This document shows, piece by piece, positions 1 through 64,000 of a DNA stretch of 64,000 bases (within the stretch, counting starts at the first letter, position 1; each line of letters opens with the position of its first letter). The notes under the pieces are model-generated. The model was not told the origin of the DNA, searched no databases, and was given only the letters and a program-made list of their open reading frames with translations. The position numbers and the translations under genes are program-made. The stretch lies in IMG/VR virus record IMGVR_UViG_3300005613_000001, positions 248,001 to 312,000 of that record; one strand, written 5' to 3'.

Positions 1-163
1 GAATGGGTTCGTCATCATTTGACCGCATAACGGGGATTGGGGCCTCGGGTGAAATCCTTTTTACATCCACCTTGTAATACTCATCAATCATTAGGTCGCC
101 CAAAATGGCTATACGAGGCGATCTTAAACGGTTATCTGTAAGGTATTGTGCTATTATGCTCAT
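1..163 (-). CDS. rfaE: Heptose-7-phosphate kinase (HldE/RfaE, PfkB family) N-terminus, truncated by the window edge
   Basis: Hand translation MSIIAQYLTDNRLRSPRIAILGDLMIDEYYKVDVKRISPEAPIPVMRSNDDEPI...; GD-x-MID and RISPEAP-x-PV match the HldE N-terminal signature; not in the ORF track. Confidence 0.75.
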   Translation of the reverse strand, partial: MSIIAQYLTDNRLRSPRIAILGDLMIDEYYKVDVKRISPEAPIPVMRSNDDEPI

Positions 164-239
164 AACATAATGAGAGTAAAATCATACAATATTAAATATA
201 AATAAGGCAAAGGACATTCCGTAAATACAAGGTGGTATT

Positions 240-935
240 ATGATACACAATCAGAGAATTTATCAAATAATAATTCGAGGAGAAAGAAACACAGGAACAC
301 ACTGGTTGCATTCCCTATGCCGAGAGAATATTAAGAACGTGAAAATAGGCAATAAGGCATACTTATGGAAGCACGGATTTTTTCTAGGAAAAGAACCTAA
401 AAAAACAACACATTTAATTTTAGTGATTACAAAAGATGTATATGCATGGGTTTATTCATTGTATAAGCGCCCATATCATGTGAAAAGAACTTCAAATTTA
501 AATCACTTCATAAGAAGGCCATACCAATCATTCTGCACTACTAAATGGTTCGTCAAACACATGAAGCAAACTATGTATAAGGAGTTAACCTTTGAGAAAA
601 AACCAAATGGTAAATTATACGAAAACATCATACAACTAAGAAATGCAAAACATCGCCAATGGCTATCATTAAGAGGAGAGAGAAAAGTTGAATTTATAAA
701 ATACGAAGACCTATTTGCAACTCCTGAGAAAGTTATTGATACAATATGTCAAAAATACAAGTTACAGACCAAAAGATTCACAAACAAAATGGGTTGGCGA
801 AGTCAGTGGTCATCTCCTAAAACATATAAAGAAAATGATCCCAAAGCTCGCTTTAATAAAAAACAAATCCAATTTATAGCCGCTGAAAATGATTGGGAAA
901 CAGAGGCTCTCATAGATCAAATCGCCATTAAATAA
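240..935 (+). CDS. Sulfotransferase-like protein
   Basis: N-terminal GERNTGTHWL (5'-PSB-like loop), KDVYAW...SL, IKYEDL; TAAATA at 222-227. Confidence 0.55.
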   Translation: MIHNQRIYQIIIRGERNTGTHWLHSLCRENIKNVKIGNKAYLWKHGFFLGKEPKKTTHLILVITKDVYAWVYSLYKRPYHVKRTSNLNHFIRRPYQSFCTTKWFVKHMKQTMYKELTFEKKPNGKLYENIIQLRNAKHRQWLSLRGERKVEFIKYEDLFATPEKVIDTICQKYKLQTKRFTNKMGWRSQWSSPKTYKENDPKARFNKKQIQFIAAENDWETEALIDQIAIK

Positions 936-936
936 C

Positions 937-1722
937 CTACATAGTTATCTTGGGTAAATCTTCCATTCCTAACGCATATCGGAAAGCGCTAGATATCATA
1001 AAATTACTATTAAGCCAATCATTTGGAGTGAATTGGAAACAATGTCTTGGAGCATCTTTCTTAAAATGCGATCCAAAACAAATAGCCCAGATAACAGGCG
1101 CGGGGAATTTCTTTCTGATGAACTTAGACCAATGTTTATTAGAAAGAAATGCAGCAGCAGCCTCACTTATGGGACATGGACGCTGATAGTGTAACCCATA
1201 AACATCACCAGATACCCTGCTTTTATTTAACATTACGGCCCCAATAGCGTGCCAACTAGGAACCTTAAATTTAGTTTTTTTTAATAGCTTATATTGCTTA
1301 CGTAAGTATCTTTTTAATGTTGGACTATTAGGCTTTGCAATCATTAAATTTACAGATAGCCACTTTGTTGTCCCTGGCGAAAGCTCATCAGCCATAAATG
1401 TGGCCTTAGATTTCTCAAGACGATCAGTTAAAAGAGATAAATTATTCAAACAAATTACATCTACATCTACAAAAACCCCGCCATATTTAGTCAGAATTCT
1501 TGGCTTAACATAATCTGTCTTGTGTGCCCATTTCCTAATTTTCTCCCAATTTTCCGTCAAATCCGGCAAATACTCTCTGATGTTTTTGCTGTTTAATAAA
1601 TGAAAATCAAAGTCTTGAGAATTATGAAGCAGTGTTTTGAGTCCCAACTCACAAAGCGGGGGCATAGGGGGTCCATCCCAAAAACACCAAAGATTTTTTA
1701 GTTTGGGTTCAACTTCTTGCAT
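937..1722 (-). CDS. Glycosyltransferase, GT32/capsular polysaccharide synthesis type
   Basis: LWCFWDG, KTDYVKPRILTKYGGVFVDVD (DxD motif). Confidence 0.75.
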   Translation of the reverse strand: MQEVEPKLKNLWCFWDGPPMPPLCELGLKTLLHNSQDFDFHLLNSKNIREYLPDLTENWEKIRKWAHKTDYVKPRILTKYGGVFVDVDVICLNNLSLLTDRLEKSKATFMADELSPGTTKWLSVNLMIAKPNSPTLKRYLRKQYKLLKKTKFKVPSWHAIGAVMLNKSRVSGDVYGLHYQRPCPISEAAAAFLSNKHWSKFIRKKFPAPVIWAICFGSHFKKDAPRHCFQFTPNDWLNSNFMISSAFRYALGMEDLPKITM

Positions 1723-1734
1723 AATCTATATATA

Positions 1735-2793
1735 TCAACCATAAACCGTATTATGCGTCCGGTTAACCCTTACAAACGTGGTACATTTAGATAGATCTCT
1801 TAATTTATCAGTACCTACATAGGCGCAAGCTGATCTCAAGCCTCCTGTAATTTCCTGTATGATATTCCTAACTGTCCCTTTATATGGCACAGTGACGCAT
1901 TTCCCTTCTGCTGCACGGTACTTCTTTAGCCCGCCTGAATATTTCTCATTTGCCCTCTTGGAAGACATGCCATAGAAAACTAATTCTCTACGACTATGTT
2001 CATATTCAGTTCGCACACCATCTTTATCCAACCAATCTCCCTCACATTCGGCTGTCCCTGCTAACATTCCACCCAGCATCACAAAATCTGCTCCCGCTGC
2101 AAATGCCTTCACTACGTCACTGGGCTCTCTACACCCTCCATCTGCGCATATGTGCCCACCATGCCCATGAGCAGCATCGGCACATTCAATAATAGCACTC
2201 AATTGTGGGTAGCCAACACCCGTCACACGCCTCGTTGTACAAACACTTCCTGGCCCTATGCCTACCTTAACAATGTCTGCCGCCCCAGAAATTAACAATT
2301 CAGAAACCATCTCGGGAGTACAAACATTCCCCGCCATAATTACTGCATCGCTGCCAACAGCCTCTCTAAGTCTTTTTGCTCTATCTTGGAAAAATTCCGT
2401 ATAGCCATTGGCCGCGTCCATGCAAAAATATTTAATTGGATAACAATTACCCATTACAGCCCTAACATCAGAGAGTTTGGCAAAATCTTCATCCTTGATG
2501 CCCATTGTGTAAAACATTGCTTGCTGGTCAAAGTGCTCTGCCAAAGATTCGAACTCATAATGCTTATGCAAACAAGTTAACATCCCTTCAGATGATAATG
2601 CCTCGGCCATCGCAAAAGTGCCAGTAGAATCCATGTTCGCCGCAATAATGGGAACGCCCGTCCATGTCGCAGTGGAATTCAAAAACTTGTAAGTCTTTGT
2701 CAAATCTACCTTTGAACGACTCACTGTTTTAGATCGCTTCGGACGAATTAGAACATCCTGAAAATCCAACTTGATATCATTAATAATTTGCAT
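1735..2793 (-). CDS. guaC: GMP reductase
   Basis: KLDFQDVLIRPKRS, ANMD, DAANGY, KVGIGPGSVCTTR, ADGG, FYGMSS, GGLRSACAYVG. Confidence 0.95.
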   Translation of the reverse strand: MQIINDIKLDFQDVLIRPKRSKTVSRSKVDLTKTYKFLNSTATWTGVPIIAANMDSTGTFAMAEALSSEGMLTCLHKHYEFESLAEHFDQQAMFYTMGIKDEDFAKLSDVRAVMGNCYPIKYFCMDAANGYTEFFQDRAKRLREAVGSDAVIMAGNVCTPEMVSELLISGAADIVKVGIGPGSVCTTRRVTGVGYPQLSAIIECADAAHGHGGHICADGGCREPSDVVKAFAAGADFVMLGGMLAGTAECEGDWLDKDGVRTEYEHSRRELVFYGMSSKRANEKYSGGLKKYRAAEGKCVTVPYKGTVRNIIQEITGGLRSACAYVGTDKLRDLSKCTTFVRVNRTHNTVYG

Positions 2794-2836
2794 TATAATT
2801 CCTCTATTAAAGACAAATTAACATACTTGGGCATAC

Positions 2837-4249
2837 TTGTCAATGATAGATGTAGCACTAGCCACCAAAAATCGCACCGAACAATTCAAAAGCACTGTCA
2901 TTAACCTAAATGAGCAAGCTGTTGCTCATAAAATATTTCTATACGTTCTAGATGGAAATAATAACAATGAAATATCAGATTTTATAAAATCTAAACAGTG
3001 GAACTTTGCCAAAATACAAATCAATCAAGATCAACAAATCTTTCCCGATACAAAAGATTTAAACTGGCCTAAACTCTATAACTGGATAATCAATCAAGGC
3101 AACTCTCCATATGTCACATATTGGAGCGATGATATCATTGCAGACAAAGACTGCCTTAAACTTGCCCGTGAAAAATTAGAATCTAATGAAAAATATGGGG
3201 CGGTTGTTTTCGGAGGCTACAAAGACAGCCGATGGGAAAAAATAGGCCATCTAACTACGCCTCTGCAAACAATCCCATGCATCAATTATGGGCTTATCAA
3301 AAGAAAAGCGTTTGTAGACATTGATGATAAATACCAATTCTATCATGCAGATAGCGACCTGTCCCTTAAAATACTCTCCGAAGGATGGACAATCTACGTT
3401 GAAAATAAATGCAAAATAGATCACAAACGAGGCGAATGGGAAAACCCAGCCTCATTAGAAGAAGGCCAAAAGAAAGACAGGCAACGCTTTCTCGGCAAAT
3501 GGGCCAATTACTTTCCTGAGCATCTTTTTGAGTATCTAGATGACCCCTCAGACGCAGATGAATACCTCGCTAAAATCAAATTAGGACACGAAAGGATGTA
3601 TAACAGCAAAGCGGTTATTTGCACAATATTAAAACATCGTGATCCAATATTATTTAAACGCCTAGACAATTTAGCTAAGCTATTTAAATCTGCTCAAGTT
3701 ATTGTGGTGACAAAAGATTTTTACCTGGAAAGAAGGATAAAATTAGAAGGTTATGACTTCCAGGTTTTTTGTGCTAGAGAAAGCCTCGCAAATATGAGAA
3801 ATATCTACATGAGCGCCATGGAATTGCTAACTCCTAAACCTCAATATTGTCTTGTGGTAAACCCAGAAGTCTGCATCAGTCAAAACGGAATAGCACATAC
3901 AATTGGAAGCGGAGGGTGGCACGCTGTTGGTTCTAACTCTAGACTTCTAGGTAATTCAAATGAATTTTATTTCAGAGGGCCTAGCACCTATACAGATAAT
4001 ACAGGGGGGCGTATGAAAAAACATGATGCATGGATTGAAGACACACATCAAAAAACACCACAAAGAACAAAAAGACTGATTCCAGCCGCAAACTGCTTTG
4101 GAGACTTAATTATTTATAAATACTCTGCCATTGAAGGGTTGCGATATAACAAAGATGGTCACACAGGGTTTAACAAAATGATGAAAAGCCGAGGGTATAG
4201 AAGTATTAAAGTGAATCCAAATCAATTTACATTCAACTGGTACAAGTAA
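2837..4249 (+). CDS. Two-domain glycosyltransferase (GT2-like N-terminus plus second GT-A-like domain)
   Basis: YWSDD, FYHADSDLSLK in N-half; LANMRNIY and ANCFGDLIIYK in C-half. Confidence 0.6.
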   Translation: MSMIDVALATKNRTEQFKSTVINLNEQAVAHKIFLYVLDGNNNNEISDFIKSKQWNFAKIQINQDQQIFPDTKDLNWPKLYNWIINQGNSPYVTYWSDDIIADKDCLKLAREKLESNEKYGAVVFGGYKDSRWEKIGHLTTPLQTIPCINYGLIKRKAFVDIDDKYQFYHADSDLSLKILSEGWTIYVENKCKIDHKRGEWENPASLEEGQKKDRQRFLGKWANYFPEHLFEYLDDPSDADEYLAKIKLGHERMYNSKAVICTILKHRDPILFKRLDNLAKLFKSAQVIVVTKDFYLERRIKLEGYDFQVFCARESLANMRNIYMSAMELLTPKPQYCLVVNPEVCISQNGIAHTIGSGGWHAVGSNSRLLGNSNEFYFRGPSTYTDNTGGRMKKHDAWIEDTHQKTPQRTKRLIPAANCFGDLIIYKYSAIEGLRYNKDGHTGFNKMMKSRGYRSIKVNPNQFTFNWYK

Positions 4250-4736
4250 ACTCAATCACATCAAATCCATCACACGCCTCAATTAATTTAGATTTCCATT
4301 CATCCCCCAATTGAGGAAAGAATACATCCCCTTTATGTTTCCCCTTCACTTTGCTGACAATGATCTTATCTACTAAGCCCTCTTTGAGAGCCGAAGCGTA
4401 GATTTGTCCTCCTCCAATAATGAAGATTTCCCTATCGGGCATATTATCCTCAGCATATTGGATAGCGGATTGAAGATTAGAGCAAACAAAAGGTGCGCCT
4501 CTCTCTAGTTGCGACTTCAACCATGAAACATCTACCATTCTTGTCGAAACAATTATATTTTGACGATTGGGTAGGGGCCTTACGGGCAGGGATTGCCAAG
4601 TTCCCCGACCCATAATGACCACTTGCCCAACAGTCAATTCCTTAAAACGTTTTAAGTCGTGAGGAAGATACCAAGGTATTCTTCCATCACAACCTATTAC
4701 ATAATCTTCGTCATGTGCTACTAGAATCGTCTTCAC
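4233..4736 (-). CDS. folA: Dihydrofolate reductase (start moved to GTG at 4736)
   Basis: VAHDEDYVIG..GRIPW..PHDLKRFK, VIMGRGTW.SLP.RPLPNR.NI, FIIGGGQIY, GDVFFP. Confidence 0.93.
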   Translation of the reverse strand: MKTILVAHDEDYVIGCDGRIPWYLPHDLKRFKELTVGQVVIMGRGTWQSLPVRPLPNRQNIIVSTRMVDVSWLKSQLERGAPFVCSNLQSAIQYAEDNMPDREIFIIGGGQIYASALKEGLVDKIIVSKVKGKHKGDVFFPQLGDEWKSKLIEACDGFDVIEFTCTS

Positions 4737-4860
4737 AGCATTTCTTCTTTTCTGGACAGGTACATTCTTCCTCAGGGACACAATCCGTCTTCTCTGGCTC
4801 TGGGCACTTATCTGTTTGCTCGCAGCACTGATCGTCTTTCTTCTCAGGACAACAACTCAT
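4711..4860 (-). CDS. 49-aa Cys-rich, metallothionein-like peptide
   Basis: Hand translation MSCCPEKKDDQCCEQTDKCPEPEKTDCVPEEECTCPEKKKCCEDDSSST (10 Cys); GGAGG 5 nt upstream of ATG; fills the thyA-folA gap. Confidence 0.7.
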   Translation of the reverse strand: MSCCPEKKDDQCCEQTDKCPEPEKTDCVPEEECTCPEKKKCCEDDSSST

Positions 4861-4870
4861 ATTAGCCTCC

Positions 4871-5797
4871 TTAAACGGCTACAGGGATTTTAATGACAGG
4901 TTGGGGGTTATAATCTGTTATCTTAAAATTATCCATCGTATAGGAATCAATATCCGAGGCGGGTTCTACTTCTAATTTTGGACAATCCACTTTAGGTCTT
5001 GAGAGGTATTCTTCTACCGCCTCAATTTGATCTACATAAATATGTGAATCTATTGTATGGTGAACAAATTCATATGGTTTATATCCAGTTTGTTGAGAAA
5101 GCATATGAATAAGTGCCGAATAAAAACAAATGTTATATGGAACACCTACAGGGAAATCACAGCTTCTTTGTGTAAGAACACCACTTAATTTATCTTCATG
5201 CACAAACACTTGGAACGTGTAGTGGCAGGGTGCTAATCTCATCATATCAATTTGCTTAGGATTCCACAGGGAGAATAAATTGCGGCGACTGTTGGGATTG
5301 GTTTTTAATTGTTCTATCATCCAAGCAAGTTGATCGAAGCCACCCAAGCCATAAGTTTTGTATTCATAAGTTTGTTCCATTTCAAGTTTCAATCCAATAC
5401 AATAATCTCTAGGAGAATTTCTTGAGCCTCCAATCCCATTACCATAGTCTCCACCAAAATGCCTCAATTGAAATCCATAAACCGGACCTAATGAGGCGGG
5501 GGCATAACCGTGTTTCTTTTCAAACTCTTCATCTACCCACGGAGTCCAGAAATCCGCCCCTAATTTTTTAAGGTCATTATTATTGGTAGAGCCACTTATG
5601 AACCAGAGCAATTCTGCAAACACTGCCTTGGGCCATATTTTGCGACGGGTAAGCAAAGGAAAGTATTTGTCTATTTTATAGCGAGATTGGATGCAAAATA
5701 CAGCAAGGGAATCTACACCCGTTCTATTCTCTTTTTTAACGCCCTCATTCAAAATGAGTTCTAGGGCTGCATCATAATCATCAAGCAGGTAGGTCAT
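4871..5797 (-). CDS. thyA: Thymidylate synthase
   Basis: RTGV, FPLLT, ELLWFISG, LGPVYGFQLR, SRR...WNP, LAPCH, QRSCDFPVGVPYN, DSHIY. Confidence 0.96.
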   Translation of the reverse strand: MTYLLDDYDAALELILNEGVKKENRTGVDSLAVFCIQSRYKIDKYFPLLTRRKIWPKAVFAELLWFISGSTNNNDLKKLGADFWTPWVDEEFEKKHGYAPASLGPVYGFQLRHFGGDYGNGIGGSRNSPRDYCIGLKLEMEQTYEYKTYGLGGFDQLAWMIEQLKTNPNSRRNLFSLWNPKQIDMMRLAPCHYTFQVFVHEDKLSGVLTQRSCDFPVGVPYNICFYSALIHMLSQQTGYKPYEFVHHTIDSHIYVDQIEAVEEYLSRPKVDCPKLEVEPASDIDSYTMDNFKITDYNPQPVIKIPVAV

Positions 5798-6117
5798 ACG
5801 TATTGCTTACATTCGCTAAAGGGCAATATTTCTACAAAGTGGTATGGCACAGTAGAATCATCATCATATTCTTCCGGTTTTCCCTCAATCTTATACACGG
5901 CCATGCGGGCATCATCGGGGGTGTGTTTTATTTTCCAAAGATCCATCACCTTTTGACCTAATGTTTTATCTTCTTGATCTTCAGTCAATTTTGCAATATG
6001 CATCTTCGGAGGGAGGGGAGAACTAAGGGATACAACCGAACTGGTCAACCCGTCTAGCGGACCACCATAATGAATTGTGTCAAATTCGTAGCCGTATCCA
6101 TCAATATCAATTTTCAT
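5794..6117 (-). CDS. Hypothetical protein
   Basis: ORF overlaps thyA start (ATGA); contains GGPLDG motif common in small phage proteins. Confidence 0.6.
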   Translation of the reverse strand: MKIDIDGYGYEFDTIHYGGPLDGLTSSVVSLSSPLPPKMHIAKLTEDQEDKTLGQKVMDLWKIKHTPDDARMAVYKIEGKPEEYDDDSTVPYHFVEILPFSECKQYV

Positions 6118-6120
6118 TTA

Positions 6121-6166
6121 GGACGGCGACCAGGATTCGAACCTGTTAGCCCAAACGCTCACCGTC
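6121..6166 (-). ncRNA. tRNA-like minihelix (acceptor stem plus T arm, no D or anticodon arm)
   Basis: GACGGTGA pairs with TCGCCGTC (8 bp, one GU); CAGG-TTCGAAT-CCTG T arm; 13-nt connector. Confidence 0.45.
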
Positions 6167-6308
6167 AAAGGCGGAATTTTATCGAAGTAGAGCCGGAGGT
6201 AATCATTAATCTCTAACATTAAAATTCTTCACCATGCTGTCATATATCCGGGTACAAACAGTTGGAAATTCCGCAAACCATCGGCGTTGTAGCGCCTGCA
6301 TTAACAAT

Positions 6309-6337
6309 AATATAGATATATTGCGGTTAAAAGTCAA
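6309..6337 (-). promoter_or_regulatory. sigma70-like promoter for the hypothetical-thyA-folA-guaC region
   Basis: TTGACT-N17-TATATT. Confidence 0.5.
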
Positions 6338-7320
6338 CAAGATAAAACAGACTCTAAAATTGAATCGCTTAACACCCTTAATTCGGGGTGACACGGAAAG
6401 CATATTATTCGGTTATAGATGTCATTCGCCACCGAAGAATCATCTATTGGCTGATAATACCTGTGTAATTTAATATAGGCATTATCTAAAGAAGGTGGGC
6501 AATTGCTTAACAAGGGCACGCAATGTGGAATGTGCTTTATCTTACGAGTGATTAGGGGAGTTTTCCCAAACTTAACCCCTATTCTCACAACTCTTTCATA
6601 TTGCTCTATGTAATCTCGTCGCATTTGATCTACAGTAGCCAATCTCTGCAAAATAAAAGAGGCGGCGGGGTCGGACATCTTGCCATTAAAGGCAGTATTT
6701 TTTATAGATTGCGTCTTCCACTTACCAAAATTAATAATAGCTCTAAACAATTCATAATACTTCTTCTCTATAACAGCACAGCCTCCTTCTCCAAACCCCC
6801 AAGGCTTCGTGTGATGAAGACTAATAACTTCATTAACATCATGATCCGGCAAGGCGTCAAACGCAGAGCATGAATCACAAATTACAATCTTGCCTTTTTT
6901 TTTGTATTTCTTTACCGAATCCACTACACCAAATGGATTTGTAATCAAAATAGCGTCATACTCATCGTCACCAATTAAATCAAGATTTATCATCCCTTTT
7001 TGATCGCAGTCAATTACCTTTGCTTTTTTTAAAGGGCCTTGCTTTGCACAATGAAAATTGAAACTTGAGACTACCCAACGTAATTCTTTCCCTGCTAGGT
7101 GGTTATGCATTTCAACAAGGGCAAAAAGCGCCAAAGTACCACTCGCACAAGCAACCACAGCACTCTTGTCTTGATTAATATTTAAAATATCAGCTAATCT
7201 TTCCTCCAATAGTATAGACACGGGGCCAAAGTTGGTCCAATGATTAGATAATACACTCCGGTTGAGTGTATTTTCTATAAAATCCCAATTTACAGGCTTG
7301 TTTTCTACGAAAGAAATCAT
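6334..7320 (-). CDS. DegT/DnrJ/EryC1/StrS family PLP aminotransferase
   Basis: TNFGP, ASGTLAL, VICDSCSAF, SLHHTKPWGFGEGG, NGKMSD, FPCHP. Confidence 0.85.
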   Translation of the reverse strand: MISFVENKPVNWDFIENTLNRSVLSNHWTNFGPVSILLEERLADILNINQDKSAVVACASGTLALFALVEMHNHLAGKELRWVVSSFNFHCAKQGPLKKAKVIDCDQKGMINLDLIGDDEYDAILITNPFGVVDSVKKYKKKGKIVICDSCSAFDALPDHDVNEVISLHHTKPWGFGEGGCAVIEKKYYELFRAIINFGKWKTQSIKNTAFNGKMSDPAASFILQRLATVDQMRRDYIEQYERVVRIGVKFGKTPLITRKIKHIPHCVPLLSNCPPSLDNAYIKLHRYYQPIDDSSVANDIYNRIICFPCHPELRVLSDSILESVLSC

Positions 7321-8556
7321 ATGGATAAAATTGCTGTTTTCCCTTGCGGATCAGAAATCGGACTGGAAATTGCTAGATCTTTTCAGGGGATTAAAAATGT
7401 AAAACTTGTTGGCATCTCCTCAGTACCTAATCATGGTAAATTTATATACAATGATTATATTGAAATTGATGGTTCAGTAGACGACCCTAATTTCATCTCT
7501 CAATTCTCTAACCTTATCAGAGAAAACGATATAGATTTTATTTTCCCTGCCCACGATGATGTCGTTTTATCATTTGCACAACATTTTGACACAAAAACCA
7601 TAGGCTCGCCCCATAAAACGTGTTTGATTACTCGCTATAAAAGCCAAACATATCGACACTTTAACAAAATCATAAGAACCCCCAAATATTGCGATATGAA
7701 CTATCCGCTTTTTATAAAACCAGATAAAGGGCAAGGCTCAAAAGGGTGTCACATCGTTAGAAACGCTAAAGAACTAAAATTCTATTTAACTCCCGAAGTG
7801 CTCGCATTGGAATATTTACCAGGAGAAGAATACACCGTAGAATGTTTCACGGATTATAAAGGACAACTCTTATACTGCGCCCCGAGACAAAGAAGAAGAA
7901 TAAGCAATGGCATCAGTGTGAATACAAACAATGTTTCTTTGTCGCCTGATATAGAAGCTATGGCAAATGCTATTAATGATAATTTAACATTAAACGGGGC
8001 ATGGTTTTTTCAAGCTAAATACAGTAGAACTGATGAATTGACTCTAATGGAGATCGCCCCAAGGATCGGAGGTTCTTCAGGATTAAGCAGAATCAAAGGA
8101 GTAAATCTTCCTGTCTTAAGTTATTTCAATCATCTAAAACAACCCGTGACCGTAGCCCCTAATGAATTTAATGTAGAACTAGACAGGGCTTGGAGTAATA
8201 AATATAAATTAAATATTGATTATAGCCACCTGTATGTTGATTTTGATGATTGCTTATACATAGATGGCAAAATAAACAGTGACCTAATTAAGCTTATCGT
8301 GCAATGCCGTAATGAAGGTAAATCAATTCACCTATTAAGCAAACATAGCGGGAATTTACATGAAATCTTACTTAAACTAAAAATAAAAGACTTATTTGAC
8401 ACAGTAGTACAGATGCCCAAGCATACTAAAAAATCATATTACATAAACCGTACTAATTCAATATTTATAGATGACTCATTTGAAGAGCGACAAGATGTAT
8501 ATAAAATCATTAGAATTCCAGTATTTGCACCGGATGCCATAGAGGGTTTATTATGA
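7321..8556 (+). CDS. ATP-grasp protein with C-terminal HAD-like domain
   Basis: VFPCGSEIGLEI, FIKPDKGQGSKG, EYLPGEEYTV, LMEIAPRIGG; HAD-like YVDFDDCL and FIDDSFEER. Confidence 0.8.
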   Translation: MDKIAVFPCGSEIGLEIARSFQGIKNVKLVGISSVPNHGKFIYNDYIEIDGSVDDPNFISQFSNLIRENDIDFIFPAHDDVVLSFAQHFDTKTIGSPHKTCLITRYKSQTYRHFNKIIRTPKYCDMNYPLFIKPDKGQGSKGCHIVRNAKELKFYLTPEVLALEYLPGEEYTVECFTDYKGQLLYCAPRQRRRISNGISVNTNNVSLSPDIEAMANAINDNLTLNGAWFFQAKYSRTDELTLMEIAPRIGGSSGLSRIKGVNLPVLSYFNHLKQPVTVAPNEFNVELDRAWSNKYKLNIDYSHLYVDFDDCLYIDGKINSDLIKLIVQCRNEGKSIHLLSKHSGNLHEILLKLKIKDLFDTVVQMPKHTKKSYYINRTNSIFIDDSFEERQDVYKIIRIPVFAPDAIEGLL

Positions 8557-9281
8557 ATGAAAAAGAATTTTTAGATTCAGTAAGCAAAACATACAAAATG
8601 GAAGGCTCCCCCTATAATCAAGGCAAAAGATCAATAGCCATAGGAGTTTTTAGTGAATTCATCAAACCAGGAGGAACAGCACTAGAATTAGGATGTGCTG
8701 ATGGATATGAGACTTCATTAATCTCAAAACTAGTCTCCAAATTAGATGTAATAGATGGTTCTATACAATTCATAGAAGATTGTATGTTAAAATGCCCAGA
8801 GGCCAATTTTGTGCATGACCTATTCGAAAATTACTCTTCAAAACAAAAATACGATTACATCTTTGCCTCTTACGTGCTTGAACACGTAGCAGATGTGTCT
8901 CCTGTATTAAATATGATAAAAAGCCACCTGAAACCGGGTGGTCTATTTTTTACAGTCGTACCCAATGCTAATTCATTTTCCAGACAATTAGCAGTCAATA
9001 TGGGCCTAATCAAAGACTTGAAAGGTTTAACAGAAAACGACATTAATCACGGGCATAGAAGGGTATATGATTCATTATCTTTATGTAGAGATTTAAAAGA
9101 CGGTGGATTTACAATAATAGATAGAGGCGGAATACTTTTTAAATTGCTTGCAGACTTTCAAATGGATGAAATGCTGAATTCAAAAATAATCACAGACCAA
9201 CATTTGCAAGGGTTATTTAAAATGGGTGTGCTTTATCCTAGTTTGTGTGATTCAATATATGCCATATGTAAAATCATATGA
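8553..9281 (+). CDS. Class I SAM-dependent methyltransferase
   Basis: ALELGCADG, YVLEHV, LKPGG.....VPNA, GHRRVYD. Confidence 0.85.
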   Translation: MNEKEFLDSVSKTYKMEGSPYNQGKRSIAIGVFSEFIKPGGTALELGCADGYETSLISKLVSKLDVIDGSIQFIEDCMLKCPEANFVHDLFENYSSKQKYDYIFASYVLEHVADVSPVLNMIKSHLKPGGLFFTVVPNANSFSRQLAVNMGLIKDLKGLTENDINHGHRRVYDSLSLCRDLKDGGFTIIDRGGILFKLLADFQMDEMLNSKIITDQHLQGLFKMGVLYPSLCDSIYAICKII

Positions 9282-10211
9282 AGAAAATATGTTCTTTTTG
9301 TATTTTTCCCTATAATTCATATCTTTTCCCCTATGATCCATATTACAGGACACCATCTTCATTGCCTCTGATGTTTTCTTATCTGGCTTCACCAGCCACC
9401 CCCACAACAACTCATATGCAAATTCATAATAAAAAATATCAAGTGCCCTTCCTATATCAATCATAAACGAATTACGCAGAGTGGCATGAAGCTTGTAAAT
9501 AAACCAACTTGCAAGCGCCCCCGCAACAAACAAATATATTGTCTCATCTTGATGGTTACTTTTTACTTTCTCTAAAATTTCATCAATAAAATCTGTTGCT
9601 GTTCTATAAGGAATATTTATATGACTATAATTTTCAAGCCCCGCTCGCTCCCCAAAATCTAAAAAATAAGGAGGGCCTACTATTACTATCCTACGATTCT
9701 TATACTTATTCAAAAACTCAATCAATTGCTTATTGATAGCATAAGATCTAAAAATTCCACCATGAAACAAAATGTCTTTATGCCTAATAAAATCATTCAT
9801 AATTTTATGCAGATGTGCAATACGTTTACTTTTGTATTTCATGTGTTGGCGTTTGGCTCGGCGGTAGTGATGAGCAGTATCATTGATGGCATATAAAATA
9901 TTTTCATCAACTCTTGATGTTATCAACTTCAAAATGTCAAAATATATTTCATCTTTTACAAACCATTTTGTAGTTTGTTTAACCATACCAGCAGCTAACT
10001 CTTTAAGATCCGCCTCAGAATCTATATTAAATTCACGATCAGGAAGTGCTTTATATATAAAATCCCAAACGGCGTGTTGGTGTTTCACGAAATAGAAATA
10101 GTTTTTAGAATCAATCCTATCGGAAAAATAATGCATTTTAGGTAAATGTACCTTAATATTATATTTTTCACTCAGGACAACTGACTTGATCTTAGGCTTG
10201 ACATGTATCAC
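9252..10211 (-). CDS. Putative GT-D-fold glycosyltransferase-like protein
   Basis: RIVIVGP, LFVAGALA, MIDIGRALD resemble GT-D family motifs. Confidence 0.35.
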   Translation of the reverse strand: MIHVKPKIKSVVLSEKYNIKVHLPKMHYFSDRIDSKNYFYFVKHQHAVWDFIYKALPDREFNIDSEADLKELAAGMVKQTTKWFVKDEIYFDILKLITSRVDENILYAINDTAHHYRRAKRQHMKYKSKRIAHLHKIMNDFIRHKDILFHGGIFRSYAINKQLIEFLNKYKNRRIVIVGPPYFLDFGERAGLENYSHINIPYRTATDFIDEILEKVKSNHQDETIYLFVAGALASWFIYKLHATLRNSFMIDIGRALDIFYYEFAYELLWGWLVKPDKKTSEAMKMVSCNMDHRGKDMNYREKYKKNIFSSYDFTYGIY

Positions 10212-10557
10212 AAAAGCCTCCGGCCTTTACTTTGCGATTGCACCTTGAACAATATGCTTGAGATGGAAAACCTCTAGTCACCATACCAATGCCGGTAGGT
10301 CTAGCAAAAGTAGCCACAGCATTCGTGCCTGTTGAAACTTCACTTAATTTAGCTTCATTCTCAGCCAACCACTCCTTAAAGCCTTTTTTCTTCTTCTTGG
10401 GAAGCCCCTCATGTTTGGTGCTAGCAAATTCTTCTGCATCTCCGGGTTTAATAGTTTTAGCAATTTTCTTTACTTTTGGACTAGCACATTTCTCGCCTTT
10501 TTGACAAGCATGTACCATTCCCATAAGTTGTTGTTGGCTTTTACTGACTGCTGGCAT
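10192..10557 (-). CDS. Conserved phage hypothetical protein with C-terminal Zn ribbon
   Basis: MPAVSKSQQQLMGMVHA, EFASTKHEGLP; internal GFKEWLAENE; CxxC...CxxC. Confidence 0.65.
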   Translation of the reverse strand: MPAVSKSQQQLMGMVHACQKGEKCASPKVKKIAKTIKPGDAEEFASTKHEGLPKKKKKGFKEWLAENEAKLSEVSTGTNAVATFARPTGIGMVTRGFPSQAYCSRCNRKVKAGGFCDTCQA

Positions 10558-10566
10558 TATTCATCC

Positions 10567-10974
10567 TTACATCATAGGGGGCGATTGACCTTGAGCCGCT
10601 GGACCCCATCCTTGTTGTAACATCTCATCAAATTCTTCTATTGGAATCGTGAAGCACCCCTCATCTGCGTCCGCTTCTTTAGGATCTTCGTCCTTCTCAT
10701 CCTCGCCTTTAGCGTGAATCACCTGTTGGGCTAAATGAGGGTTATTTGACGACGCTATTTGCAACTCCACATGAGTTGGCTCTTCGTCATCGGGCGTAAA
10801 AGCTTTAATGATGGTGGGCAACATATTATACATCTTGTCCCCAACTCTACCCGAGTAGGGTATATTTTGCCCTATGAATGCTGCATAATCTATATCCAAC
10901 ACGTCTTTGTGAGCCTGAAGATGAGACGGCTCTTTCTCATCTTCTTCTTTTTTAAGCCATTCGCGGAACTTCAT
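10567..10974 (-). CDS. Acidic hypothetical protein with CTS-like N-terminus
   Basis: MKFREWLKKEE; TATATA 5 nt upstream. Confidence 0.65.
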   Translation of the reverse strand: MKFREWLKKEEDEKEPSHLQAHKDVLDIDYAAFIGQNIPYSGRVGDKMYNMLPTIIKAFTPDDEEPTHVELQIASSNNPHLAQQVIHAKGEDEKDEDPKEADADEGCFTIPIEEFDEMLQQGWGPAAQGQSPPMM

Positions 10975-11047
10975 ACAGATATATACCTAATAAAAAACCA
11001 TTTTCACTTCGCTAATATTATATATAAAATAGGAGAAAGGCACAATA

Positions 11048-11503
11048 ATGGCTCAATTCGGCTCTGATTTAAAACATTTCGTCACATTATGGAATGAGAG
11101 CGAAGAGGTTAGAAACCAAATAAAAATACTGCTTGACGGTCAAAACCTCGTCATGTTCTTTAAAAAGGGGGATTCTATTTACGGATGCCCTGAAGAAAGT
11201 CGTATTACATACGCCATTATGAAAAATCCAGATGATGAAACATCAGATAAATGGATAGATGATGCTAACTTCATGGCTATGAATTTAAATAAAGCTCTAA
11301 TGGGTGCCAAAGTGCATAACATCTTCGCAAATAAGGACATAGGAGAAATTAAAGTATTAGACAAATCTAAAGTAGAAGATGCATTAGTAGATTTAGCAGC
11401 AGCCTTAGGAAAAGAACTAAAAGCAGAGAAGTTAGCTCCCAAACCAGACCAACCAAGCAACACCCCGACATCAAAAAGTGACGTGCCTCTGGGAGAAAAA
11501 TAA
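11048..11503 (+). CDS. Hypothetical protein
   Basis: ORF with AGGAG upstream; coupled to next gene by TAATG. Confidence 0.65.
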   Translation: MAQFGSDLKHFVTLWNESEEVRNQIKILLDGQNLVMFFKKGDSIYGCPEESRITYAIMKNPDDETSDKWIDDANFMAMNLNKALMGAKVHNIFANKDIGEIKVLDKSKVEDALVDLAAALGKELKAEKLAPKPDQPSNTPTSKSDVPLGEK

Positions 11504-12177
11504 TGGCTCTACCATTCGTGCCGGATAATCACAAACGCAAATGGCATTGTTTCGTGTGTGGTCTAATGTTCGAAGAATTTGAACCATTCAAACAACACAT
11601 ATTAGAAACACATGACGAAGGCAGAGACTTTGTAGTTTGCCCACTAAAACGGTGTGGCGCTCCTGTGCGAGATATGAAATCACACTTTAAGGTGAAGCAC
11701 CCTCGGGAGAAGCTTCCTAGAGGCGTACAAATGAAGGCTATCCTCTGGCGGGATCGCAAAGGCAAAAAAGGAAAGCTAGTAACCAGGAAACCCAAATTCA
11801 ACGAAGGGTGTGTCATATCCCAAAAAATGAATGGAAAAGAAATCCATTATAGATCGGGGTACGAACGAGAAGTGTATGGATTACTAGAAAGCCTAAACGA
11901 AGTTGTTGAATATGACACTGAGACGGTGGAAATCCCTTATTCTTTTAATGGTCGTCAACATAAATATTTGCCTGATATACAAATCATCTTTGCAAACGGG
12001 ACCGTAGAGTTGTGGGAAATCAAACCCGCCTCGCAAACTAGCGATCCACGTAATTTAGCCAAATGGGATGCAGCTAGATATTATTGTAATGTGCGTGGGT
12101 GGAAATTCAATGTGGTGACAGAGGTTGGCATTGGGAAGCTCAGGAGGGAGATTAAACGACGAAATCTTGCTCAATAA
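11503..12177 (+). CDS. T4 gp4/TnsA-like PD-(D/E)xK nuclease with two N-terminal C2H2 zinc fingers
   Basis: CFVC...F..H...H and CPLKRC...H...H; YRSGYE, IPY.......YLPD, WEIKP, AKWDAA..YC..GWKF.VVTE. Confidence 0.75.
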   Translation: MALPFVPDNHKRKWHCFVCGLMFEEFEPFKQHILETHDEGRDFVVCPLKRCGAPVRDMKSHFKVKHPREKLPRGVQMKAILWRDRKGKKGKLVTRKPKFNEGCVISQKMNGKEIHYRSGYEREVYGLLESLNEVVEYDTETVEIPYSFNGRQHKYLPDIQIIFANGTVELWEIKPASQTSDPRNLAKWDAARYYCNVRGWKFNVVTEVGIGKLRREIKRRNLAQ

Positions 12178-12449
12178 ACATCCCCATTTTTTTCACAAGC
12201 CCCATCTTCATAAGGCCCGGCAATCCTACGATAAAGTTCTAATTTAACTCCCTCTAGAACTCCAATAGCACGATTTAACCATTTATATCGCCAACCAGTG
12301 TGAGGCTTCATTCTTTGATTGATGAGCGTAGTAATGGTGTAATTCATCACACCTTCTATCTCTTTATCTGGTATTTCCAGCAATTTATAAACCAATTCTC
12401 TAATCTCATAATCCACTGTAACTCTTTGCTCTTTTTTAATATACGGCAT
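12171..12449 (-). CDS. Conserved phage hypothetical protein
   Basis: MPYIK, MNYTIT, GVLEGVKLELYRRIAGPYED...NGDVY. Confidence 0.7.
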   Translation of the reverse strand: MPYIKKEQRVTVDYEIRELVYKLLEIPDKEIEGVMNYTITTLINQRMKPHTGWRYKWLNRAIGVLEGVKLELYRRIAGPYEDGACEKNGDVY

Positions 12450-12458
12450 TGCTTATCC

Positions 12459-12650
12459 CTAATCGTAATAATCTAAATCTTCTCTATTGGGGTTTATTGA
12501 AATCAATAACAAAAACATAAACGCAACAACAAAAATGAAAGTCTCATACCAATCCAATTTGTAATCAAGCCAACTTTCAGCTTCTCGCTTGACCAAAAGG
12601 GGCATACAGACTACAAAAATCAAAGCTATTAAGCTCATCAAATATATCAT
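12459..12650 (-). CDS. Small membrane protein
   Basis: Two hydrophobic segments; in operon. Confidence 0.55.
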   Translation of the reverse strand: MIYLMSLIALIFVVCMPLLVKREAESWLDYKLDWYETFIFVVAFMFLLLISINPNREDLDYYD

Positions 12651-13078
12651 ATCGTATCGCCTTTAACGACCACATATGAATCTTCATCTTCGTGATGTGT
12701 AGAAAACTCCACAAAAAACGTATCCGCAAGACCTATAAACCTGTGTCTTAACCCCGGTGGAACATGAAAGGCATCCCCAGGATTTAATATAATCTCACAA
12801 GCATTCTCCATATCATCATCTTCTGAGAAGAGTACATGCATCTTGCCAGAAATCATAAAGAACACTTCATCTTTAATTTTATGATAATGGAAACTACACT
12901 TCTTACCCTTTTTCAAAAACAAACCCTTCCCGCAATATCCTTCATTCCAAATCCAATCCTCATACCCCCAACCTTTAGGCACAAAATTGCGAGTGGCAGG
13001 ATCAACAAAGTGTTTCTTCCCCTCTTCAATTGACTTAACTATTTTATCTCGTTCTTGAATCAATTTCTTATTATCCAT
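12647..13078 (-). CDS. Cupin-domain protein (sugar isomerase-like)
   Basis: PKGWGYE, CSFHYHKIKDEVF, GDAFHVPPGLRHRF, EFSTHH. Confidence 0.8.
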   Translation of the reverse strand: MDNKKLIQERDKIVKSIEEGKKHFVDPATRNFVPKGWGYEDWIWNEGYCGKGLFLKKGKKCSFHYHKIKDEVFFMISGKMHVLFSEDDDMENACEIILNPGDAFHVPPGLRHRFIGLADTFFVEFSTHHEDEDSYVVVKGDTI

Positions 13079-13697
13079 ATTTCTTCTCCACATAGGGAAT
13101 TACAATGTCATCTACTTTTTTGTAAAGATCACTTATTGACCCAGAGTTAATTATAAAAAGATCAAATAGGTCTGCTGGTTTAGGAGTGGGCTCTTCAAAT
13201 GCATCAAGAGCAGCACCCCAAGCATGGTGTATCTCTCCCTCTACTGCGTATTTTGCACACCAATCAAGATAAGACTTCAGTTGTGCTTCAGATGGATGGT
13301 CTATATCATTCTCATGTCCTGGCCTCCAAAGAAGAATAGAAATCCCACCCCTATCCTTCACTGCCTGAGCTTCATTTAAATATCTTACATCTGATATAAC
13401 TAAAGGTGTCTCGCCCCTAAAAACCCGATCTACCCAAACAGATGGTTTAATCTGGCGGAGTCCATCACCAATCTGCTGTAAAGCAAAACGAACTGTGTTA
13501 ATGTAACCTACGGGAATTTCATCCATTCTTTTCCATTGCTCAACAAATTCCCAAGTCTCCCCAAACGCCTCCATAAATATATCTTTGACCCCATTGCCAA
13601 AGGCTTCCCTCTTCCAACCTGGGAGCTTGGAACCTAAATAATCGGATAGAACATCCTTACCACTAGCAATTTGCCCTGCTACAGATACTATTTCCAT
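13071..13697 (-). CDS. Deoxynucleoside monophosphate kinase (T4 gp1-like)
   Basis: AGQIASGKD, LQQIGDGLR, VISDVRYLNE, GGISILLWR, HPSE. Confidence 0.85.
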   Translation of the reverse strand: MEIVSVAGQIASGKDVLSDYLGSKLPGWKREAFGNGVKDIFMEAFGETWEFVEQWKRMDEIPVGYINTVRFALQQIGDGLRQIKPSVWVDRVFRGETPLVISDVRYLNEAQAVKDRGGISILLWRPGHENDIDHPSEAQLKSYLDWCAKYAVEGEIHHAWGAALDAFEEPTPKPADLFDLFIINSGSISDLYKKVDDIVIPYVEKKYG

Positions 13698-13748
13698 TTT
13701 ATTTTCTCCACAATGCTTTTATATTACTAAATTAAGAAAAAGTCAACA

Positions 13749-14033
13749 ATGAAAAGAAAAAAGAAAAAAATCAAAGAAATCTGCGGGAATTGCAGACTTT
13801 ACAATCACGAAGAGGGAGAATGTAAAGTTACCGTGCTCGTAGGCACAGAAAAATTTAATATGCCCGTATTCCCCAAGGACAAGTGCCACATGGAAGAATT
13901 GGGCATAGAAATTAAAGAAATCCGGTGGTGGGCGGAAGATCCCGAAACAGGCGAAAAAACAGAAGGTGATGGAATTGTAAAAATGGAATACCCCACCGAC
14001 CTTGGCCTTTGGGAAGGATTTTTAGAGGAATGA
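13749..14033 (+). CDS. Hypothetical protein
   Basis: ORF, CGNC motif. Confidence 0.55.
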   Translation: MKRKKKKIKEICGNCRLYNHEEGECKVTVLVGTEKFNMPVFPKDKCHMEELGIEIKEIRWWAEDPETGEKTEGDGIVKMEYPTDLGLWEGFLEE

Positions 14034-14659
14034 ATGTCAACGTAGATATTGGTGGATTAGAAGGGCTTTGTGCTTGTTTCAACGACCCATGTTGGAATGA
14101 CTTCTTCGCTGATTGCTGTCAATGCTGCCCTTCATCATCATCATCATCATCTCTACTTGGATTATCAATAGCTAAAATGCAAATGGTTTGGCTTGATTGG
14201 GAAGTATTCGGACCCGGAGAAGATCAAATACAAAAGAACCTCCACAAGCACATCGTTGAAAACACGTCATACACCCTAAGCTTTGAAGCTCGATGCAATA
14301 GCCCCGCTCAACTTCATATACATCTCGGGGACAAATTAGGACTAACAATTAACGATTATCAATCTGAGCCAATAGAATATGAGATAGCCCGACTCCCTGA
14401 CCATTGGACTCCTTATCAATTTGAATTCACAACAAGCACTCTTCCCACTGCTCGTAACTTGATTTTCCGAGCAAGCCTAGAATATACAGACAGCCTATAT
14501 GTGAAGAATGTGGTGGTAACCAGAGAATCTAATGCAGTAGAATTGCCCTTCTGGGAATTTGGGGCTGCTCAAGAAAAAGAACAAATAAAAAGGGGCGTAA
14601 TAAGTAAAATTAAAAGCCTTGTATCTAAAATCAAATTCATTAAGGGAATATTGTTTTAG
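14030..14659 (+). CDS. Hypothetical protein, Cys-rich/poly-Ser N-terminus and possible CBM4/9-like domain
   Basis: CCQCC, (TCA)n Ser run, YTLSFEAR...W..Y.FEFTT. Confidence 0.5.
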   Translation: MNVNVDIGGLEGLCACFNDPCWNDFFADCCQCCPSSSSSSSLLGLSIAKMQMVWLDWEVFGPGEDQIQKNLHKHIVENTSYTLSFEARCNSPAQLHIHLGDKLGLTINDYQSEPIEYEIARLPDHWTPYQFEFTTSTLPTARNLIFRASLEYTDSLYVKNVVVTRESNAVELPFWEFGAAQEKEQIKRGVISKIKSLVSKIKFIKGILF

Positions 14660-14883
14660 TAAGGCTGCTGCATTTGTTGAGCCGTTTGCTGTGCGTGTCC
14701 AGTATTCTGGGGATCATAAATTAATGTGGTCGCATAAACCCCATCTCTTTCCTCGGTGCGACTCTCAATCCCAGGAGGCAACTTATTGGTGCCTAACTTC
14801 TGAGCTAATTGCTGAACAGCCTTCGCATGAGCCGACCGTGCATTCGTGTCAATAGCTCTGGAAACTACACTCCTTGAACCCAA
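14656..14883 (-). CDS. Hypothetical protein, possibly the frameshifted 3' part of 14865-15080
   Basis: TTG start with no RBS, in the -1 frame at a TTTT run. Confidence 0.35.
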   Translation of the reverse strand: MGSRSVVSRAIDTNARSAHAKAVQQLAQKLGTNKLPPGIESRTEERDGVYATTLIYDPQNTGHAQQTAQQMQQPY

Positions 14884-15080
14884 AAGTCTCGGTCTTGGGC
14901 TGATATTGGCGGATTTTGAGCCGGGCCTTGAGGTTGTTCGCCTCCCATGAACTTGCCTAAACCCATACCTGCGCCAACTAATGCACCACCTAAAGCGGCT
15001 TTTCGTCCAAGTTTACCCCAATCAACTTCAGCGTAATATTCCGGCTGATTAACTTCTAGCCATTCTTTAAATGTTTGCAT
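14865..15080 (-). CDS. Hypothetical protein with CTS-like N-terminus and hydrophobic segment
   Basis: MQTFKEWLE; TATATA 6 nt upstream. Confidence 0.55.
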   Translation of the reverse strand: MQTFKEWLEVNQPEYYAEVDWGKLGRKAALGGALVGAGMGLGKFMGGEQPQGPAQNPPISAQDRDFWVQGV

Positions 15081-15098
15081 AATAAATATATAAACATT

Positions 15099-17111
15099 CT
15101 ACACCATTTTCTTAGCCGCCTCGCAAATTTGATTAATAGCCTCATCCTTCATCTTCAATGCATCCTTCACCTTCCCCGAATTAGATGCTACATCAAGTGG
15201 TGTGCGGATTCCAGAAGCCCAAAGCCTCTCAGCCCTAACCTTGCCAATATTGGGAATTCCACACAAATCAATCAATTCCGCCCTAACTCCATATTTAATT
15301 CTCATATTGAGGCGGGACAGGTATTGTCTCTGTTCCCACCTTGCACTCATGCTATCAATAGCCTTTAACACTTCAGCAAGTCGTGGAAAATCAAACTGTA
15401 GTCCTCTCATGAGCCCAAGGAAGGCTGTTGGGTTCCGGCCTCGCAGTAATTCATAGTAAGCATAACTAGCCTTAATAGCAGGCTCATACATATTTGGCAT
15501 TACGCGATTAGTGCGAGCAAGATAGGTACTCATGCTTTCTCGTTCTAATTTACTCACAATACCAAACTTATGCGTGTCTATATTGCCAAGGGCCAAAGAC
15601 AGATAGTAGTCATCATCTTCATGCCCACTTTGAAACAATAAGTTGAAATTCTTCCTTAGATCAGATACATCAAAAGGAGAATAGTAAAACATGCTGGCTA
15701 CTTTACCAACAGAAGTAGCTCTAAGACCAAAACCATCCTCAATTATAGCACCACACTTTTCCAACAATGCAAGAGTGCCCTCTAAAATATCCTCTTCTAA
15801 ATCTTGAGCTTGCCAGTTTGCCAAGCTTCGCTCATACCAATCATAAATATCTTCAACGGTTTTGACATGCCCGTGATGAATCTCACTAACCAGATGGAAT
15901 GCCAATACTTTATAATGACCACCAACATTCTCCAACAGTTGAGATTTAATCAATTGCGGTTTTTTAAGTCGGTCCTTATAGTGATCGTAATTGCTAGAAG
16001 GGAGTAGAATATAAGCGTCCCCACTAGGATCATAGGCAGGACGACCAGCGCGGCCAACCATCTGCCAAATATCAAAATTATCAACCTCGCTAAGCCCACG
16101 ATGCACCCCCGTAACAACAACTCGTCTTGCTGGTAAGTTCAACCCCCAAGCCAATGTACTCGTAGCTATAATTACCCTGAATTTAGGATCAGTACGAAAC
16201 TTGTTTTCTAATGCAATCCTCTTATTTTTTTCAAGATTAGCATTATGGAATTCACAATCAATACTAGAACCCTGTAAAAGCCGTTTCAGCAACTCCCCTG
16301 TGCGCTTAGTGTGAACAAACAAAAGGAATTTGTCATCAGGATACCGCTCAACCAAAGATAAAGCATGCTTGGCTTTTTCTAATTCCTTCTCATCATAGGT
16401 AGAGCCCCCATCCCAACACTTCTCATAGTAAATCATTAAAGGACAAGGACGATATGTAGATTCTAATAAATAGGTCTTCTTATCAGTTAAAGTCCCTGAT
16501 AACCAATCTCCCATTTCTACTACATTTGGCATAGTCGCAGATAGAAAAACAATCCTTGCTGTGGGGTTGATCTTCGTAAATTTCATTAATCCCACTTCTA
16601 AATGGTCACCCCGATTGGGAACCGTAAGCAAGTGCGACTCATCCACAACCAACACCCCAACATCCTTGAGAAACTGACTTTTCTCAGACCTCATATTCCG
16701 ACTACGGGAGTTCAACATCTCCGAAGTCATAATGATTAAATCAGCCGCCTCTAATTCTTCTTTTCTATCTGCGGTAAGTTGATAATCCCCAGTACAAATC
16801 GATAAATTTAAATCCGAAAAATGGTGTGATTCATCGGTCCAATCATCTATCTTTTCCTGTGCCAACGCCCTTAATGGGCTTAAATACATCGCCTTACGCC
16901 CATTCTCTCTAATCTCATGTGATATTGCCAACTCCGCACATACTGTCTTACCAGCACTTGTTGCAGCAGCAATAACTTGGTTAGCATCCTCATTGAAGAA
17001 TTCAAACACCCTGCTCTGGACAGGGTTAAATTCTTCAAATGGAAAGTTGGCATACGGAAATGAATTGGATTTCACCAGTTCATTCTGATCTTCAACTTTT
17101 ACTACTGCCAT
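15099..17111 (-). CDS. Ski2/Hel308-like SF2 helicase with C-terminal HhH
   Basis: FNPVQ, AATSAGKT, DESH, LSAT, HNA, ATSTLAWGLNLPA, QMVGRAGRP, IPNIGKVRA. Confidence 0.9.
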   Translation of the reverse strand: MAVVKVEDQNELVKSNSFPYANFPFEEFNPVQSRVFEFFNEDANQVIAAATSAGKTVCAELAISHEIRENGRKAMYLSPLRALAQEKIDDWTDESHHFSDLNLSICTGDYQLTADRKEELEAADLIIMTSEMLNSRSRNMRSEKSQFLKDVGVLVVDESHLLTVPNRGDHLEVGLMKFTKINPTARIVFLSATMPNVVEMGDWLSGTLTDKKTYLLESTYRPCPLMIYYEKCWDGGSTYDEKELEKAKHALSLVERYPDDKFLLFVHTKRTGELLKRLLQGSSIDCEFHNANLEKNKRIALENKFRTDPKFRVIIATSTLAWGLNLPARRVVVTGVHRGLSEVDNFDIWQMVGRAGRPAYDPSGDAYILLPSSNYDHYKDRLKKPQLIKSQLLENVGGHYKVLAFHLVSEIHHGHVKTVEDIYDWYERSLANWQAQDLEEDILEGTLALLEKCGAIIEDGFGLRATSVGKVASMFYYSPFDVSDLRKNFNLLFQSGHEDDDYYLSLALGNIDTHKFGIVSKLERESMSTYLARTNRVMPNMYEPAIKASYAYYELLRGRNPTAFLGLMRGLQFDFPRLAEVLKAIDSMSARWEQRQYLSRLNMRIKYGVRAELIDLCGIPNIGKVRAERLWASGIRTPLDVASNSGKVKDALKMKDEAINQICEAAKKMV

Positions 17112-17668
17112 AATTTATTAAATCCTATTCTCACTAAAGAGATTACATCAGCAGCATCTTCCATTGCCGTGTGTGCTACCTCTTTGTCAATGCCCGCCCG
17201 CTTCAAACACTCATTAGAACCAGGAAGACACTCATCATCGGGGCGGACGAAAAACATGGCGGGATCAACAACTCTATGGTGAATATTCACATGGTTATTA
17301 AAATCAGGAAGCCTATCCAAGAATTTGGCGTCAAAACGAGCAAAATTCTTCCCAGCGGCGGTGATCTTCTCGCCCAACTCAAAACCATTAGATTCTAAAA
17401 ACTTGGAAAATTCATACCCAACATTTTTAGGCTCAAGGAAAACATGAGAATCATCACCGTTTGCTAATTTCGTGAAAATCTTGGGATGCATTGACAACGC
17501 ATAGGGTTGCCCCACATACACTTCATGCATCACGTAACAGTGGAAATAAGGGAGGCGTTCAATGGATCTCTGGTCTGCGGTGTCATCAATAATCGCCGCA
17601 AATTCAAGAACCTGACAGTAGTTTTCATCTAAACCAGTCGTCTCTAAATCAATGCTCACGTATTTCAT
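17102..17668 (-). CDS. DEDDh 3'-5' exonuclease
   Basis: SIDLETTG, GKNFARFD, HTAMEDA. Confidence 0.85.
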   Translation of the reverse strand: MKYVSIDLETTGLDENYCQVLEFAAIIDDTADQRSIERLPYFHCYVMHEVYVGQPYALSMHPKIFTKLANGDDSHVFLEPKNVGYEFSKFLESNGFELGEKITAAGKNFARFDAKFLDRLPDFNNHVNIHHRVVDPAMFFVRPDDECLPGSNECLKRAGIDKEVAHTAMEDAADVISLVRIGFNKLWQ

Positions 17669-17685
17669 TTCAATTCTCTCTTTCT

Positions 17686-17727
17686 AAAAAAATAGCCCCG
17701 ACCCCGTGTGCGTTGCGGGGTCAGGGC
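17686..17727 (-). terminator. Intrinsic terminator-like hairpin
   Basis: GCCCTGACCCCG...CGGGGTCGGGGC followed by a T run. Confidence 0.55.
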
Positions 17728-17738
17728 ACTCTACCACT

Positions 17739-18017
17739 TTACCGTTCCGACTTCTCTTTACGTTCTCTTTCTTTAATAGAGCGTTTTTTTGCTTCCTTGT
17801 CAACACAATCTGTAATTAAATCTAACATATCAAAGAATTCATTCCCCGATTTGGCTGATGATAGCCACTTATCAAGCTCTGAGCTTCTAGCTAGCAACTC
17901 CGTCGCTTCGGACATATCACCGCTATATCGCTCAGTCAAACGGGATTCAAGGAAAGTTAAATTATCATCAGATAGTCTTCCAACGTACTCTTTTACAATA
18001 AATTCGGGCTTTTTCAT
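17739..18017 (-). CDS. Hypothetical protein
   Basis: ORF, GAGG upstream. Confidence 0.6.
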   Translation of the reverse strand: MKKPEFIVKEYVGRLSDDNLTFLESRLTERYSGDMSEATELLARSSELDKWLSSAKSGNEFFDMLDLITDCVDKEAKKRSIKERERKEKSER

Positions 18018-18028
18018 ATTAAAACCTC

Positions 18029-18358
18029 ATGGAAAAAATTATAAACAAACAAAAACTTGAAGAATTGTTGACAGCCCACTGGGCTGACATCCTAGACGTT
18101 AGAAAGTTAATAGCACACGTCATGCTTAACGTCCGAGATGAACAACTAAAAACATTCGTAGAAGATACCCTCCCAGATAAAGGTGTGGAAATTACGATTA
18201 CAAGATTCGCCATTCAGGATGATGGCTTTCTTCTGTGGGTTGATTTCACCATTCCCAAAGAGAATGGCTTTGCCATTGGCACTTGTGAAACACATCTATC
18301 AAACTCCGGTGTGCTTACTACCACTGAAATAGTTGGTCAATTACTTAAACGACGTTGA
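18029..18358 (+). CDS. Hypothetical protein
   Basis: ORF divergent from 17739-18017. Confidence 0.6.
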   Translation: MEKIINKQKLEELLTAHWADILDVRKLIAHVMLNVRDEQLKTFVEDTLPDKGVEITITRFAIQDDGFLLWVDFTIPKENGFAIGTCETHLSNSGVLTTTEIVGQLLKRR

Positions 18359-18638
18359 CCATTTTAAATACGTCTCCCTCTTCGCTTTCATTCTCGTCAA
18401 GGATTATACACTTGTTCCCAATAAATTTCAATCCTAAATTATAAGAATCTAATGAAACTGATCGATCTTCTTGGGTGGTCGTCACCGAACAATAATCCTC
18501 TTTTATATACGTGCCGTGTTTTCCCTCCTGCAACATCCCTATCTCTAATGATATTCCATCGGGAAGCCGAATGTCTAATGAACCGTGATTCCTTAAATAT
18601 TCGATAACTAGATACTGAATCTTATCCTTCCGTGTCAT
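18345..18638 (-). CDS. Hypothetical protein
   Basis: ORF with GGAGG upstream. Confidence 0.6.
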   Translation of the reverse strand: MTRKDKIQYLVIEYLRNHGSLDIRLPDGISLEIGMLQEGKHGTYIKEDYCSVTTTQEDRSVSLDSYNLGLKFIGNKCIILDENESEEGDVFKMVNVV

Positions 18639-18689
18639 CTTGCCCTCCTCCCTTACTCTAATATTTACGAGTAATAAAGGGGGTTTCGA

Positions 18690-19136
18690 TTAATAAAAGT
18701 TAATTTTATCGGGAGTTACGTAACTGTATTGGAAACCTTCATAGCTGCAATCTTCGCCTTTATTTTGATATGGGGCGGCGATTGCTTTCCCCTTTTTATC
18801 CCTAATCAGGGTCCAACAGTATATTTTCCTCCCGTCCTTCAGCACTTCCACAAGGGATAGTTTCTGTTCACCGAGGAACAACTTGGCTAATTTGCAAATT
18901 AATACAAATGGCAAAAACGGGACTTCCTTACCCAACACCTGAAATGTTTCCAAATAATGGTCGCCATAATCATGCTTATTGAAATGCAAAATTACATCAT
19001 AACCATCAACCGTCGCCTCAGTGAATTTTAAGAAGTTGATTATTTCCTCATCTTGAGGCGACACGGTTGGGAAGTTATATGGAACTAACTGTTCCGCCAT
19101 CCTCTTAATTCGTCCAACGGTATCGTAGATATTCAT
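18690..19136 (-). CDS. Hypothetical protein
   Basis: ORF; TATATA 5 nt upstream. Confidence 0.6.
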   Translation of the reverse strand: MNIYDTVGRIKRMAEQLVPYNFPTVSPQDEEIINFLKFTEATVDGYDVILHFNKHDYGDHYLETFQVLGKEVPFLPFVLICKLAKLFLGEQKLSLVEVLKDGRKIYCWTLIRDKKGKAIAAPYQNKGEDCSYEGFQYSYVTPDKINFY

Positions 19137-19160
19137 TATAATATATATGAATAAGTAGCA

Positions 19161-20120
19161 TCAATATAGCTTTGACAATTTCTCAATTTGTTTTATAGAA
19201 ACAGACCTGACTTTTTTCGACCAAAACGATATTTCAGGAAGATTATTAAAATCACGACAATTTTCCACAAGCCTTTTAACAAACCAACTCCTAGTTCGCT
19301 CTAAGTCTTCTGATAAATCCGCCTCAAATTTTAATACTTCAAAAACATCCATCGGATCAAGCAGTAATAGTGACGACCAACGATCATTCTTCCTGTAAGA
19401 GCGGGGAATGGGTCGATTCTTAGCCATATCTGTGAAATGAATTAAGAGGCGTATCCAGTTTTCCAATAGGGTGGAATTCCTACACCCTTCCGCCTCTATG
19501 ATCCGATACTCGATTGTATCCCTACGACCACGACAGAGATGATATGTGTTAATGGTTGTGTATTTCGTCTTGCCTAACTCTTCAACTAACAAACTGGGAA
19601 ATAATTCTTCATCATGCTCAAACAGATCCATCATTGCTATGAATTGGGAGTGCCGATTGCGTTTCCTGTGTTCGGGTACAGAATCTATAAAAACCGCTTC
19701 ACATTTAACCCAATGTGCCAAAATGGAAGCCACTTCCGGCTCAGAACAGTCGGAAACATCCACATGCACATGCAGGGAACACCTGCCATCGGATTTTATC
19801 TTGGAATCATCATTTATCGCATCCACCAACCTACAAAGTTTTCTCAGTCCATGATTGCCCTTACAAATAGGAGAGCAAATCTCCATACCACAACTTGCAT
19901 CGGGCTTTACCACCCAACAAGCATTATTGTTCGTCTCCTCATACCCCCATTTGGCTATTCTCACTGGTTCTATGAATAATTTTGCAATCAACTCCCCTAC
20001 ATAGTGAATGCCGTCTGGGTCGCTGCCTATATGACGGCTCCTTCCATCAAAAGCGTTAATTTCAATTTCAACACCAAATCTTCGATCTGTGTTGAATATT
20101 AATTTGTCTTGAGATTCCAT
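19161..20120 (-). CDS. Putative amidoligase (COOH-NH2 ligase, Amidoligase_2-like)
   Basis: RRFGVEIE, DASCG.EICSP, SLHVHVD, KY..IN, TIEYR. Confidence 0.8.
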   Translation of the reverse strand: MESQDKLIFNTDRRFGVEIEINAFDGRSRHIGSDPDGIHYVGELIAKLFIEPVRIAKWGYEETNNNACWVVKPDASCGMEICSPICKGNHGLRKLCRLVDAINDDSKIKSDGRCSLHVHVDVSDCSEPEVASILAHWVKCEAVFIDSVPEHRKRNRHSQFIAMMDLFEHDEELFPSLLVEELGKTKYTTINTYHLCRGRRDTIEYRIIEAEGCRNSTLLENWIRLLIHFTDMAKNRPIPRSYRKNDRWSSLLLLDPMDVFEVLKFEADLSEDLERTRSWFVKRLVENCRDFNNLPEISFWSKKVRSVSIKQIEKLSKLY

Positions 20121-20206
20121 AATTTGATTTTATTAAAAAACCCAACAAAGATCAAGCTTGCAATTTTAGAATATTTTTGTATAATATTTCCCCAGGAGGA
20201 TTGTCT

Positions 20207-20701
20207 ATGAGTTCTAAAAAAAATTACCAATGCCTAATGATTAAAACCAAAGATAACAGGCATTTTTTTACCTACCAAAAAAATTTCCCCCAACTAATTG
20301 AGTTTTCTAAAACCTTCGGAGCCGAAATCTCCGTTGTAAAGGTGAAAGAAGCAGAAGTATTACAACTCGATGAATTGGCACCCGCCTTCTGTGATGCAAA
20401 TTACCAGCATGAGCCTGACTATGATCTCATAGAAGTGAAAATAGCCGAATTTAAGAAAATTGGGCCAAAGCCACCCAAAACAAACAGAACAAAAGCATTA
20501 GAAACAGCAGCACAAGTGAGAAGCTATGTGCTACAAGAATTCATCTCAGGAGAAGTAGTATCCCTTCATCGTGTCCTGAAAAAATTCAAAACACTAAGCA
20601 TCTCTACCGTTTGCAACCATATCCGCACCGTTAAACAACAACTTGCAAAAGAAGGATATGAAATTAAAAAAATTGGGGCGGGAAAATATCAGTGTGTCTG
20701 A
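20207..20701 (+). CDS. Hypothetical protein with probable C-terminal HTH
   Basis: GGAGG upstream; SISTVCNHIR...GYEIKKIGAGKY resembles a winged helix. Confidence 0.55.
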   Translation: MSSKKNYQCLMIKTKDNRHFFTYQKNFPQLIEFSKTFGAEISVVKVKEAEVLQLDELAPAFCDANYQHEPDYDLIEVKIAEFKKIGPKPPKTNRTKALETAAQVRSYVLQEFISGEVVSLHRVLKKFKTLSISTVCNHIRTVKQQLAKEGYEIKKIGAGKYQCV

Positions 20702-22867
20702 TTATTCAAAATCCCAGAAAGGCACCACTTCTGCATCCATCGCAGCCTGATTGCTTCCCTGGATGGAACACTCACAACATAAAGTTAAAGTTCCCGTGGT
20801 AAGATTCTCATTGACGAACCCATCCATATTAGGACTTTGAGTGATGTCAAAATCTGGAGGATCGCCTTCACTAGTGCAATTATCTTCTTCAAGAATCCAA
20901 TTTGGATTGGTAAACATACTCCAACGCCAAAGAACGTTCCCACATTCACACTCGCAACAAGTAGTCAAAGACTGATATAAATACTGACCATCATCCTCAG
21001 GCTCTACTGCAATGCAACCACCCGAACAATCTTCGGCCAATACATCCCAACTTGAACCATTCCATTCATATGTGGTTTCTCCGCACCAGCACTCACAACA
21101 AGTAATAATTTCCGTTTGACAGTCTGCCATGTCTTCGGTTGGTTCGGATGGCTTGCAACCATCCGAACACTCATCCTGAATCATCTCCCAACTGAACCCG
21201 CCGCCCTTCCACGATGCCCACCCACAACCGCAATCAGGCGGCATTTCAGCACAATAAGGAGGCACACAGCAAGATTCATAAGTATCGCCAGTAGTTAATT
21301 CCCATTCATTTATAATACCAGGGGGCGGATAATGCGGGATGCAGTCGCCAGTACATCTGTCATCTGATAGACCCCATTCGCCAAAAGAATTAACCATCCA
21401 CAAAGATGTGCCACATCTGCAATTACTGCAAGGAACTGTAGTCGGCCAACCGTAAATCCTTTGCAGGTGGGGGGCCAAATCACTTCCATCCCCCTCATTA
21501 GCCAGCGATTCACTCTCATAATTCCCTTGTTCCATTAGCCCTCCCATCTCATGCACTAAACCAAATACATGACCTAATTCATGAGCGGCTACATTTGCTA
21601 CGCTAGAACCATCATTGGGAGTTCCTTCCTCAGTTGCGCCTGTATCGGATCTGCGCCAATCAGCAAGAGGGTTAAAATGTATATCGCCGTGCTGCCCACC
21701 AATGACTCCTAGTTGTTCGGGCTCCTCGCCTTCTCCACCACACTCATAAAATTCCCCAGAGGCATGATGGGCGTGAGCAAGAGTGCCGATACTTAAATTA
21801 TGGAACGCATAACGTATATCGCCAACGCTAGGATAATCAGCCAATAAATAGGTTTCACCATCAATCCCAGTATTTGGAACATCCCCAGACTCGTCACCCA
21901 AAACGCTAAAACTTAAAGTTAAATCATTTGCATATCCGTTCGCTCTGCTAAAGGTGGTATTAAACAAATTCGCCCACCAGGCATGAGCTAAATCAGTATC
22001 AGCTTTAAATTCTGCGGCACTAGGAACCCCATCGTCATCTCCTAAAGTCTCTACGGACAGACCCGCTTCATACTTGGTAGGTGGATGAACATAACTTACT
22101 GTAATAGTAATTGATTGAGGACCACATGCCAACTTGGCTACCGCCTCTTTAATTTCAGGCCAAGGTTGTCCAATCGTTCTTCCATAATCACTCCCCGTAG
22201 TTGTAGGCAGTGTGTCAATATCAGAATTTCTTGCACATCTAGCATCTTGAATGTCCCCATCTTCTTCTGTTCCTAAAACGGGAGGCGGTAGCGGAGAGCA
22301 ATCAGGGCCACAACCATTATTTAACAACATCCATCCAGTGCCATAGAAAGAACCACACCAATTTGTCCCAGTTGAAACAGAGGTACTTAAACTCCGACAA
22401 CCAATCCACATCCATTTAGATAAACCACAACAAGACCCTGATAGTTTTACACAATCTGTGGCAATCACAATGGGGTTGTAACCAAAGGCTCCAGGCCCAG
22501 CAACAATTTCATTATCAGGATAAACAGGAACACAACATTCATCACATTTATTGTTGCCTAGTTTCCAAAAATAAGGAGGATTATGAAGGTCGCTAATATT
22601 TATAACATCGCCCGCCGATTGTCCTAATACAGTTGAATTGCAATCATACAACAACCATTTGCAATCCCCACAATCAGCAACCGCAGCAGCGGCTTTCATA
22701 CAAGAAGAGGGAGAATCTCTAAGCGGACGATCAGAAGGATCATCCGTATTGTCTTTATATTGTCTGTTATTGATTTTAATAGAGGCGGGGGATGCATACC
22801 CGCCTTTAGTTAAAATCAATGAATCAGGCACATCCTGCGGCCCACAATTATTAACAAACCTAGCCAT
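20702..22867 (-). CDS. Cys/Trp-rich repeat protein with matrixin-type metalloprotease domain
   Basis: LAHA, GDIHFN, AAHELGHVFGLVH plus Met-turn (GLM); repeated CG...W...W...C..C modules; TATATA upstream. Confidence 0.75.
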   Translation of the reverse strand: MARFVNNCGPQDVPDSLILTKGGYASPASIKINNRQYKDNTDDPSDRPLRDSPSSCMKAAAAVADCGDCKWLLYDCNSTVLGQSAGDVINISDLHNPPYFWKLGNNKCDECCVPVYPDNEIVAGPGAFGYNPIVIATDCVKLSGSCCGLSKWMWIGCRSLSTSVSTGTNWCGSFYGTGWMLLNNGCGPDCSPLPPPVLGTEEDGDIQDARCARNSDIDTLPTTTGSDYGRTIGQPWPEIKEAVAKLACGPQSITITVSYVHPPTKYEAGLSVETLGDDDGVPSAAEFKADTDLAHAWWANLFNTTFSRANGYANDLTLSFSVLGDESGDVPNTGIDGETYLLADYPSVGDIRYAFHNLSIGTLAHAHHASGEFYECGGEGEEPEQLGVIGGQHGDIHFNPLADWRRSDTGATEEGTPNDGSSVANVAAHELGHVFGLVHEMGGLMEQGNYESESLANEGDGSDLAPHLQRIYGWPTTVPCSNCRCGTSLWMVNSFGEWGLSDDRCTGDCIPHYPPPGIINEWELTTGDTYESCCVPPYCAEMPPDCGCGWASWKGGGFSWEMIQDECSDGCKPSEPTEDMADCQTEIITCCECWCGETTYEWNGSSWDVLAEDCSGGCIAVEPEDDGQYLYQSLTTCCECECGNVLWRWSMFTNPNWILEEDNCTSEGDPPDFDITQSPNMDGFVNENLTTGTLTLCCECSIQGSNQAAMDAEVVPFWDFE

Positions 22868-22896
22868 GCATGTATATAATGGCTAGGTTTGTTGAT

Positions 22897-24096
22897 TTAG
22901 CTGCTACTTCCGATTTTCTTCTCAAGATCTTCAGCAGTAATTTCAGTTTCCTCAACTGAATCACTGTTAGTCAGATCAATTGCATCTCCAAAAGCAGATA
23001 AGTATTTCTCTACTTCATCCTTGCTTTTAGCATCAACTATCGCTGGACAATCTAATAATAATTCCACAGGAACATCATTCCTCACCTTGCTGCTTCTGAA
23101 AGTAATAGTCTTCCCATCAGCATAAGGTTCTTCAACTTGGAACATCCCCGCAGAGCCCGTAGATTTAATTCTTTTAGACTTTAAGAAAATACCTAGCAAA
23201 CCACCCAAAGGATTAATGCCACTATCAAAATAAAGCTGTACGCCTTCTGTCTCCCAATGAGGGCTAAAGGACCGACATTTCTTATTTTGAACCTTGATAT
23301 TAACCCCAATGGGGATTTCCAAGTCTGTATTTTCAATAATCTTATGAGGAGAAACCCTAATGCGACAAGAAGCATAGAATTTCAAAGCCTCACCACCACC
23401 AGCAGTTGTCTCAGGAGAACCAAATAATACGCCAATCTTTTGACGAACTTGATTCACCACAAATAAGGAGGCGTTGTTCTTATCCAAAACACTAGTCAGC
23501 TTTCTAAATTCCTTGCTGCAAATCTTGGCTCGTTCACCGGGCTGCTCGTTGCCACCTACAATTGACTTGAATTCTGTCTTTTTGTAATTCTCAGGCAAAT
23601 CGGTTTCCCTGAATTCCCTTTCGCATGGTGAAGCCCCAATAGAATCGTATATGAAACAAATAGGTACTTCTGGACCTTTCTTCTCACGAATCTTCCTGAT
23701 TACGTTGTAAATCTTCAAGAATGATTGCTCTAGAGTCTCTGGTTCAAAGACAATCAATTTTGTGGGATCAACGTGACCAGCAGCTACAGCGAAATCTCTG
23801 TTCGTAGCATGCTCACAATCCAAATAAATTGCATAACCATTAAGCTGTTGAACCCCATGAAGAACACTCATTCCCACTAAAGATTTTGAGGCGGCTGGGG
23901 GTCCGTAGATTTCGGTGATTTTACCACCAGGGATGCCGCCTCCAATAAATCGACCACTATTAATATAATTAAGGGCTAAATTACCCGTATCAATAAAATA
24001 CTTTGTGTTACCAACATCAGTCAGCATTACGCCGCCGTGGTTTTTAGTTAAATCGTTATAAACATCGTCATATTCAGCAGTTTTCTTTTTTGCCAT
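22897..24096 (-). CDS. uvsX: RecA/UvsX recombinase
   Basis: IDTGNLALN, GKITEIYGPPAASKS, YLDCE, YDSIG, VNQVR, GGEALKFYAS. Confidence 0.92.
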   Translation of the reverse strand: MAKKKTAEYDDVYNDLTKNHGGVMLTDVGNTKYFIDTGNLALNYINSGRFIGGGIPGGKITEIYGPPAASKSLVGMSVLHGVQQLNGYAIYLDCEHATNRDFAVAAGHVDPTKLIVFEPETLEQSFLKIYNVIRKIREKKGPEVPICFIYDSIGASPCEREFRETDLPENYKKTEFKSIVGGNEQPGERAKICSKEFRKLTSVLDKNNASLFVVNQVRQKIGVLFGSPETTAGGGEALKFYASCRIRVSPHKIIENTDLEIPIGVNIKVQNKKCRSFSPHWETEGVQLYFDSGINPLGGLLGIFLKSKRIKSTGSAGMFQVEEPYADGKTITFRSSKVRNDVPVELLLDCPAIVDAKSKDEVEKYLSAFGDAIDLTNSDSVEETEITAEDLEKKIGSSS

Positions 24097-24117
24097 ATTG
24101 TTACCTCAAGTTTGATA

Positions 24118-24172
24118 AATAAAACGGGGGCTGTAGAGACCATCGACCCGATCAATGGAACCCACAGCCCCC
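24118..24172 (-). terminator. Long imperfect hairpin with T tail between SSB and uvsX
   Basis: GGGGGCTGT...ACAGCCCCC-GTTTT. Confidence 0.5.
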
Positions 24173-24197
24173 AACCCAACCATATTAAAATTACTCA

Positions 24198-25148
24198 TTA
24201 CAGTTCATGCAACTCTTGCATGAAATCAGTGTCCGCCATTTGCTCTTCCGGCTCTTCTTTGGCTGCTACGGGAGCAGGTTCAGGAGTCGGGGCGGGAGCG
24301 GGAGCGGGATCAGGGGTGGATTCTACCACCACACCACTCACCACAGGGGTCTCATCAACGGGAGTGGTTTCAGTTTCCGATACAACACCTTCAATGTTGT
24401 ATTTGGTGGGATCGATTCCACCTTCCTCATCTGGAATAGCACCAAAATGAATCTGAAGTTCCCGATCAATAAACTCGGCGGGCTTAACATTCCGCAGAGG
24501 ATCTAAGTCATGGCATTCCGCCAACATCTTTTCAATTTCATCAGGAGTTCCCAACGGAGTGGGATCATCATTAAATTCAGAATCATTATATCTTGGGAAA
24601 CCTCCGACCATTTCCTTGACGATTACCATATCTCGGCCTTCCTTGCCTGTTACGTCAAAGATGTTGCCCAAAGGCTTCTTTCGTTCGTCACCCACACAAG
24701 CACGAATAATCAGCTTGTGAATGGTTTTCCCAGTGGAGAAGATTTTAACACCTTCTTGGCTGGGATCGTTGCGAACTATCGCATTGTAGTAGAATCTTTC
24801 AATCGGCTTAATTGCACGGGCTTTATCAATGTAACCTTGAGCGGTTTCACCAGTGCTTCTATTCGCTAGGCTCCACAGATGGTTATAAACGTCGCAAGCT
24901 GGGCATACGCCGGGCTTGCCTACCCATTTACCACCTTGAAGTTCTTTACGACAGTGAATACTCTTGCCATTAATCATATGCAATCTAGTTGATTGAAATG
25001 GCAACTTCATGCCGTGTGCGGGGGGGAGTAATCGGAGAGAAACTTCGCCATTTTCCTTTGGCATTTTGACAAACTTTGCGAGAAAGTCGTCACTCTTATT
25101 TTCCGATAGTCTGTCTGCCTCTTGTTTAATTCCGTCAAAAAAGTCCAT
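24198..25148 (-). CDS. Single-stranded DNA-binding protein, T4 gp32-like
   Basis: LRLLPP, CPAC, RFYYNAIV, VKIFSTGK, FDVTG..G, YNDSEF; acidic C-tail. Confidence 0.85.
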   Translation of the reverse strand: MDFFDGIKQEADRLSENKSDDFLAKFVKMPKENGEVSLRLLPPAHGMKLPFQSTRLHMINGKSIHCRKELQGGKWVGKPGVCPACDVYNHLWSLANRSTGETAQGYIDKARAIKPIERFYYNAIVRNDPSQEGVKIFSTGKTIHKLIIRACVGDERKKPLGNIFDVTGKEGRDMVIVKEMVGGFPRYNDSEFNDDPTPLGTPDEIEKMLAECHDLDPLRNVKPAEFIDRELQIHFGAIPDEEGGIDPTKYNIEGVVSETETTPVDETPVVSGVVVESTPDPAPAPAPTPEPAPVAAKEEPEEQMADTDFMQELHEL

Positions 25149-25186
25149 AATAGTACCTCTTGGTTAAAGTGAAAGTTGATTGTGTT

Positions 25187-25215
25187 GTTATATTATAAAG
25201 TTGGGTAAAAGTCAA
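25187..25215 (-). promoter_or_regulatory. sigma70-like promoter of the SSB gene
   Basis: TTGACT-N17-TATAAC. Confidence 0.55.
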
Positions 25216-25224
25216 CTAATTTAT

Positions 25225-25635
25225 TTATTCATCTGCGGTCGTTTTCATGCCACTTATTATGCGTTTTTCGTAACCTTTTTTGGCCTTTTTTTCAGCCTCT
25301 TCATGAAGGTGTTTCATTTTATCTTCAAGCGTCTTATACCCCTCTTTTTCAAGCATTTCGTTGAGATCTTCCCTCTCTGCCATCTCCTTTTTATATTGCT
25401 CTTCGAGGGCTTTCAAAACCTTCATGTTCTTCTCTATTTTCAAGGCTGTATCGTCAGGATCATCAGCCTTACGATAAGGCTCAATTTTATTTCTAGTTTT
25501 TTCCTCAATCATCTCAAGTTTCCTTTTTTTAGACGCCTCGGCTCTAGTGGCTTTTCTCCGAGCTAAAACCTTTTTCTTAGCTGCCTTTTCACGCTTCTTC
25601 TGCTTCACTTGCTTCTTCGCACTTGGCTTGCTCAT
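25225..25635 (-). CDS. Basic, coiled-coil hypothetical protein
   Basis: Lys/Arg/Glu-rich ORF. Confidence 0.6.
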   Translation of the reverse strand: MSKPSAKKQVKQKKREKAAKKKVLARRKATRAEASKKRKLEMIEEKTRNKIEPYRKADDPDDTALKIEKNMKVLKALEEQYKKEMAEREDLNEMLEKEGYKTLEDKMKHLHEEAEKKAKKGYEKRIISGMKTTADE

Positions 25636-25647
25636 TTTTATCCCTTT

Positions 25648-26427
25648 CTATCTGATATCCGTAGCTCCGCCTTCTACAACACCGTCCCAACGAAGCCCAT
25701 CATCGCTGAGACCGCCTCCGCCGCCGCCTCTTAAACTAGGCATATCACTATCAAACTGCCCACCACCAACTAAACCTTGCCCCTGTGCAACAAAACACGC
25801 GGAAGGAACAAGTTGGGCCTTTCCCAAATCATCTTTAGTTTTGTATAGCATTGGCAACTCTCTACCCGCTGCAACCTCTCTGGGGTCTTTTTCTTCTTTA
25901 AATATCGGGTATAACTTGCCCCTGGTAAATTGCCCTTTCACCATCCCAGCACGCACCATATCATCTGTGGGATCAAATATCTCATTCCTTATAGCCTTCT
26001 CTCCAGAAGGAGCAGGCGTCTTAGCTATCGCTTCATGGGGGTGTGCGGTCGGAACCGGAGCAGTCGGTTTAGCCATCGCCTCATGGGGGTGTTGTGAAGG
26101 TAATTGCGCAGGACATGATGGTGCCTCTTGTACTGGGTGTGATTCTAAAGCCCCGGCAATTGAATCTAAAGTGAATTTCTTATTCTTTATAACAATGCCG
26201 CCCTCTGTTTCCCTGAATTTAATCTTCTTCTTAGAAAGCTCTGTAATCTCTACATCTACCACCCAAATATCCCGCCTCGCAAGTTGCATCATTATTGTGG
26301 CGGCAAGCTTTTCTAACGGAACGTCTTCAAAGGGATCGCCTACTTTCTTCTTAAGCTCATCCACTTTGTCCGTATCATATCCATCTTCGGTCTTTTTATG
26401 ATATTTATATGTGAGTTCGTATCCCAT
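25648..26427 (-). CDS. Hypothetical protein with internal Pro/Ala-rich duplication
   Basis: HPHEA(M/I)AK occurs twice. Confidence 0.65.
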   Translation of the reverse strand: MGYELTYKYHKKTEDGYDTDKVDELKKKVGDPFEDVPLEKLAATIMMQLARRDIWVVDVEITELSKKKIKFRETEGGIVIKNKKFTLDSIAGALESHPVQEAPSCPAQLPSQHPHEAMAKPTAPVPTAHPHEAIAKTPAPSGEKAIRNEIFDPTDDMVRAGMVKGQFTRGKLYPIFKEEKDPREVAAGRELPMLYKTKDDLGKAQLVPSACFVAQGQGLVGGGQFDSDMPSLRGGGGGGLSDDGLRWDGVVEGGATDIR

Positions 26428-26431
26428 TTTT

Positions 26432-27052
26432 TCACCTTTGTACTATGCCCACTCCATACCGCGTTTTAAATGTAATTGGTTCCCTATTCTGGGTCTTACA
26501 AAAATCAAAATAGGCTTTCTTGGCATGCTCATGACTACTGATATAATCCATTACTATTAACCCATCTCCCGCCATGTGTTGCCAAATCATATCTAAATAA
26601 TCCCTATGCCGATCATATGTCATCTCCTCATTAATAATCACCGTATCCCAATTTCTTTTGGCAAAATAATCAACAAAGGCATCGTCAGTAATCTCACCCA
26701 AATAGAAATCAAATCTACCCTTGAATACACTTTTAATGTTCGCCCTTGCTAATCTTAGAGAATAATACTCCTCGGTCTTTTCTTGGAAGCCTAAAAACGT
26801 TTTTACCGTTTTACACCCTTTTAAAAAACACCCACTCAATAAAGCCAATCGCGTCCCAATCTCTGCTACCGACTTCGCCTCAATTAATGTGCCCAAATAA
26901 TAATAAAATGGAGCATATGCAGGGTCCGTATATGGAGCAGTCTTACGTGATGACTCCTCTATAACCCTGAACTTATCCAATAATATTCTAGCAGGAATTA
27001 AACTTTTTGCAAGTTTAGAATCCAAGATTGGCTTTAATTTAGAGGCGTTCAT
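26432..27052 (-). CDS. Methyltransferase-like protein
   Basis: AKSVAEIG; DGLIVMDY. Confidence 0.45.
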   Translation of the reverse strand: MNASKLKPILDSKLAKSLIPARILLDKFRVIEESSRKTAPYTDPAYAPFYYYLGTLIEAKSVAEIGTRLALLSGCFLKGCKTVKTFLGFQEKTEEYYSLRLARANIKSVFKGRFDFYLGEITDDAFVDYFAKRNWDTVIINEEMTYDRHRDYLDMIWQHMAGDGLIVMDYISSHEHAKKAYFDFCKTQNREPITFKTRYGVGIVQR

Positions 27053-27309
27053 TTAAAAGTAAATAAATTTTTGAGGCGTTGCATAAATGTAATCTTAGGT
27101 TTGACCTCAGACTCTACTGGTTCATCCAGTAGCATTTCAACAGCATCTTCTAAGTATTCTACTTCATCACAATCTTCTGGCTCTGGGTCTTCGGGATGAG
27201 GAGTAGAAACCTCTGCAAGACATGTCTTCGCTAATATAAAACGACTTTTATTGGCTGGTTGAGGGACAACAGCCCCATTTACTACATTGGCTCTTTTTGG
27301 ATCAAACAT
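27049..27309 (-). CDS. Hypothetical protein
   Basis: ORF overlapping the next gene (ATGA). Confidence 0.55.
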   Translation of the reverse strand: MFDPKRANVVNGAVVPQPANKSRFILAKTCLAEVSTPHPEDPEPEDCDEVEYLEDAVEMLLDEPVESEVKPKITFMQRLKNLFTFK

Positions 27310-27322
27310 ACTTTATAGTAGT

Positions 27323-27361
27323 AAAAAAAAAGCAGATTAGAACGACAAGTTCTAATCTGCT
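27323..27361 (-). terminator. Intrinsic terminator
   Basis: Perfect 13-bp stem AGCAGATTAGAAC/GTTCTAATCTGCT, 5-nt loop, then a T run. Confidence 0.8.
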
Positions 27362-27362
27362 C

Positions 27363-27512
27363 ACCTTAGCAAGCGAGGTTTATGACCTCTTTTGAAAGCC
27401 GCTGGATTTTGCCATAGGCATGAAATCCCCGTGTAGCGTTACTTCCGTTCTGATCGCCTCATTCACACGGACCAGGCGAACATCAGAAGATTGAGACCAT
27501 ATAGGCCAAGGT
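27363..27512 (-). ncRNA. Candidate structured ncRNA (~150 nt), family unknown
   Basis: Ends pair (ACCTTGGC/GCTAAGGT); three internal hairpins and a possible pseudoknot; AT-rich promoter box upstream; terminator downstream; no ORF. Confidence 0.55.
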
Positions 27513-27563
27513 TATAATTATATATGTGTATTATTTCAAAACATGTAAGATAAATACAATATC

Positions 27564-28181
27564 ATGGACGTAAAATATCCAGAGGAAAAAGCGTGGGTAG
27601 ATTTTTACAATCGCAAATGTTGCTCATATGATAAATTCTACTTTAATGGCAACAACTGCTTTGACGGCCCTAACTTCCAAAAAACATGTAAAGCATTAAA
27701 TTTAAATTTTGAAAACAAACAACTTCTAGATGCTGGCTGTGGAATTGGCAAGTTAGCAGTGTTTTTGGCAATTGAAAACCCCACCCTAAAAGTATTTGGC
27801 ATCGATTACTCAAAAATGAGACTGAAGCAAGGAGCAAAAATGGCAGCGATCAGTAATGTTAAAGATCGATGTAAATTTCGCCTAAAAGACATTAATCTGT
27901 TTGTTGAAAAAACCCCCTTGACCTTTGATATAATATTCTCATTTGAAACCTTTGAACATCTCTTACATCCACATAAAGCCATGCGTAAATTAAAAAAACT
28001 CCTAAATCCAGGGGGTATAATATTGGGATCAGTTCCCTTGGGCAGAGGAGGAAGACAACATTTAAGTGGCTTTAGAACCGAAAAACATATAGAAAGAATA
28101 TTAAAAGTCAAAACTCTCTCTCTTTCCGGGGTCACATTTAGACGGCGCAGTACCAGATTATTCTTCTACCAGAAGCCATAA
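27564..28181 (+). CDS. Class I SAM-dependent methyltransferase
   Basis: LLDAGCGIG, GIDYS, FETFEHL, LNPGG. Confidence 0.85.
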   Translation: MDVKYPEEKAWVDFYNRKCCSYDKFYFNGNNCFDGPNFQKTCKALNLNFENKQLLDAGCGIGKLAVFLAIENPTLKVFGIDYSKMRLKQGAKMAAISNVKDRCKFRLKDINLFVEKTPLTFDIIFSFETFEHLLHPHKAMRKLKKLLNPGGIILGSVPLGRGGRQHLSGFRTEKHIERILKVKTLSLSGVTFRRRSTRLFFYQKP

Positions 28182-28189
28182 ATACAAAT

Positions 28190-28831
28190 ATGCTACTCGA
28201 CGAAAACAAAATTAAATTCAAACGAATACCAGGGCAAGAACTCCTTGAAACCAAGTATAAATTGGTCAAAGAGGGGCTGATCGCCAAACAATCACACAAA
28301 CGACTATCAACTAATGTATCTTCTCACAACACATACAAGCTAATTAGGATAAGAAAATCCATACACGTCGCTCAGGGTCCGTCGTACTTCGCCTCCGCTC
28401 CCTTGGATCAATGCCCCAATTTGCCCACGCTTACCGAACCAGAACTTATTAGTTTAACCGAACCAGAACTAATCTGTATGACTAATGATGAAATTGGAGT
28501 TTCTCTATTTGCTGTCGAATACACAAGAACGAAATCTATCGTAGGGAAAACGCCTCCTAAAGTTATTGCCACTCCCAAAAAAGGCGGAATTGGCTCAAGC
28601 GTTGCCCGAAAACGTGTCGAAACAGGACAACACGGGCCAATTACAACACGTCGTTCTTTAGAATCAACAAGAAGTCAAAGAGTAGGCACAACACCCACTA
28701 AAGGACAAGGAAAAAGAGGCGGCGGATCAAAACGAATGAATGAAGGTAAACATGGCGTTCAAAAAGAGAGTCGCAGCCTAGCTGCTATTAGAACCGCTAA
28801 AGTTAGCAAGGCTGGCGCTGTTTCTCGTTAA
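28190..28831 (+). CDS. Hypothetical protein with basic low-complexity C-terminus
   Basis: TAAATA 5 nt upstream; LTEPELI duplicated. Confidence 0.5.
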   Translation: MLLDENKIKFKRIPGQELLETKYKLVKEGLIAKQSHKRLSTNVSSHNTYKLIRIRKSIHVAQGPSYFASAPLDQCPNLPTLTEPELISLTEPELICMTNDEIGVSLFAVEYTRTKSIVGKTPPKVIATPKKGGIGSSVARKRVETGQHGPITTRRSLESTRSQRVGTTPTKGQGKRGGGSKRMNEGKHGVQKESRSLAAIRTAKVSKAGAVSR

Positions 28832-31042
28832 TCGCGCACGCACCCTAAGAAATACATCATCCCAACTACCTTCAGTTTCTTGTCTAAATAGCCGAATTGA
28901 AGGATACCAAGGCGATACATCTCCCAAACCCCATCTCCAATCAGGCTTGTAAGGTAATAACCCCCACGCCTCTTTGCCCATCGCACCGGCCAAATGAAGA
29001 ACCGCTGTGTCTACCGATATTACTAAATCTAAAGCATCAACAATAGAGGCGGTATCCTCAAAATCGCCTACCTCCAGATTTAAAGCCATGTCTTGCAATA
29101 TGTCACATTCATCAGAGGTAATATTTTTCTGAAGCGAGTAGAGCTTTACGCCGGGCATCTTAAGTTGTTGAAAGCTTGATACATCAATTGATCTTCTTCT
29201 ATCATTAGGGTGCCGAGGATTGCCTTTCCAACAAATACCCACCTTATACTCATCCCCAATTAATACACAGTCAATTTGAGCGGCAATATATGGTTTATTG
29301 GGAATGTCATAGTAACCCAAAAGATGTGGCAAACTCACAATGGGGATGTGATAATCGTACTGAATCTCGTCACTCTTAATGTCCTTCAGGTGAATCTCAT
29401 CTACGCCCTCACAATGCTCAAGTAAATTAGCAATCACCAAAGAACAAGACAACACTACATGACAGCCCCGCTCTTTGAGTTTTGGCAAGAATCTTACAAA
29501 ATGAATCGCATCACCCAACCCCTGCTCGCAGAATACCACAACCCGCTTACCCTCCAAGTCATCTGTCCCATTCCACTTCTTGTCCGCCCCATATTGATTT
29601 AAATATGCTATCATCATCGGATAGTGATTTAAACGATGCTCGTATTCAACCCACGCCTCCTTATATTTCCCCATGAGTTGATAACAATAAAATAAGTTCA
29701 CATGTGCGCCCGAGAGACCAGGGCGAAGAGAAATGGCTGATTCTAAATACTCAGCAGCTTTTTGCAAATCCAAGGCATCCATATAGGCGCTCCCCAGATT
29801 TGTCATCACATAAGGATCAATCTTATACTCTAAAGATTTTAACAGCACTCCAATCGCAAGATCGCTCCTATCTACATTCCTGTATTGTAATCCCAAATTA
29901 TTCAAAAAAGAGGGATTCTCAGGAACCAATCCAACCGCCGTCTGAGCATGCTCCAAAGCCTTCTCCATATCCCTAGACGCATAACAAATAGATATGTTGT
30001 TGTGAAGTTCCGCATTATCAGGCTCTAACTCAATTGCCTTAGATAATAATGCAATTGCATCGTCAGGCTGTGATAGGTTGTTTTGAACAATCCCCAACAT
30101 TTGAAGCACATTGGTATTGTTGGGCTCTACCTTAAGAGCTTGTTGTAGTAAGCCCACCGCCTCTTTGTCTTTTCCCTGCTTACAGAGAAGCGTAGCACTA
30201 CCTACAGCCTTCTCTACTAAGTTCTGGATAGATTCAGGGGTCCGACTCTTCTTCTTTGTAAATTTTAAAGGAGGCGGCTCTCCGAAGATTCTACTGGAAA
30301 GCTCAATCGTTTCCTCATCAAACAAAGCAAGATATTCTGGGTCGTCTTCGTAATACTTCCACCGATTCATTAAATCCAAGTTTTTGGGCTCATTTACCGC
30401 CTCAAAACTGCTACCCCTACTGAATTCCCATCCTATAGTAGAATTAAAACCCTTATCCGAGAAGATTGCATCGGTATTGAATTCACCACTAATGCTTCTA
30501 CGATATTCCCTATCTTCAAACCACAAATTAAAATCAACCCTCACAGCATTCCTCAAATATTCAGTCTCCCCTAAAAACTCCTTAGCATATTGTTTCCAGA
30601 GATGAATTGTGAACTGATCTACAGCATTAGCTTTTCTCTGTGTCTCATCCTTATCAGATCGAACAATTTTGAGGCGGCTAGCAAATGTATTAAATGGATC
30701 GCGGAGGACAATGATAGGGGTACTCAATACCCTTTGTCGGTGAAGATCCACATAATCTAATGGGTGATCTTCAAAACTCAATAAATTAATCCCTTTGCCA
30801 GAGCCTCCTGCAAGATAATTCACATGCGACTTCAGAACTTCGACGGTTCCATCTGTATTCAACTTACAATTATTAAAATGACGCTTATCGCCGTACCAAT
30901 GGAGCAAAAGCCAATAGATTAAAGCATGATTGCCACTTCTCCGCAGTCCAAAAACATGCAGATCGCCCTTATTTTGAGGCACTTCCACTACATTTTGTTG
31001 GCGAAACAGCATATCTCGTATTTCTTTTAACATTTTTTCCAT
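28778..31042 (-). CDS. Fusion: sulfotransferase-like + TPR repeats + GT9-like glycosyltransferase
   Basis: GLRRSGNHA and LRDPFNTFAS; TPR repeats; EQGLGDAIHFVRF, GICWKGNP, DLVISVDTAVLHLAGAMG, DWRW. Confidence 0.85.
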   Translation of the reverse strand: MEKMLKEIRDMLFRQQNVVEVPQNKGDLHVFGLRRSGNHALIYWLLLHWYGDKRHFNNCKLNTDGTVEVLKSHVNYLAGGSGKGINLLSFEDHPLDYVDLHRQRVLSTPIIVLRDPFNTFASRLKIVRSDKDETQRKANAVDQFTIHLWKQYAKEFLGETEYLRNAVRVDFNLWFEDREYRRSISGEFNTDAIFSDKGFNSTIGWEFSRGSSFEAVNEPKNLDLMNRWKYYEDDPEYLALFDEETIELSSRIFGEPPPLKFTKKKSRTPESIQNLVEKAVGSATLLCKQGKDKEAVGLLQQALKVEPNNTNVLQMLGIVQNNLSQPDDAIALLSKAIELEPDNAELHNNISICYASRDMEKALEHAQTAVGLVPENPSFLNNLGLQYRNVDRSDLAIGVLLKSLEYKIDPYVMTNLGSAYMDALDLQKAAEYLESAISLRPGLSGAHVNLFYCYQLMGKYKEAWVEYEHRLNHYPMMIAYLNQYGADKKWNGTDDLEGKRVVVFCEQGLGDAIHFVRFLPKLKERGCHVVLSCSLVIANLLEHCEGVDEIHLKDIKSDEIQYDYHIPIVSLPHLLGYYDIPNKPYIAAQIDCVLIGDEYKVGICWKGNPRHPNDRRRSIDVSSFQQLKMPGVKLYSLQKNITSDECDILQDMALNLEVGDFEDTASIVDALDLVISVDTAVLHLAGAMGKEAWGLLPYKPDWRWGLGDVSPWYPSIRLFRQETEGSWDDVFLRVRARLTRNSASLANFSGSNSS

Positions 31043-31083
31043 TGTATCTCTCTGGTTTTTAACTTGTGTAAATAAATAACATT

Positions 31084-32505
31084 ATGTCGTCATTCTACAA
31101 TCTTTGGTCAAAAATAACAATCCAAGAGTCCCTTGAGGACTACTATGTAGAATTTTTCGCTAAACTCAAGAGTTATCCAGGCGATGTTTATGTGCATTTT
31201 ACAGATGGTGTTACTGATAATATACCTAAAGGGGCAATAGAACAACCTAAAATCGGCATCAATCCCAGAAATAAAGGCGGATATTACGGCGACCCAACAG
31301 GAGTGTATGCTTTTCCCCGAGATTACGTCCTAAGCGACTTAGGCGTTAACCACTTCTTCTACTCAAAGAAGTATATTTACATTATCCAACTTAAGCCTGG
31401 GCAGCGAATTCTTAATTTGACAACAATAACCCTTCCTGAAGCTGAGGGGGTAGCAGCCAACTTGGGGCTGACTTATGAATTCGCCGCCACCGCCAGGATG
31501 AACTCAGGGAAAGAACCAGGAAAAATACTTTGGACAACCTTCATTGACAATTACAAAAAGAACAAAGGCGGAAATGCCGCTTTTAATAATGCAGTCAGAA
31601 GAGCGGGATATGATGCAATTGTTGATGATGGAAGTGGCATCATACATCATAATGAAAAAAACCAAATAGCCATTCTTAATCCTAGAGGATATAGAGTGCT
31701 TGATATGATGAAAAACCCCATAAGAAGTGGAGTTTCACAACAACGACTGGCAATGCGCATCCTGAAGATAGTAGCAACTCAAGTATTAGGGAAATACTCC
31801 CTAACAACCAGCCGAAGCAGTCGTTCTGAAAAAACCTACCACGCGAAGGGTAGAATTAAGAATAAACCGTTCACTGTATATCTCACCCAATACGAAGAAG
31901 GAACCAGATTCCGAGCAAGTATTGGGATAGGCTCTCACTACATGGATAGCTACATCAAACCCTTCACCATCATAGTGCCAGAGGATACTTACTTTGATGT
32001 AGACAACGAAGCTAAAACCATTGCCGCCGCTATCAATGCAAAACTAGAGAAAACTCAAATCAGGTCCAGCAATAAGAAAAAGGTAGCAGATTTAGCAAAT
32101 GCCTTAGCACAAATTATGGGCTTTACCAAAATGCCCGAACTTGATGAAGAAAGTGCCACCCTAACAAGACGATACAAAAAAGGCAAATTTAGATTTAATG
32201 TTCGCTATAGTATGGGCAAATACACTTTACACATTCGCCTCGATACTCAAGGTTTATATGCAGTATCAATGGACGGAAGCTCAGAAATACCAGAAACAGC
32301 ACTAGAAGGCGATCTAAAATCTATAGCTAAAATGTATCTCATTGATACTTTAGATGATCTGGAAAAAAGAACCTATCAACTCTACAATCCAGACGAAGAA
32401 GCCCACAAAGACCGGGCGATGTCCTATACTCATGCTGAAAAAGGTAAGAGAATGTTGGACTTCTTAGAGTTTATAAGGAACAAGTTTTCAATAACTGTTT
32501 CCTAA
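31084..32505 (+). CDS. Putative ADP-ribosyltransferase-fold protein (N-terminal domain) with unknown C-terminal domains
   Basis: VYVHFT, GVYAFP, AGYDAIVD...HHNEKNQIAILNP pattern; TAAATA upstream. Confidence 0.45.
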   Translation: MSSFYNLWSKITIQESLEDYYVEFFAKLKSYPGDVYVHFTDGVTDNIPKGAIEQPKIGINPRNKGGYYGDPTGVYAFPRDYVLSDLGVNHFFYSKKYIYIIQLKPGQRILNLTTITLPEAEGVAANLGLTYEFAATARMNSGKEPGKILWTTFIDNYKKNKGGNAAFNNAVRRAGYDAIVDDGSGIIHHNEKNQIAILNPRGYRVLDMMKNPIRSGVSQQRLAMRILKIVATQVLGKYSLTTSRSSRSEKTYHAKGRIKNKPFTVYLTQYEEGTRFRASIGIGSHYMDSYIKPFTIIVPEDTYFDVDNEAKTIAAAINAKLEKTQIRSSNKKKVADLANALAQIMGFTKMPELDEESATLTRRYKKGKFRFNVRYSMGKYTLHIRLDTQGLYAVSMDGSSEIPETALEGDLKSIAKMYLIDTLDDLEKRTYQLYNPDEEAHKDRAMSYTHAEKGKRMLDFLEFIRNKFSITVS

Positions 32506-32824
32506 TATTCAACTCGTAGCCTCTTGGATTGTAACCATGTAATCGATCAGGCCAATCATCGGCAGCATCTACAAGCTGGACTACACATTCCGCCGCAATC
32601 CACATTTCTTTGCCTGCCATGTCAAATCTAGATGGATCAAAATACTTGCCAGTACAAGATTCTACATAAGCCGTGATAGGCGAGAAAACGCGATCATCTT
32701 CATTCTTTAATCCGCGAATCTCTTTAAATTGAACACCATCTCGCTCAGTCACAATGTAAAACCAATTGTACTTATCAGCTACTTCAGAAAAAGCTTTTAT
32801 AAAATCAGATGCTCTGCGTATCAT
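32471..32824 (-). CDS. Hypothetical protein
   Basis: ORF. Confidence 0.55.
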   Translation of the reverse strand: MIRRASDFIKAFSEVADKYNWFYIVTERDGVQFKEIRGLKNEDDRVFSPITAYVESCTGKYFDPSRFDMAGKEMWIAAECVVQLVDAADDWPDRLHGYNPRGYELNIRKQLLKTCSL

Positions 32825-33071
32825 TTTGTTTATCCTTTTTACTTAAATACTCCATGTATAAAACATGTCTAATTAAAAGATTAATTCCCCAAAGCAACAC
32901 TGGGAGAAATAAAGCAGAATTCTCACCAACATAACAGTCTAATGCAGCTAACACAAAGACGGTAATGCTTAAACAATAATTTAATTTGGGAAGTTTGTTA
33001 GTCCAAGATAGTATGCAAACTATAACTGCAATTGTCAGATATATAACTTGGAAGGTGAGATAATATATCAT
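32805..33071 (-). CDS. Membrane protein
   Basis: Three hydrophobic segments. Confidence 0.55.
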   Translation of the reverse strand: MIYYLTFQVIYLTIAVIVCILSWTNKLPKLNYCLSITVFVLAALDCYVGENSALFLPVLLWGINLLIRHVLYMEYLSKKDKQNDTQSI

Positions 33072-33667
33072 TTCACGCTATACTCCCGCCAAATTTCCAA
33101 ATCATATTCAGCAATTGGCTTCTTGGCTTGTTTTGCTAACTTAATAAACTCCTTCTCAATTTCCCTGTATTTCTTTCCAGATGGCGTACTCTTGGGGACA
33201 TCAAATCCCTTAGCTCGCATAAATTTTAGAATGTGAGTATCAAGTCCAGCATATTCCTGGTCAGGACGACTATGAATCAAAAAACAACGTGCCGTCTTAG
33301 GACCAATGCCAGGAATCGCCTCTAATTCTTCAACTGAGCAGGTTTCTAAGTTCAACCTACTATTTGCCAAAGCAAGAAATGATTTGGATTTCATACCATA
33401 ACAACCAATTCCACAAATCTTCATCCCCGCTGACACCCATGAGTCGTTGGTGTGTAATTGGTTCTTTTTCCTAATCATGGCAAAAGGACTACGGGGCGGG
33501 GTCATATCTTTCATTCGGAACCATTTTCTAGTAAGAGAAAGAAATGAATCCAAACACCGGGCAGCAGTGCGACCATTCTTGCCAGCAGCACAAATCCAGA
33601 ATAAAAGATGTTCTTCTAATTGATTACGATTTAAATTGAAATTTGTAATATTTACAGGATCAACCAT
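33068..33667 (-). CDS. HhH-GPD superfamily DNA glycosylase (Ogg-like)
   Basis: LEAIPGIGPKTA, LDTHILKFM, KYREIEK. Confidence 0.75.
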   Translation of the reverse strand: MVDPVNITNFNLNRNQLEEHLLFWICAAGKNGRTAARCLDSFLSLTRKWFRMKDMTPPRSPFAMIRKKNQLHTNDSWVSAGMKICGIGCYGMKSKSFLALANSRLNLETCSVEELEAIPGIGPKTARCFLIHSRPDQEYAGLDTHILKFMRAKGFDVPKSTPSGKKYREIEKEFIKLAKQAKKPIAEYDLEIWREYSVK

Positions 33668-34175
33668 TAGTTCGTTCCAATACAGCCTTGATTTTATCCT
33701 CTATCAATGCATCTTGTGGATTTACCGACCCAGTAGCAGCTTTAATTTCCAACCCTAGCTTGTCCATTTCTTTCCGTATCATATGACCCAAAGCCTGAGC
33801 ATTATCGTGATTCTTGTCCCATGATCTAAGATAGTTTTTAATTTTATCTAAAACTCGGGTGCAAGCTATAACGTGCTTTGATGCCTTAACTACCTCGGGA
33901 TCAGCTTTAGCAAGAGATTCAGTGAGCGCAACAGTATTAGATGCTTTATAAGCTTGGAATTTCTCAGCATAGGCTACTTCATAATGCATTTTAGCTAACT
34001 GAAGCTGTGCCTGTGCATCTGCCGCCTTTTGACCATAATAATTATAAAGCGAGGCTTCCTTCTGCATGTAATCGTTCAGGGTCGCCTCATTAAAATCTAG
34101 GTCATTGGGATCAATTGTGATATCTTCGGTCCCAACCTTCACAGTTTCAACAATTTTAAGATCTTCTAAATTCAT
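33660..34175 (-). CDS. Probable UvsY-like recombination mediator
   Basis: Helical ORF, DL.FNE..L....SLY.YY pattern; uvsX and gp32-like genes in the same window. Confidence 0.5.
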   Translation of the reverse strand: MNLEDLKIVETVKVGTEDITIDPNDLDFNEATLNDYMQKEASLYNYYGQKAADAQAQLQLAKMHYEVAYAEKFQAYKASNTVALTESLAKADPEVVKASKHVIACTRVLDKIKNYLRSWDKNHDNAQALGHMIRKEMDKLGLEIKAATGSVNPQDALIEDKIKAVLERTNG

Positions 34176-34227
34176 GAATTCCTCCGCAGTGATTATACTA
34201 AATTAAATAAGAAAAGGAAAGCTTAAT

Positions 34228-34890
34228 ATGTCTGACCCAGAAGTTGTTAATATAATATCTTGTGGACGTACTGGCTCCACTCTCTTAATGGGAATTTTAA
34301 ATTCCATTGATGGCTACATGATCCGTGGTGAGAATCTCCAAATATTCCACAAATTATTTGAATTTCATCAATTGGCTAATCGTATAAAGCATTACAAAAA
34401 AGAAACCCATCCTTGGTTCAACAATTACTCAACAGATAATATTAATCAAAATCTTAAACGCCTCTTTTTTGATTTCCTAGACAAAGACCGAACTCATCGT
34501 GTGGTTGGATTTAAAGAAATACGATACGTTTTTGGTGAACACAAGCATCAACGGGGACAATTGCCATTAGTTCCTATGTCACCAAATGAAAAAAGGCTCT
34601 TATTTAAATATTTGGACTTCCTACATGAACTAACCAATTGTAAATTCATCTATAACACCCGAACTATTAGCGAAGTCGTTAAAAGTGGTTGGTGGGCGGA
34701 CAATAATGACTCCCAAAAAATAATCAAAAGATTTGAGCGGATAATGTTCCATTATTGCAATACCAGGGATTTTTGTTTTCATGTCAGCTACAAAGATGTT
34801 ATATCACAAAATTTAAAACCAATGTTCAGATTCTTAAATGAAGAATACAATCAAGAAAAAATTGAAAACGTCCTAAAGATCAGACATTAA
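34228..34890 (+). CDS. Sulfotransferase
   Basis: SCGRTGSTLL, GFKEIR, YNTR. Confidence 0.75.
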   Translation: MSDPEVVNIISCGRTGSTLLMGILNSIDGYMIRGENLQIFHKLFEFHQLANRIKHYKKETHPWFNNYSTDNINQNLKRLFFDFLDKDRTHRVVGFKEIRYVFGEHKHQRGQLPLVPMSPNEKRLLFKYLDFLHELTNCKFIYNTRTISEVVKSGWWADNNDSQKIIKRFERIMFHYCNTRDFCFHVSYKDVISQNLKPMFRFLNEEYNQEKIENVLKIRH

Positions 34891-36371
34891 TCTTTATCAC
34901 CACCCTCCACACTGCTCATTTCATCAAACTTCTGGGTGGTTCTATCAGCATCCTTTTCAACAACCTGACTAACTCTAGAATGATAAGTGCGGTTGTCTAT
35001 CTGGTACATTCTCAAAGTCATTTCGTCGTAACCAATCTCAAAATTAAATCTACTTTTACCCCTTCTATGTTTAATTACATAACCCCTAGCTACACTTGCT
35101 TTTTTCTCATTTTTACCCTGATTAATGGAATAAAGCCCATCTAAGGGGCGGGTTTGACCAAAAGCGTCAGCTAAGTTGTCATCATCAATGAACTTGCTGG
35201 GATCGTCTTGAAGTTCTCGGGCACTTCGGTTGGGCTGCATGGCTGTGAAGCACAAGAAGTCTTCTTCGGTGGCAAACCCTCTAAGATCACGAACTATTTT
35301 AAATCTAGATTCGTGCGTCGGGATACCAGGAGCATCCTTCATTTCGCCAATGTAATCGACAATAACCAAATCTGGGTTGAAGCCCAACATCTTCATTTGA
35401 GAGTGATAGGCTCGGATGGTGTTTACATCTGCCACACCGGCTGGGAATTGTTGGATAACCAATTGCCGTTTATCCTCGTAATCTCTTACCACTTCCTTCA
35501 CCGACTCAATTACCATTTCTTTACGATCAAATAAATGATTAATATTTTCATTTGCTAGTTGGGCATCAAACCTCTCAGCTACGCTATCAACATCCATCTC
35601 GCAAGAAATGTATAGTACCTTTTTGCCCAGAATGAGATTTTTCACAGAACAAGCCACAAGGGCCAAACTTTTCCCCGTACCCGACATGCCCATCCAAGCA
35701 TAAATTTCCCCGCGTGTAGGTCCGCCTCCTGTTAATGCATTATCTAATATTTCAAATCCAGTAGTGAATTTTTCCGCAGTTTCTATATCTTCCCCCATCC
35801 GTTCATATCGTTCTTCCAAAGTATTAAAATAATCTAAACCATCATTGTATTCACGATCAATTGTTACTGCATCTCTGTATATGTCATAAATCTTCATCCA
35901 TGTTTCATCATCTTCATAGCCCTTCTTCAACAGGTTAAATGACTCCCTAAAAGCCACTCGCAAAGCTTGAGCCTTGGCAAACTTCAAGACCTTGTTTTCT
36001 AGGGCTTGCCTGCTGTCTAAACCAGGAATGTAATAGTCGTAAAGCCCTGTTAATTCCCCTTGGGCAGACAATATTGCAGCTTCATCACCCAATGCATCTG
36101 CAATTTCCTGTTGAAGTATAATCCGATTTGGCATCGTCTTATACTCTTCAAAATATTCAAATAGGCATCTACTGATTACTTTGTGATTAATATTCGTAAA
36201 ATATGTTGGTTGGATTAAACTTAAACTCTGCATCAAAAACTGACGGTCTGCCAATAACATGCTTAAAATGAGGCGTTGGTAATCCTCTTCTAAGGCATAC
36301 CGAGCTTTTTGGTCAGCATCGGGATCAACTAGATTTGCTACAATTTCTTCAGGCGTTTTATCTCTGCTCAT
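34887..36371 (-). CDS. Replicative helicase DnaB/gp41-like
   Basis: TTGF..LD...GG..RGE, GMSGTGKS, YISCEM, LVIVDY, TAMQPNR, KHRRG. Confidence 0.9.
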   Translation of the reverse strand: MSRDKTPEEIVANLVDPDADQKARYALEEDYQRLILSMLLADRQFLMQSLSLIQPTYFTNINHKVISRCLFEYFEEYKTMPNRIILQQEIADALGDEAAILSAQGELTGLYDYYIPGLDSRQALENKVLKFAKAQALRVAFRESFNLLKKGYEDDETWMKIYDIYRDAVTIDREYNDGLDYFNTLEERYERMGEDIETAEKFTTGFEILDNALTGGGPTRGEIYAWMGMSGTGKSLALVACSVKNLILGKKVLYISCEMDVDSVAERFDAQLANENINHLFDRKEMVIESVKEVVRDYEDKRQLVIQQFPAGVADVNTIRAYHSQMKMLGFNPDLVIVDYIGEMKDAPGIPTHESRFKIVRDLRGFATEEDFLCFTAMQPNRSARELQDDPSKFIDDDNLADAFGQTRPLDGLYSINQGKNEKKASVARGYVIKHRRGKSRFNFEIGYDEMTLRMYQIDNRTYHSRVSQVVEKDADRTTQKFDEMSSVEGGDKD

Positions 36372-36373
36372 TC

Positions 36374-36688
36374 TTAACCTATAATCTCTATTACTTTCAT
36401 CTTTTGTGCTAATACCCAAGTTCCCCCTTGATTTTTGGGGCGGGTGTAAGTTTCGTAATCCTCAACCTCACATTTCACCCACACTCGTTCATGTCCCTTG
36501 GGTTCTTTTTTTAGATGAGGGGCTTCTGCTTTCAGACATGCGTGCCATCCAGGTCGGAATGCATACCCTTTTGTTCGGTGTGATTCAGCTTGTAGCCATT
36601 CACCAACCTTAATTCTTTGACGAGTGTTAATAAACAGCGGTCCAAGGCTACCATCTTTGCGGCGACGGAAAAGTTTATACACTATCAT
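36374..36688 (-). CDS. Conserved phage hypothetical protein
   Basis: YKLFRRRKDGSLGPLFIN, HRTKGYAFRPGWH. Confidence 0.65.
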   Translation of the reverse strand: MIVYKLFRRRKDGSLGPLFINTRQRIKVGEWLQAESHRTKGYAFRPGWHACLKAEAPHLKKEPKGHERVWVKCEVEDYETYTRPKNQGGTWVLAQKMKVIEIIG

Positions 36689-36750
36689 GAGAAAATGCCC
36701 TCCGCGAAAGCAAAGGGCATTATAGCAATTAAATTTAGATGCGCCAAGTT

Positions 36751-36918
36751 TTAATCATGCTCCTCAAAAGTAAAGGGAGATTCACCGTGATAACCGCCAC
36801 CAGGCCATCTAATATGTATCTTGCTTTGTTTATCCTCGGCTTTTTGGGTAGCTACGGTCCACCCTATAGCCAATCCTGCTATCAAGGCTAATATGCCTAT
36901 CCAAACCCTATCACTCAT
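36751..36918 (-). CDS. 55-aa membrane peptide
   Basis: Hand translation MSDRVWIGILALIAGLAIGWTVATQK...; GAGGA upstream. Confidence 0.55.
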   Translation of the reverse strand: MSDRVWIGILALIAGLAIGWTVATQKAEDKQSKIHIRWPGGGYHGESPFTFEEHD

Positions 36919-36920
36919 AA

Positions 36921-37019
36921 TTAATCCTCTTCCATCTCACGTTTTCTAATTTCCGCAGCCCACTCGTAAATCGCCTTCAAGGTCTCCACCGGGCTATCCT
37001 TTTTTTCCTCATCACTCAT
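36921..37019 (-). CDS. 32-aa peptide
   Basis: Hand translation MSDEEKKDSPVETLKAIYEWAAEIRKREMEED; GAGGA upstream; fills operon gap. Confidence 0.45.
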   Translation of the reverse strand: MSDEEKKDSPVETLKAIYEWAAEIRKREMEED

Positions 37020-37021
37020 AA

Positions 37022-37381
37022 CTAATCCTCTGAAAGATACTTTTGTTTTTCTTGATCTAATAGTTTATGAGAATTATAAATCATCTCATCCCAATTGTCT
37101 TGATGAAATCTCCCTTGCTCATCTTTATAAACAAAATGAACTATCTCAGAGTCAGGGTCATCATCTACCCACACAGCACCCAACTCAACTACCTTTGACA
37201 TTAACTTGCCATCTACCTCCTTGGAAACAATGGCAACAATAGGCATCTTAACCCAATGCCGCTTATATATTCCGTCATTAGCCTCATCGCCAGATTTATA
37301 ACCATACAAATATCCAGCCACAAAAAGCGAGGCGGCGGCAGCAATAAAAATTATCCAATACAGTATCTTAAAGTATTTCAT
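37022..37381 (-). CDS. Membrane-anchored hypothetical protein
   Basis: N-terminal hydrophobic helix. Confidence 0.6.
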   Translation of the reverse strand: MKYFKILYWIIFIAAAASLFVAGYLYGYKSGDEANDGIYKRHWVKMPIVAIVSKEVDGKLMSKVVELGAVWVDDDPDSEIVHFVYKDEQGRFHQDNWDEMIYNSHKLLDQEKQKYLSED

Positions 37382-37956
37382 TTTGAACTCACTAAATAGT
37401 CAAATTCGCTGATTGAAACTTGCCCTGTTCGGATCGGCTTCTCCTTGGTAATTTTCTTACCAAGGGTTTTCTGGCAGTTCCAAGCAATTGCCTTACAATA
37501 TGTAGCGAACTTGGAATCTATTTGAAGCGGCGACTTCTTGGACGGACGGTATTTTCTCGGCACAACCGTCCGCACGATCTTGTCCAACATCTTCTCTTGG
37601 AAAGGACCAAATTTCTGGCGGTTGGCACCATGCCTCTTCCTATTCGCCCACAATTCACAAAGCTCATTTAAAACAAACCGCATGAACTTGTCCTCAGCAT
37701 ACTTCTTTGCAGTCTCTAAACACCTTTCAATATAAACCTGACGCTTATAGTAAGAGCCTGCAATCAATAAGTGCATTCTCAATTCTTGTGCCACATCATC
37801 AAAATCATTAGTGTGATTGTTCTTTGTATTCTTCTTCAACAATTGCCATGCTTGAAAATGACATAATGCTTCAAACTTATCCTGTAGCAACACCCATTCA
37901 TCTTCGCTCACTGAGAAATTATCGTGCATATTTATCCCTTCTTTGATTTCCAACAC
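37378..37956 (-). CDS. Possible sigma-factor region-2-like protein
   Basis: FDDVAQELRMHLLIA and KFATYCKAIAWN resemble regions 2.2 and 2.3; no region 4. Confidence 0.45.
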   Translation of the reverse strand: MLEIKEGINMHDNFSVSEDEWVLLQDKFEALCHFQAWQLLKKNTKNNHTNDFDDVAQELRMHLLIAGSYYKRQVYIERCLETAKKYAEDKFMRFVLNELCELWANRKRHGANRQKFGPFQEKMLDKIVRTVVPRKYRPSKKSPLQIDSKFATYCKAIAWNCQKTLGKKITKEKPIRTGQVSISEFDYLVSSK

Positions 37957-38807
37957 TTCCTATTGAAAGGTTGATTCCCATTGGTTTTTATAAAATTACT
38001 TAATGATGATCCACCCGACAGCCCCTTGACACCCACTCGCAAGGCCCTATCTATTGCATCCCATGTTACTAAATTATAACCATATTCTGAAGCCCACTCA
38101 ATTACACCTGATCTTTTCGTAGGATAATATCCATACTCTTTATAATGCCTTTCAATCCATTTTCTAATAATATTATTACTATATTTCTTAGTGTTTGATC
38201 TATTAATTACATTAAATTGTTCAGCAATTAATTTACTCAAAGAAGTATTTTTAGGCAATCCTCTCCAGCCATTAATCAAACAAGCCTCCAAAGCAGACCA
38301 AGTGATATCCTCATCAGCAAATTCCACTTTACCAGAGGCATGATGCGGAAACTTGCCATATTTATCTTTATATTTTTTAACCCAATTAACAACATCAATA
38401 TCTTTTATTATAGTTTTTCTATTTCCCCAAGAACTATCAGCAATTGGTCTTAAATTATATCCACATTCATAAGACTTCCATTCATCTATCCAATATTGCT
38501 CTCTCTCCGTTAAGTGTTCTAAATCATCTACCCTTTCAATTATAATAAAAATAAAACTTTCATCGCCATACTTATTCCAAGCATTTTGCAGTTTAGAATT
38601 TTTATGAACATTGTTTCTTAAATTGCGAAGATGTGATGTTAAACGATTTCCAACTCCCATTTTGTGTTTTCTTGCCTCAGGCTTAGCCATAGCCTGCCCT
38701 ACGTAGGGAGTTCCCATATTACATACATTGCTACACTTGTTTATGTTTATAATAGCATATACCCCTTGCACCCCTATATATTTGGAGATTTTTGATATTA
38801 CTTCCAT
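37932..38807 (-). mobile_element. Free-standing GIY-YIG homing endonuclease
   Basis: GVYAI...YVGQA, RLTSH, HKNSKLQNAW.KYG, EREQYWID; two similar C-terminal modules. Confidence 0.85.
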
Positions 38808-38844
38808 AACACAATATAGTAATTTAATTACAAAAATTCCCAAA

Positions 38845-40113
38845 TTAAATAGGTATCAAATCATTCAAGGTTGGGCCGGTCTTACAGGATACCTTCAATT
38901 TTAATCCAGGTAGGATATCACTCGGACTTTCTAAGACCTCTCTAGCTACTTGGGATATCCGCTTACACTTGCCTTCTGGCACATACAGACCGTAGCCATC
39001 ATGCACACTGAACCCCAGATAGTTTGTTTTTTCCGACAATTTAATAAGCTTCTCCAAACAGACCATACTTGCAGGAGCTTGAATCACAAAATTGCGTACC
39101 CTGTGAATACTGTCAAACTTACGCACCCTTCCTAAGTAATCTGTGGCATATCCTTGGTGCAATTGCTGATTTTTTACAAATGACATCGCGGAAGGGAAAA
39201 GACAGTTCAATCTATTTACTATGTGTTCTGCAAATTTATTAGAAATTTTCAGCTTTTCAGCAAGCACCGGCGTAGAAATGCCATAAATCACCGGAAGAAA
39301 CGCCAATTTACTGAATTTTCTACGCTTCTCAGAATTGCACTTTTCGCCCGTAACCATCTCAAATAAAGACTCATAAAAATCAGAACCAGACAACATCTCC
39401 GCTAATGATTCATCCCCAGACAACCACTGCAAAACGGAAACCTCATTATGCCTGTAATCTAAATACATGAACCTCTTATGCTCACCCAAAGGCAAAAAAG
39501 CTTCTCGCTGATCTGGACCTAAACTATGTGGGTTAAATCCCCGTGAGAAAGCTACCGCACACTTCAACCTGCCATTAGCCTGGCCCTCAATCTCATAATG
39601 TGCATAAAGAAGCTGCCGCCTCTTTTGATCTACGATTGCCTTTGTCTCCATATGCGGGATCACCTTTTGAATTAAAGGCAGATGAATGGTCTTATAAATA
39701 TCCCGCCAAAAGACCTTATGATTTTCCACAATATCGCTCATATGCCCCATAGCTTCATGCCATGACGCAGCAGTATAATCCTTGGATAAGTACGCCCCAA
39801 TAATTTTAAGATCAGCTAGAACACCATCAAATTTGAAGTCCGCCCCTGTTTTAAATCTAACATAGCTAAAAAAGGGCTTCATGTTCCAACATATAACGTT
39901 ATTACCTTCTTTAAATACAGTAAGACGCAACAAGGGGAGTATTCGTTGCAGATTGTCTTTTAATCCTACTTTAAAGACGTTCTTCTCGGTATGGATTTCC
40001 AGATCAACTCCCGCCTCAGGATTAGTGAAGTCAATTATTTCGGGGCGGGCACGGACAAAGAATGTTGTTTGTTCTCGTACCAATTCTAGGAGTGCTTGGG
40101 CAGACTTATCCAT
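38845..40113 (-). CDS. Divergent family A DNA polymerase (polymerase domain, exonuclease remnant)
   Basis: GQANGRL, motif A LDYRHNE, motif B RKFSK...VIYG, NFVIQAPA, motif C VHDG. Confidence 0.75.
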   Translation of the reverse strand: MDKSAQALLELVREQTTFFVRARPEIIDFTNPEAGVDLEIHTEKNVFKVGLKDNLQRILPLLRLTVFKEGNNVICWNMKPFFSYVRFKTGADFKFDGVLADLKIIGAYLSKDYTAASWHEAMGHMSDIVENHKVFWRDIYKTIHLPLIQKVIPHMETKAIVDQKRRQLLYAHYEIEGQANGRLKCAVAFSRGFNPHSLGPDQREAFLPLGEHKRFMYLDYRHNEVSVLQWLSGDESLAEMLSGSDFYESLFEMVTGEKCNSEKRRKFSKLAFLPVIYGISTPVLAEKLKISNKFAEHIVNRLNCLFPSAMSFVKNQQLHQGYATDYLGRVRKFDSIHRVRNFVIQAPASMVCLEKLIKLSEKTNYLGFSVHDGYGLYVPEGKCKRISQVAREVLESPSDILPGLKLKVSCKTGPTLNDLIPI

Positions 40114-40171
40114 AGTTTAATAATATACCGATTTTCCACTCATAGATCAACTGGGATCTCTATATTAGTAT

Positions 40172-41050
40172 ATGAAGTTATTATTTATCGGGTGCTATTC
40201 AGAAATAGATGCAAAAGGCAGGAACCTTGGCGACTACCTCTACTTGCAAATCTTAAAACATTACTTCAAAGACTATCAATGCAAGTTTATGCACACAGCC
40301 TCTCCTAAATGTACCTCATTTGTAGAAGAATCAGATTATGTTTTAATTGGAGGCGGAGGCTTGCTTTACCCCTCAGAAAAACATCATGAAAATCTACTAA
40401 AATTACACGAAAGTTTAGCTCAACATAAAAAACCATATGGTTTCATATCTTTAGGAATTCAGTGTGCCGAGTGGCGTCTCCAGAACCCAAAGTTTCCATT
40501 TCCTAAATTAAAACCATTTGTAAAAGATGCTCAATTCGTATTTGCTAGATCAAAATTTGATTTAACCATACTTAAGAAAATTAATCCCAACACAACTTAC
40601 TATCCAGATTTGTGTTTTGCTTTATTTAAATCTGGATTATTAAAAAGAAAACCAGAATCTTCCCCCCGGTTTAATCTAATAACAATATCAAGTCAAGAAC
40701 ACATACAGCATTATAAAATTATCATAAGGCAATTAGTAAAACTAGGGCTCAGACACATCCACTTGGTATTCTCTAAAGCAGATGATTTCCCAGATGAAGA
40801 ATGGGATAGACTAAAAATAAAGACACCTGAAATTTTCCGTCCTCCTGACTTAATTTCATGCGCTGAGTATTTTGAAGATGCTTCATATGTTTATACATCT
40901 AGATTTCATGGGTTTCTATTTGCTAAGCTATTGAGAGTAGGACACATCATCCCTATGTTGCCTACATACAAGATTGTTAATTATAATACTTTCGATGAGC
41001 AGCAAGCTATCAATCAGTTACGTCGCATAAAGATGATTCTTAAGTCATAG
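40172..41050 (+). CDS. Polysaccharide pyruvyl transferase family protein
   Basis: NLGD, LIGGGGLL, FARS, PDLCF, TSRFHG. Confidence 0.8.
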   Translation: MKLLFIGCYSEIDAKGRNLGDYLYLQILKHYFKDYQCKFMHTASPKCTSFVEESDYVLIGGGGLLYPSEKHHENLLKLHESLAQHKKPYGFISLGIQCAEWRLQNPKFPFPKLKPFVKDAQFVFARSKFDLTILKKINPNTTYYPDLCFALFKSGLLKRKPESSPRFNLITISSQEHIQHYKIIIRQLVKLGLRHIHLVFSKADDFPDEEWDRLKIKTPEIFRPPDLISCAEYFEDASYVYTSRFHGFLFAKLLRVGHIIPMLPTYKIVNYNTFDEQQAINQLRRIKMILKS

Positions 41051-41428
41051 ATTTCTTATTTATTTCTGCGCATACCGGGGCTTCCCTAAGGCATAGAGTA
41101 TTTATATTACTTCATGTATACTCTATATCTTCATGTTTACATCGTATTAAACATGAGCCACAAGTGAGATAGATCCAAGGCTATAACAGTCTTCTCCCCT
41201 ACTAACAACTTGTTTAATTAGTTCTATGCCATTAAGCGACCAACGCCCACCCCGTAGTGACAGGATCAAACACCTGCTGGTATGTTGGACAAAAACCTTA
41301 CTTTAAGGGGAAACAAGTCTTTCAGTTCAGTGACAAAATACATCATGTAGTTTTATATTCCGATTCTTTTTCTGCAATTAAGGCATGGGGAAGAACACGG
41401 CACAACGTAACCTAATTCCTTGGTGGTT

Positions 41429-41456
41429 ATTATAGTAGGGAGGATTTAATTGTCAA
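41429..41456 (-). promoter_or_regulatory. Consensus sigma70 promoter pointing into an ORF-free region
   Basis: TTGACA-N16-TATAAT. Confidence 0.6.
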
Positions 41457-41477
41457 CTTCCCTACTCTTTTAAAAAT

Positions 41478-42416
41478 ATGAACCAAAAAACAAAACCAGA
41501 TTGGCGTGAGAGATTAGATGCTAAGAATAAAGAATTCAAGGAAAAAGCATTAGAAAATTATAAGGATGACTACGATTTTAGTGTTATGGGGGAATTCGCT
41601 GGTGACTTAGCCATTATTATGGAAAATCAGCGACTTATGAACGATGCGCTCCCAAAAAATGATCCAATTGACCTTCAATTAATATATGATATATACACTA
41701 AGTTCTTAGGTTGGCATCTTGTTTCTATTCAACCCATGCTTGGACCCGCCTCTCTTGTTTATTATCCTAAATTTCAACGGAACGAAGTTTCAGAGGATAT
41801 AGATTTAAACCTTGTTTCGGAGGAAATTGCGGCTAGAACTAGGAAATTAAGAACAGTTGATTTAGATAGCGAAGGCGACCTTTCCGAGCGTATAGCTAAT
41901 GAAATGACCAGAGAAGTTGCAACAGATTTGAGGAATAATGCTGGGACAGTAGCAACGAGAACTGATGCCGATGACAGACCTCTGTATTTAGCTATGATGG
42001 AAGTAAGTGGTGTTATTCATCGCAAGACATTGATTGATGGCTCTAATTGGATTTATACTACTCCCTCTTTAGCGGAAGAGCTTTTTGAACCTTACGGTAA
42101 AGGGGCGACTCTAGTTAAATCGGATGCTGAAATTTACAAAGCTGGCGTTATGGGTGGCCGCTGGTCGGTATATGTTGATACAAAAGCCCCTGAAAATGAA
42201 ATTCTCATTGGTTATAGAGGAAGAGAACCAGACGCTTATTCGCAGCGTAGTTGGTATTATAAGGCGGGATATTTCTACTGTCCTTATATTGCTTTAACTA
42301 AAACTCCTGGCATAAATACAGAAGACTTCTCCTCCCGTGGCGGATATTTAATGAGATACGGGAAAAAGTTGACAAGAGAGGGTGCGAAGTATTATGCTAA
42401 GCTCAAAATAGAATGA
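41478..42416 (+). CDS. Short T4 gp23/gp24-like capsid protein paralog
   Basis: LVSIQPMLGPASLVYY, IAARTRKL, GRWSVYVD, LIGYRG, AGYFYCPYIAL, MRYG. Confidence 0.8.
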   Translation: MNQKTKPDWRERLDAKNKEFKEKALENYKDDYDFSVMGEFAGDLAIIMENQRLMNDALPKNDPIDLQLIYDIYTKFLGWHLVSIQPMLGPASLVYYPKFQRNEVSEDIDLNLVSEEIAARTRKLRTVDLDSEGDLSERIANEMTREVATDLRNNAGTVATRTDADDRPLYLAMMEVSGVIHRKTLIDGSNWIYTTPSLAEELFEPYGKGATLVKSDAEIYKAGVMGGRWSVYVDTKAPENEILIGYRGREPDAYSQRSWYYKAGYFYCPYIALTKTPGINTEDFSSRGGYLMRYGKKLTREGAKYYAKLKIE

Positions 42417-42419
42417 GCA

Positions 42420-43100
42420 ATGGACAGACTTTACCAAATTCTCGAATATAACATGACTCGCCAACAAGCCAAGGCGTTTAAAGTTGCCTTGATTTGGGAG
42501 GAGCTAACTAAGAAGCTCTACCCAGGGGAGCAATGTGGTAGGTTGAATAGAAAAGGTGACCCACGCAAGTCAATTCTCTTTAAATATTGTTATAAATTGG
42601 TCCGCACGATGCAGGGAGTCATTCTTGATGACCAATATCGTTATTATATTCGCGCTCAATTAGACACTCTTAGGAATTATAAAGTTGGGGATTGTCACGC
42701 CAATATTAATCCTAGTTGTTTAGTGGGGAAGAAAGCTTGGTGGAGATGGACAACATGGGCTAAGAAGTTACAATCTATGGAGCGAACGAGCAAAGTAGAG
42801 ATATCGCCATTAGAGTCCAAAATTAAGGCTCGGCTTAAGAAAACTAAAGAGTTTCTTTTACATGAATTTAAAAAACTCCCCACCAAGGAAGATATATGCA
42901 AGGCGTATGAAAGTAGAGCATTAATTAGATGGATTGTATTGGGTAAGGTATGTGGCTATTATGCTGTATTATCGCCCCAGATTGCACAATGCTTAGGCAG
43001 TAAAAACTTTGATGACGCATTCCGGTTTGACACACAGATTTACAGATCACATATTACACCTGAGATCGAGAAGTTTTTTGAGGATGAGTTTGGTGATTAA
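42420..43100 (+). CDS. Hypothetical protein
   Basis: ORF. Confidence 0.65.
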   Translation: MDRLYQILEYNMTRQQAKAFKVALIWEELTKKLYPGEQCGRLNRKGDPRKSILFKYCYKLVRTMQGVILDDQYRYYIRAQLDTLRNYKVGDCHANINPSCLVGKKAWWRWTTWAKKLQSMERTSKVEISPLESKIKARLKKTKEFLLHEFKKLPTKEDICKAYESRALIRWIVLGKVCGYYAVLSPQIAQCLGSKNFDDAFRFDTQIYRSHITPEIEKFFEDEFGD

Positions 43101-43885
43101 TACCACTTCATTCCTACGGACATCGCCTCAATAATTTCATCTCTTGATTGGCTGGGGAAGAAGTAGAAGTCATTATCAGACGGCATGATTTCCCATTTAT
43201 GCCCTCCAAGTGACGATTCCACGTTAGTATTAAGGACTCTTATTTTGCCAGATTGGGGGTCAAAACTTATATCGGTTAGATTTTCTTCCACTCTTTGTTG
43301 GTCGGGGGCTTGTATTCCGTGGCCTCTTACCCCAAGTTTTATGATGTAGTTAGTATCATTGATTTTAGTCACACCTTCAAAGATGAAGATATCGTGGGCA
43401 ACTCGTCTAAACTTATTCGCCATTCCTACTACTAGATTTTCTAGTTCTGGGTATTGTGATTTAGGACTTTCTAGGGGTTGGTTATCTACATATTTTATTA
43501 AATTAAATACTTCGTCAGCTACGTTTTCTTCAAATCCTCCATAACCATCACGATTTATTTGGTAATATTTCTTAGTGAGCCATACTTTATTTCCCTGCAA
43601 GTCTACACCCATCTTAGCTACTTCTAATGCAAGAGTAGGACTGATTTCTAGTTTGATGGCTCCCGGCCTATCCCCCCAATGGATTTCATTAACATATTTA
43701 ATTTTCGCCTTTTTGCCGGGGAGATGACGGTCTTTTAAGAGTCCTGTCAATTCATCTATATCAAAGTTGTGAATTGGCTTTTCTTCCTCAACCCTATTTT
43801 TAGGGGCGGGTTCTTTGTCTCGTTCGAAGCCAAACAGATCATTAAGATCAGTTTCCAGCCATAATTTGAAGTTTAGATCTTTCAT
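43097..43885 (-). CDS. Hypothetical protein with CTS-like N-terminus (start moved to 43885)
   Basis: MKDLNFKLWLE; TAAATA 8 nt upstream. Confidence 0.65.
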   Translation of the reverse strand: MKDLNFKLWLETDLNDLFGFERDKEPAPKNRVEEEKPIHNFDIDELTGLLKDRHLPGKKAKIKYVNEIHWGDRPGAIKLEISPTLALEVAKMGVDLQGNKVWLTKKYYQINRDGYGGFEENVADEVFNLIKYVDNQPLESPKSQYPELENLVVGMANKFRRVAHDIFIFEGVTKINDTNYIIKLGVRGHGIQAPDQQRVEENLTDISFDPQSGKIRVLNTNVESSLGGHKWEIMPSDNDFYFFPSQSRDEIIEAMSVGMKWY

Positions 43886-43911
43886 TGCTACACTATTTAT
43901 GTTAATATATC

Positions 43912-43919
43912 TATAAATA
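43912..43919 (+). promoter_or_regulatory. T4-type late promoter box
   Basis: Exact TATAAATA 4 nt before ATG 43924; back-to-back with a TAAATA on the minus strand. Confidence 0.6.
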
Positions 43920-43923
43920 CAAT

Positions 43924-44229
43924 ATGAAAACATTTCAAATTTGGGTTGAGTCAAGGCAAAAACAGGAAATCGCGGATACTCTGGTATCACAATTGGGATT
44001 AAATAAAGAAACTGGGCTATCTGCGCCCCTTGATAGTTTTGATCCTTCTGATTTAGCAAGCAAAATACAGGGATTGGGCATTTGGAGACAATTATCCCCT
44101 GAAAAACAGGCTGCTGTCAAGGGTAAAATAGATAATCAACAAGGGACCATTGGTGATTTAGTTGATGAGATGATAGAAATTGATACTTCTGGCAACTTAG
44201 GTGGTGTCTCGCCTCCAATTGGAGTTTAA
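43924..44229 (+). CDS. Hypothetical protein with CTS-like N-terminus
   Basis: MKTFQIWVES. Confidence 0.65.
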   Translation: MKTFQIWVESRQKQEIADTLVSQLGLNKETGLSAPLDSFDPSDLASKIQGLGIWRQLSPEKQAAVKGKIDNQQGTIGDLVDEMIEIDTSGNLGGVSPPIGV

Positions 44230-44230
44230 T

Positions 44231-44857
44231 ATGGAATTGTTATTAATCCGACATGCTGAAAGTAATTTCAACTCTCGGAAGTCTAAGCATCTGGATTCAA
44301 AACTCACCGCTAGAGGAAAGAGACAAGGAGGCGAGTGCGCTGAGTTCATAAGTCGTAATTTTGAAGATTTAGAAGAATGGCAAGGGATTACAAGTCCCTA
44401 TTTTCGCACCCTTGCTACATCTAGAATGATATCAAAACGAACGCTGATTCCATTTAAAATTGACTGGCGAGTTCGGGAGTACGGCCACAGGTCGTCTGGA
44501 TATCACGAAAGCACCATCATCAGGGTGCCAGAGAGGCGAGAAGAATTTCCTGAGATTTTTGAGAGTGTCCCACCCAAACCGGAGTGGGCTCATGGATATG
44601 AAACAGAAGATGATCTACTAGAGAGACTTGTAGATTTTATCCAGGCATTAAGAACTGAAAATGGGAAATACATTGTGGTTTCACATGGCGTTCCAATTTA
44701 CACCATGATTCATATTTTAAATGGCTCACATCATGTTCCTGCTTGGGATAGACAAATATTAAATACAAGTATTAGCCATTTTGAAGAAGATCATTTCCAT
44801 TATATCGCTAAATTTGTGAATACAGGGGAAGATCCCAGGAAGAAATTATTACTATAA
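44231..44857 (+). CDS. Histidine phosphatase (phosphoglycerate mutase family)
   Basis: LIRHAES, LTARG, SPYFRTLAT, REY, VVSHG, NTSIS. Confidence 0.88.
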   Translation: MELLLIRHAESNFNSRKSKHLDSKLTARGKRQGGECAEFISRNFEDLEEWQGITSPYFRTLATSRMISKRTLIPFKIDWRVREYGHRSSGYHESTIIRVPERREEFPEIFESVPPKPEWAHGYETEDDLLERLVDFIQALRTENGKYIVVSHGVPIYTMIHILNGSHHVPAWDRQILNTSISHFEEDHFHYIAKFVNTGEDPRKKLLL

Positions 44858-45511
44858 GTGTGTAATTGTAGTAAAAAAATGTGAATACTTAGTGTCGTGG
44901 AAAAAGGACACTATATCATTATAATTTATAGCTGATTTCTTACCTTGGGGATTTGTTGGCCTAAAGTGTTTAATAAGTTTCTTTTGTTCTATTCCTATAA
45001 AATCTTGAACTTCACATAAAGTATCATTCCATCTTCTAACCAAATCTGTATATTGTATTTCAATTGATTGGCAATTGCTAAAAATACATTTCCATAAATT
45101 TGCTTTTTTTGTGTGATTGTCAAAAAATATTTTAACTTGTTGAGGATTTAAAAATATAGAGCAGTTTGGATATTTCTGTTCTTTCTTTTTAATATGCCAA
45201 ATTCTTGTTTTCTTTGCTATTTTAAAAGATAAAAAACAATCAAATAAATTTCTATTTAAAAATATTATCTTGGGTTTCTTTTTTTTTAAAAACATAATTG
45301 AATTAAAATCTCTATCAACTTTAAGTTGATTTAATAATAATTTAAATGTATTGAAATTACGGGCTGTTTTTTTTACATGTTGAAGGCATGTGTTTTTAGC
45401 AAAAGGTTCAAAATTTGAAAATGGTGGAATTTTGATCGATGGATGTTGAGATAAGGCAGAGCAAAGAAGAGTGCTCCCTGATCTAGCTGAAGTGATAATT
45501 ATTGTCGGCAT
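44852..45511 (-). CDS. Sulfotransferase (Stf0-like)
   Basis: TSARSGSTLL, FLNRN, YTDL. Confidence 0.7.
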   Translation of the reverse strand: MPTIIITSARSGSTLLCSALSQHPSIKIPPFSNFEPFAKNTCLQHVKKTARNFNTFKLLLNQLKVDRDFNSIMFLKKKKPKIIFLNRNLFDCFLSFKIAKKTRIWHIKKKEQKYPNCSIFLNPQQVKIFFDNHTKKANLWKCIFSNCQSIEIQYTDLVRRWNDTLCEVQDFIGIEQKKLIKHFRPTNPQGKKSAINYNDIVSFFHDTKYSHFFTTITHL

Positions 45512-46051
45512 TTAATCTAAGAAATCATCCACTTTGGGGTCCATATGCCATTGCATTAATTGTTTAAAAATAACTTGATTAGGAACTCCGTGAATATTTC
45601 TATCTCCCATCTTTAATGCTGCAAATTGAAGTCTGCTTAGATTTTTAATTTTATCTCTCAAGAGTTCAACGAGTTTATCCATTTGTTCTGGCTGGGCGAA
45701 CTTTACTTCATAATTATGAATGTAAGCAGCCTCAACATAGGGTTGCATATGTGATTTCTTAACATTGGTGTTATCAACAAATATCGGGCTGATACCACCT
45801 TCCATTGCTTTTACTACTCTTTCTAAATTTTGCCTATGGAACCAGTGCATTTTGTTAGCAGCCATAGCGGCCCTAATGTTATCTTCGTATTCTTCTTTTG
45901 TTTTGCCTTCCAAATAATCATCTGTTGAGAAGATCACGCCTCCTAGTTCTTTAGCCATTTTTCGCGCAAGGGTAGATTTCCCTGTGCCGGAGATGCCCCG
46001 CATAAGGTAAAGAATGCGACTTTCGTTTTCTAGGAATGTCTTAAAATCCAA
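45512..46051 (-). CDS. P-loop kinase (N4BP2/PNK-like) with CTS-like N-terminus
   Basis: MDFKTFLENE; LMRGISGTGKST, FSTDDY, VDNTN, HGVP. Confidence 0.8.
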   Translation of the reverse strand: MDFKTFLENESRILYLMRGISGTGKSTLARKMAKELGGVIFSTDDYLEGKTKEEYEDNIRAAMAANKMHWFHRQNLERVVKAMEGGISPIFVDNTNVKKSHMQPYVEAAYIHNYEVKFAQPEQMDKLVELLRDKIKNLSRLQFAALKMGDRNIHGVPNQVIFKQLMQWHMDPKVDDFLD

Positions 46052-46607
46052 ATTCTTGCCCGCCTCTTAATTCTGGATATTTCTGCAATATTTCTGGAAT
46101 CTTACTTTCCATTTCACGCATGAATTGTTGTTCTGCGGCTTTGGGATCAATTTCATCGGTTAATCCACTTGATTCCCTTTCTGACGAATGGGTTGCTTCG
46201 TGGACAATGGTGGAGGCTATTTGCAGTACCGCCTCTAAATCATTTCTTGCTTGGCTTAGAATTCTTCTCACATTAACGTGAATGGTATTACTAGATTTAA
46301 TATTTTGGGGCTTCACTCCATATTTTTGGTACATCATGGAGGGGATATTACCCAATTCGTCCTTCTGTACACCTCTGTAGATTAGCCATCTTTCCACATC
46401 TGGTGGTAGAAGTTTCTGATTCTCAGCAGAATTATACATTCCATATGCCCCGGTGGCAAGGTTGGCAATCGTAGAGATATTCACTAGCAATTGCGGTCTA
46501 TAGGCCCTCACAAGTTCTACAGCGATATGAGCCTTATCATAGAGAGCATCTATTTGACGTTCATCCACCTGGGTATCTTGTGCTGAAAACCAATCTTTAA
46601 AATTCAT
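46041..46607 (-). CDS. HExxH metallopeptidase-like protein with CTS-like N-terminus (start moved to 46607)
   Basis: MNFKDWF; STIVHEATH; TATATA 5 nt upstream. Confidence 0.6.
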   Translation of the reverse strand: MNFKDWFSAQDTQVDERQIDALYDKAHIAVELVRAYRPQLLVNISTIANLATGAYGMYNSAENQKLLPPDVERWLIYRGVQKDELGNIPSMMYQKYGVKPQNIKSSNTIHVNVRRILSQARNDLEAVLQIASTIVHEATHSSERESSGLTDEIDPKAAEQQFMREMESKIPEILQKYPELRGGQEFGF

Positions 46608-46638
46608 AATGATATATATATTTTGAAGGAGGTTTATT

Positions 46639-46767
46639 ATGGGATGTTGTGGAGGAAAAAACTCGGGCGGTAGGCGAGGGAGAAGCAAACTTATTAATAA
46701 GAAGAGAATGGCAGCCCTAAAAAAAGAACGGGAAGAGATGGCAAAAAAGGCTAAAGAGGAAAAATAA
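46639..46767 (+). CDS. 42-aa basic peptide
   Basis: Hand translation MGCCGGKNSGGRRGRSKLINKKRMAALKKEREEMAKKAKEEK; AAGGAGG upstream; stop abuts next GTG. Confidence 0.65.
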   Translation: MGCCGGKNSGGRRGRSKLINKKRMAALKKEREEMAKKAKEEK

Positions 46768-47205
46768 GTGGATTTCAAAACGTGGCTGAAAGAGAGAGAA
46801 ACCCATAAGGCTGCTGCTATGGCAGTTGTCTATGAAGGTAGGGTATTAATTTTACATAGAGGCCCTACGGCTCCTTGGATGCCAAATAAATGGAATCTTC
46901 CTGGGGGTGACGTAGAAAAGAATGAATCTCCACATGATGCAGCAATGCGAGAATGTAAAGAAGAGGCGGGCATTGTTCCTAAAAATGTAAGAGCATTAAG
47001 AACGTTTCGTGCGCCTGATTACATCTTAGATATTTTCACGGGAGAAGTTTTGACAGATGCGGTAAAAATCAATTGGGAAAGCCAATCATATGCTTGGGTA
47101 ACTCCTGATAAAATAAATCATTATGGGTATGTGCCATTTACGAAAGAAGTGTTAAAGCAAATATTTTCTTCCCACCATGATATTCGTAGCCCAAGCCCTC
47201 TTTGA
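46768..47205 (+). CDS. NUDIX hydrolase with CTS-like N-terminus
   Basis: MDFKTWLKERE; PGGDVEKNESPHDAAMRECKEEAG Nudix box. Confidence 0.88.
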   Translation: MDFKTWLKERETHKAAAMAVVYEGRVLILHRGPTAPWMPNKWNLPGGDVEKNESPHDAAMRECKEEAGIVPKNVRALRTFRAPDYILDIFTGEVLTDAVKINWESQSYAWVTPDKINHYGYVPFTKEVLKQIFSSHHDIRSPSPL

Positions 47206-47488
47206 TGAGATAATCTGTTAAATCTTGACCATCTTCCATTTGGACTTTGGCTAATGCACGTCCAAATTTATCTTTATTTTTAGCCTCAATTAGTTTAACA
47301 GATTTGTTTTCAATCAATTCTCTGACAAATTCAGAAGCTCTCACCCCTTCATCTGTATGATTTTCAGGCGTATTAATTCCATCTAATCGTATCCTGAATT
47401 TTTGTGTGACGCCAAACCCCAATTCTACTAGGGCATCAAAGGTGTCGCCGTCAACTACTTTTATTACATGTCCATTGTAAGTATTCAT
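47138..47488 (-). CDS. Thermonuclease (SNase-like)
   Basis: KVVDGDT, RIRLDGINTPE, DKFGRALA. Confidence 0.88.
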   Translation of the reverse strand: MNTYNGHVIKVVDGDTFDALVELGFGVTQKFRIRLDGINTPENHTDEGVRASEFVRELIENKSVKLIEAKNKDKFGRALAKVQMEDGQDLTDYLIKEGLGYEYHGGKKIFALTLLS

Positions 47489-47496
47489 ACCTGTAT

Positions 47497-48348
47497 CTAG
47501 GTATGATACTTAGCTATTTCCCACGCAACATCCTCAGCGATAGGACAATTCCCTGTAATTCCTCTATTAGCACAGAAAGGTAGTTGATAGGTAAGGTAGG
47601 GATAAAATCCTTGGATTTCGCCATTAACAGGTATTTCAGCTTGAATACCCTTTTTATGTAATTTCAAGCGTTCATATCCAATCAAAGCACAAGGTTCTGG
47701 CATTCTGAAGTTGAATCCCAACTCAGCAAAACTGGGCTTATTCTGTGTTGGACTAGCAATAGCTCTAATCGCCATAGCATTGAGCTTAGAACCCCATTTA
47801 ATTGCTATCATCCCCCCTTCAAAAGTAGATAGATTCTTTGTTTTATAGAAACTAAAACATCCCGCATCTCCAATGGTTCCTATTGGCTGGTTATAATACT
47901 CGCTGTAATAGGTCACTCCTAAAGCCTGTGCGGTGTCTTCTATTACTACTAAATTATTTGAGGCGGCTATTTCCATGATTGTATCCATGTCGCACATTCT
48001 GCCAAATAGATGAACAGGAAGAATAGCCTTAGTATTTGGCGTGATTGCCGCCTCAATTAAATTGACATCAATCAGATGTCTATTGGGGTCAATATCTACA
48101 AAGACTGGTTTAGCACCGGCTATCATGATTGCTGCTGTTGTAGCCGGAAAGGTAAAGGGTGTGGTAATGACTTCATCTGTGGGTTTTAAATTCATTGACC
48201 ACAGGGGGGCAATTAGGGCTGATGTGCCACTATTTACTGCTATCGCTTCCTTTACATCGAATTGTTTTTTAAATTCATCTTCAAACAACTGGCGGATAAT
48301 CTGCGGCATCGACGTGACCTTCAAATCTGGCGGGGACACCCCACACAA
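47497..48348 (-). CDS. DegT/DnrJ aminotransferase, WbpE-like, shortened C-terminus
   Basis: VNSGTSAL, VITTPFTFPAT, PVHLFG, IEDTAQA, SFYKTKNL..FEGG, NFRM. Confidence 0.85.
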   Translation of the reverse strand: MCGVSPPDLKVTSMPQIIRQLFEDEFKKQFDVKEAIAVNSGTSALIAPLWSMNLKPTDEVITTPFTFPATTAAIMIAGAKPVFVDIDPNRHLIDVNLIEAAITPNTKAILPVHLFGRMCDMDTIMEIAASNNLVVIEDTAQALGVTYYSEYYNQPIGTIGDAGCFSFYKTKNLSTFEGGMIAIKWGSKLNAMAIRAIASPTQNKPSFAELGFNFRMPEPCALIGYERLKLHKKGIQAEIPVNGEIQGFYPYLTYQLPFCANRGITGNCPIAEDVAWEIAKYHT

Positions 48349-48796
48349 TAGTATTATCTTCTACATCATGAGTGACAACTGATCCTGCTCCTACCACTGC
48401 GTTTTCTCCTATAGTAATCCCACAACGTATAGTGGAATTAGCTCCTATAGTCGCCCCTTTTTTAATTAACGTTTGTTCAAATTCTCCCTGTCTGTATGCT
48501 CTGGGCAGCCTAACATTAGTAAACACTACTGAGGGACCAACAAACACGTCATCTTCTATTTCTACACCTTCATAGACGCTGACATTGTTTTGTATTTTAA
48601 CACGATTGCCTATTATCACATTTGGGCCAATATTTACATTTTGACCTAAAGTGCAATTATCGCCTATGATTGCTCCATTTTGAATGTGGCAAAAGTGCCA
48701 AATATTAGTTTCATTTCCTATATCAACACGTCCATCTGCACAAGATGATTCATGTATGTAATATGTTGTTCCATTTGGTAATCTATTAATCTTCAT
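48281..48796 (-). CDS. Hexapeptide N-acetyltransferase, WbpD-like
   Basis: IWHFCHI, LGQNV, KIQNNVSVYEGV, GPSVVFTN, ATIGANSTI, GVPAR. Confidence 0.88.
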   Translation of the reverse strand: MKINRLPNGTTYYIHESSCADGRVDIGNETNIWHFCHIQNGAIIGDNCTLGQNVNIGPNVIIGNRVKIQNNVSVYEGVEIEDDVFVGPSVVFTNVRLPRAYRQGEFEQTLIKKGATIGANSTIRCGITIGENAVVGAGSVVTHDVEDNTIVWGVPARFEGHVDAADYPPVV

Positions 48797-48813
48797 TACT
48801 CTATTATAGAGTA

Positions 48814-49701
48814 ATGAAAAGGAGACTGCAAATGAACTTTGCTATAATTGGCGTGGGTGGTTATGTAGCCAAAAAACATTTGAAAGCCATTAAGGATACG
48901 GGAAATAATCTTCTTGCTGCTGTCGATATACACGATTCAGTAGGTATTCTTGACTCTTTTTTCCCGAGGTGTCAATTTTTCACAGATCTTGAGAAATTCC
49001 TACATTTCATAGAGGGTAAAGTAGATTATGTTGTCGTTTGCACTCCTAATTATTTACATTTCACGCATTGTATGGCAGCGATCAGCTATGGTGCTAATGT
49101 AATCTGCGAGAAGCCCTTAACCCTCACTCCTACTGAGCTTCACATGTTGAAGTGTTTTGCTAGGGATAACAAAAAAACTGTAAATGTTATCCTCCAATTA
49201 AGATTGCATCCTGCCACTGAAGATTTAAAAACCGAGTCTATGAACAATGAAGTAAATCTTCGTTATATTACTCCAAGAGGGCAATGGTATGATGTGTCTT
49301 GGAAGGGAGATAAGAGTAAATCAGGCGGACTGTTAATGAATATTGGTGTCCATATGTTTGATTTGTTGTTACATCTGTATGGTGATATGGAAAGTCAAGC
49401 TGGAACTTACATACATGAAAAAACAGCAGGAGGCACTTTGTTTTTAAATAAGGCCAAAGTGCGTTGGCATCTTTCTACTTTTCATGATGAGTGGGATTCA
49501 CAAGAACCAACACCAAGTAGAATGCTTCAAGTTAATGGAAAGCCACATTGGTTTGATGATGATTTTAACGATTTGCATACATTAAGCTATGAAAAAATCC
49601 TAAATGGAGAGGGATTTACTATCGAAAATGCTAGAAAATCAATTGAATTAGTTAACGCCATATATAAAACATATGAAAGCAATTCTATTCGGGTGGGATA
49701 A
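48814..49701 (+). CDS. Gfo/Idh/MocA oxidoreductase, WbpB/WlbA-like
   Basis: FAIIGVGGYVAKKHL, DSVGILDS.FP, CTPNYLH, CEKPL, SWKGD..KSGG, NIGVHMFD, DLHTLSY. Confidence 0.9.
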   Translation: MKRRLQMNFAIIGVGGYVAKKHLKAIKDTGNNLLAAVDIHDSVGILDSFFPRCQFFTDLEKFLHFIEGKVDYVVVCTPNYLHFTHCMAAISYGANVICEKPLTLTPTELHMLKCFARDNKKTVNVILQLRLHPATEDLKTESMNNEVNLRYITPRGQWYDVSWKGDKSKSGGLLMNIGVHMFDLLLHLYGDMESQAGTYIHEKTAGGTLFLNKAKVRWHLSTFHDEWDSQEPTPSRMLQVNGKPHWFDDDFNDLHTLSYEKILNGEGFTIENARKSIELVNAIYKTYESNSIRVG

Positions 49702-50455
49702 AGATGTAGGTTTGATGGAATTGACCTACAAATGCTATATGAAGTTATGGCCTGGTTGCCCGCTAGAGTTTAGAGTCCCCATTAACGACATTAAAAACCC
49801 TGATTTTGAATATTTTAAAACGAGGCGGAATGTTTCATTACATCATTGTGATTCTCACATGCGAGATACATTCATTGCATTGTTAGATGGTATAGAAGAT
49901 GAAGAATGGATATATTGGTGTATTTCTGATCGTTACCCTGTTGCTCTACACCCAGATATACATAAGCTTTATAAAAGTATAAATGAAGTTCCCAATGATG
50001 TATCAACTATAAAACTGTTTTACTATCTTCGTTCTGACCGCCCATGTAATCAAAAATTTAAAATTGAAGGTTTGGATTTTTATGAAATTAAAGCAAAAAA
50101 CCCGGAATGGGGGTTTTGGCTTCATCAATTTGTAAAATGTAAATGGTTTAAAAACATAGTATTGCACAAATCAATTAAAGATTATAAAAAACCATCACAA
50201 GATAAACCTATTAAGATTAAACGTAAATTGAATGAAATTATGTCAAATGATAAATCAGTAGCTCCACACGAAGATGATAATTTACTCATATTGGGAGAAC
50301 CTTCTATGAGAAAAAATAGGCTGACAAAGAATGGATGTGAAGATTTAAATACGATGAAGTGCAAGCTTACTGGTCGCAAAGTTTCTAGCAAGTCAGTATA
50401 TTGGCCTGAAACTAAAAAAATAAAGCCCGGATATAAGGCTATTCGGGATCTTTAA
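49673..50455 (+). CDS. Hypothetical protein (possibly glycosyltransferase-related)
   Basis: ORF coupled to the oxidoreductase. Confidence 0.55.
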   Translation: MKAILFGWDKDVGLMELTYKCYMKLWPGCPLEFRVPINDIKNPDFEYFKTRRNVSLHHCDSHMRDTFIALLDGIEDEEWIYWCISDRYPVALHPDIHKLYKSINEVPNDVSTIKLFYYLRSDRPCNQKFKIEGLDFYEIKAKNPEWGFWLHQFVKCKWFKNIVLHKSIKDYKKPSQDKPIKIKRKLNEIMSNDKSVAPHEDDNLLILGEPSMRKNRLTKNGCEDLNTMKCKLTGRKVSSKSVYWPETKKIKPGYKAIRDL

Positions 50456-51851
50456 TTACTATTGGGTGACCTTCAGATTTAAGCGTATTGATTCTCTGTT
50501 CGGAGTGATCTCGTAAATAATCATTTATATTAAATAAAAAGTCATAATACTTGAGAACATCCTTATCTCCGGCAGTTCTTAAACCTCTACCCATTCGCTG
50601 AATAACACTATGTTCAGCTTTACCTCCAGCGGCATTAATTAGATTGTGTATTTTAACATCTAAGCCCTTGGAGATAATTTTTTGACTCACAATGGCGACG
50701 ACATTTTCTGATGTTCGTAGTTTCTCTATCACCTCCTTCCGAACACCAACCTTATCTTCTCCCTGAATCCAATAGGAGCCGGGGATCATTTGGTTTAATG
50801 TCGTCCCCTGTGTGAGCCTTTCTACTAATATTAGTGTCCGCCCCTTTAATTTTGTAGCTAGCCGTTGAATTATCCCATGTAAATAGTGATTCTCCGCGAT
50901 GCCGAACTTGACAGCATCTTGGAAAATTTCATAGGGCAATTGTGGGTCATCTATATCAAAGAAGACACATTCTGACCCTGACAGGATACCTCTTTCCTGT
51001 AGTGCTTGGGTTGTGAGTTCTCCTGTGTCGGTAGCTTTAGTTTTGAAAACGGGGCCGAAATACCCTCTTACTTTAAATTTATCTGTGCGGGCATTTTTGA
51101 ATGGCGTAGCACTGATGCCTATTCTAACAGGTGCATTTTTGAGTTTTCTATAAACCGACATTGGCACTTTGCTCATACATGCATGCACTTCATCTACAAG
51201 AAGTGCCTTAATACGAGGAAATAGTTTCTCAAGTTTTTTTACCGATTGGGTAGTTGAGCAAGTGATGATATTTGGTTTTTTCTTAGAGCCATGCAATAAA
51301 CCAACATTATCAAAATTACAATCTTTTAATACATCGTAGTTCTGTTCAGTTAGGTTGATGGTATCTGTTAAAACCAAAGTTGGGGTTCCTGGCGGCAAGG
51401 CACGCATTATGCCTGCGAAGATCGCTGTTTTCCCTGCCCCTGTTGGTGCTTTTACGATTCCTCTCTTGTATTTGAGACTTTGATTTATCAAATCCACTTG
51501 ATAATCACGCAATTCAAAAGACCCTTCTCCTCCTGGCATCCACCTGTTGAGGAAATCTTTATCAACGCTATCATATTGAAATTTGAAGCCACCTGTCTGG
51601 TCATCAATGTCATAGGGTTCTTTGAATTTGTATTTTAGAGCATATTCCACTTCTGGACGTAGGCCCGCGAGGAATCGCCCTTTTAATTTATCAAAGAAAT
51701 CCGTATAACCATCCCAACGCCCCTGTTTAAAAGCTGCCACATGCCAATACCCCTCTTCCCTGAATCGCATGGCCTCCCATAGCTTGTATTTTATAGCATC
51801 ATTAGAGGTTAGGATTTGACCGTATATGTTGTCCAAGCGCAATGTAGTCAT
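50439..51851 (-). CDS. UvsW-like SF2 helicase
   Basis: LRDYQ, APTGAGKT, LVDEVH, GISATP, GLDV, QRMGRGLR, YDF. Confidence 0.88.
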   Translation of the reverse strand: MTTLRLDNIYGQILTSNDAIKYKLWEAMRFREEGYWHVAAFKQGRWDGYTDFFDKLKGRFLAGLRPEVEYALKYKFKEPYDIDDQTGGFKFQYDSVDKDFLNRWMPGGEGSFELRDYQVDLINQSLKYKRGIVKAPTGAGKTAIFAGIMRALPPGTPTLVLTDTINLTEQNYDVLKDCNFDNVGLLHGSKKKPNIITCSTTQSVKKLEKLFPRIKALLVDEVHACMSKVPMSVYRKLKNAPVRIGISATPFKNARTDKFKVRGYFGPVFKTKATDTGELTTQALQERGILSGSECVFFDIDDPQLPYEIFQDAVKFGIAENHYLHGIIQRLATKLKGRTLILVERLTQGTTLNQMIPGSYWIQGEDKVGVRKEVIEKLRTSENVVAIVSQKIISKGLDVKIHNLINAAGGKAEHSVIQRMGRGLRTAGDKDVLKYYDFLFNINDYLRDHSEQRINTLKSEGHPIVIKDPE

Positions 51852-51857
51852 TATTTA

Positions 51858-51885
51858 ATTATATCAAAATCCACTTTTAAATCAA
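51858..51885 (-). promoter_or_regulatory. sigma70-like promoter, probably giving a leaderless helicase mRNA
   Basis: TTGATT-N16-TATAAT, 6 nt before ATG. Confidence 0.5.
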
Positions 51886-51944
51886 GTGGTTAATAGAAAT
51901 ATATAGAGTAGGCATGATGGAGTGCCATTTTGTAAAGGAGTGCT

Positions 51945-52274
51945 GTGTCTAAAACCACAATCGCAATTATTGCATTCATGTGGATTTTCGTGGGGGCTGT
52001 TGAATTATACGATGTTTATTATTCAATAAAACTTGCGGAATATCTCTACGATAATGAACTTAACCCTATTGGAAAGTATTTAATTCAATTGGATGGTGGT
52101 TCTGTTGCGCTTTTCATGGTTATGAAAATCACTGCAATGATTGGCGTTTTGTCAGGTGTCATTTTCTTTTTCCACACAAAGAGATATATTCTAGGATGGC
52201 TGTTCTTAATTTTAGCCTTTTCTTCCCGACTTATATTATTAATATTTCTTGAAACTGGGCACCTTTGGTTCTAG
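51945..52274 (+). CDS. Membrane protein
   Basis: Hydrophobic helices, D..Y.....ELNP motif; AAGGAG upstream. Confidence 0.6.
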   Translation: MSKTTIAIIAFMWIFVGAVELYDVYYSIKLAEYLYDNELNPIGKYLIQLDGGSVALFMVMKITAMIGVLSGVIFFFHTKRYILGWLFLILAFSSRLILLIFLETGHLWF

Positions 52275-52284
52275 ATAGAGTAAT

Positions 52285-52587
52285 ATGAAGAATTTCCGAA
52301 CATGGCTAGAACAGCGACAAAAAGGCAAGAGCCTGCCTGAAACGGGATACCCACATAGATATACGACAATTTATAGGGCTACCAATGAATTTGAATTCAA
52401 ATCAATGGATTATGTAACCCTGAGTCGTAAATGGGCAAAAGAACACGCCGAGCATCAAACGGCTGTGGAAGAAGAACCTTACCACGTTATAAGAGCTATG
52501 GTACAGGCAGATCAAGTTTTTGAGGCGTACAATCCAGGGGAATATTTTTACGACGGACCAACTATTCGCGGGAAGCTTTGCACTTAG
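52285..52587 (+). CDS. Small protein, possible ART-like fold, with CTS-like N-terminus
   Basis: MKNFRTWLEQ; TIYRA, DYVTLSRKWA, NPGEYFY. Confidence 0.5.
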   Translation: MKNFRTWLEQRQKGKSLPETGYPHRYTTIYRATNEFEFKSMDYVTLSRKWAKEHAEHQTAVEEEPYHVIRAMVQADQVFEAYNPGEYFYDGPTIRGKLCT

Positions 52588-52792
52588 GGCAAATTTTGAA
52601 TTCATCTACGATTTCCCAACCCACACCCCCAGGATCATGGGTTTTGACCCTCTTTTTTTTACCACCTAGCTGAATCATCCCTTGATTAGCGTATTTTCGG
52701 TAGGGATATGTCTTGCGCCGCTTCTTTGCAATATAGATGATTGCAGGAATCTTTGGTTTAACTATGGCGTTACATAAATCACAGCGGTACAT
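52562..52792 (-). CDS. Small Zn-finger protein (start moved to 52792)
   Basis: MYRCDLC...CPKC. Confidence 0.6.
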   Translation of the reverse strand: MYRCDLCNAIVKPKIPAIIYIAKKRRKTYPYRKYANQGMIQLGGKKKRVKTHDPGGVGWEIVDEFKICPKCKASRE

Positions 52793-52817
52793 TAAACTAT
52801 AATAGTATGAATTTAAT

Positions 52818-52851
52818 AAAAAAACACCCTCGCTTTTGGCGAGGGTGTTTT
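52818..52851. terminator. Bidirectional terminator-like hairpin
   Basis: AAAACACCCTCGC/GCGAGGGTGTTTT. Confidence 0.7.
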
Positions 52852-52872
52852 CTCGGTTGAAATGCTGTTTAT

Positions 52873-53268
52873 TTAGAAGCAGCAACCACCGTACCAGCCC
52901 CAATGTCGGAATACACGACGAATGGGCTGACAAGCCCGAGGCTGACAGACCCGAGGCTGGCAAGTGGCTTTTGGCTCACATACAGGCGGCGAACAGACTT
53001 CGGGTGCTGGTGTTTGGCATGATTGGCAACCAAACAAAGTACAGCTTCTCCTGAATGTCCGCGTCCTAACCAAAGCTGGCGCACTTGAGGGAGGTTCCAC
53101 GACTAAAGGCGTAACTGCGCCTTCTACCGTTTCTGGAACATCTGCCGGAACTGAGGTTGTTCCCTCAGGAATTTGGGCAGGGGGTTCCGCTCCTTCGGTT
53201 TCTGCTGGTTTGCAACCGATTACGGCCACAGCACCTAGCAACAACAAAACTCCTAGCAGTCGCTTCAT
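52873..53268 (-). CDS. Lipoprotein with Pro/Cys-rich C-terminus
   Basis: MKR + hydrophobic + lipobox VIGC; QP(R)xC repeats. Confidence 0.65.
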   Translation of the reverse strand: MKRLLGVLLLLGAVAVIGCKPAETEGAEPPAQIPEGTTSVPADVPETVEGAVTPLVVEPPSSAPALVRTRTFRRSCTLFGCQSCQTPAPEVCSPPVCEPKATCQPRVCQPRACQPIRRVFRHWGWYGGCCF

Positions 53269-53313
53269 TTGAGCAACCTCCTTGAAAAAAAGGTGGGAAA
53301 TAAGGGGGACTCT

Positions 53314-53502
53314 TTAGCCTTTATCCCAACAACGGACAAAGGCTCCACATAGCTTGCAATGCACATCTCCATCATGCCATCTCATGCTGTAATTGCGAAC
53401 TTCATGATGTTCAGGGTCAGAGCCGCAATTACGACATTTCATTTTGTTAGAACTCAGGTGTCCTACCTCTTCATTAGCCTGAATAACTTGCGTATCATCC
53501 AT
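53314..53502 (-). CDS. Small Zn-ribbon protein
   Basis: CRNC...CKLC. Confidence 0.55.
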   Translation of the reverse strand: MDDTQVIQANEEVGHLSSNKMKCRNCGSDPEHHEVRNYSMRWHDGDVHCKLCGAFVRCWDKG

Positions 53503-53716
53503 TTTGACGATTACTCTCCTTTGCTAATTGTAGTAATTGATACATTCCCAATGCAAATCCTAATACTACTCCCAAGATAACAAAGACGGGTAGTGTTCCT
53601 AATTTGCTATCTACCCAAATACCTCCTACACCTGGGAGTGCCATTGACAATGATATGGTGGTGACTCTAGATACCCACTCCATCGCTACCGCCATTGGTG
53701 GTCTCGGCTCGCTCAT
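53495..53716 (-). CDS. AtpZ/AtpI-like membrane protein
   Basis: PGVGGIWVDSKLGTLPVFVILGVVLG two-TM pattern. Confidence 0.7.
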   Translation of the reverse strand: MSEPRPPMAVAMEWVSRVTTISLSMALPGVGGIWVDSKLGTLPVFVILGVVLGFALGMYQLLQLAKESNRQNG

Positions 53717-54020
53717 TTTCTTCCTCCCGCATTTTTTCTGCTGTTACAGTAAATTTATATTTCTTATCTCGCTCAACCCCTAGCGCACGCATTACGTCAC
53801 CTGGGTAAAGCTGTTCCAAATATGCTTGAACTAATTTTGGCTCAAATTCAACACCACGCATTTGGCAAGTTTCTCTACAAGTTTCTTCTTCTAGTTTTCT
53901 ATCTGTTTCAAAATCTTCTGCGCCGACTACACCAATTTTATCTTCTTCTGACACACCACTCCACAAAAAACACTCTCCATCTCCACTTATCTTTGCAATG
54001 AAGGTGACTTTATTTTTCAT
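53667..54020 (-). CDS. Hypothetical protein
   Basis: ORF in operon. Confidence 0.55.
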   Translation of the reverse strand: MKNKVTFIAKISGDGECFLWSGVSEEDKIGVVGAEDFETDRKLEEETCRETCQMRGVEFEPKLVQAYLEQLYPGDVMRALGVERDKKYKFTVTAEKMREEENERAETTNGGSDGVGI

Positions 54021-54561
54021 TTTTAATGGCTTTTGCTAGGTCTAAGAAAACATTGCCTATTTTAACTAAATCATCAGGAGAATCTAAAGCAATCATCATT
54101 TTAGATTGAAACACACTGTCGTTATCTTCATAGGCTATTACAACTTCTGGAACGACACCTTCCTCTGTTTCCATTTTGTCAAGTTCAACTAGGAATTCTC
54201 CATTCTGCAAGACGCATTTACATTTTGGCTCTGCATCTTTAATGGCTTTATTATAATCAATGTAACCTAGCTCTGTGGCAACTTCCAACAGCTTGTCCCA
54301 ATGCTCATCTCCAATGGCTGCTGGATATGTTTGCATCGCATTATCAGCGGAGAAAACATCAACCAGAAATTTCCATTCTCCTATTTTACTGAACTCTTGG
54401 ACGTTAGGATAAGTCGTTATGCGAACCGGCTTTCCATTTTCGTCATGCCAACACCAGTACGTCCTATGATATGCCCCTTGTGGTGTTTTTTGTGTTTTCT
54501 CTACTTCAATTTCCGCCAGTTTTGGAAGCATGCAAAACTGCACTAAAGAATCTCTATCCAT
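54010..54561 (-). CDS. Hypothetical protein
   Basis: ORF in operon. Confidence 0.6.
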   Translation of the reverse strand: MDRDSLVQFCMLPKLAEIEVEKTQKTPQGAYHRTYWCWHDENGKPVRITTYPNVQEFSKIGEWKFLVDVFSADNAMQTYPAAIGDEHWDKLLEVATELGYIDYNKAIKDAEPKCKCVLQNGEFLVELDKMETEEGVVPEVVIAYEDNDSVFQSKMMIALDSPDDLVKIGNVFLDLAKAIKNEK

Positions 54562-54615
54562 TGGTTTAAATCCTAGTTATTAACAGTAAATACTTCCAGA
54601 ACAAAGGAGGTTTCT

Positions 54616-54837
54616 ATGACATTACTAGCAATTGCATGTCTAGTTCTCGCCGCCTTATTCCTTTGGAGATTTTTCACTCTTAAAAAGCAAAAAGAAGAAG
54701 AATCTGAGGAAAAAGGATTCGTAGTGATCGGAACTACAATTTTAGCTGTATGGCTATTTCCCGGTTCCGCCCTATTAATTATCGGCTTAATTTTAATCGC
54801 CCTGTTATGTGGCGGTTGCGGTGGCTGCGGAATGTAA
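54616..54837 (+). CDS. Small membrane protein ending in CGGCGGCGM
   Basis: AAGGAGG upstream; two TM segments. Confidence 0.6.
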   Translation: MTLLAIACLVLAALFLWRFFTLKKQKEEESEEKGFVVIGTTILAVWLFPGSALLIIGLILIALLCGGCGGCGM

Positions 54838-55641
54838 TCACGCCGCCCCTTTTAACTCCCTGAAAATTTCACTCAATGGTCGAGTGTCAATTCTATCGGG
54901 GCGTTCTATGTAAAGTTGCTTAGAAGCCTTGCTAATTCTAGCAAGGCTTCTAAATTCTTGCTCGTTATTTAATACCATCAAGTATTCTGTGATGATTTGA
55001 TCTGTGGGTGGGAATTGACCTTGAAGGTATACACACAATTTTTCAATGTGTTGTCCATCCTTATAGACATTTACAATATGTCCATTGTTTCCTGGCAACT
55101 GATAAACTAAACCTGATCTTGCCCGAACACTTACAAATCCAAATCTTAAATAGGCGCGATATTGCTTTTCCCCAATCACTCGCCTCAAAGTTTGTCTTGC
55201 ACGTAGTTCTCGCACATCATCCACTGGCCCTAAAGGATTTCTTGTGCGGATTGCTGGTGCTTGACGCGATCTAATTATTTCTTGTAGCCTTTGTTGTGGT
55301 GATTGGAGCGGTGTATAACCTTCAGCATAAAGATAAGGGGCGGGGTCGGTAGGTCCATACCACGCCATTCCCGTAGAGTCTTTCCTGATATAACATGTCT
55401 TATAGGTTTCTATATTGCTACTGCTAGTGATAGTAGCACGGTATTTAGTTGAACCTGAGCCCCAATCCCTCCAAGTATTTTGTCCCCAATCCATAGTGAC
55501 AAATGTTTTGCCATCTTCACCCAAATAACCACTGGTCGTATTATTGTCGTAAACTAGACAATTAGAAGCAGTAGTGGTTTTATTATAGGTGATCGGGTTA
55601 TAGGTGATCGTGTAATCATCACTGGCGGTGTAGCCGGTCAT
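54838..55641 (-). CDS. Hypothetical protein
   Basis: ORF, GGAGG upstream; C-terminal LC...FPPTD motif. Confidence 0.65.
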   Translation of the reverse strand: MTGYTASDDYTITYNPITYNKTTTASNCLVYDNNTTSGYLGEDGKTFVTMDWGQNTWRDWGSGSTKYRATITSSSNIETYKTCYIRKDSTGMAWYGPTDPAPYLYAEGYTPLQSPQQRLQEIIRSRQAPAIRTRNPLGPVDDVRELRARQTLRRVIGEKQYRAYLRFGFVSVRARSGLVYQLPGNNGHIVNVYKDGQHIEKLCVYLQGQFPPTDQIITEYLMVLNNEQEFRSLARISKASKQLYIERPDRIDTRPLSEIFRELKGAA

Positions 55642-55644
55642 TAA

Positions 55645-55995
55645 TTAGCCTCCTGCTACCATTGCTACTGGAAGAAATAAAACTTCCTCAGCGGTGGGAT
55701 CAAATTCTTTCATCACTTGATCGGTAGCTTTGCCATCAACTCCTACGTTATATGGCACTAAACCTTGTTTTACAAGATTGAGAAACATATCCTTCGCATC
55801 TCTAATTTGTTGTAAAACTCGGCTATCCCAAACTACTCGCTTGTCCCCATCATCGGCGGTCATTACCCGAAAAACTCTGTCCAGGTCACTAACCTCATTA
55901 GCATCTTGGACTAAGAGAGAATCAGGAATTTCAACCTCTACAGCAGCCCCTAATTTATTTGCCACTCTAACAACAGGTACGGCTAAGGTAGTCAT
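55645..55995 (-). CDS. Hypothetical protein ending in di-glycine
   Basis: C-terminus EFDPTAEEVLFLPVAMVAGG; GGAG upstream. Confidence 0.65.
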   Translation of the reverse strand: MTTLAVPVVRVANKLGAAVEVEIPDSLLVQDANEVSDLDRVFRVMTADDGDKRVVWDSRVLQQIRDAKDMFLNLVKQGLVPYNVGVDGKATDQVMKEFDPTAEEVLFLPVAMVAGG

Positions 55996-56207
55996 TTGCT
56001 TCTCCTGACTGAATCAATAAATTCTTGTTCTTCGGGTGTGGGTGGAAGTAAAAAATCCAGAAGCCACGGCAAATCATCTCTAATTAGATGAAATGCAGGA
56101 TCGCCAATTTCAAATTTACGTTCTTCATGAGGAAGCTTATAAAGAACTTCCATTCTTTTCTTTTCTATTTCTTTAGCTCGTTCTATGTCTTCAGGCGAAA
56201 AATTCAT
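55992..56207 (-). CDS. Hypothetical protein
   Basis: Coupled ORF. Confidence 0.55.
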   Translation of the reverse strand: MNFSPEDIERAKEIEKKRMEVLYKLPHEERKFEIGDPAFHLIRDDLPWLLDFLLPPTPEEQEFIDSVRRSK

Positions 56208-56503
56208 TGCTTGAAAAAACTAATTATTGCTGCATCTCGTTCTGATCCTTGCCCCTCCTTGGCAATAGATTCATCAGAAACAGCACTAGGAGGCGGGCAA
56301 ATCTCTTCGGCGGGCTTGTTGTCAAAACGTCCCGTTTCTTTTATCACACCATTCTTAATGACTCTTTGGTGTTTGTGTCCGCAATTAGGGCAGACAATTT
56401 CTACTGTCCTATTGAGGGCCATATTGAGGCGTATGAGGATGTATTTCCCACACCCGCCTCCACTCTTAGTACAATAGAATTCTTGCCAAACTCTATCTGC
56501 CAT
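56204..56503 (-). CDS. Zn-ribbon protein
   Basis: CTKSGGGC...CPNC.H.H. Confidence 0.6.
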   Translation of the reverse strand: MADRVWQEFYCTKSGGGCGKYILIRLNMALNRTVEIVCPNCGHKHQRVIKNGVIKETGRFDNKPAEEICPPPSAVSDESIAKEGQGSERDAAIISFFKQ

Positions 56504-56504
56504 T

Positions 56505-56837
56505 CTAATCCCAATCTACGATATCTTCGGATTCAATCCGCTCACGTAGTTCGTCAAGAATCTCTGGATTCTCAGCAATTCTCTTGGCTATTTTAGTAGC
56601 CATTATTTTCTGTTGTTCGTTCATTTTTCTATTAAAAATGAATCCAGGGTCAGCAGGGTAATATTCTTCATCTGTCAGTTTGAGTTCACCAGATTCACCA
56701 ACAAATTCAAAATTATCTCCACAGTTCCAACACTTGAACCCTTCAGGATCAACAGTAGTAACGTCTTCTAAATCGCCTACATTTAGAAAATTCTTTGATT
56801 CACATGAAGGGCATTTAATCTCATGCCAGGTGTTCAT
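56505..56837 (-). CDS. Zn-ribbon protein
   Basis: CPSC...CWNC. Confidence 0.6.
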   Translation of the reverse strand: MNTWHEIKCPSCESKNFLNVGDLEDVTTVDPEGFKCWNCGDNFEFVGESGELKLTDEEYYPADPGFIFNRKMNEQQKIMATKIAKRIAENPEILDELRERIESEDIVDWD

Positions 56838-57232
56838 TATCCCACCGTGAATTTGTCAAGTTCTGTGAAAGTGTTCCCGGCTTGAATCTTAGTGACTTCA
56901 ATGTAGGCATCCAAAGTGCCTGAAATGATGCCCGATTTCACCGTCAGTAATGTGCCTCGTTGCTTGTCTACAAAAGACCACTCTCTGCCGGGAAATCTAG
57001 CTAAATCTTCCCAAGCTTTAAACCACTCACCTGATGGCACGGCAACTTTTAAATTTTCAGCATCAACGTGAAAATGAACTTCACCTTGATTTTCATGAAA
57101 TCTAACTTGTTGCTTCATCTCTGGAACAGGTGTGATAACTTGAGGCGGGGGAGCGGCTGGGGGAGGTCCAACGGTAGCTCCTGGTTTAACCGCAGCGGCA
57201 GGACCAACTTGTGCTTGTCTTTCACCACCCAT
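56837..57232 (-). CDS. Hypothetical protein (start moved to 57232)
   Basis: AGGAG upstream of MGGERQ; Pro/Ala-rich N-terminus. Confidence 0.6.
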   Translation of the reverse strand: MGGERQAQVGPAAAVKPGATVGPPPAAPPPQVITPVPEMKQQVRFHENQGEVHFHVDAENLKVAVPSGEWFKAWEDLARFPGREWSFVDKQRGTLLTVKSGIISGTLDAYIEVTKIQAGNTFTELDKFTVG

Positions 57233-57242
57233 GACTTTTCTC

Positions 57243-57668
57243 CTAATTGCAAAAGAATTGGGGTTCTTCCCCAGGGGCAAACCCCTCGTTGACAACTGTT
57301 GTTTCAGGCCCAATCCCGCCCTTGAATCTATCTGCTAAAGCCTGCAAGTCTTTTTCGTAAGCTAAAACAAAATTATAATTAGGAGTTCCAATTAATACAT
57401 CTTGTCCCGATCTTAACCTTTCTATTGTTTCATCATGAAGGACAAAACAAAATCCTACACCGGGATTAGATTTTAATGATTCCCCATATTCTTCCCAATC
57501 GGGACCATTATATGTAATTAAAATGAATCGTGGATCATTCAAACCCACTTCAAGAGCTTGGAAACTAATTGGGTGGTCCTTCTTCAATTCTGAAATATTA
57601 CCTTCATCAAGACCCAGTATCACTGTGTCATTTTCGCCATCCCCGCCTTTGGTGAGAAGTTTAAGCAT
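57243..57668 (-). CDS. Hypothetical protein (start moved to 57668)
   Basis: MLKLLTKGG...LGLDEGNISEL. Confidence 0.55.
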   Translation of the reverse strand: MLKLLTKGGDGENDTVILGLDEGNISELKKDHPISFQALEVGLNDPRFILITYNGPDWEEYGESLKSNPGVGFCFVLHDETIERLRSGQDVLIGTPNYNFVLAYEKDLQALADRFKGGIGPETTVVNEGFAPGEEPQFFCN

Positions 57669-57682
57669 AGGATACCCATGAC

Positions 57683-57708
57683 AAAAAGCCCCCATTCGGG
57701 GGCTTTTT
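57683..57708. terminator. Bidirectional terminator-like hairpin
   Basis: AAAAAGCCCCC-ATTC-GGGGGCTTTTT. Confidence 0.7.
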
Positions 57709-57711
57709 GAT

Positions 57712-58521
57712 TTAGTCAAGGAAAGCCACATGTCGCATTGCGCGAGATTGGGTTTCGGTATTCATTGTGACTTCGTGCCAAAAGGTCAACACAACGGTTT
57801 TGTGATCGCCGTGACGAATCTTTCCCCGCACGTAAGCTTTGGGGTCTCTTTGCATCATTCGCCAACCGGCTTTTTTCTCTTCTCTGCTCAGTTTGTTGTA
57901 AGCCTTTGCGGAGATACCGTTCGGATGGCGGGAATTCACGTAAACCGTTTGTCCTCCGGTTCGGTAAAGCTCTGCCGCCATATGTGGTTTTCCCCGCCCC
58001 CTTTGAAGTGGTTCATCCTTCAAAATGAGGTTGGGGTCAACTTTTAAATCGGGTCGAGGGATGAAGAACCATTCACCCTGTCTAATTGAGGCGGGGTTCT
58101 TTCTCTTACCCCTCTTCTTTCGCTTCATTTTGGTTGTGGATTCGGAAGCCAAAACCTCGTCCGGTTTCAGAGCTTCCTTAGCCGTTTTCACATTTGAGGC
58201 GGAAGAAGATTCGGGGATTGCGGCGACAAACCAATCCCTTTCGTCGTGACCGCAAAGGAACTTGGCTTTCCCTTCGTCCGTTCTCGCCATCAAAAGCAAA
58301 TGACGATCTTTGGGCTGGGTATCCAAGATTTGCAATTCTACGTCGGCCCCAGCACGGATGGAGAAGTAAGATCCTGCTTTGTCGCGCAGGATGTTCAAAC
58401 TGACACCGGAAAACGGTTGTCGTCTGAATCCCCACCTGTTACGAGGCGGCGTGGTTGTGGGACGAGGCTCTTTTTGCACTTTAGCCCGCGCACCCATTTT
58501 TTCAAATTTGTCGGTAATCAT
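57712..58521 (-). CDS. Conserved hypothetical protein
   Basis: GHDERDWF, RQGEWFFIP, PHM, YVRG.IRH.DH; GAAAGGAAGG upstream. Confidence 0.7.
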   Translation of the reverse strand: MITDKFEKMGARAKVQKEPRPTTTPPRNRWGFRRQPFSGVSLNILRDKAGSYFSIRAGADVELQILDTQPKDRHLLLMARTDEGKAKFLCGHDERDWFVAAIPESSSASNVKTAKEALKPDEVLASESTTKMKRKKRGKRKNPASIRQGEWFFIPRPDLKVDPNLILKDEPLQRGRGKPHMAAELYRTGGQTVYVNSRHPNGISAKAYNKLSREEKKAGWRMMQRDPKAYVRGKIRHGDHKTVVLTFWHEVTMNTETQSRAMRHVAFLD

Positions 58522-58566
58522 GTGAATGCCTTCCTTTCGAGGCGTTCACTATTTAAGTAACCCGCC

Positions 58567-58965
58567 TCATTTTTCAATTGGTTTTTCAGGTTCTTTAACG
58601 GTATCTTCGGGTTTCTCAACTGAATCTTCTGGTTTTTCGGGCTTAACAGGTGGTGCCCATCTGGTACACAACATTTGCCCAGGACCAGTGTAAATTGTAT
58701 ATTCTACGCCTCTGTAGTAGGCATAATGCCAATTCTGGGGTTCTAGAATTTTTGCATCTAGAGTTTGGGTATCATCAATTAACTGTTGGGCAATTTTCTG
58801 TTCAACTATTGCCTCAAGTTGGGACTCTGTAATTGTAATAGTTTTCTCTTTTGGTGCCTCCTTTTTTGGTTCTTTCTCTTGACCGTAAGCTCCTGCTAAG
58901 AACACACAGGCTACGATACTTAGACAACCAATGCACACCACTGCAACAATCGCTCTTGTAGACAT
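58567..58965 (-). CDS. Secreted/exported hypothetical protein
   Basis: Signal peptide-like N-terminus; KPE repeats; AGGAG upstream. Confidence 0.6.
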   Translation of the reverse strand: MSTRAIVAVVCIGCLSIVACVFLAGAYGQEKEPKKEAPKEKTITITESQLEAIVEQKIAQQLIDDTQTLDAKILEPQNWHYAYYRGVEYTIYTGPGQMLCTRWAPPVKPEKPEDSVEKPEDTVKEPEKPIEK

Positions 58966-58975
58966 TTCTACACTC

Positions 58976-59077
58976 CTAAGGGTTCAGATTTTCAACTACA
59001 ATCTCAGCTACGAACAATAGCGTGCCGAATAATGCACCACACAAAGCACCCAACACGGCTATGTCACGATATTTCAT
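58976..59077 (-). CDS. 33-aa hydrophobic peptide
   Basis: Hand translation MKYRDIAVLGALCGALFGTLLFVAEIVVENLNP; ATG at the 3' end of the RNase P RNA. Confidence 0.4.
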   Translation of the reverse strand: MKYRDIAVLGALCGALFGTLLFVAEIVVENLNP

Positions 59078-59379
59078 AATTCTTAATCCCGTAAGCCAAC
59101 TTCTGTTCTATGTTGTCATTTATCTTTTGGCCGCTACCCGTCCTCATCGAGCCGCTCACCCTCTCGGACTGTTTGCGTTGCTGCCTCGGTGGTGCAAGCG
59201 AGATATGCGAGATATGATTCATCGTCAGCGAAGTTATATGGAACAATTCCTATTTGCTCCCAAACTTCGAATCGTTGAATCATATCTTTCAATTATCTCT
59301 CCCACCTTAAGCGGTACAGGCTGGACTTTCCTCACATTCCACTTTCATGGAGTAGTGCGACAACTCGGATTAAGAATTA
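59077..59379 (-). ncRNA. rnpB: RNase P RNA (catalytic subunit), compact bacterial type-A-like
   Basis: GAGGAAAGTCC (59323-59333), AGATAAATGAC and ACAGAA-GTTGG-CTTAC (59091-59106); 13-bp P1; P2 GTTGTC/GACAAC; GNRA-capped P3; P4 AAGTCCAGC/GTTGGCTT with bulged U. Confidence 0.88.
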
Positions 59380-59726
59380 ACTGTATCTATTCTGGTCTTC
59401 CAACGCCAAGTATGTAACCACACTCTAGCATTCTTGGCGTGTTCTGCTACATCTTCACCTGGATGTTTCGCTTCGTGTGGCAACTTCCACCCCGAATTTC
59501 TTTTGAGGCGGTCTTGAATTATTTTTTCTTGTTCCTCAAATGAAGGGGAAGTATTGATGCACACTACTAGATCAAAAGGCCAACAACTGACCACTTTACC
59601 TTTTCTGCCCGCGTGTTTGCCCTTTGTGATTAAAGCTTCTCTATCTTTGTTGTACTGACGCGACATGCTATGGATGCCAGAACTGATAAACAATAGGACA
59701 ATTATTAGACATATAGCTGTAATCAT
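59370..59726 (-). CDS. Hypothetical protein
   Basis: ORF whose stop codon lies in the P1 5' strand of the RNase P RNA; start uncertain. Confidence 0.5.
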   Translation of the reverse strand: MITAICLIIVLLFISSGIHSMSRQYNKDREALITKGKHAGRKGKVVSCWPFDLVVCINTSPSFEEQEKIIQDRLKRNSGWKLPHEAKHPGEDVAEHAKNARVWLHTWRWKTRIDTVNS

Positions 59727-59841
59727 TTGCCTTTGCCTTATTTGTAGTGGGAATCCCACCAATTCCTAATATAATTCTTACCGAAAACTGATTGCCAAAT
59801 GTTACATGGAATATCTATAAACAAGTAGCACAATACATTAA

Positions 59842-60213
59842 TCATTGAGGCGGCTTCCAATACATCGTGCCCGAGAATGGTTTTGATAATCTGTAATCTT
59901 TGTTTCTTCCCTTGTTTGGGATTAATCCATTTCTTCGGTAAAATCGGGTCAATGCAGCTTTCTTTCCTTTGCCGGGTTCAGGGGCTACTATCAAAGGTTT
60001 GCCAACGGATGCTGCAAAATCTTTCAGTGCTGATATTACTGCTGATCCAATTCCTTGGTTTCTACTATCTTTGTGAATTTTAATGTCCGACAATTCTACG
60101 GAGTAAATATTTTCCCAAGCAAAAAGTGACGCTATTTCTGGATACTGCTGTTCCAGAGAAGCCACTAGTTTTTGAAGTTCGCTATTCTCTTCTAGCCATT
60201 GTCGGAATTGCAT
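59842..60213 (-). CDS. GNAT acetyltransferase with CTS-like N-terminus
   Basis: MQFRQWLEENSE; RNQGIGS, RFYRRNG; TAAATA 4 nt upstream. Confidence 0.8.
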   Translation of the reverse strand: MQFRQWLEENSELQKLVASLEQQYPEIASLFAWENIYSVELSDIKIHKDSRNQGIGSAVISALKDFAASVGKPLIVAPEPGKGKKAALTRFYRRNGLIPNKGRNKDYRLSKPFSGTMYWKPPQ

Positions 60214-60220
60214 ACCCTAT

Positions 60221-60415
60221 TTAGGGCTGTTTTCTGATTTCCTGATCTATCTCCCTAACCTCATCTTCTATGCCTGAAATTCCCTTTTTAAATTCAGAGA
60301 TACCCTGGCCCAGCCCTTTCATCGCACCAGGAAGGCGTTTTCCAAAGAGCAGTATCCCTATCACCCCGATGATGATTAGCTCAGTTGGGCCGGGCATACC
60401 TATAAATGCGAACAT
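60221..60415 (-). CDS. tatA: Twin-arginine translocase subunit TatA/E
   Basis: GMPGPTELIII...LLFGKRLP...GLGQGISEFKKG; AAGGAGG upstream. Confidence 0.9.
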   Translation of the reverse strand: MFAFIGMPGPTELIIIGVIGILLFGKRLPGAMKGLGQGISEFKKGISGIEDEVREIDQEIRKQP

Positions 60416-60455
60416 ACAAACCTCCTTATCTATCATACCATAGGATTTCGGAACG

Positions 60456-60728
60456 TCAACTATCCATATTGACAGGAATGGTTGTTACAATTAACAAATC
60501 ATCGGAATCCATACGCTTTGTGACTTCATCATCCCCTGTTGTCCACTTTACGTCTGCCCAACTTCCGTCTTTTGCCACCCTCTTTACATACCCTACAGGT
60601 TTGCACCCCTTTTCAATCACCCAATCGCCTTTTTTTAAATCTCTTCTTATTTTCATGTGTTTTACCTTCGGGGTCAGTGCTGCCGTACCCGTAAACTCCA
60701 CCGTAGACCAACAATATGTGATTGTCAA
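60456..60728 (-). CDS. Hypothetical protein
   Basis: ORF, SH3-like sequence pattern. Confidence 0.5.
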   Translation of the reverse strand: MTITYCWSTVEFTGTAALTPKVKHMKIRRDLKKGDWVIEKGCKPVGYVKRVAKDGSWADVKWTTGDDEVTKRMDSDDLLIVTTIPVNMDS

Positions 60729-61009
60729 GATGCATCCCAGGGTAATGTAATTTGCGACGTATTTACGGTAATGTTGTGACCGTATTCTAGTGTGGGTTTA
60801 GGCAATCTTACCGAATACAAATCCTTTTGCTCCCCAACAGGCTCTACCTTCATCCTGCCTTTTTTACCTTTAAGTCTCTCTACAAGATTTGAGAAAACAA
60901 CAAGTTCGGCTGTAGCACCGTCTTGTAATTTAACCTCCACATTCATCTTGTTGCTAAATTCATCTAAAATTTCACATTCTAACCATACAAACTGTTCATA
61001 TACACTCAT
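60725..61009 (-). CDS. Hypothetical protein
   Basis: ORF, GGAGG upstream. Confidence 0.55.
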   Translation of the reverse strand: MSVYEQFVWLECEILDEFSNKMNVEVKLQDGATAELVVFSNLVERLKGKKGRMKVEPVGEQKDLYSVRLPKPTLEYGHNITVNTSQITLPWDAS

Positions 61010-61025
61010 ATTATAAAACCTCCAG

Positions 61026-61109
61026 CGGAAGGCACGGGACTCGAACCCGCAACCGCATTATACGGCAGGTGATTTCCAGTCACCCCGCTAGCCAATTCGC
61101 TTACCTTCC
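61026..61109 (-). tRNA. tRNA-Ser(GGA), CCA not encoded
   Basis: Cloverleaf GGAAGGT/GCCTTCC, anticodon arm GGTGA-CTGGAAA-TCACC, long variable arm, GGTTCGAGTCC. Confidence 0.93.
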
Positions 61110-61203
61110 CAGTGGGGGCGAGGGTTGTTTTTTCTAACTCAATCCGTTCGACCGAGGCCCCCTGATATATTCTTGGATATTCTAATCTAGTGAGGCTTTA
61201 TTA

Positions 61204-61515
61204 TTAATTGTTCTCCCAAGGGTCTGATTCTTCTTCTTCATCTATATCAACTACCTCTATCTCTCCATCATCATTAACCTTAAGGAATGAAAAATTATCG
61301 GGGCGTTCTCCTTCTGCAATCTTGTGTAACATCATTCCCGCTTGGGCCAAAGCGCTCATACAGTCGTGTGGCCCCATATTTGACACATGACACTCTAATG
61401 TGTCTTCCATATCCGTAAGTCCCGAGCCTTCATCAAACAATATGACGAAGGATTTATTCCTTTTATTTAATTCACCTAGAATTTGACCAGTTGTAGCTAA
61501 TTCTAAATCAATCAT
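61204..61515 (-). CDS. Acidic hypothetical protein
   Basis: ORF. Confidence 0.55.
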   Translation of the reverse strand: MIDLELATTGQILGELNKRNKSFVILFDEGSGLTDMEDTLECHVSNMGPHDCMSALAQAGMMLHKIAEGERPDNFSFLKVNDDGEIEVVDIDEEEESDPWENN

Positions 61516-61519
61516 TTTT

Positions 61520-62524
61520 CTAAGCCTTATTCGCAAGTCTCTTTTTGGCGAGTTTCTTTTTCACAGGCTTCTTTTTAGCTACTTTCACCTTAGCGAGTTT
61601 CTTTTTCACGGGCATCTTTTTAGCTACTTTCACCTTAGCGAGTTTCTTTTTCACGGGCATCTTTTTAGCTACTTTCACCTTAGCGAGTTTCTTTTTCACG
61701 GGCATCTTTTTAGCCAGTTTCTTCTTAGCTACCTTCTTCTTGGCGAGTTTCTTCTTAGCCACCTTCTTCTTGGCTGTCTTTTTAGTTGCCTTCTTTACGG
61801 GTGCCTTAGCAAGTTTCTTTTTGGCTACCTTCTTTTTAACGGTTCTGGTAGGTCGAAGTAGTCTATTAATATCCTTCATTTCTTTAGTTGTGGCATACTT
61901 AGTCTCTACTTTCTTTTTGGCTTTCATTGCGACCTTCCTTTTTCGCAATGGTGGTTTAATCTTGGGCAAATCCATTTCAATTTCGTACTCAAGATAAGGA
62001 GCATCAAAATCTAATATTATTCTTTGACACTTCTCCGCCTCAGCTTTGGAAGTGTACTTGTTGAATGTGTCCCAACAATTTAAAAACCAACCGAGGGGCT
62101 TCTTGTTGTATTGTATTTTCCCCTGTATTTTTTTACCCTCTGCTGTAGTTTGTTCCCAAGCACGCCAACTACCAAAATTTGTGTATAAAGCTTTGTGGCT
62201 TCCATCCCCATTAAAAGATGTTTGGAAAAAACGCTGAATGGAAGTATCTATATTTTCACCATAAGCTCCGCAGATTCGCCACCCCTCATAAATATTACCC
62301 ACCGTAGGTTGATACACATTGCTTTTTATTGACCGCATTTCATCTTTAGCAAACGCTACGAATAGGGTTTGGTTTCTAAAATAAAATAATGTTATAGGGA
62401 ATTCAACATAATGTACCTTAAGGTCATACCCGTTATAGACTACGCGCCTTTGAGGTTCATATTCCCTAAGAACATCTTTTCTATTTGTTACACCCCTAGT
62501 CGTCGCTAGAACCCGATATGCCAT
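61520..62524 (-). CDS. Possible prokaryotic E2 (family D)-like domain fused to a histone H1/Hc2-like Lys/Ala tail
   Basis: VYQPTVGNIYEGWRIC...FFQTSFN; tail of KKKVAKKKLA and KKMPVKKKLAKVKVA repeats. Confidence 0.55.
   Translation of the reverse strand: MAYRVLATTRGVTNRKDVLREYEPQRRVVYNGYDLKVHYVEFPITLFYFRNQTLFVAFAKDEMRSIKSNVYQPTVGNIYEGWRICGAYGENIDTSIQRFFQTSFNGDGSHKALYTNFGSWRAWEQTTAEGKKIQGKIQYNKKPLGWFLNCWDTFNKYTSKAEAEKCQRIILDFDAPYLEYEIEMDLPKIKPPLRKRKVAMKAKKKVETKYATTKEMKDINRLLRPTRTVKKKVAKKKLAKAPVKKATKKTAKKKVAKKKLAKKKVAKKKLAKKMPVKKKLAKVKVAKKMPVKKKLAKVKVAKKMPVKKKLAKVKVAKKKPVKKKLAKKRLANKA
61548..61714 (-). repeat. 45-bp coding tandem repeat (~3.7 copies)
   Basis: Unit starts at 61591, 61636, 61681; encodes KKMPVKKKLAKVKVA. 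Confidence 0.9.
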
Positions 62525-62987
62525 CCTGATTTCCTTTTTCAACAACGGCTGCCGTTATTAATAGGTGTTGGCAAAAGTCGCGGCCAAATACCTCAGCGAT
62601 TAAATTCCATTCACGCTCGTCATTCTGAGCATGTTCCTCAGGAGTAAGCTCAACAATAGGCCCGAATGCCTTTTCCAAAAACCGTTTTCGTTCTGCAATT
62701 TCTTCTTTTGTTGGAAGTGGCTCGTTGGGGCACTCTTGGTTGCGGTATTCTTCATGAATCTTAGGATTGATCTTTTCCGCCATCCTGCCGGGCAATTCAC
62801 GAAGATCATAGTTGAAACCGCAAGTGCAAGGTGCGTAACCATACACTTCAACAGCCCGAAAGACCGCGCAGGGAGCAAAGTGGTTAAGAACCCCCTCACG
62901 CCGGGCTATTACAGGTCTGAAATACCTGTCTTTAAGAAGTTGGAGATGTTTTATTGTACGCTCTTTTTCGTCCATTGATAGCTCCAA
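62496..62987 (-). CDS. Hypothetical protein
   Basis: ORF with PCTCG motif. Confidence 0.55.
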   Translation of the reverse strand: MELSMDEKERTIKHLQLLKDRYFRPVIARREGVLNHFAPCAVFRAVEVYGYAPCTCGFNYDLRELPGRMAEKINPKIHEEYRNQECPNEPLPTKEEIAERKRFLEKAFGPIVELTPEEHAQNDEREWNLIAEVFGRDFCQHLLITAAVVEKGNQDGISGSSDD

Positions 62988-63036
62988 TAAAACAAGCCCT
63001 TATCTACATTCTACCATAGATAAGGGCAAAGGAAAG

Positions 63037-63119
63037 TGGCCTTGGCGGGATTCGAACCCGCACGGGGATACCCCCACATGGTCCTGAACCATGCGCGTCT
63101 GCCATTTCGCCACAAGGCC
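63037..63119 (-). tRNA. tRNA-Leu(CAG), CCA not encoded
   Basis: Cloverleaf GGCCTTG/CAAGGCC, anticodon arm CATGG-TTCAGGA-CCATG, long variable arm, GGTTCGAATCC. Confidence 0.95.
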
Positions 63120-63154
63120 ATTATTAATACTATATAACGAACAACGGAGGCTAC

Positions 63155-63946
63155 ATGTTAAAAGTTAATTGTAATTATGGAAATCATCACGTAAGAGTAA
63201 AGCACAGAAAGTTCATTTCTGTAGCTATTACTAGCCGTTGCAATCTAAAGTGCGCTAGCTGCTCTCAGTTGTGTGGAGTAAGACGAAAACGTTGGGATAT
63301 TTCATTAGATCAGTTAAAAATCAATTTGGATGTAATTAAAAATACTCGCAAGAAATCAAACCGGCTAGTGATAATTTACGGGGGAGAGCCAACATTACAC
63401 CGCCAGTGGGAAGAAGTTTTACAGATACTTAGAACGTACAAAACCCTCCGATTCACTGTTTGCACCAACGGCAGAGTTCGAGTTACTCCTGAAAAAGATC
63501 CTCAAATAAAATATAGAGTTAATACCCTTAAGCAAAAAAACAAAGGAGCAAACATTATGACTTGGCATGCTCCAAAAGACTTATACCCTCGTAGAAGGTC
63601 ACAATCCTTTTGGAAAGCAGCCCAGCGTAGATGTTATTTATGGAAACGTTGTGGTGTTTGTATTTATGATGATCGCGCCTACATATGTACCGTTGCTGCT
63701 GCTATGGATTTTGCGTTGGGAAAGCCTTATGGTTGGAAAGTGAATGGTGAAAACACATTTCACAAAACAGATGAACAAATTAATCAACAAGGAAATATTT
63801 TCTGCCAAAGATGTCAGTGGTGTTTGTGTCAAAAACATCAAAGGGGCCAACATCCCACAATAATATCAAAAACTAATTTTGACATTATGAAAGCTTTGAA
63901 TTTGAAGTGTAAAAAAATAAAACGAGGGATCGTTGCGGTAAAGTGA
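63155..63946 (+). CDS. Radical SAM protein
   Basis: CNLKCASC (CxxxCxxC), GGEPTLH, TNG; C-terminal Cys cluster. Confidence 0.85.
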   Translation: MLKVNCNYGNHHVRVKHRKFISVAITSRCNLKCASCSQLCGVRRKRWDISLDQLKINLDVIKNTRKKSNRLVIIYGGEPTLHRQWEEVLQILRTYKTLRFTVCTNGRVRVTPEKDPQIKYRVNTLKQKNKGANIMTWHAPKDLYPRRRSQSFWKAAQRRCYLWKRCGVCIYDDRAYICTVAAAMDFALGKPYGWKVNGENTFHKTDEQINQQGNIFCQRCQWCLCQKHQRGQHPTIISKTNFDIMKALNLKCKKIKRGIVAVK

Positions 63947-64000
63947 TTACCAATCTTTATAATCAGTTAAATCTAATTCCTCTTTAGTGATATTATTTAC

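What the first reader, a model, noticed from the sequence alone, without database searches (positions are those of the whole stretch)
59077..59379. Phage-encoded RNase P RNA (ribozyme) hidden under spurious ORFs
The universally conserved regions are present in order. P1 is a perfect 13-bp helix (59367-59379 with 59077-59089), P2 is GTTGTC/GACAAC and P3 has a GAAA tetraloop. GAGGAAAGTCC, AGATAAATGAC and ACAGAA...GGCTTA are intact. P4 is AAGTCCAGC/GTTGGCTT, compensated relative to E. coli AAGUCCGGG/CCCGGCUU and retaining the bulged U. At ~303 nt it is shorter than E. coli M1 RNA (377 nt), with a divergent specificity domain. It sits tightly between phage ORFs, near two CCA-less type II tRNAs, with no rnpA in the window. 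Inference: the phage supplies its own tRNA 5'-maturation ribozyme, borrowing or sequestering host RnpA, possibly to resist host RNA-targeting defence or to process tRNA-like elements such as 6121-6166.
Basis: partly seen in the sequence, partly recalled or inferred. Interest (0 to 1): 0.92.

Follow-up and report, generated by a model that had tools for sequence, protein, structure and literature searches.

The report
Phage RNase P RNA without S-domain
A 527-kb T4-like phage carries its own copy of the RNase P ribozyme, the RNA enzyme that trims tRNA precursors, but without the half that normally recognises the tRNA; related phage sequences carry the same minimal form, and I found no published description of it.

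Summary
On the minus strand at 59077-59379 lies a homologue of bacterial type A RNase P RNA. It scores 57.3 bits against Rfam RF00010 (E about 1e-16), below the curated cut-off of 100, so routine annotation misses it. P1, P2, P3 (GAAA loop), P4 with its bulged U, P5, the P6 pseudoknot, P7, P15, P16, the GGU of L15 and conserved regions I, IV and V are all intact.

P7 is capped by a roughly 100-nt rod hairpin.

A related phage contig (L186) has the same RNA at 92% identity, against 77% for the flanking gene. It lacks the rod entirely and is about 200 nt, a bare catalytic domain. Two more members (L189, L190) lie in tRNA arrays, one next to a CCA-adding enzyme gene. Seventeen base pairs show compensatory double changes.

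The contig is a genuine phage (Gp23 capsid, gp32). At least 35 viral contigs carry RNase P RNAs, mostly in tRNA arrays, and I found no paper describing this.

Most likely it is an active C-domain-only ribozyme that uses host RnpA. That is inferred, not shown.

The parts
59077..59379 (-). RNase P RNA homologue: bacterial type A catalytic domain plus a rod insertion, 303 nt
   Evidence: RF00010 57.3 bits, E 1.2e-16, full model. Helix model verified. Fold z -5.2. 92% identical orthologue in L186.
59367..59379 (-). P1 5' strand, pairs with 59077-59089
   Evidence: 13/13 Watson-Crick pairs. The upstream ORF's stop codon 59372-59370 lies inside it.
59359..59364 (-). P2 5' strand GUUGUC, pairs with GACAAC at 59112-59117
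   Evidence: 6/6 pairs. Compensated in L189 and L190.
59333..59357 (-). P3 hairpin with GAAA tetraloop (59343-59346)
   Evidence: 9 of 10 pairs. L186 keeps the GAAA loop with a shorter stem and a U-A to C-G change (by eye).
59323..59333 (-). CR-I GAGGAAAGUCC (J3/4 and P4 5' strand; bulged U at 59325)
   Evidence: Exact match to the universal motif. Invariant in A1 and A4.
59320..59328 (-). P4 5' strand AAG-U-CCAGC, pairs with GUUGG-CUU at 59093-59100 (pseudoknot with P2)
   Evidence: 8 pairs. The distal 3 pairs form in 140 of 144 collected RNase P RNAs in 19 combinations; the window's AGC/GUU is unique but pairs.
59309..59314 (-). P6 pseudoknot 5' strand CCGCUU, pairs with GAGCGG at 59152-59157 in the P16/17 loop
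   Evidence: 6/6 pairs. Compensatory changes in L189 and L190. L064 has a 7-bp equivalent (by eye).
59302..59306 (-). P7 5' strand GGUGG, pairs with CCACC at 59188-59192
   Evidence: 5/5 pairs. G-C to U-A in L186 and two double changes in L189.
59200..59299 (-). Rod: four stacked helices (31 bp) capping P7 in place of the S-domain; lineage-specific expansion
   Evidence: Single long hairpin, z -6.95. Helices 6, 11, 7 and 7 bp. Absent from L186, where P7 is capped by a UUCG hairpin. Not repeated elsewhere in the window.
59132..59180 (-). J5/15 CAA, P15 (CGC/GCG), J15/16 AAACA, P16 (GUCC/GGAC), and the L15 3' side GGGUA (59135-59139) carrying the GGU that pairs with tRNA 3'-CCA in type A enzymes
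   Evidence: Block-wise identity with L064, L186 and L189. P16 compensated in L189. No P18.
59092..59125 (-). CR-IV (59117-59125), P2 3' strand, and CR-V ACAGAAGUUGGCUUA (59092-59106)
   Evidence: Exact universal motifs.
59370..59726 (-). Upstream gene: 118-aa small basic protein with an N-terminal hydrophobic segment; real gene, ends inside P1
   Evidence: 73% identical homologue P0002 with the same position relative to the RNA in L186. Weak KOW hit only.
58976..59077 (-). Downstream 33-aa hydrophobic ORF whose ATG abuts the P1 3' strand
   Evidence: called in L187. Its sequence is not conserved in L186, which has another ATG 5 nt further on.
59022..59417 (+). Spurious 131-aa ORF antisense to the RNA; likewise the 52-aa ORF 59134-59292(-) and the 60-aa ORF 59064-59246(-)
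   Evidence: No Pfam or PHROG hits. Similarity to L186 and L189 is confined to the conserved RNA blocks. One gene caller left the region empty and another called the 52-aa ORF.
61025..61109 (-). tRNA-Ser(GGA), type II, no encoded CCA
63036..63119 (-). tRNA-Leu(CAG), type II, no encoded CCA

Best explanation
The element is a phage-encoded RNase P RNA derived from the bacterial type A ribozyme. It has kept the complete catalytic (C) domain and lost the specificity (S) domain.

Shown:
- It is homologous to type A RNase P RNA.
- P1-P7, P15 and P16 and both pseudoknots (P4, P6) are intact.
- It is under purifying selection.
- It belongs to a small family of C-domain-only RNAs of about 192-303 nt on phage-like contigs.
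- The roughly 100-nt rod on P7 is a dispensable expansion specific to this phage.

Inferred:
- The RNA is cut out of a minus-strand polycistronic transcript.
- It binds the host's RnpA protein, because no phage rnpA was found.
- It cleaves the 5' leaders of phage tRNA precursors. Substrate recognition would rest on the acceptor stem, on the 3'-CCA through the conserved GGU in L15, and on protein-leader contacts, not on the T-loop/D-loop docking that an S-domain provides.
- The benefit to the phage would be extra or host-independent tRNA-processing capacity during infection.

The confidence given (0.65) is for the whole statement, including the inferred catalytic role. For the 'shown' part alone I would put it at about 0.95.
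For: Homology: RF00010 matches the full model at 57.3 bits, E 1.2e-16. The other family members score 61.4-65.5 bits, and bacterial class A is the best clan member for each.

Core intact: CR-I, CR-IV, CR-V, J5/15 CAA, the bulged U in P4 and L15 GGGUA are all present.

Selection:
- The L186 orthologue is 92% identical in the RNA, against 76.6% for the upstream gene DNA and about 53% downstream.
- 17 base pairs in P1, P2, P4, P5, P6, P7 and P16 show compensatory double changes among the window, L186, L189 and L190.
- The distal P4 pairs form in 140 of 144 RNAs.

Link to tRNA maturation:
- L190's copy is flanked directly by tRNAs in a 13-tRNA array.
- L189's copy lies between a tRNA-Leu array and a PolyA_pol/CCA-adding enzyme gene, E 1e-30.
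- 30 of 35 viral-contig RNase P RNAs have at least 3 tRNAs within 2.5 kb.

Feasibility:
- The E. coli C-domain alone is catalytic. It depends on a P6-type interaction and does not need P18 (PMC5839562). This family keeps a covarying P6 and lacks P18.
- Archaeal type T RNAs naturally lack most of the S-domain (PMC3579882).

Not an artefact:
- The sequence is identical in three assemblies from different samples.
- The window has phage hallmark genes.
Against: - There are no experimental data.
- The score is below Rfam's gathering cut-off.
- Without an S-domain, isolated bacterial C-domains are much less efficient (PMC5839562).
- P5 and P15 are only 3 bp.
- Unlike most phage copies, this one is not in a tRNA array. 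The nearest tRNA is 1.65 kb away. It sits among small membrane-protein genes with no promoter or terminator of its own, and P1 overlaps the ends of both neighbouring ORFs, so how it matures is unclear.
- Relatives of the phage found through the 269-aa neighbour lack it at the syntenic site.
- Only four clear family members were found.
- The more distant L200-L202 have changes in otherwise universal core positions and no Rfam hit, so part of the family may have left the catalytic role.
- The host and its RnpA are unknown.
Confidence: 0.65

Rival explanations
1. Retargeted ribozyme. The RNA is catalytically active, but loss of the S-domain has shifted it away from canonical tRNAs. Its targets would be other structured RNAs, such as acceptor/T-arm minihelices like 6121-6166, tmRNA-like RNAs, or sites in phage or host mRNAs.
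For: The S-domain that docks the tRNA elbow is gone. C-domain constructs cleave hairpin model substrates (PMC5839562). The window holds one tRNA-like minihelix outside the tRNA genes. This copy is not in a tRNA array.
Against: Other family members sit in tRNA arrays and next to a CCA-adding enzyme. Only one minihelix lies in 64 kb, and its predicted fold is not clearly better than chance (z -2.3). The GGU for CCA pairing is conserved, as expected for tRNA-type substrates.
Confidence: 0.14
2. Non-catalytic decoy or regulator. The RNA keeps the RnpA-binding C-domain in order to titrate or redirect host RnpA, or P1 acts in cis to control translation of the ORF that starts at its 3' strand.
For: No phage rnpA was found. 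RnpA binds the C-domain in bacterial holoenzymes (established knowledge). An orthopoxvirus RNase P-like RNA has been discussed as a possible decoy (PMC3001073). P1 overlaps the downstream start region in both the window and L186.
Against: A decoy does not need the bulged U of P4, J5/15 A, the L15 GGU or the P6 pseudoknot, yet all are conserved or compensated across the family. The co-location with tRNAs and a CCA-adding enzyme argues for processing.
Confidence: 0.12
3. Decaying relic of a captured host rnpB: no function, with the S-domain lost by deletion.
For: The score is low, the S-domain is lost, the genomic position is odd, and the RNA is absent from more distant relatives of the phage.
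Against: The RNA is more conserved than the flanking genes (92% against 77% and 53%). There are many compensatory changes. All universal core nucleotides are intact. Coding density is 96%, which leaves little room for junk. The same architecture occurs in unrelated phage contigs.
Confidence: 0.04
4. Artefact: an assembly chimera with host DNA, a misclassified cellular genome, or a protein-coding region.
For: IMG/VR contigs can include host DNA. ORFs of 131, 60 and 52 aa overlap the region.
Against: The locus is identical in three assemblies. The neighbour gene is syntenic in L186. The window has Gp23 capsid, head closure, gp32 and UvsX genes. GC content is like the surroundings. No species-representative genome carries this variant. 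The overlapping ORFs have no family hits and are not conserved as proteins.
Confidence: 0.01

Closest known systems
Bacterial type A RNase P RNA (Rfam RF00010; E. coli M1 RNA)
   Same: It is the best-matching family. It has the same P1-P7, P15 and P16 helices and the same P4 and P6 pseudoknots. CR-I, CR-IV and CR-V, J5/15 and the L15 GGU are the same.
   Different: There is no P8-P14 and no CR-II or CR-III, so no S-domain. P18 is absent. The size is 192-303 nt against about 330-400. The score is below the gathering cut-off. It is encoded by a phage.
Archaeal type T RNase P RNA (Thermoproteaceae; PMC3579882)
   Same: It is a natural RNase P RNA with an intact C-domain and most of the S-domain missing, with the P7/P10 region ending in a small loop. 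It was also missed by the standard models.
   Different: Type T is archaeal in sequence. It has a 3-bp P2 and a 2-nt P5/P15 linker, and it works with archaeal proteins. The phage RNA has a 6-bp P2, a 3-nt linker and a bacterial-type L15, and its best match is the bacterial model.
Engineered E. coli C-domain ribozyme (Eco CP RPR; PMC5839562)
   Same: It has the same domain content. It is catalytic without the S-domain, depends on a P6-type pairing, and does not need P18. The phage family keeps P6 and lacks P18.
   Different: It is a laboratory deletion construct with reduced efficiency. The phage RNAs are natural and under selection.
Orthopoxvirus (camelpox) RNase P-like RNA (discussed in PMC3001073)
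   Same: It is a virus-encoded relative of RNase P RNA with an uncertain role, and a decoy function has been considered.
   Different: It is a eukaryotic-type RNA in an animal virus. The review cited discusses it as a possible decoy and does not treat it as an RNase P enzyme.
Reduced RNase P RNAs of CPR bacteria (PMC8172020) and Mycoplasma fermentans
   Same: They are bacterial type A derivatives lacking several helices (P12, P13, P14, P18), and they are found only below the Rfam thresholds.
   Different: They retain the P7-P11 cruciform and are the cell's own essential gene.
Other phage-borne RNase P RNAs found here in tRNA arrays (e.g. L045 263.7 bits, L001 170.9 bits, L064 84.9 bits)
   Same: They are carried by viral contigs and are compact. 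L064 shares the P15-P16-L15 blocks with the window.
   Different: They keep a recognisable, though often reduced, S-domain, and they are embedded among tRNAs.

Membership tests
Bacterial RNase P RNA class A (RF00010) | Covariance-model score at or above the curated gathering score (100 bits) | tested here: not met
   57.3 bits. Relatives score 61.4-65.5 bits.
Bacterial RNase P RNA class A (RF00010) | Statistically significant full-length match to the model | tested here: met
   E 1.2e-16 over model positions 1-367; E 5.5e-15 in a 50-kb search.
Bacterial RNase P RNA class A (RF00010) | Universal conserved regions CR-I, CR-IV and CR-V of the catalytic core | tested here: met
   Exact motifs at 59333-59323, 59125-59117 and 59106-59092.
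Bacterial RNase P RNA class A (RF00010) | P4 helix with a bulged U, formed by CR-I and CR-V | tested here: met
   8 pairs plus the bulged U at 59325. Covariation across 144 RNAs.
Bacterial RNase P RNA class A (RF00010) | P1, P2, P3, P5, P15 and the P6 pseudoknot of the C-domain | tested here: met
   All form. 17 pairs have compensatory changes among four members.
Bacterial RNase P RNA class A (RF00010) | L15 GGU motif for the tRNA 3'-CCA | tested here: met
   GGGUA at 59139-59135. It is conserved in L186, L189, L064 and L200-L202, and is AGGUA in L190.
Bacterial RNase P RNA class A (RF00010) | Specificity domain: P7-P11/P12 cruciform with CR-II and CR-III (T-loop docking) | tested here: not met
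   Only P7 remains. It is capped by a rod in the window or by a small hairpin in L186, L189 and L190.
Bacterial RNase P RNA class A (RF00010) | Catalysis of pre-tRNA 5'-leader removal; assembly with RnpA | not testable with these tools
   Needs biochemistry. No rnpA was found in the window.
Archaeal type T RNase P RNA | Archaeal-type C-domain with a 3-bp P2, a shortened P15 and a 2-nt P5/P15 linker (PMC3579882) | tested here: not met
   P2 is 6 bp and the linker is CAA, 3 nt. The best Rfam clan member is the bacterial class A model.
Archaeal type T RNase P RNA | Most of the S-domain absent, with P7/P10 closed by a small loop | tested here: met
   L186, L189 and L190. In the window the cap is expanded to a rod.

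The most novel reading that the evidence does not exclude
Phages carry a natural class of bacterial-type, S-domain-less RNase P ribozymes of about 192-200 nt, which would be the smallest bacterial-type RNase P RNAs. These are active enzymes with elbow-independent substrate recognition. They form one end of a series of phage-borne RNase P RNAs that runs from near-complete to minimal. They serve as a phage-controlled tRNA-maturation module, alongside tRNA arrays, tmRNA and CCA-adding enzyme, that keeps translation running when the host's tRNA supply or processing is shut down or attacked.
Probability: 0.5. Interest if true: 0.85.

Novelty: new variant of a known kind. Interest (0 to 1): 0.8.

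Why it matters
RNase P is one of the two universal ribozymes, and phage tRNAs have been understood to be processed by the host's enzyme (for T4, PMC11143913). A phage-encoded RNase P RNA would add a ribozyme to the list of translation-related functions that large phages bring with them.

A naturally selected bacterial-type RNA consisting of the catalytic domain alone would also be a natural counterpart to decades of deletion work on M1 RNA. It would show which elements (P6, L15 GGU) evolution keeps when the S-domain is discarded, and it would provide very small ribozymes for structural and engineering work.

In practice these RNAs score below Rfam's cut-off and are covered by spurious ORF calls, so current phage annotation misses them.

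Tried and rejected
- blastn of the RNA and of 14 kb around it against deposited phages: no match.
- Syntenic search in relatives found through the 269-aa neighbour (L010-L043): no RNase P motifs.
- Genome scan for the window's exact P4 variant: 0 hits.
- Promoter and terminator scan: nothing brackets the RNA.
- cmscan's alignment of the P15-P18 region was rejected. I prefer the P15/P16/GGGUA reading, which is supported by L064, L186 and L189.
- The MFE helix GCUU/AGGC was rejected in favour of the covarying P6 pseudoknot.
- The upstream basic protein as an RnpA-like cofactor: weak KOW hit only, a conserved N-terminal hydrophobic segment, and absence from L189 and L190. I judged this unlikely and ran no structure prediction.
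- Protein-database search with the pseudo-ORF over the RNA's 3' half: no candidates.
- I counted base pairs for the model in a script instead of with the count of structure pairs, to avoid pasting a long structure string.
- blastn of three other phage-borne RNAs against deposited phages found only a mis-filed Salmonella contig and two unannotated metagenomic records.
- Nine literature searches found no report of a phage-encoded bacterial-type RNase P RNA. A 2024 review of RNase P does not mention one in the passages I examined.

Full report
**What is in the sequence**

A default Rfam scan of the window reports only one tRNA. A permissive scan of 58700-59800 gives an end-to-end match to bacterial RNase P class A (RF00010) at 59076-59376. 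The score is 57.3 bits and E is 1.2e-16, against a curated cut-off of 100 bits.

I verified each helix by script.
- P1 has 13/13 pairs, P2 has 6/6, and P3 has 9 of 10 with a GAAA loop.
- P4 has 8 pairs and the bulged U.
- P5 is CUG/CAG. P6 is a pseudoknot, CCGCUU/GAGCGG. P7 is GGUGG/CCACC.
- J5/15 is CAA. P15 is CGC/GCG and P16 is GUCC/GGAC. The L15 3' side is GGGUA. There is no P18.
- CR-I, CR-IV and CR-V are exact.

cmscan's own alignment of the P15-P18 part was poor. The reading above came from comparison with L064 and the later orthologues. The whole RNA folds far better than shuffled versions (z = -5.2).

**The S-domain is missing, not divergent**

cmscan left the middle of the RNA unaligned. 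On its own, 59180-59318 folds into one long irregular hairpin (z = -6.95). It has four perfect or near-perfect helices totalling 31 bp on top of P7. There is no P8/P9/P10 cruciform and no CR-II or CR-III. The rod is not a repeat found elsewhere in the window.

**The contig is a phage and the locus is not an artefact**

The window is part of IMGVR_UViG_3300005613_000001, a contig of 527,112 bp. It encodes the following:
- a Gp23-family major capsid protein, a head-closure protein and a gp32-like SSB;
- a UvsX-like recombinase, a DnaB-like helicase and a family A polymerase;
- homing endonucleases and nucleotide-metabolism enzymes.

Coding density is 96%. The closest deposited phages are 36% identical or less in UvsX, so the host is unknown.

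The same locus, with an identical RNA, occurs in two other assemblies from other samples (L187 and L188).

The ORFs that overlap the RNA have no Pfam or PHROG hits. They resemble relatives only where the RNA itself is conserved.

No RnpA family hit or RNR-motif ORF was found in the window. The bulk Pfam summaries list only the top 25 families, so a weak RnpA cannot be fully excluded.

The two tRNAs upstream on the same strand are Ser(GGA) and Leu(CAG). Both are type II and neither encodes CCA.

**The orthologue that settles the architecture**

A search with the small upstream protein found a 73% identical homologue on an 811-bp ENA contig, L186. Directly downstream of that gene, in the same register, lies the same RNA.
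- Its C-domain is 92% identical to the window's: 72/78 and 107/117 positions.
- The upstream gene's DNA is 76.6% identical, and the downstream sequence is about 53% identical, which is essentially unrelated.
- The rod is entirely absent. P7 is closed by a GG-UUCG-CC hairpin, giving an RNA of about 200 nt.

The RNA is therefore the most conserved element at the locus. The rod is a dispensable, lineage-specific expansion. This lineage's RNase P RNA is a bare catalytic domain.

**A family**

I ran motif scans for CR-I and CR-V at short spacing.
- L189 is a 39-kb viral contig. Its RNA is 192 nt and lies between a run of tRNA-Leu genes and a PolyA_pol/CCA-adding enzyme gene (E = 1e-30).
- L190 is a 1.5-kb contig binned with an Acidobacteriota MAG. 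It is essentially a 13-tRNA array, and the RNA abuts tRNAs on both sides.

Both have the same layout: a canonical C-domain up to P7, then "GA", a short hairpin, and a 6-7-nt 3' joiner (AUUUGCA or GUUUCA). L189 shares no proteins with the window, so the RNA type spans unrelated phage genomes.

All four RNAs match RF00010 best, at 57-66 bits.

On the tool's alignment A4, 17 base pairs show compensatory double changes relative to the window. They are distributed as follows: P1 two, P2 three, P4 two, P5 two, P6 three, P7 three, P16 two. Most of the broken cells in L190 look like register errors of the automatic alignment.

Independently, the three distal P4 pairs form in 140 of 144 distinct RNase P RNAs collected here, in 19 sequence combinations. 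Shuffled partners give about 53.

**Wider context**

Across spacings of 100-256 nt, 35 viral contigs carry the CR-I/CR-V pair. Thirty of them have at least 3 tRNAs within 2.5 kb, and 28 have a tRNA within 150 nt. tmRNAs are often present as well.

Rfam scores range from 264 bits for near-complete type A RNAs of about 328 nt down to 26-85 bits for RNAs of 243-330 nt. By length and score, phage-borne RNase P RNAs appear to form a reduction series whose extreme is the C-domain-only family.

L200-L202 share the family's P15-L15 block but have compensated changes in CR-I and CR-V, and they get no Rfam hit.

The window's copy is the outlier in context. It sits among small membrane-protein genes, 1.65 kb from the nearest tRNA, without its own promoter or terminator.

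**Mechanism**

[quoted passage not shown] It depends on a P6-type pairing and does not need P18 (PMC5839562). Archaeal type T RNAs naturally lack most of the S-domain (PMC3579882).

The phage family keeps exactly what those studies say is needed: P4, a covarying P6, J5/15 and the L15 GGU. It lacks P18.

I therefore consider an active, RnpA-dependent ribozyme for phage tRNA 5' maturation the most likely function (about 0.65). Substrate recognition would go through the acceptor stem, the CCA end and the leader.

CCA would be added after transcription. L189 brings its own CCA-adding enzyme. For T4, host RNase P is known to prefer CCA-bearing precursors (PMC11143913).

The rivals are a retargeted ribozyme, an RnpA decoy or cis-regulator, and a relic. 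The relic reading is disfavoured by the conservation pattern. Catalysis, RnpA binding, maturation of the RNA's ends and any role in counter-defence are all untested.

**Novelty**

Nine full-text searches and a 2024 review gave no report of a phage-encoded bacterial-type RNase P RNA. The only viral precedent found is the orthopoxvirus RNase P-like RNA.

Deposited phage genomes yielded only a mis-filed Salmonella contig and two unannotated metagenomic records.

I cannot exclude a report outside the searchable library. The ribozyme family is known. A bacterial-type version without the S-domain, and its carriage by phages, appear to be new, so I rate this a new variant of a known kind.

Noticed in passing
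window 6121-6166 (-): A tRNA-like minihelix just upstream of the ORF ending at 6117. It has an 8-bp acceptor-like stem (GACGGUGA/UCGCCGUC) and a T-arm with the GGTTCGAATCC consensus. It is the only such motif outside the two tRNAs (3 matches against 0.2 expected). ARAGORN does not call it, and the MFE fold prefers another pairing (z -2.3). It could be a tRNA remnant or an RNase P-type processing signal.
   Followed up: partly
window 59199-59216 (-): A tandem 9-nt duplication, CAUAUCUCG x2, in the 3' strand of the rod. It gives helix Ra (GAGAUA) two alternative pairing registers and suggests the rod grew by local duplication.
   Followed up: no
L001-L007, L045-L065, L195-L199 (viral contigs): RNase P RNAs are a recurrent component of phage tRNA arrays. 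They occur in 35 viral contigs, 30 of them with at least 3 tRNAs within 2.5 kb, and often beside tmRNA. Lengths are 243-330 nt and Rfam scores 26-264 bits. I found no description of this in the literature I could search.
   Followed up: partly
L200 8674-8861, L201 743-992, L202 7701-7923: Divergent RNase P-like RNAs in tRNA arrays. They share the family block GCAACGCAAACA...GGGUAGCGGCC. CR-I is changed (GAGGAAGCUC...) and so is CR-V (ACAGAAUCCUGGCUAU). By eye, P4 and its bulged U are kept through compensation. They get no Rfam hit, so they may be a further-derived subclass.
   Followed up: partly
window 59188-59306; L189, L190, L200-L202: A conserved asymmetric loop at the P7 cap: P7, then GA, then a helix that usually starts GAG and ends CUC and varies from 3 to over 30 bp, then a 5-7-nt joiner (GCUUGCA, AUUUGCA, GUUUCA, GCUUAUA), then P7'. 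Several joiners fit the U...A pattern of a T-loop motif. Whether this stub replaces S-domain contacts is speculation.
   Followed up: no
L189 2078-3394 (-): A CCA-adding enzyme / poly(A) polymerase-family gene (PolyA_pol head domain, E 1e-30) lies next to the S-domain-less RNase P RNA and to seven tRNA-Leu genes plus one tRNA-Ser. Similar genes lie near RNase P RNAs in L111, L130 and L196. In both the window and L189, every tRNA seen near the RNA is a type II tRNA (Leu or Ser).
   Followed up: partly
L190 581-791: The RNase P RNA starts at the 3' end of tRNA-Arg (508-582) and ends 2 nt before tRNA-Leu (793-876). Its ends could therefore be made by ordinary tRNA processing ('tRNA punctuation').
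   Followed up: no
window 58567-60436 (-): The RNA is embedded in a run of small membrane-type genes. These are a TatA/E-like protein (60221-60436, PF02416 E 2e-12), a GNAT-like 123-aa protein, the 118-aa protein with an N-terminal hydrophobic segment, a 33-aa hydrophobic peptide and a 132-aa N-terminally anchored protein. A phage-encoded TatA is unusual.
   Followed up: no
L052 3325-3528; L202 6227-6645: There is a group I intron within a phage tRNA array (L052, 68.4 bits). There is also a permuted tmRNA in L202 (119.4 bits; ARAGORN gives a tag peptide).
   Followed up: no
L064 5635-5877; L195, L197, L199: A subclass of 243-270-nt phage RNase P RNAs shares a reduced S-domain with conserved blocks CCGUGUGG...CCACUAAGC...AAGCA. 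L064 would be smaller than the smallest bacterial RNase P RNA I know of (Mycoplasma fermentans, 276 nt, from memory).
   Followed up: no
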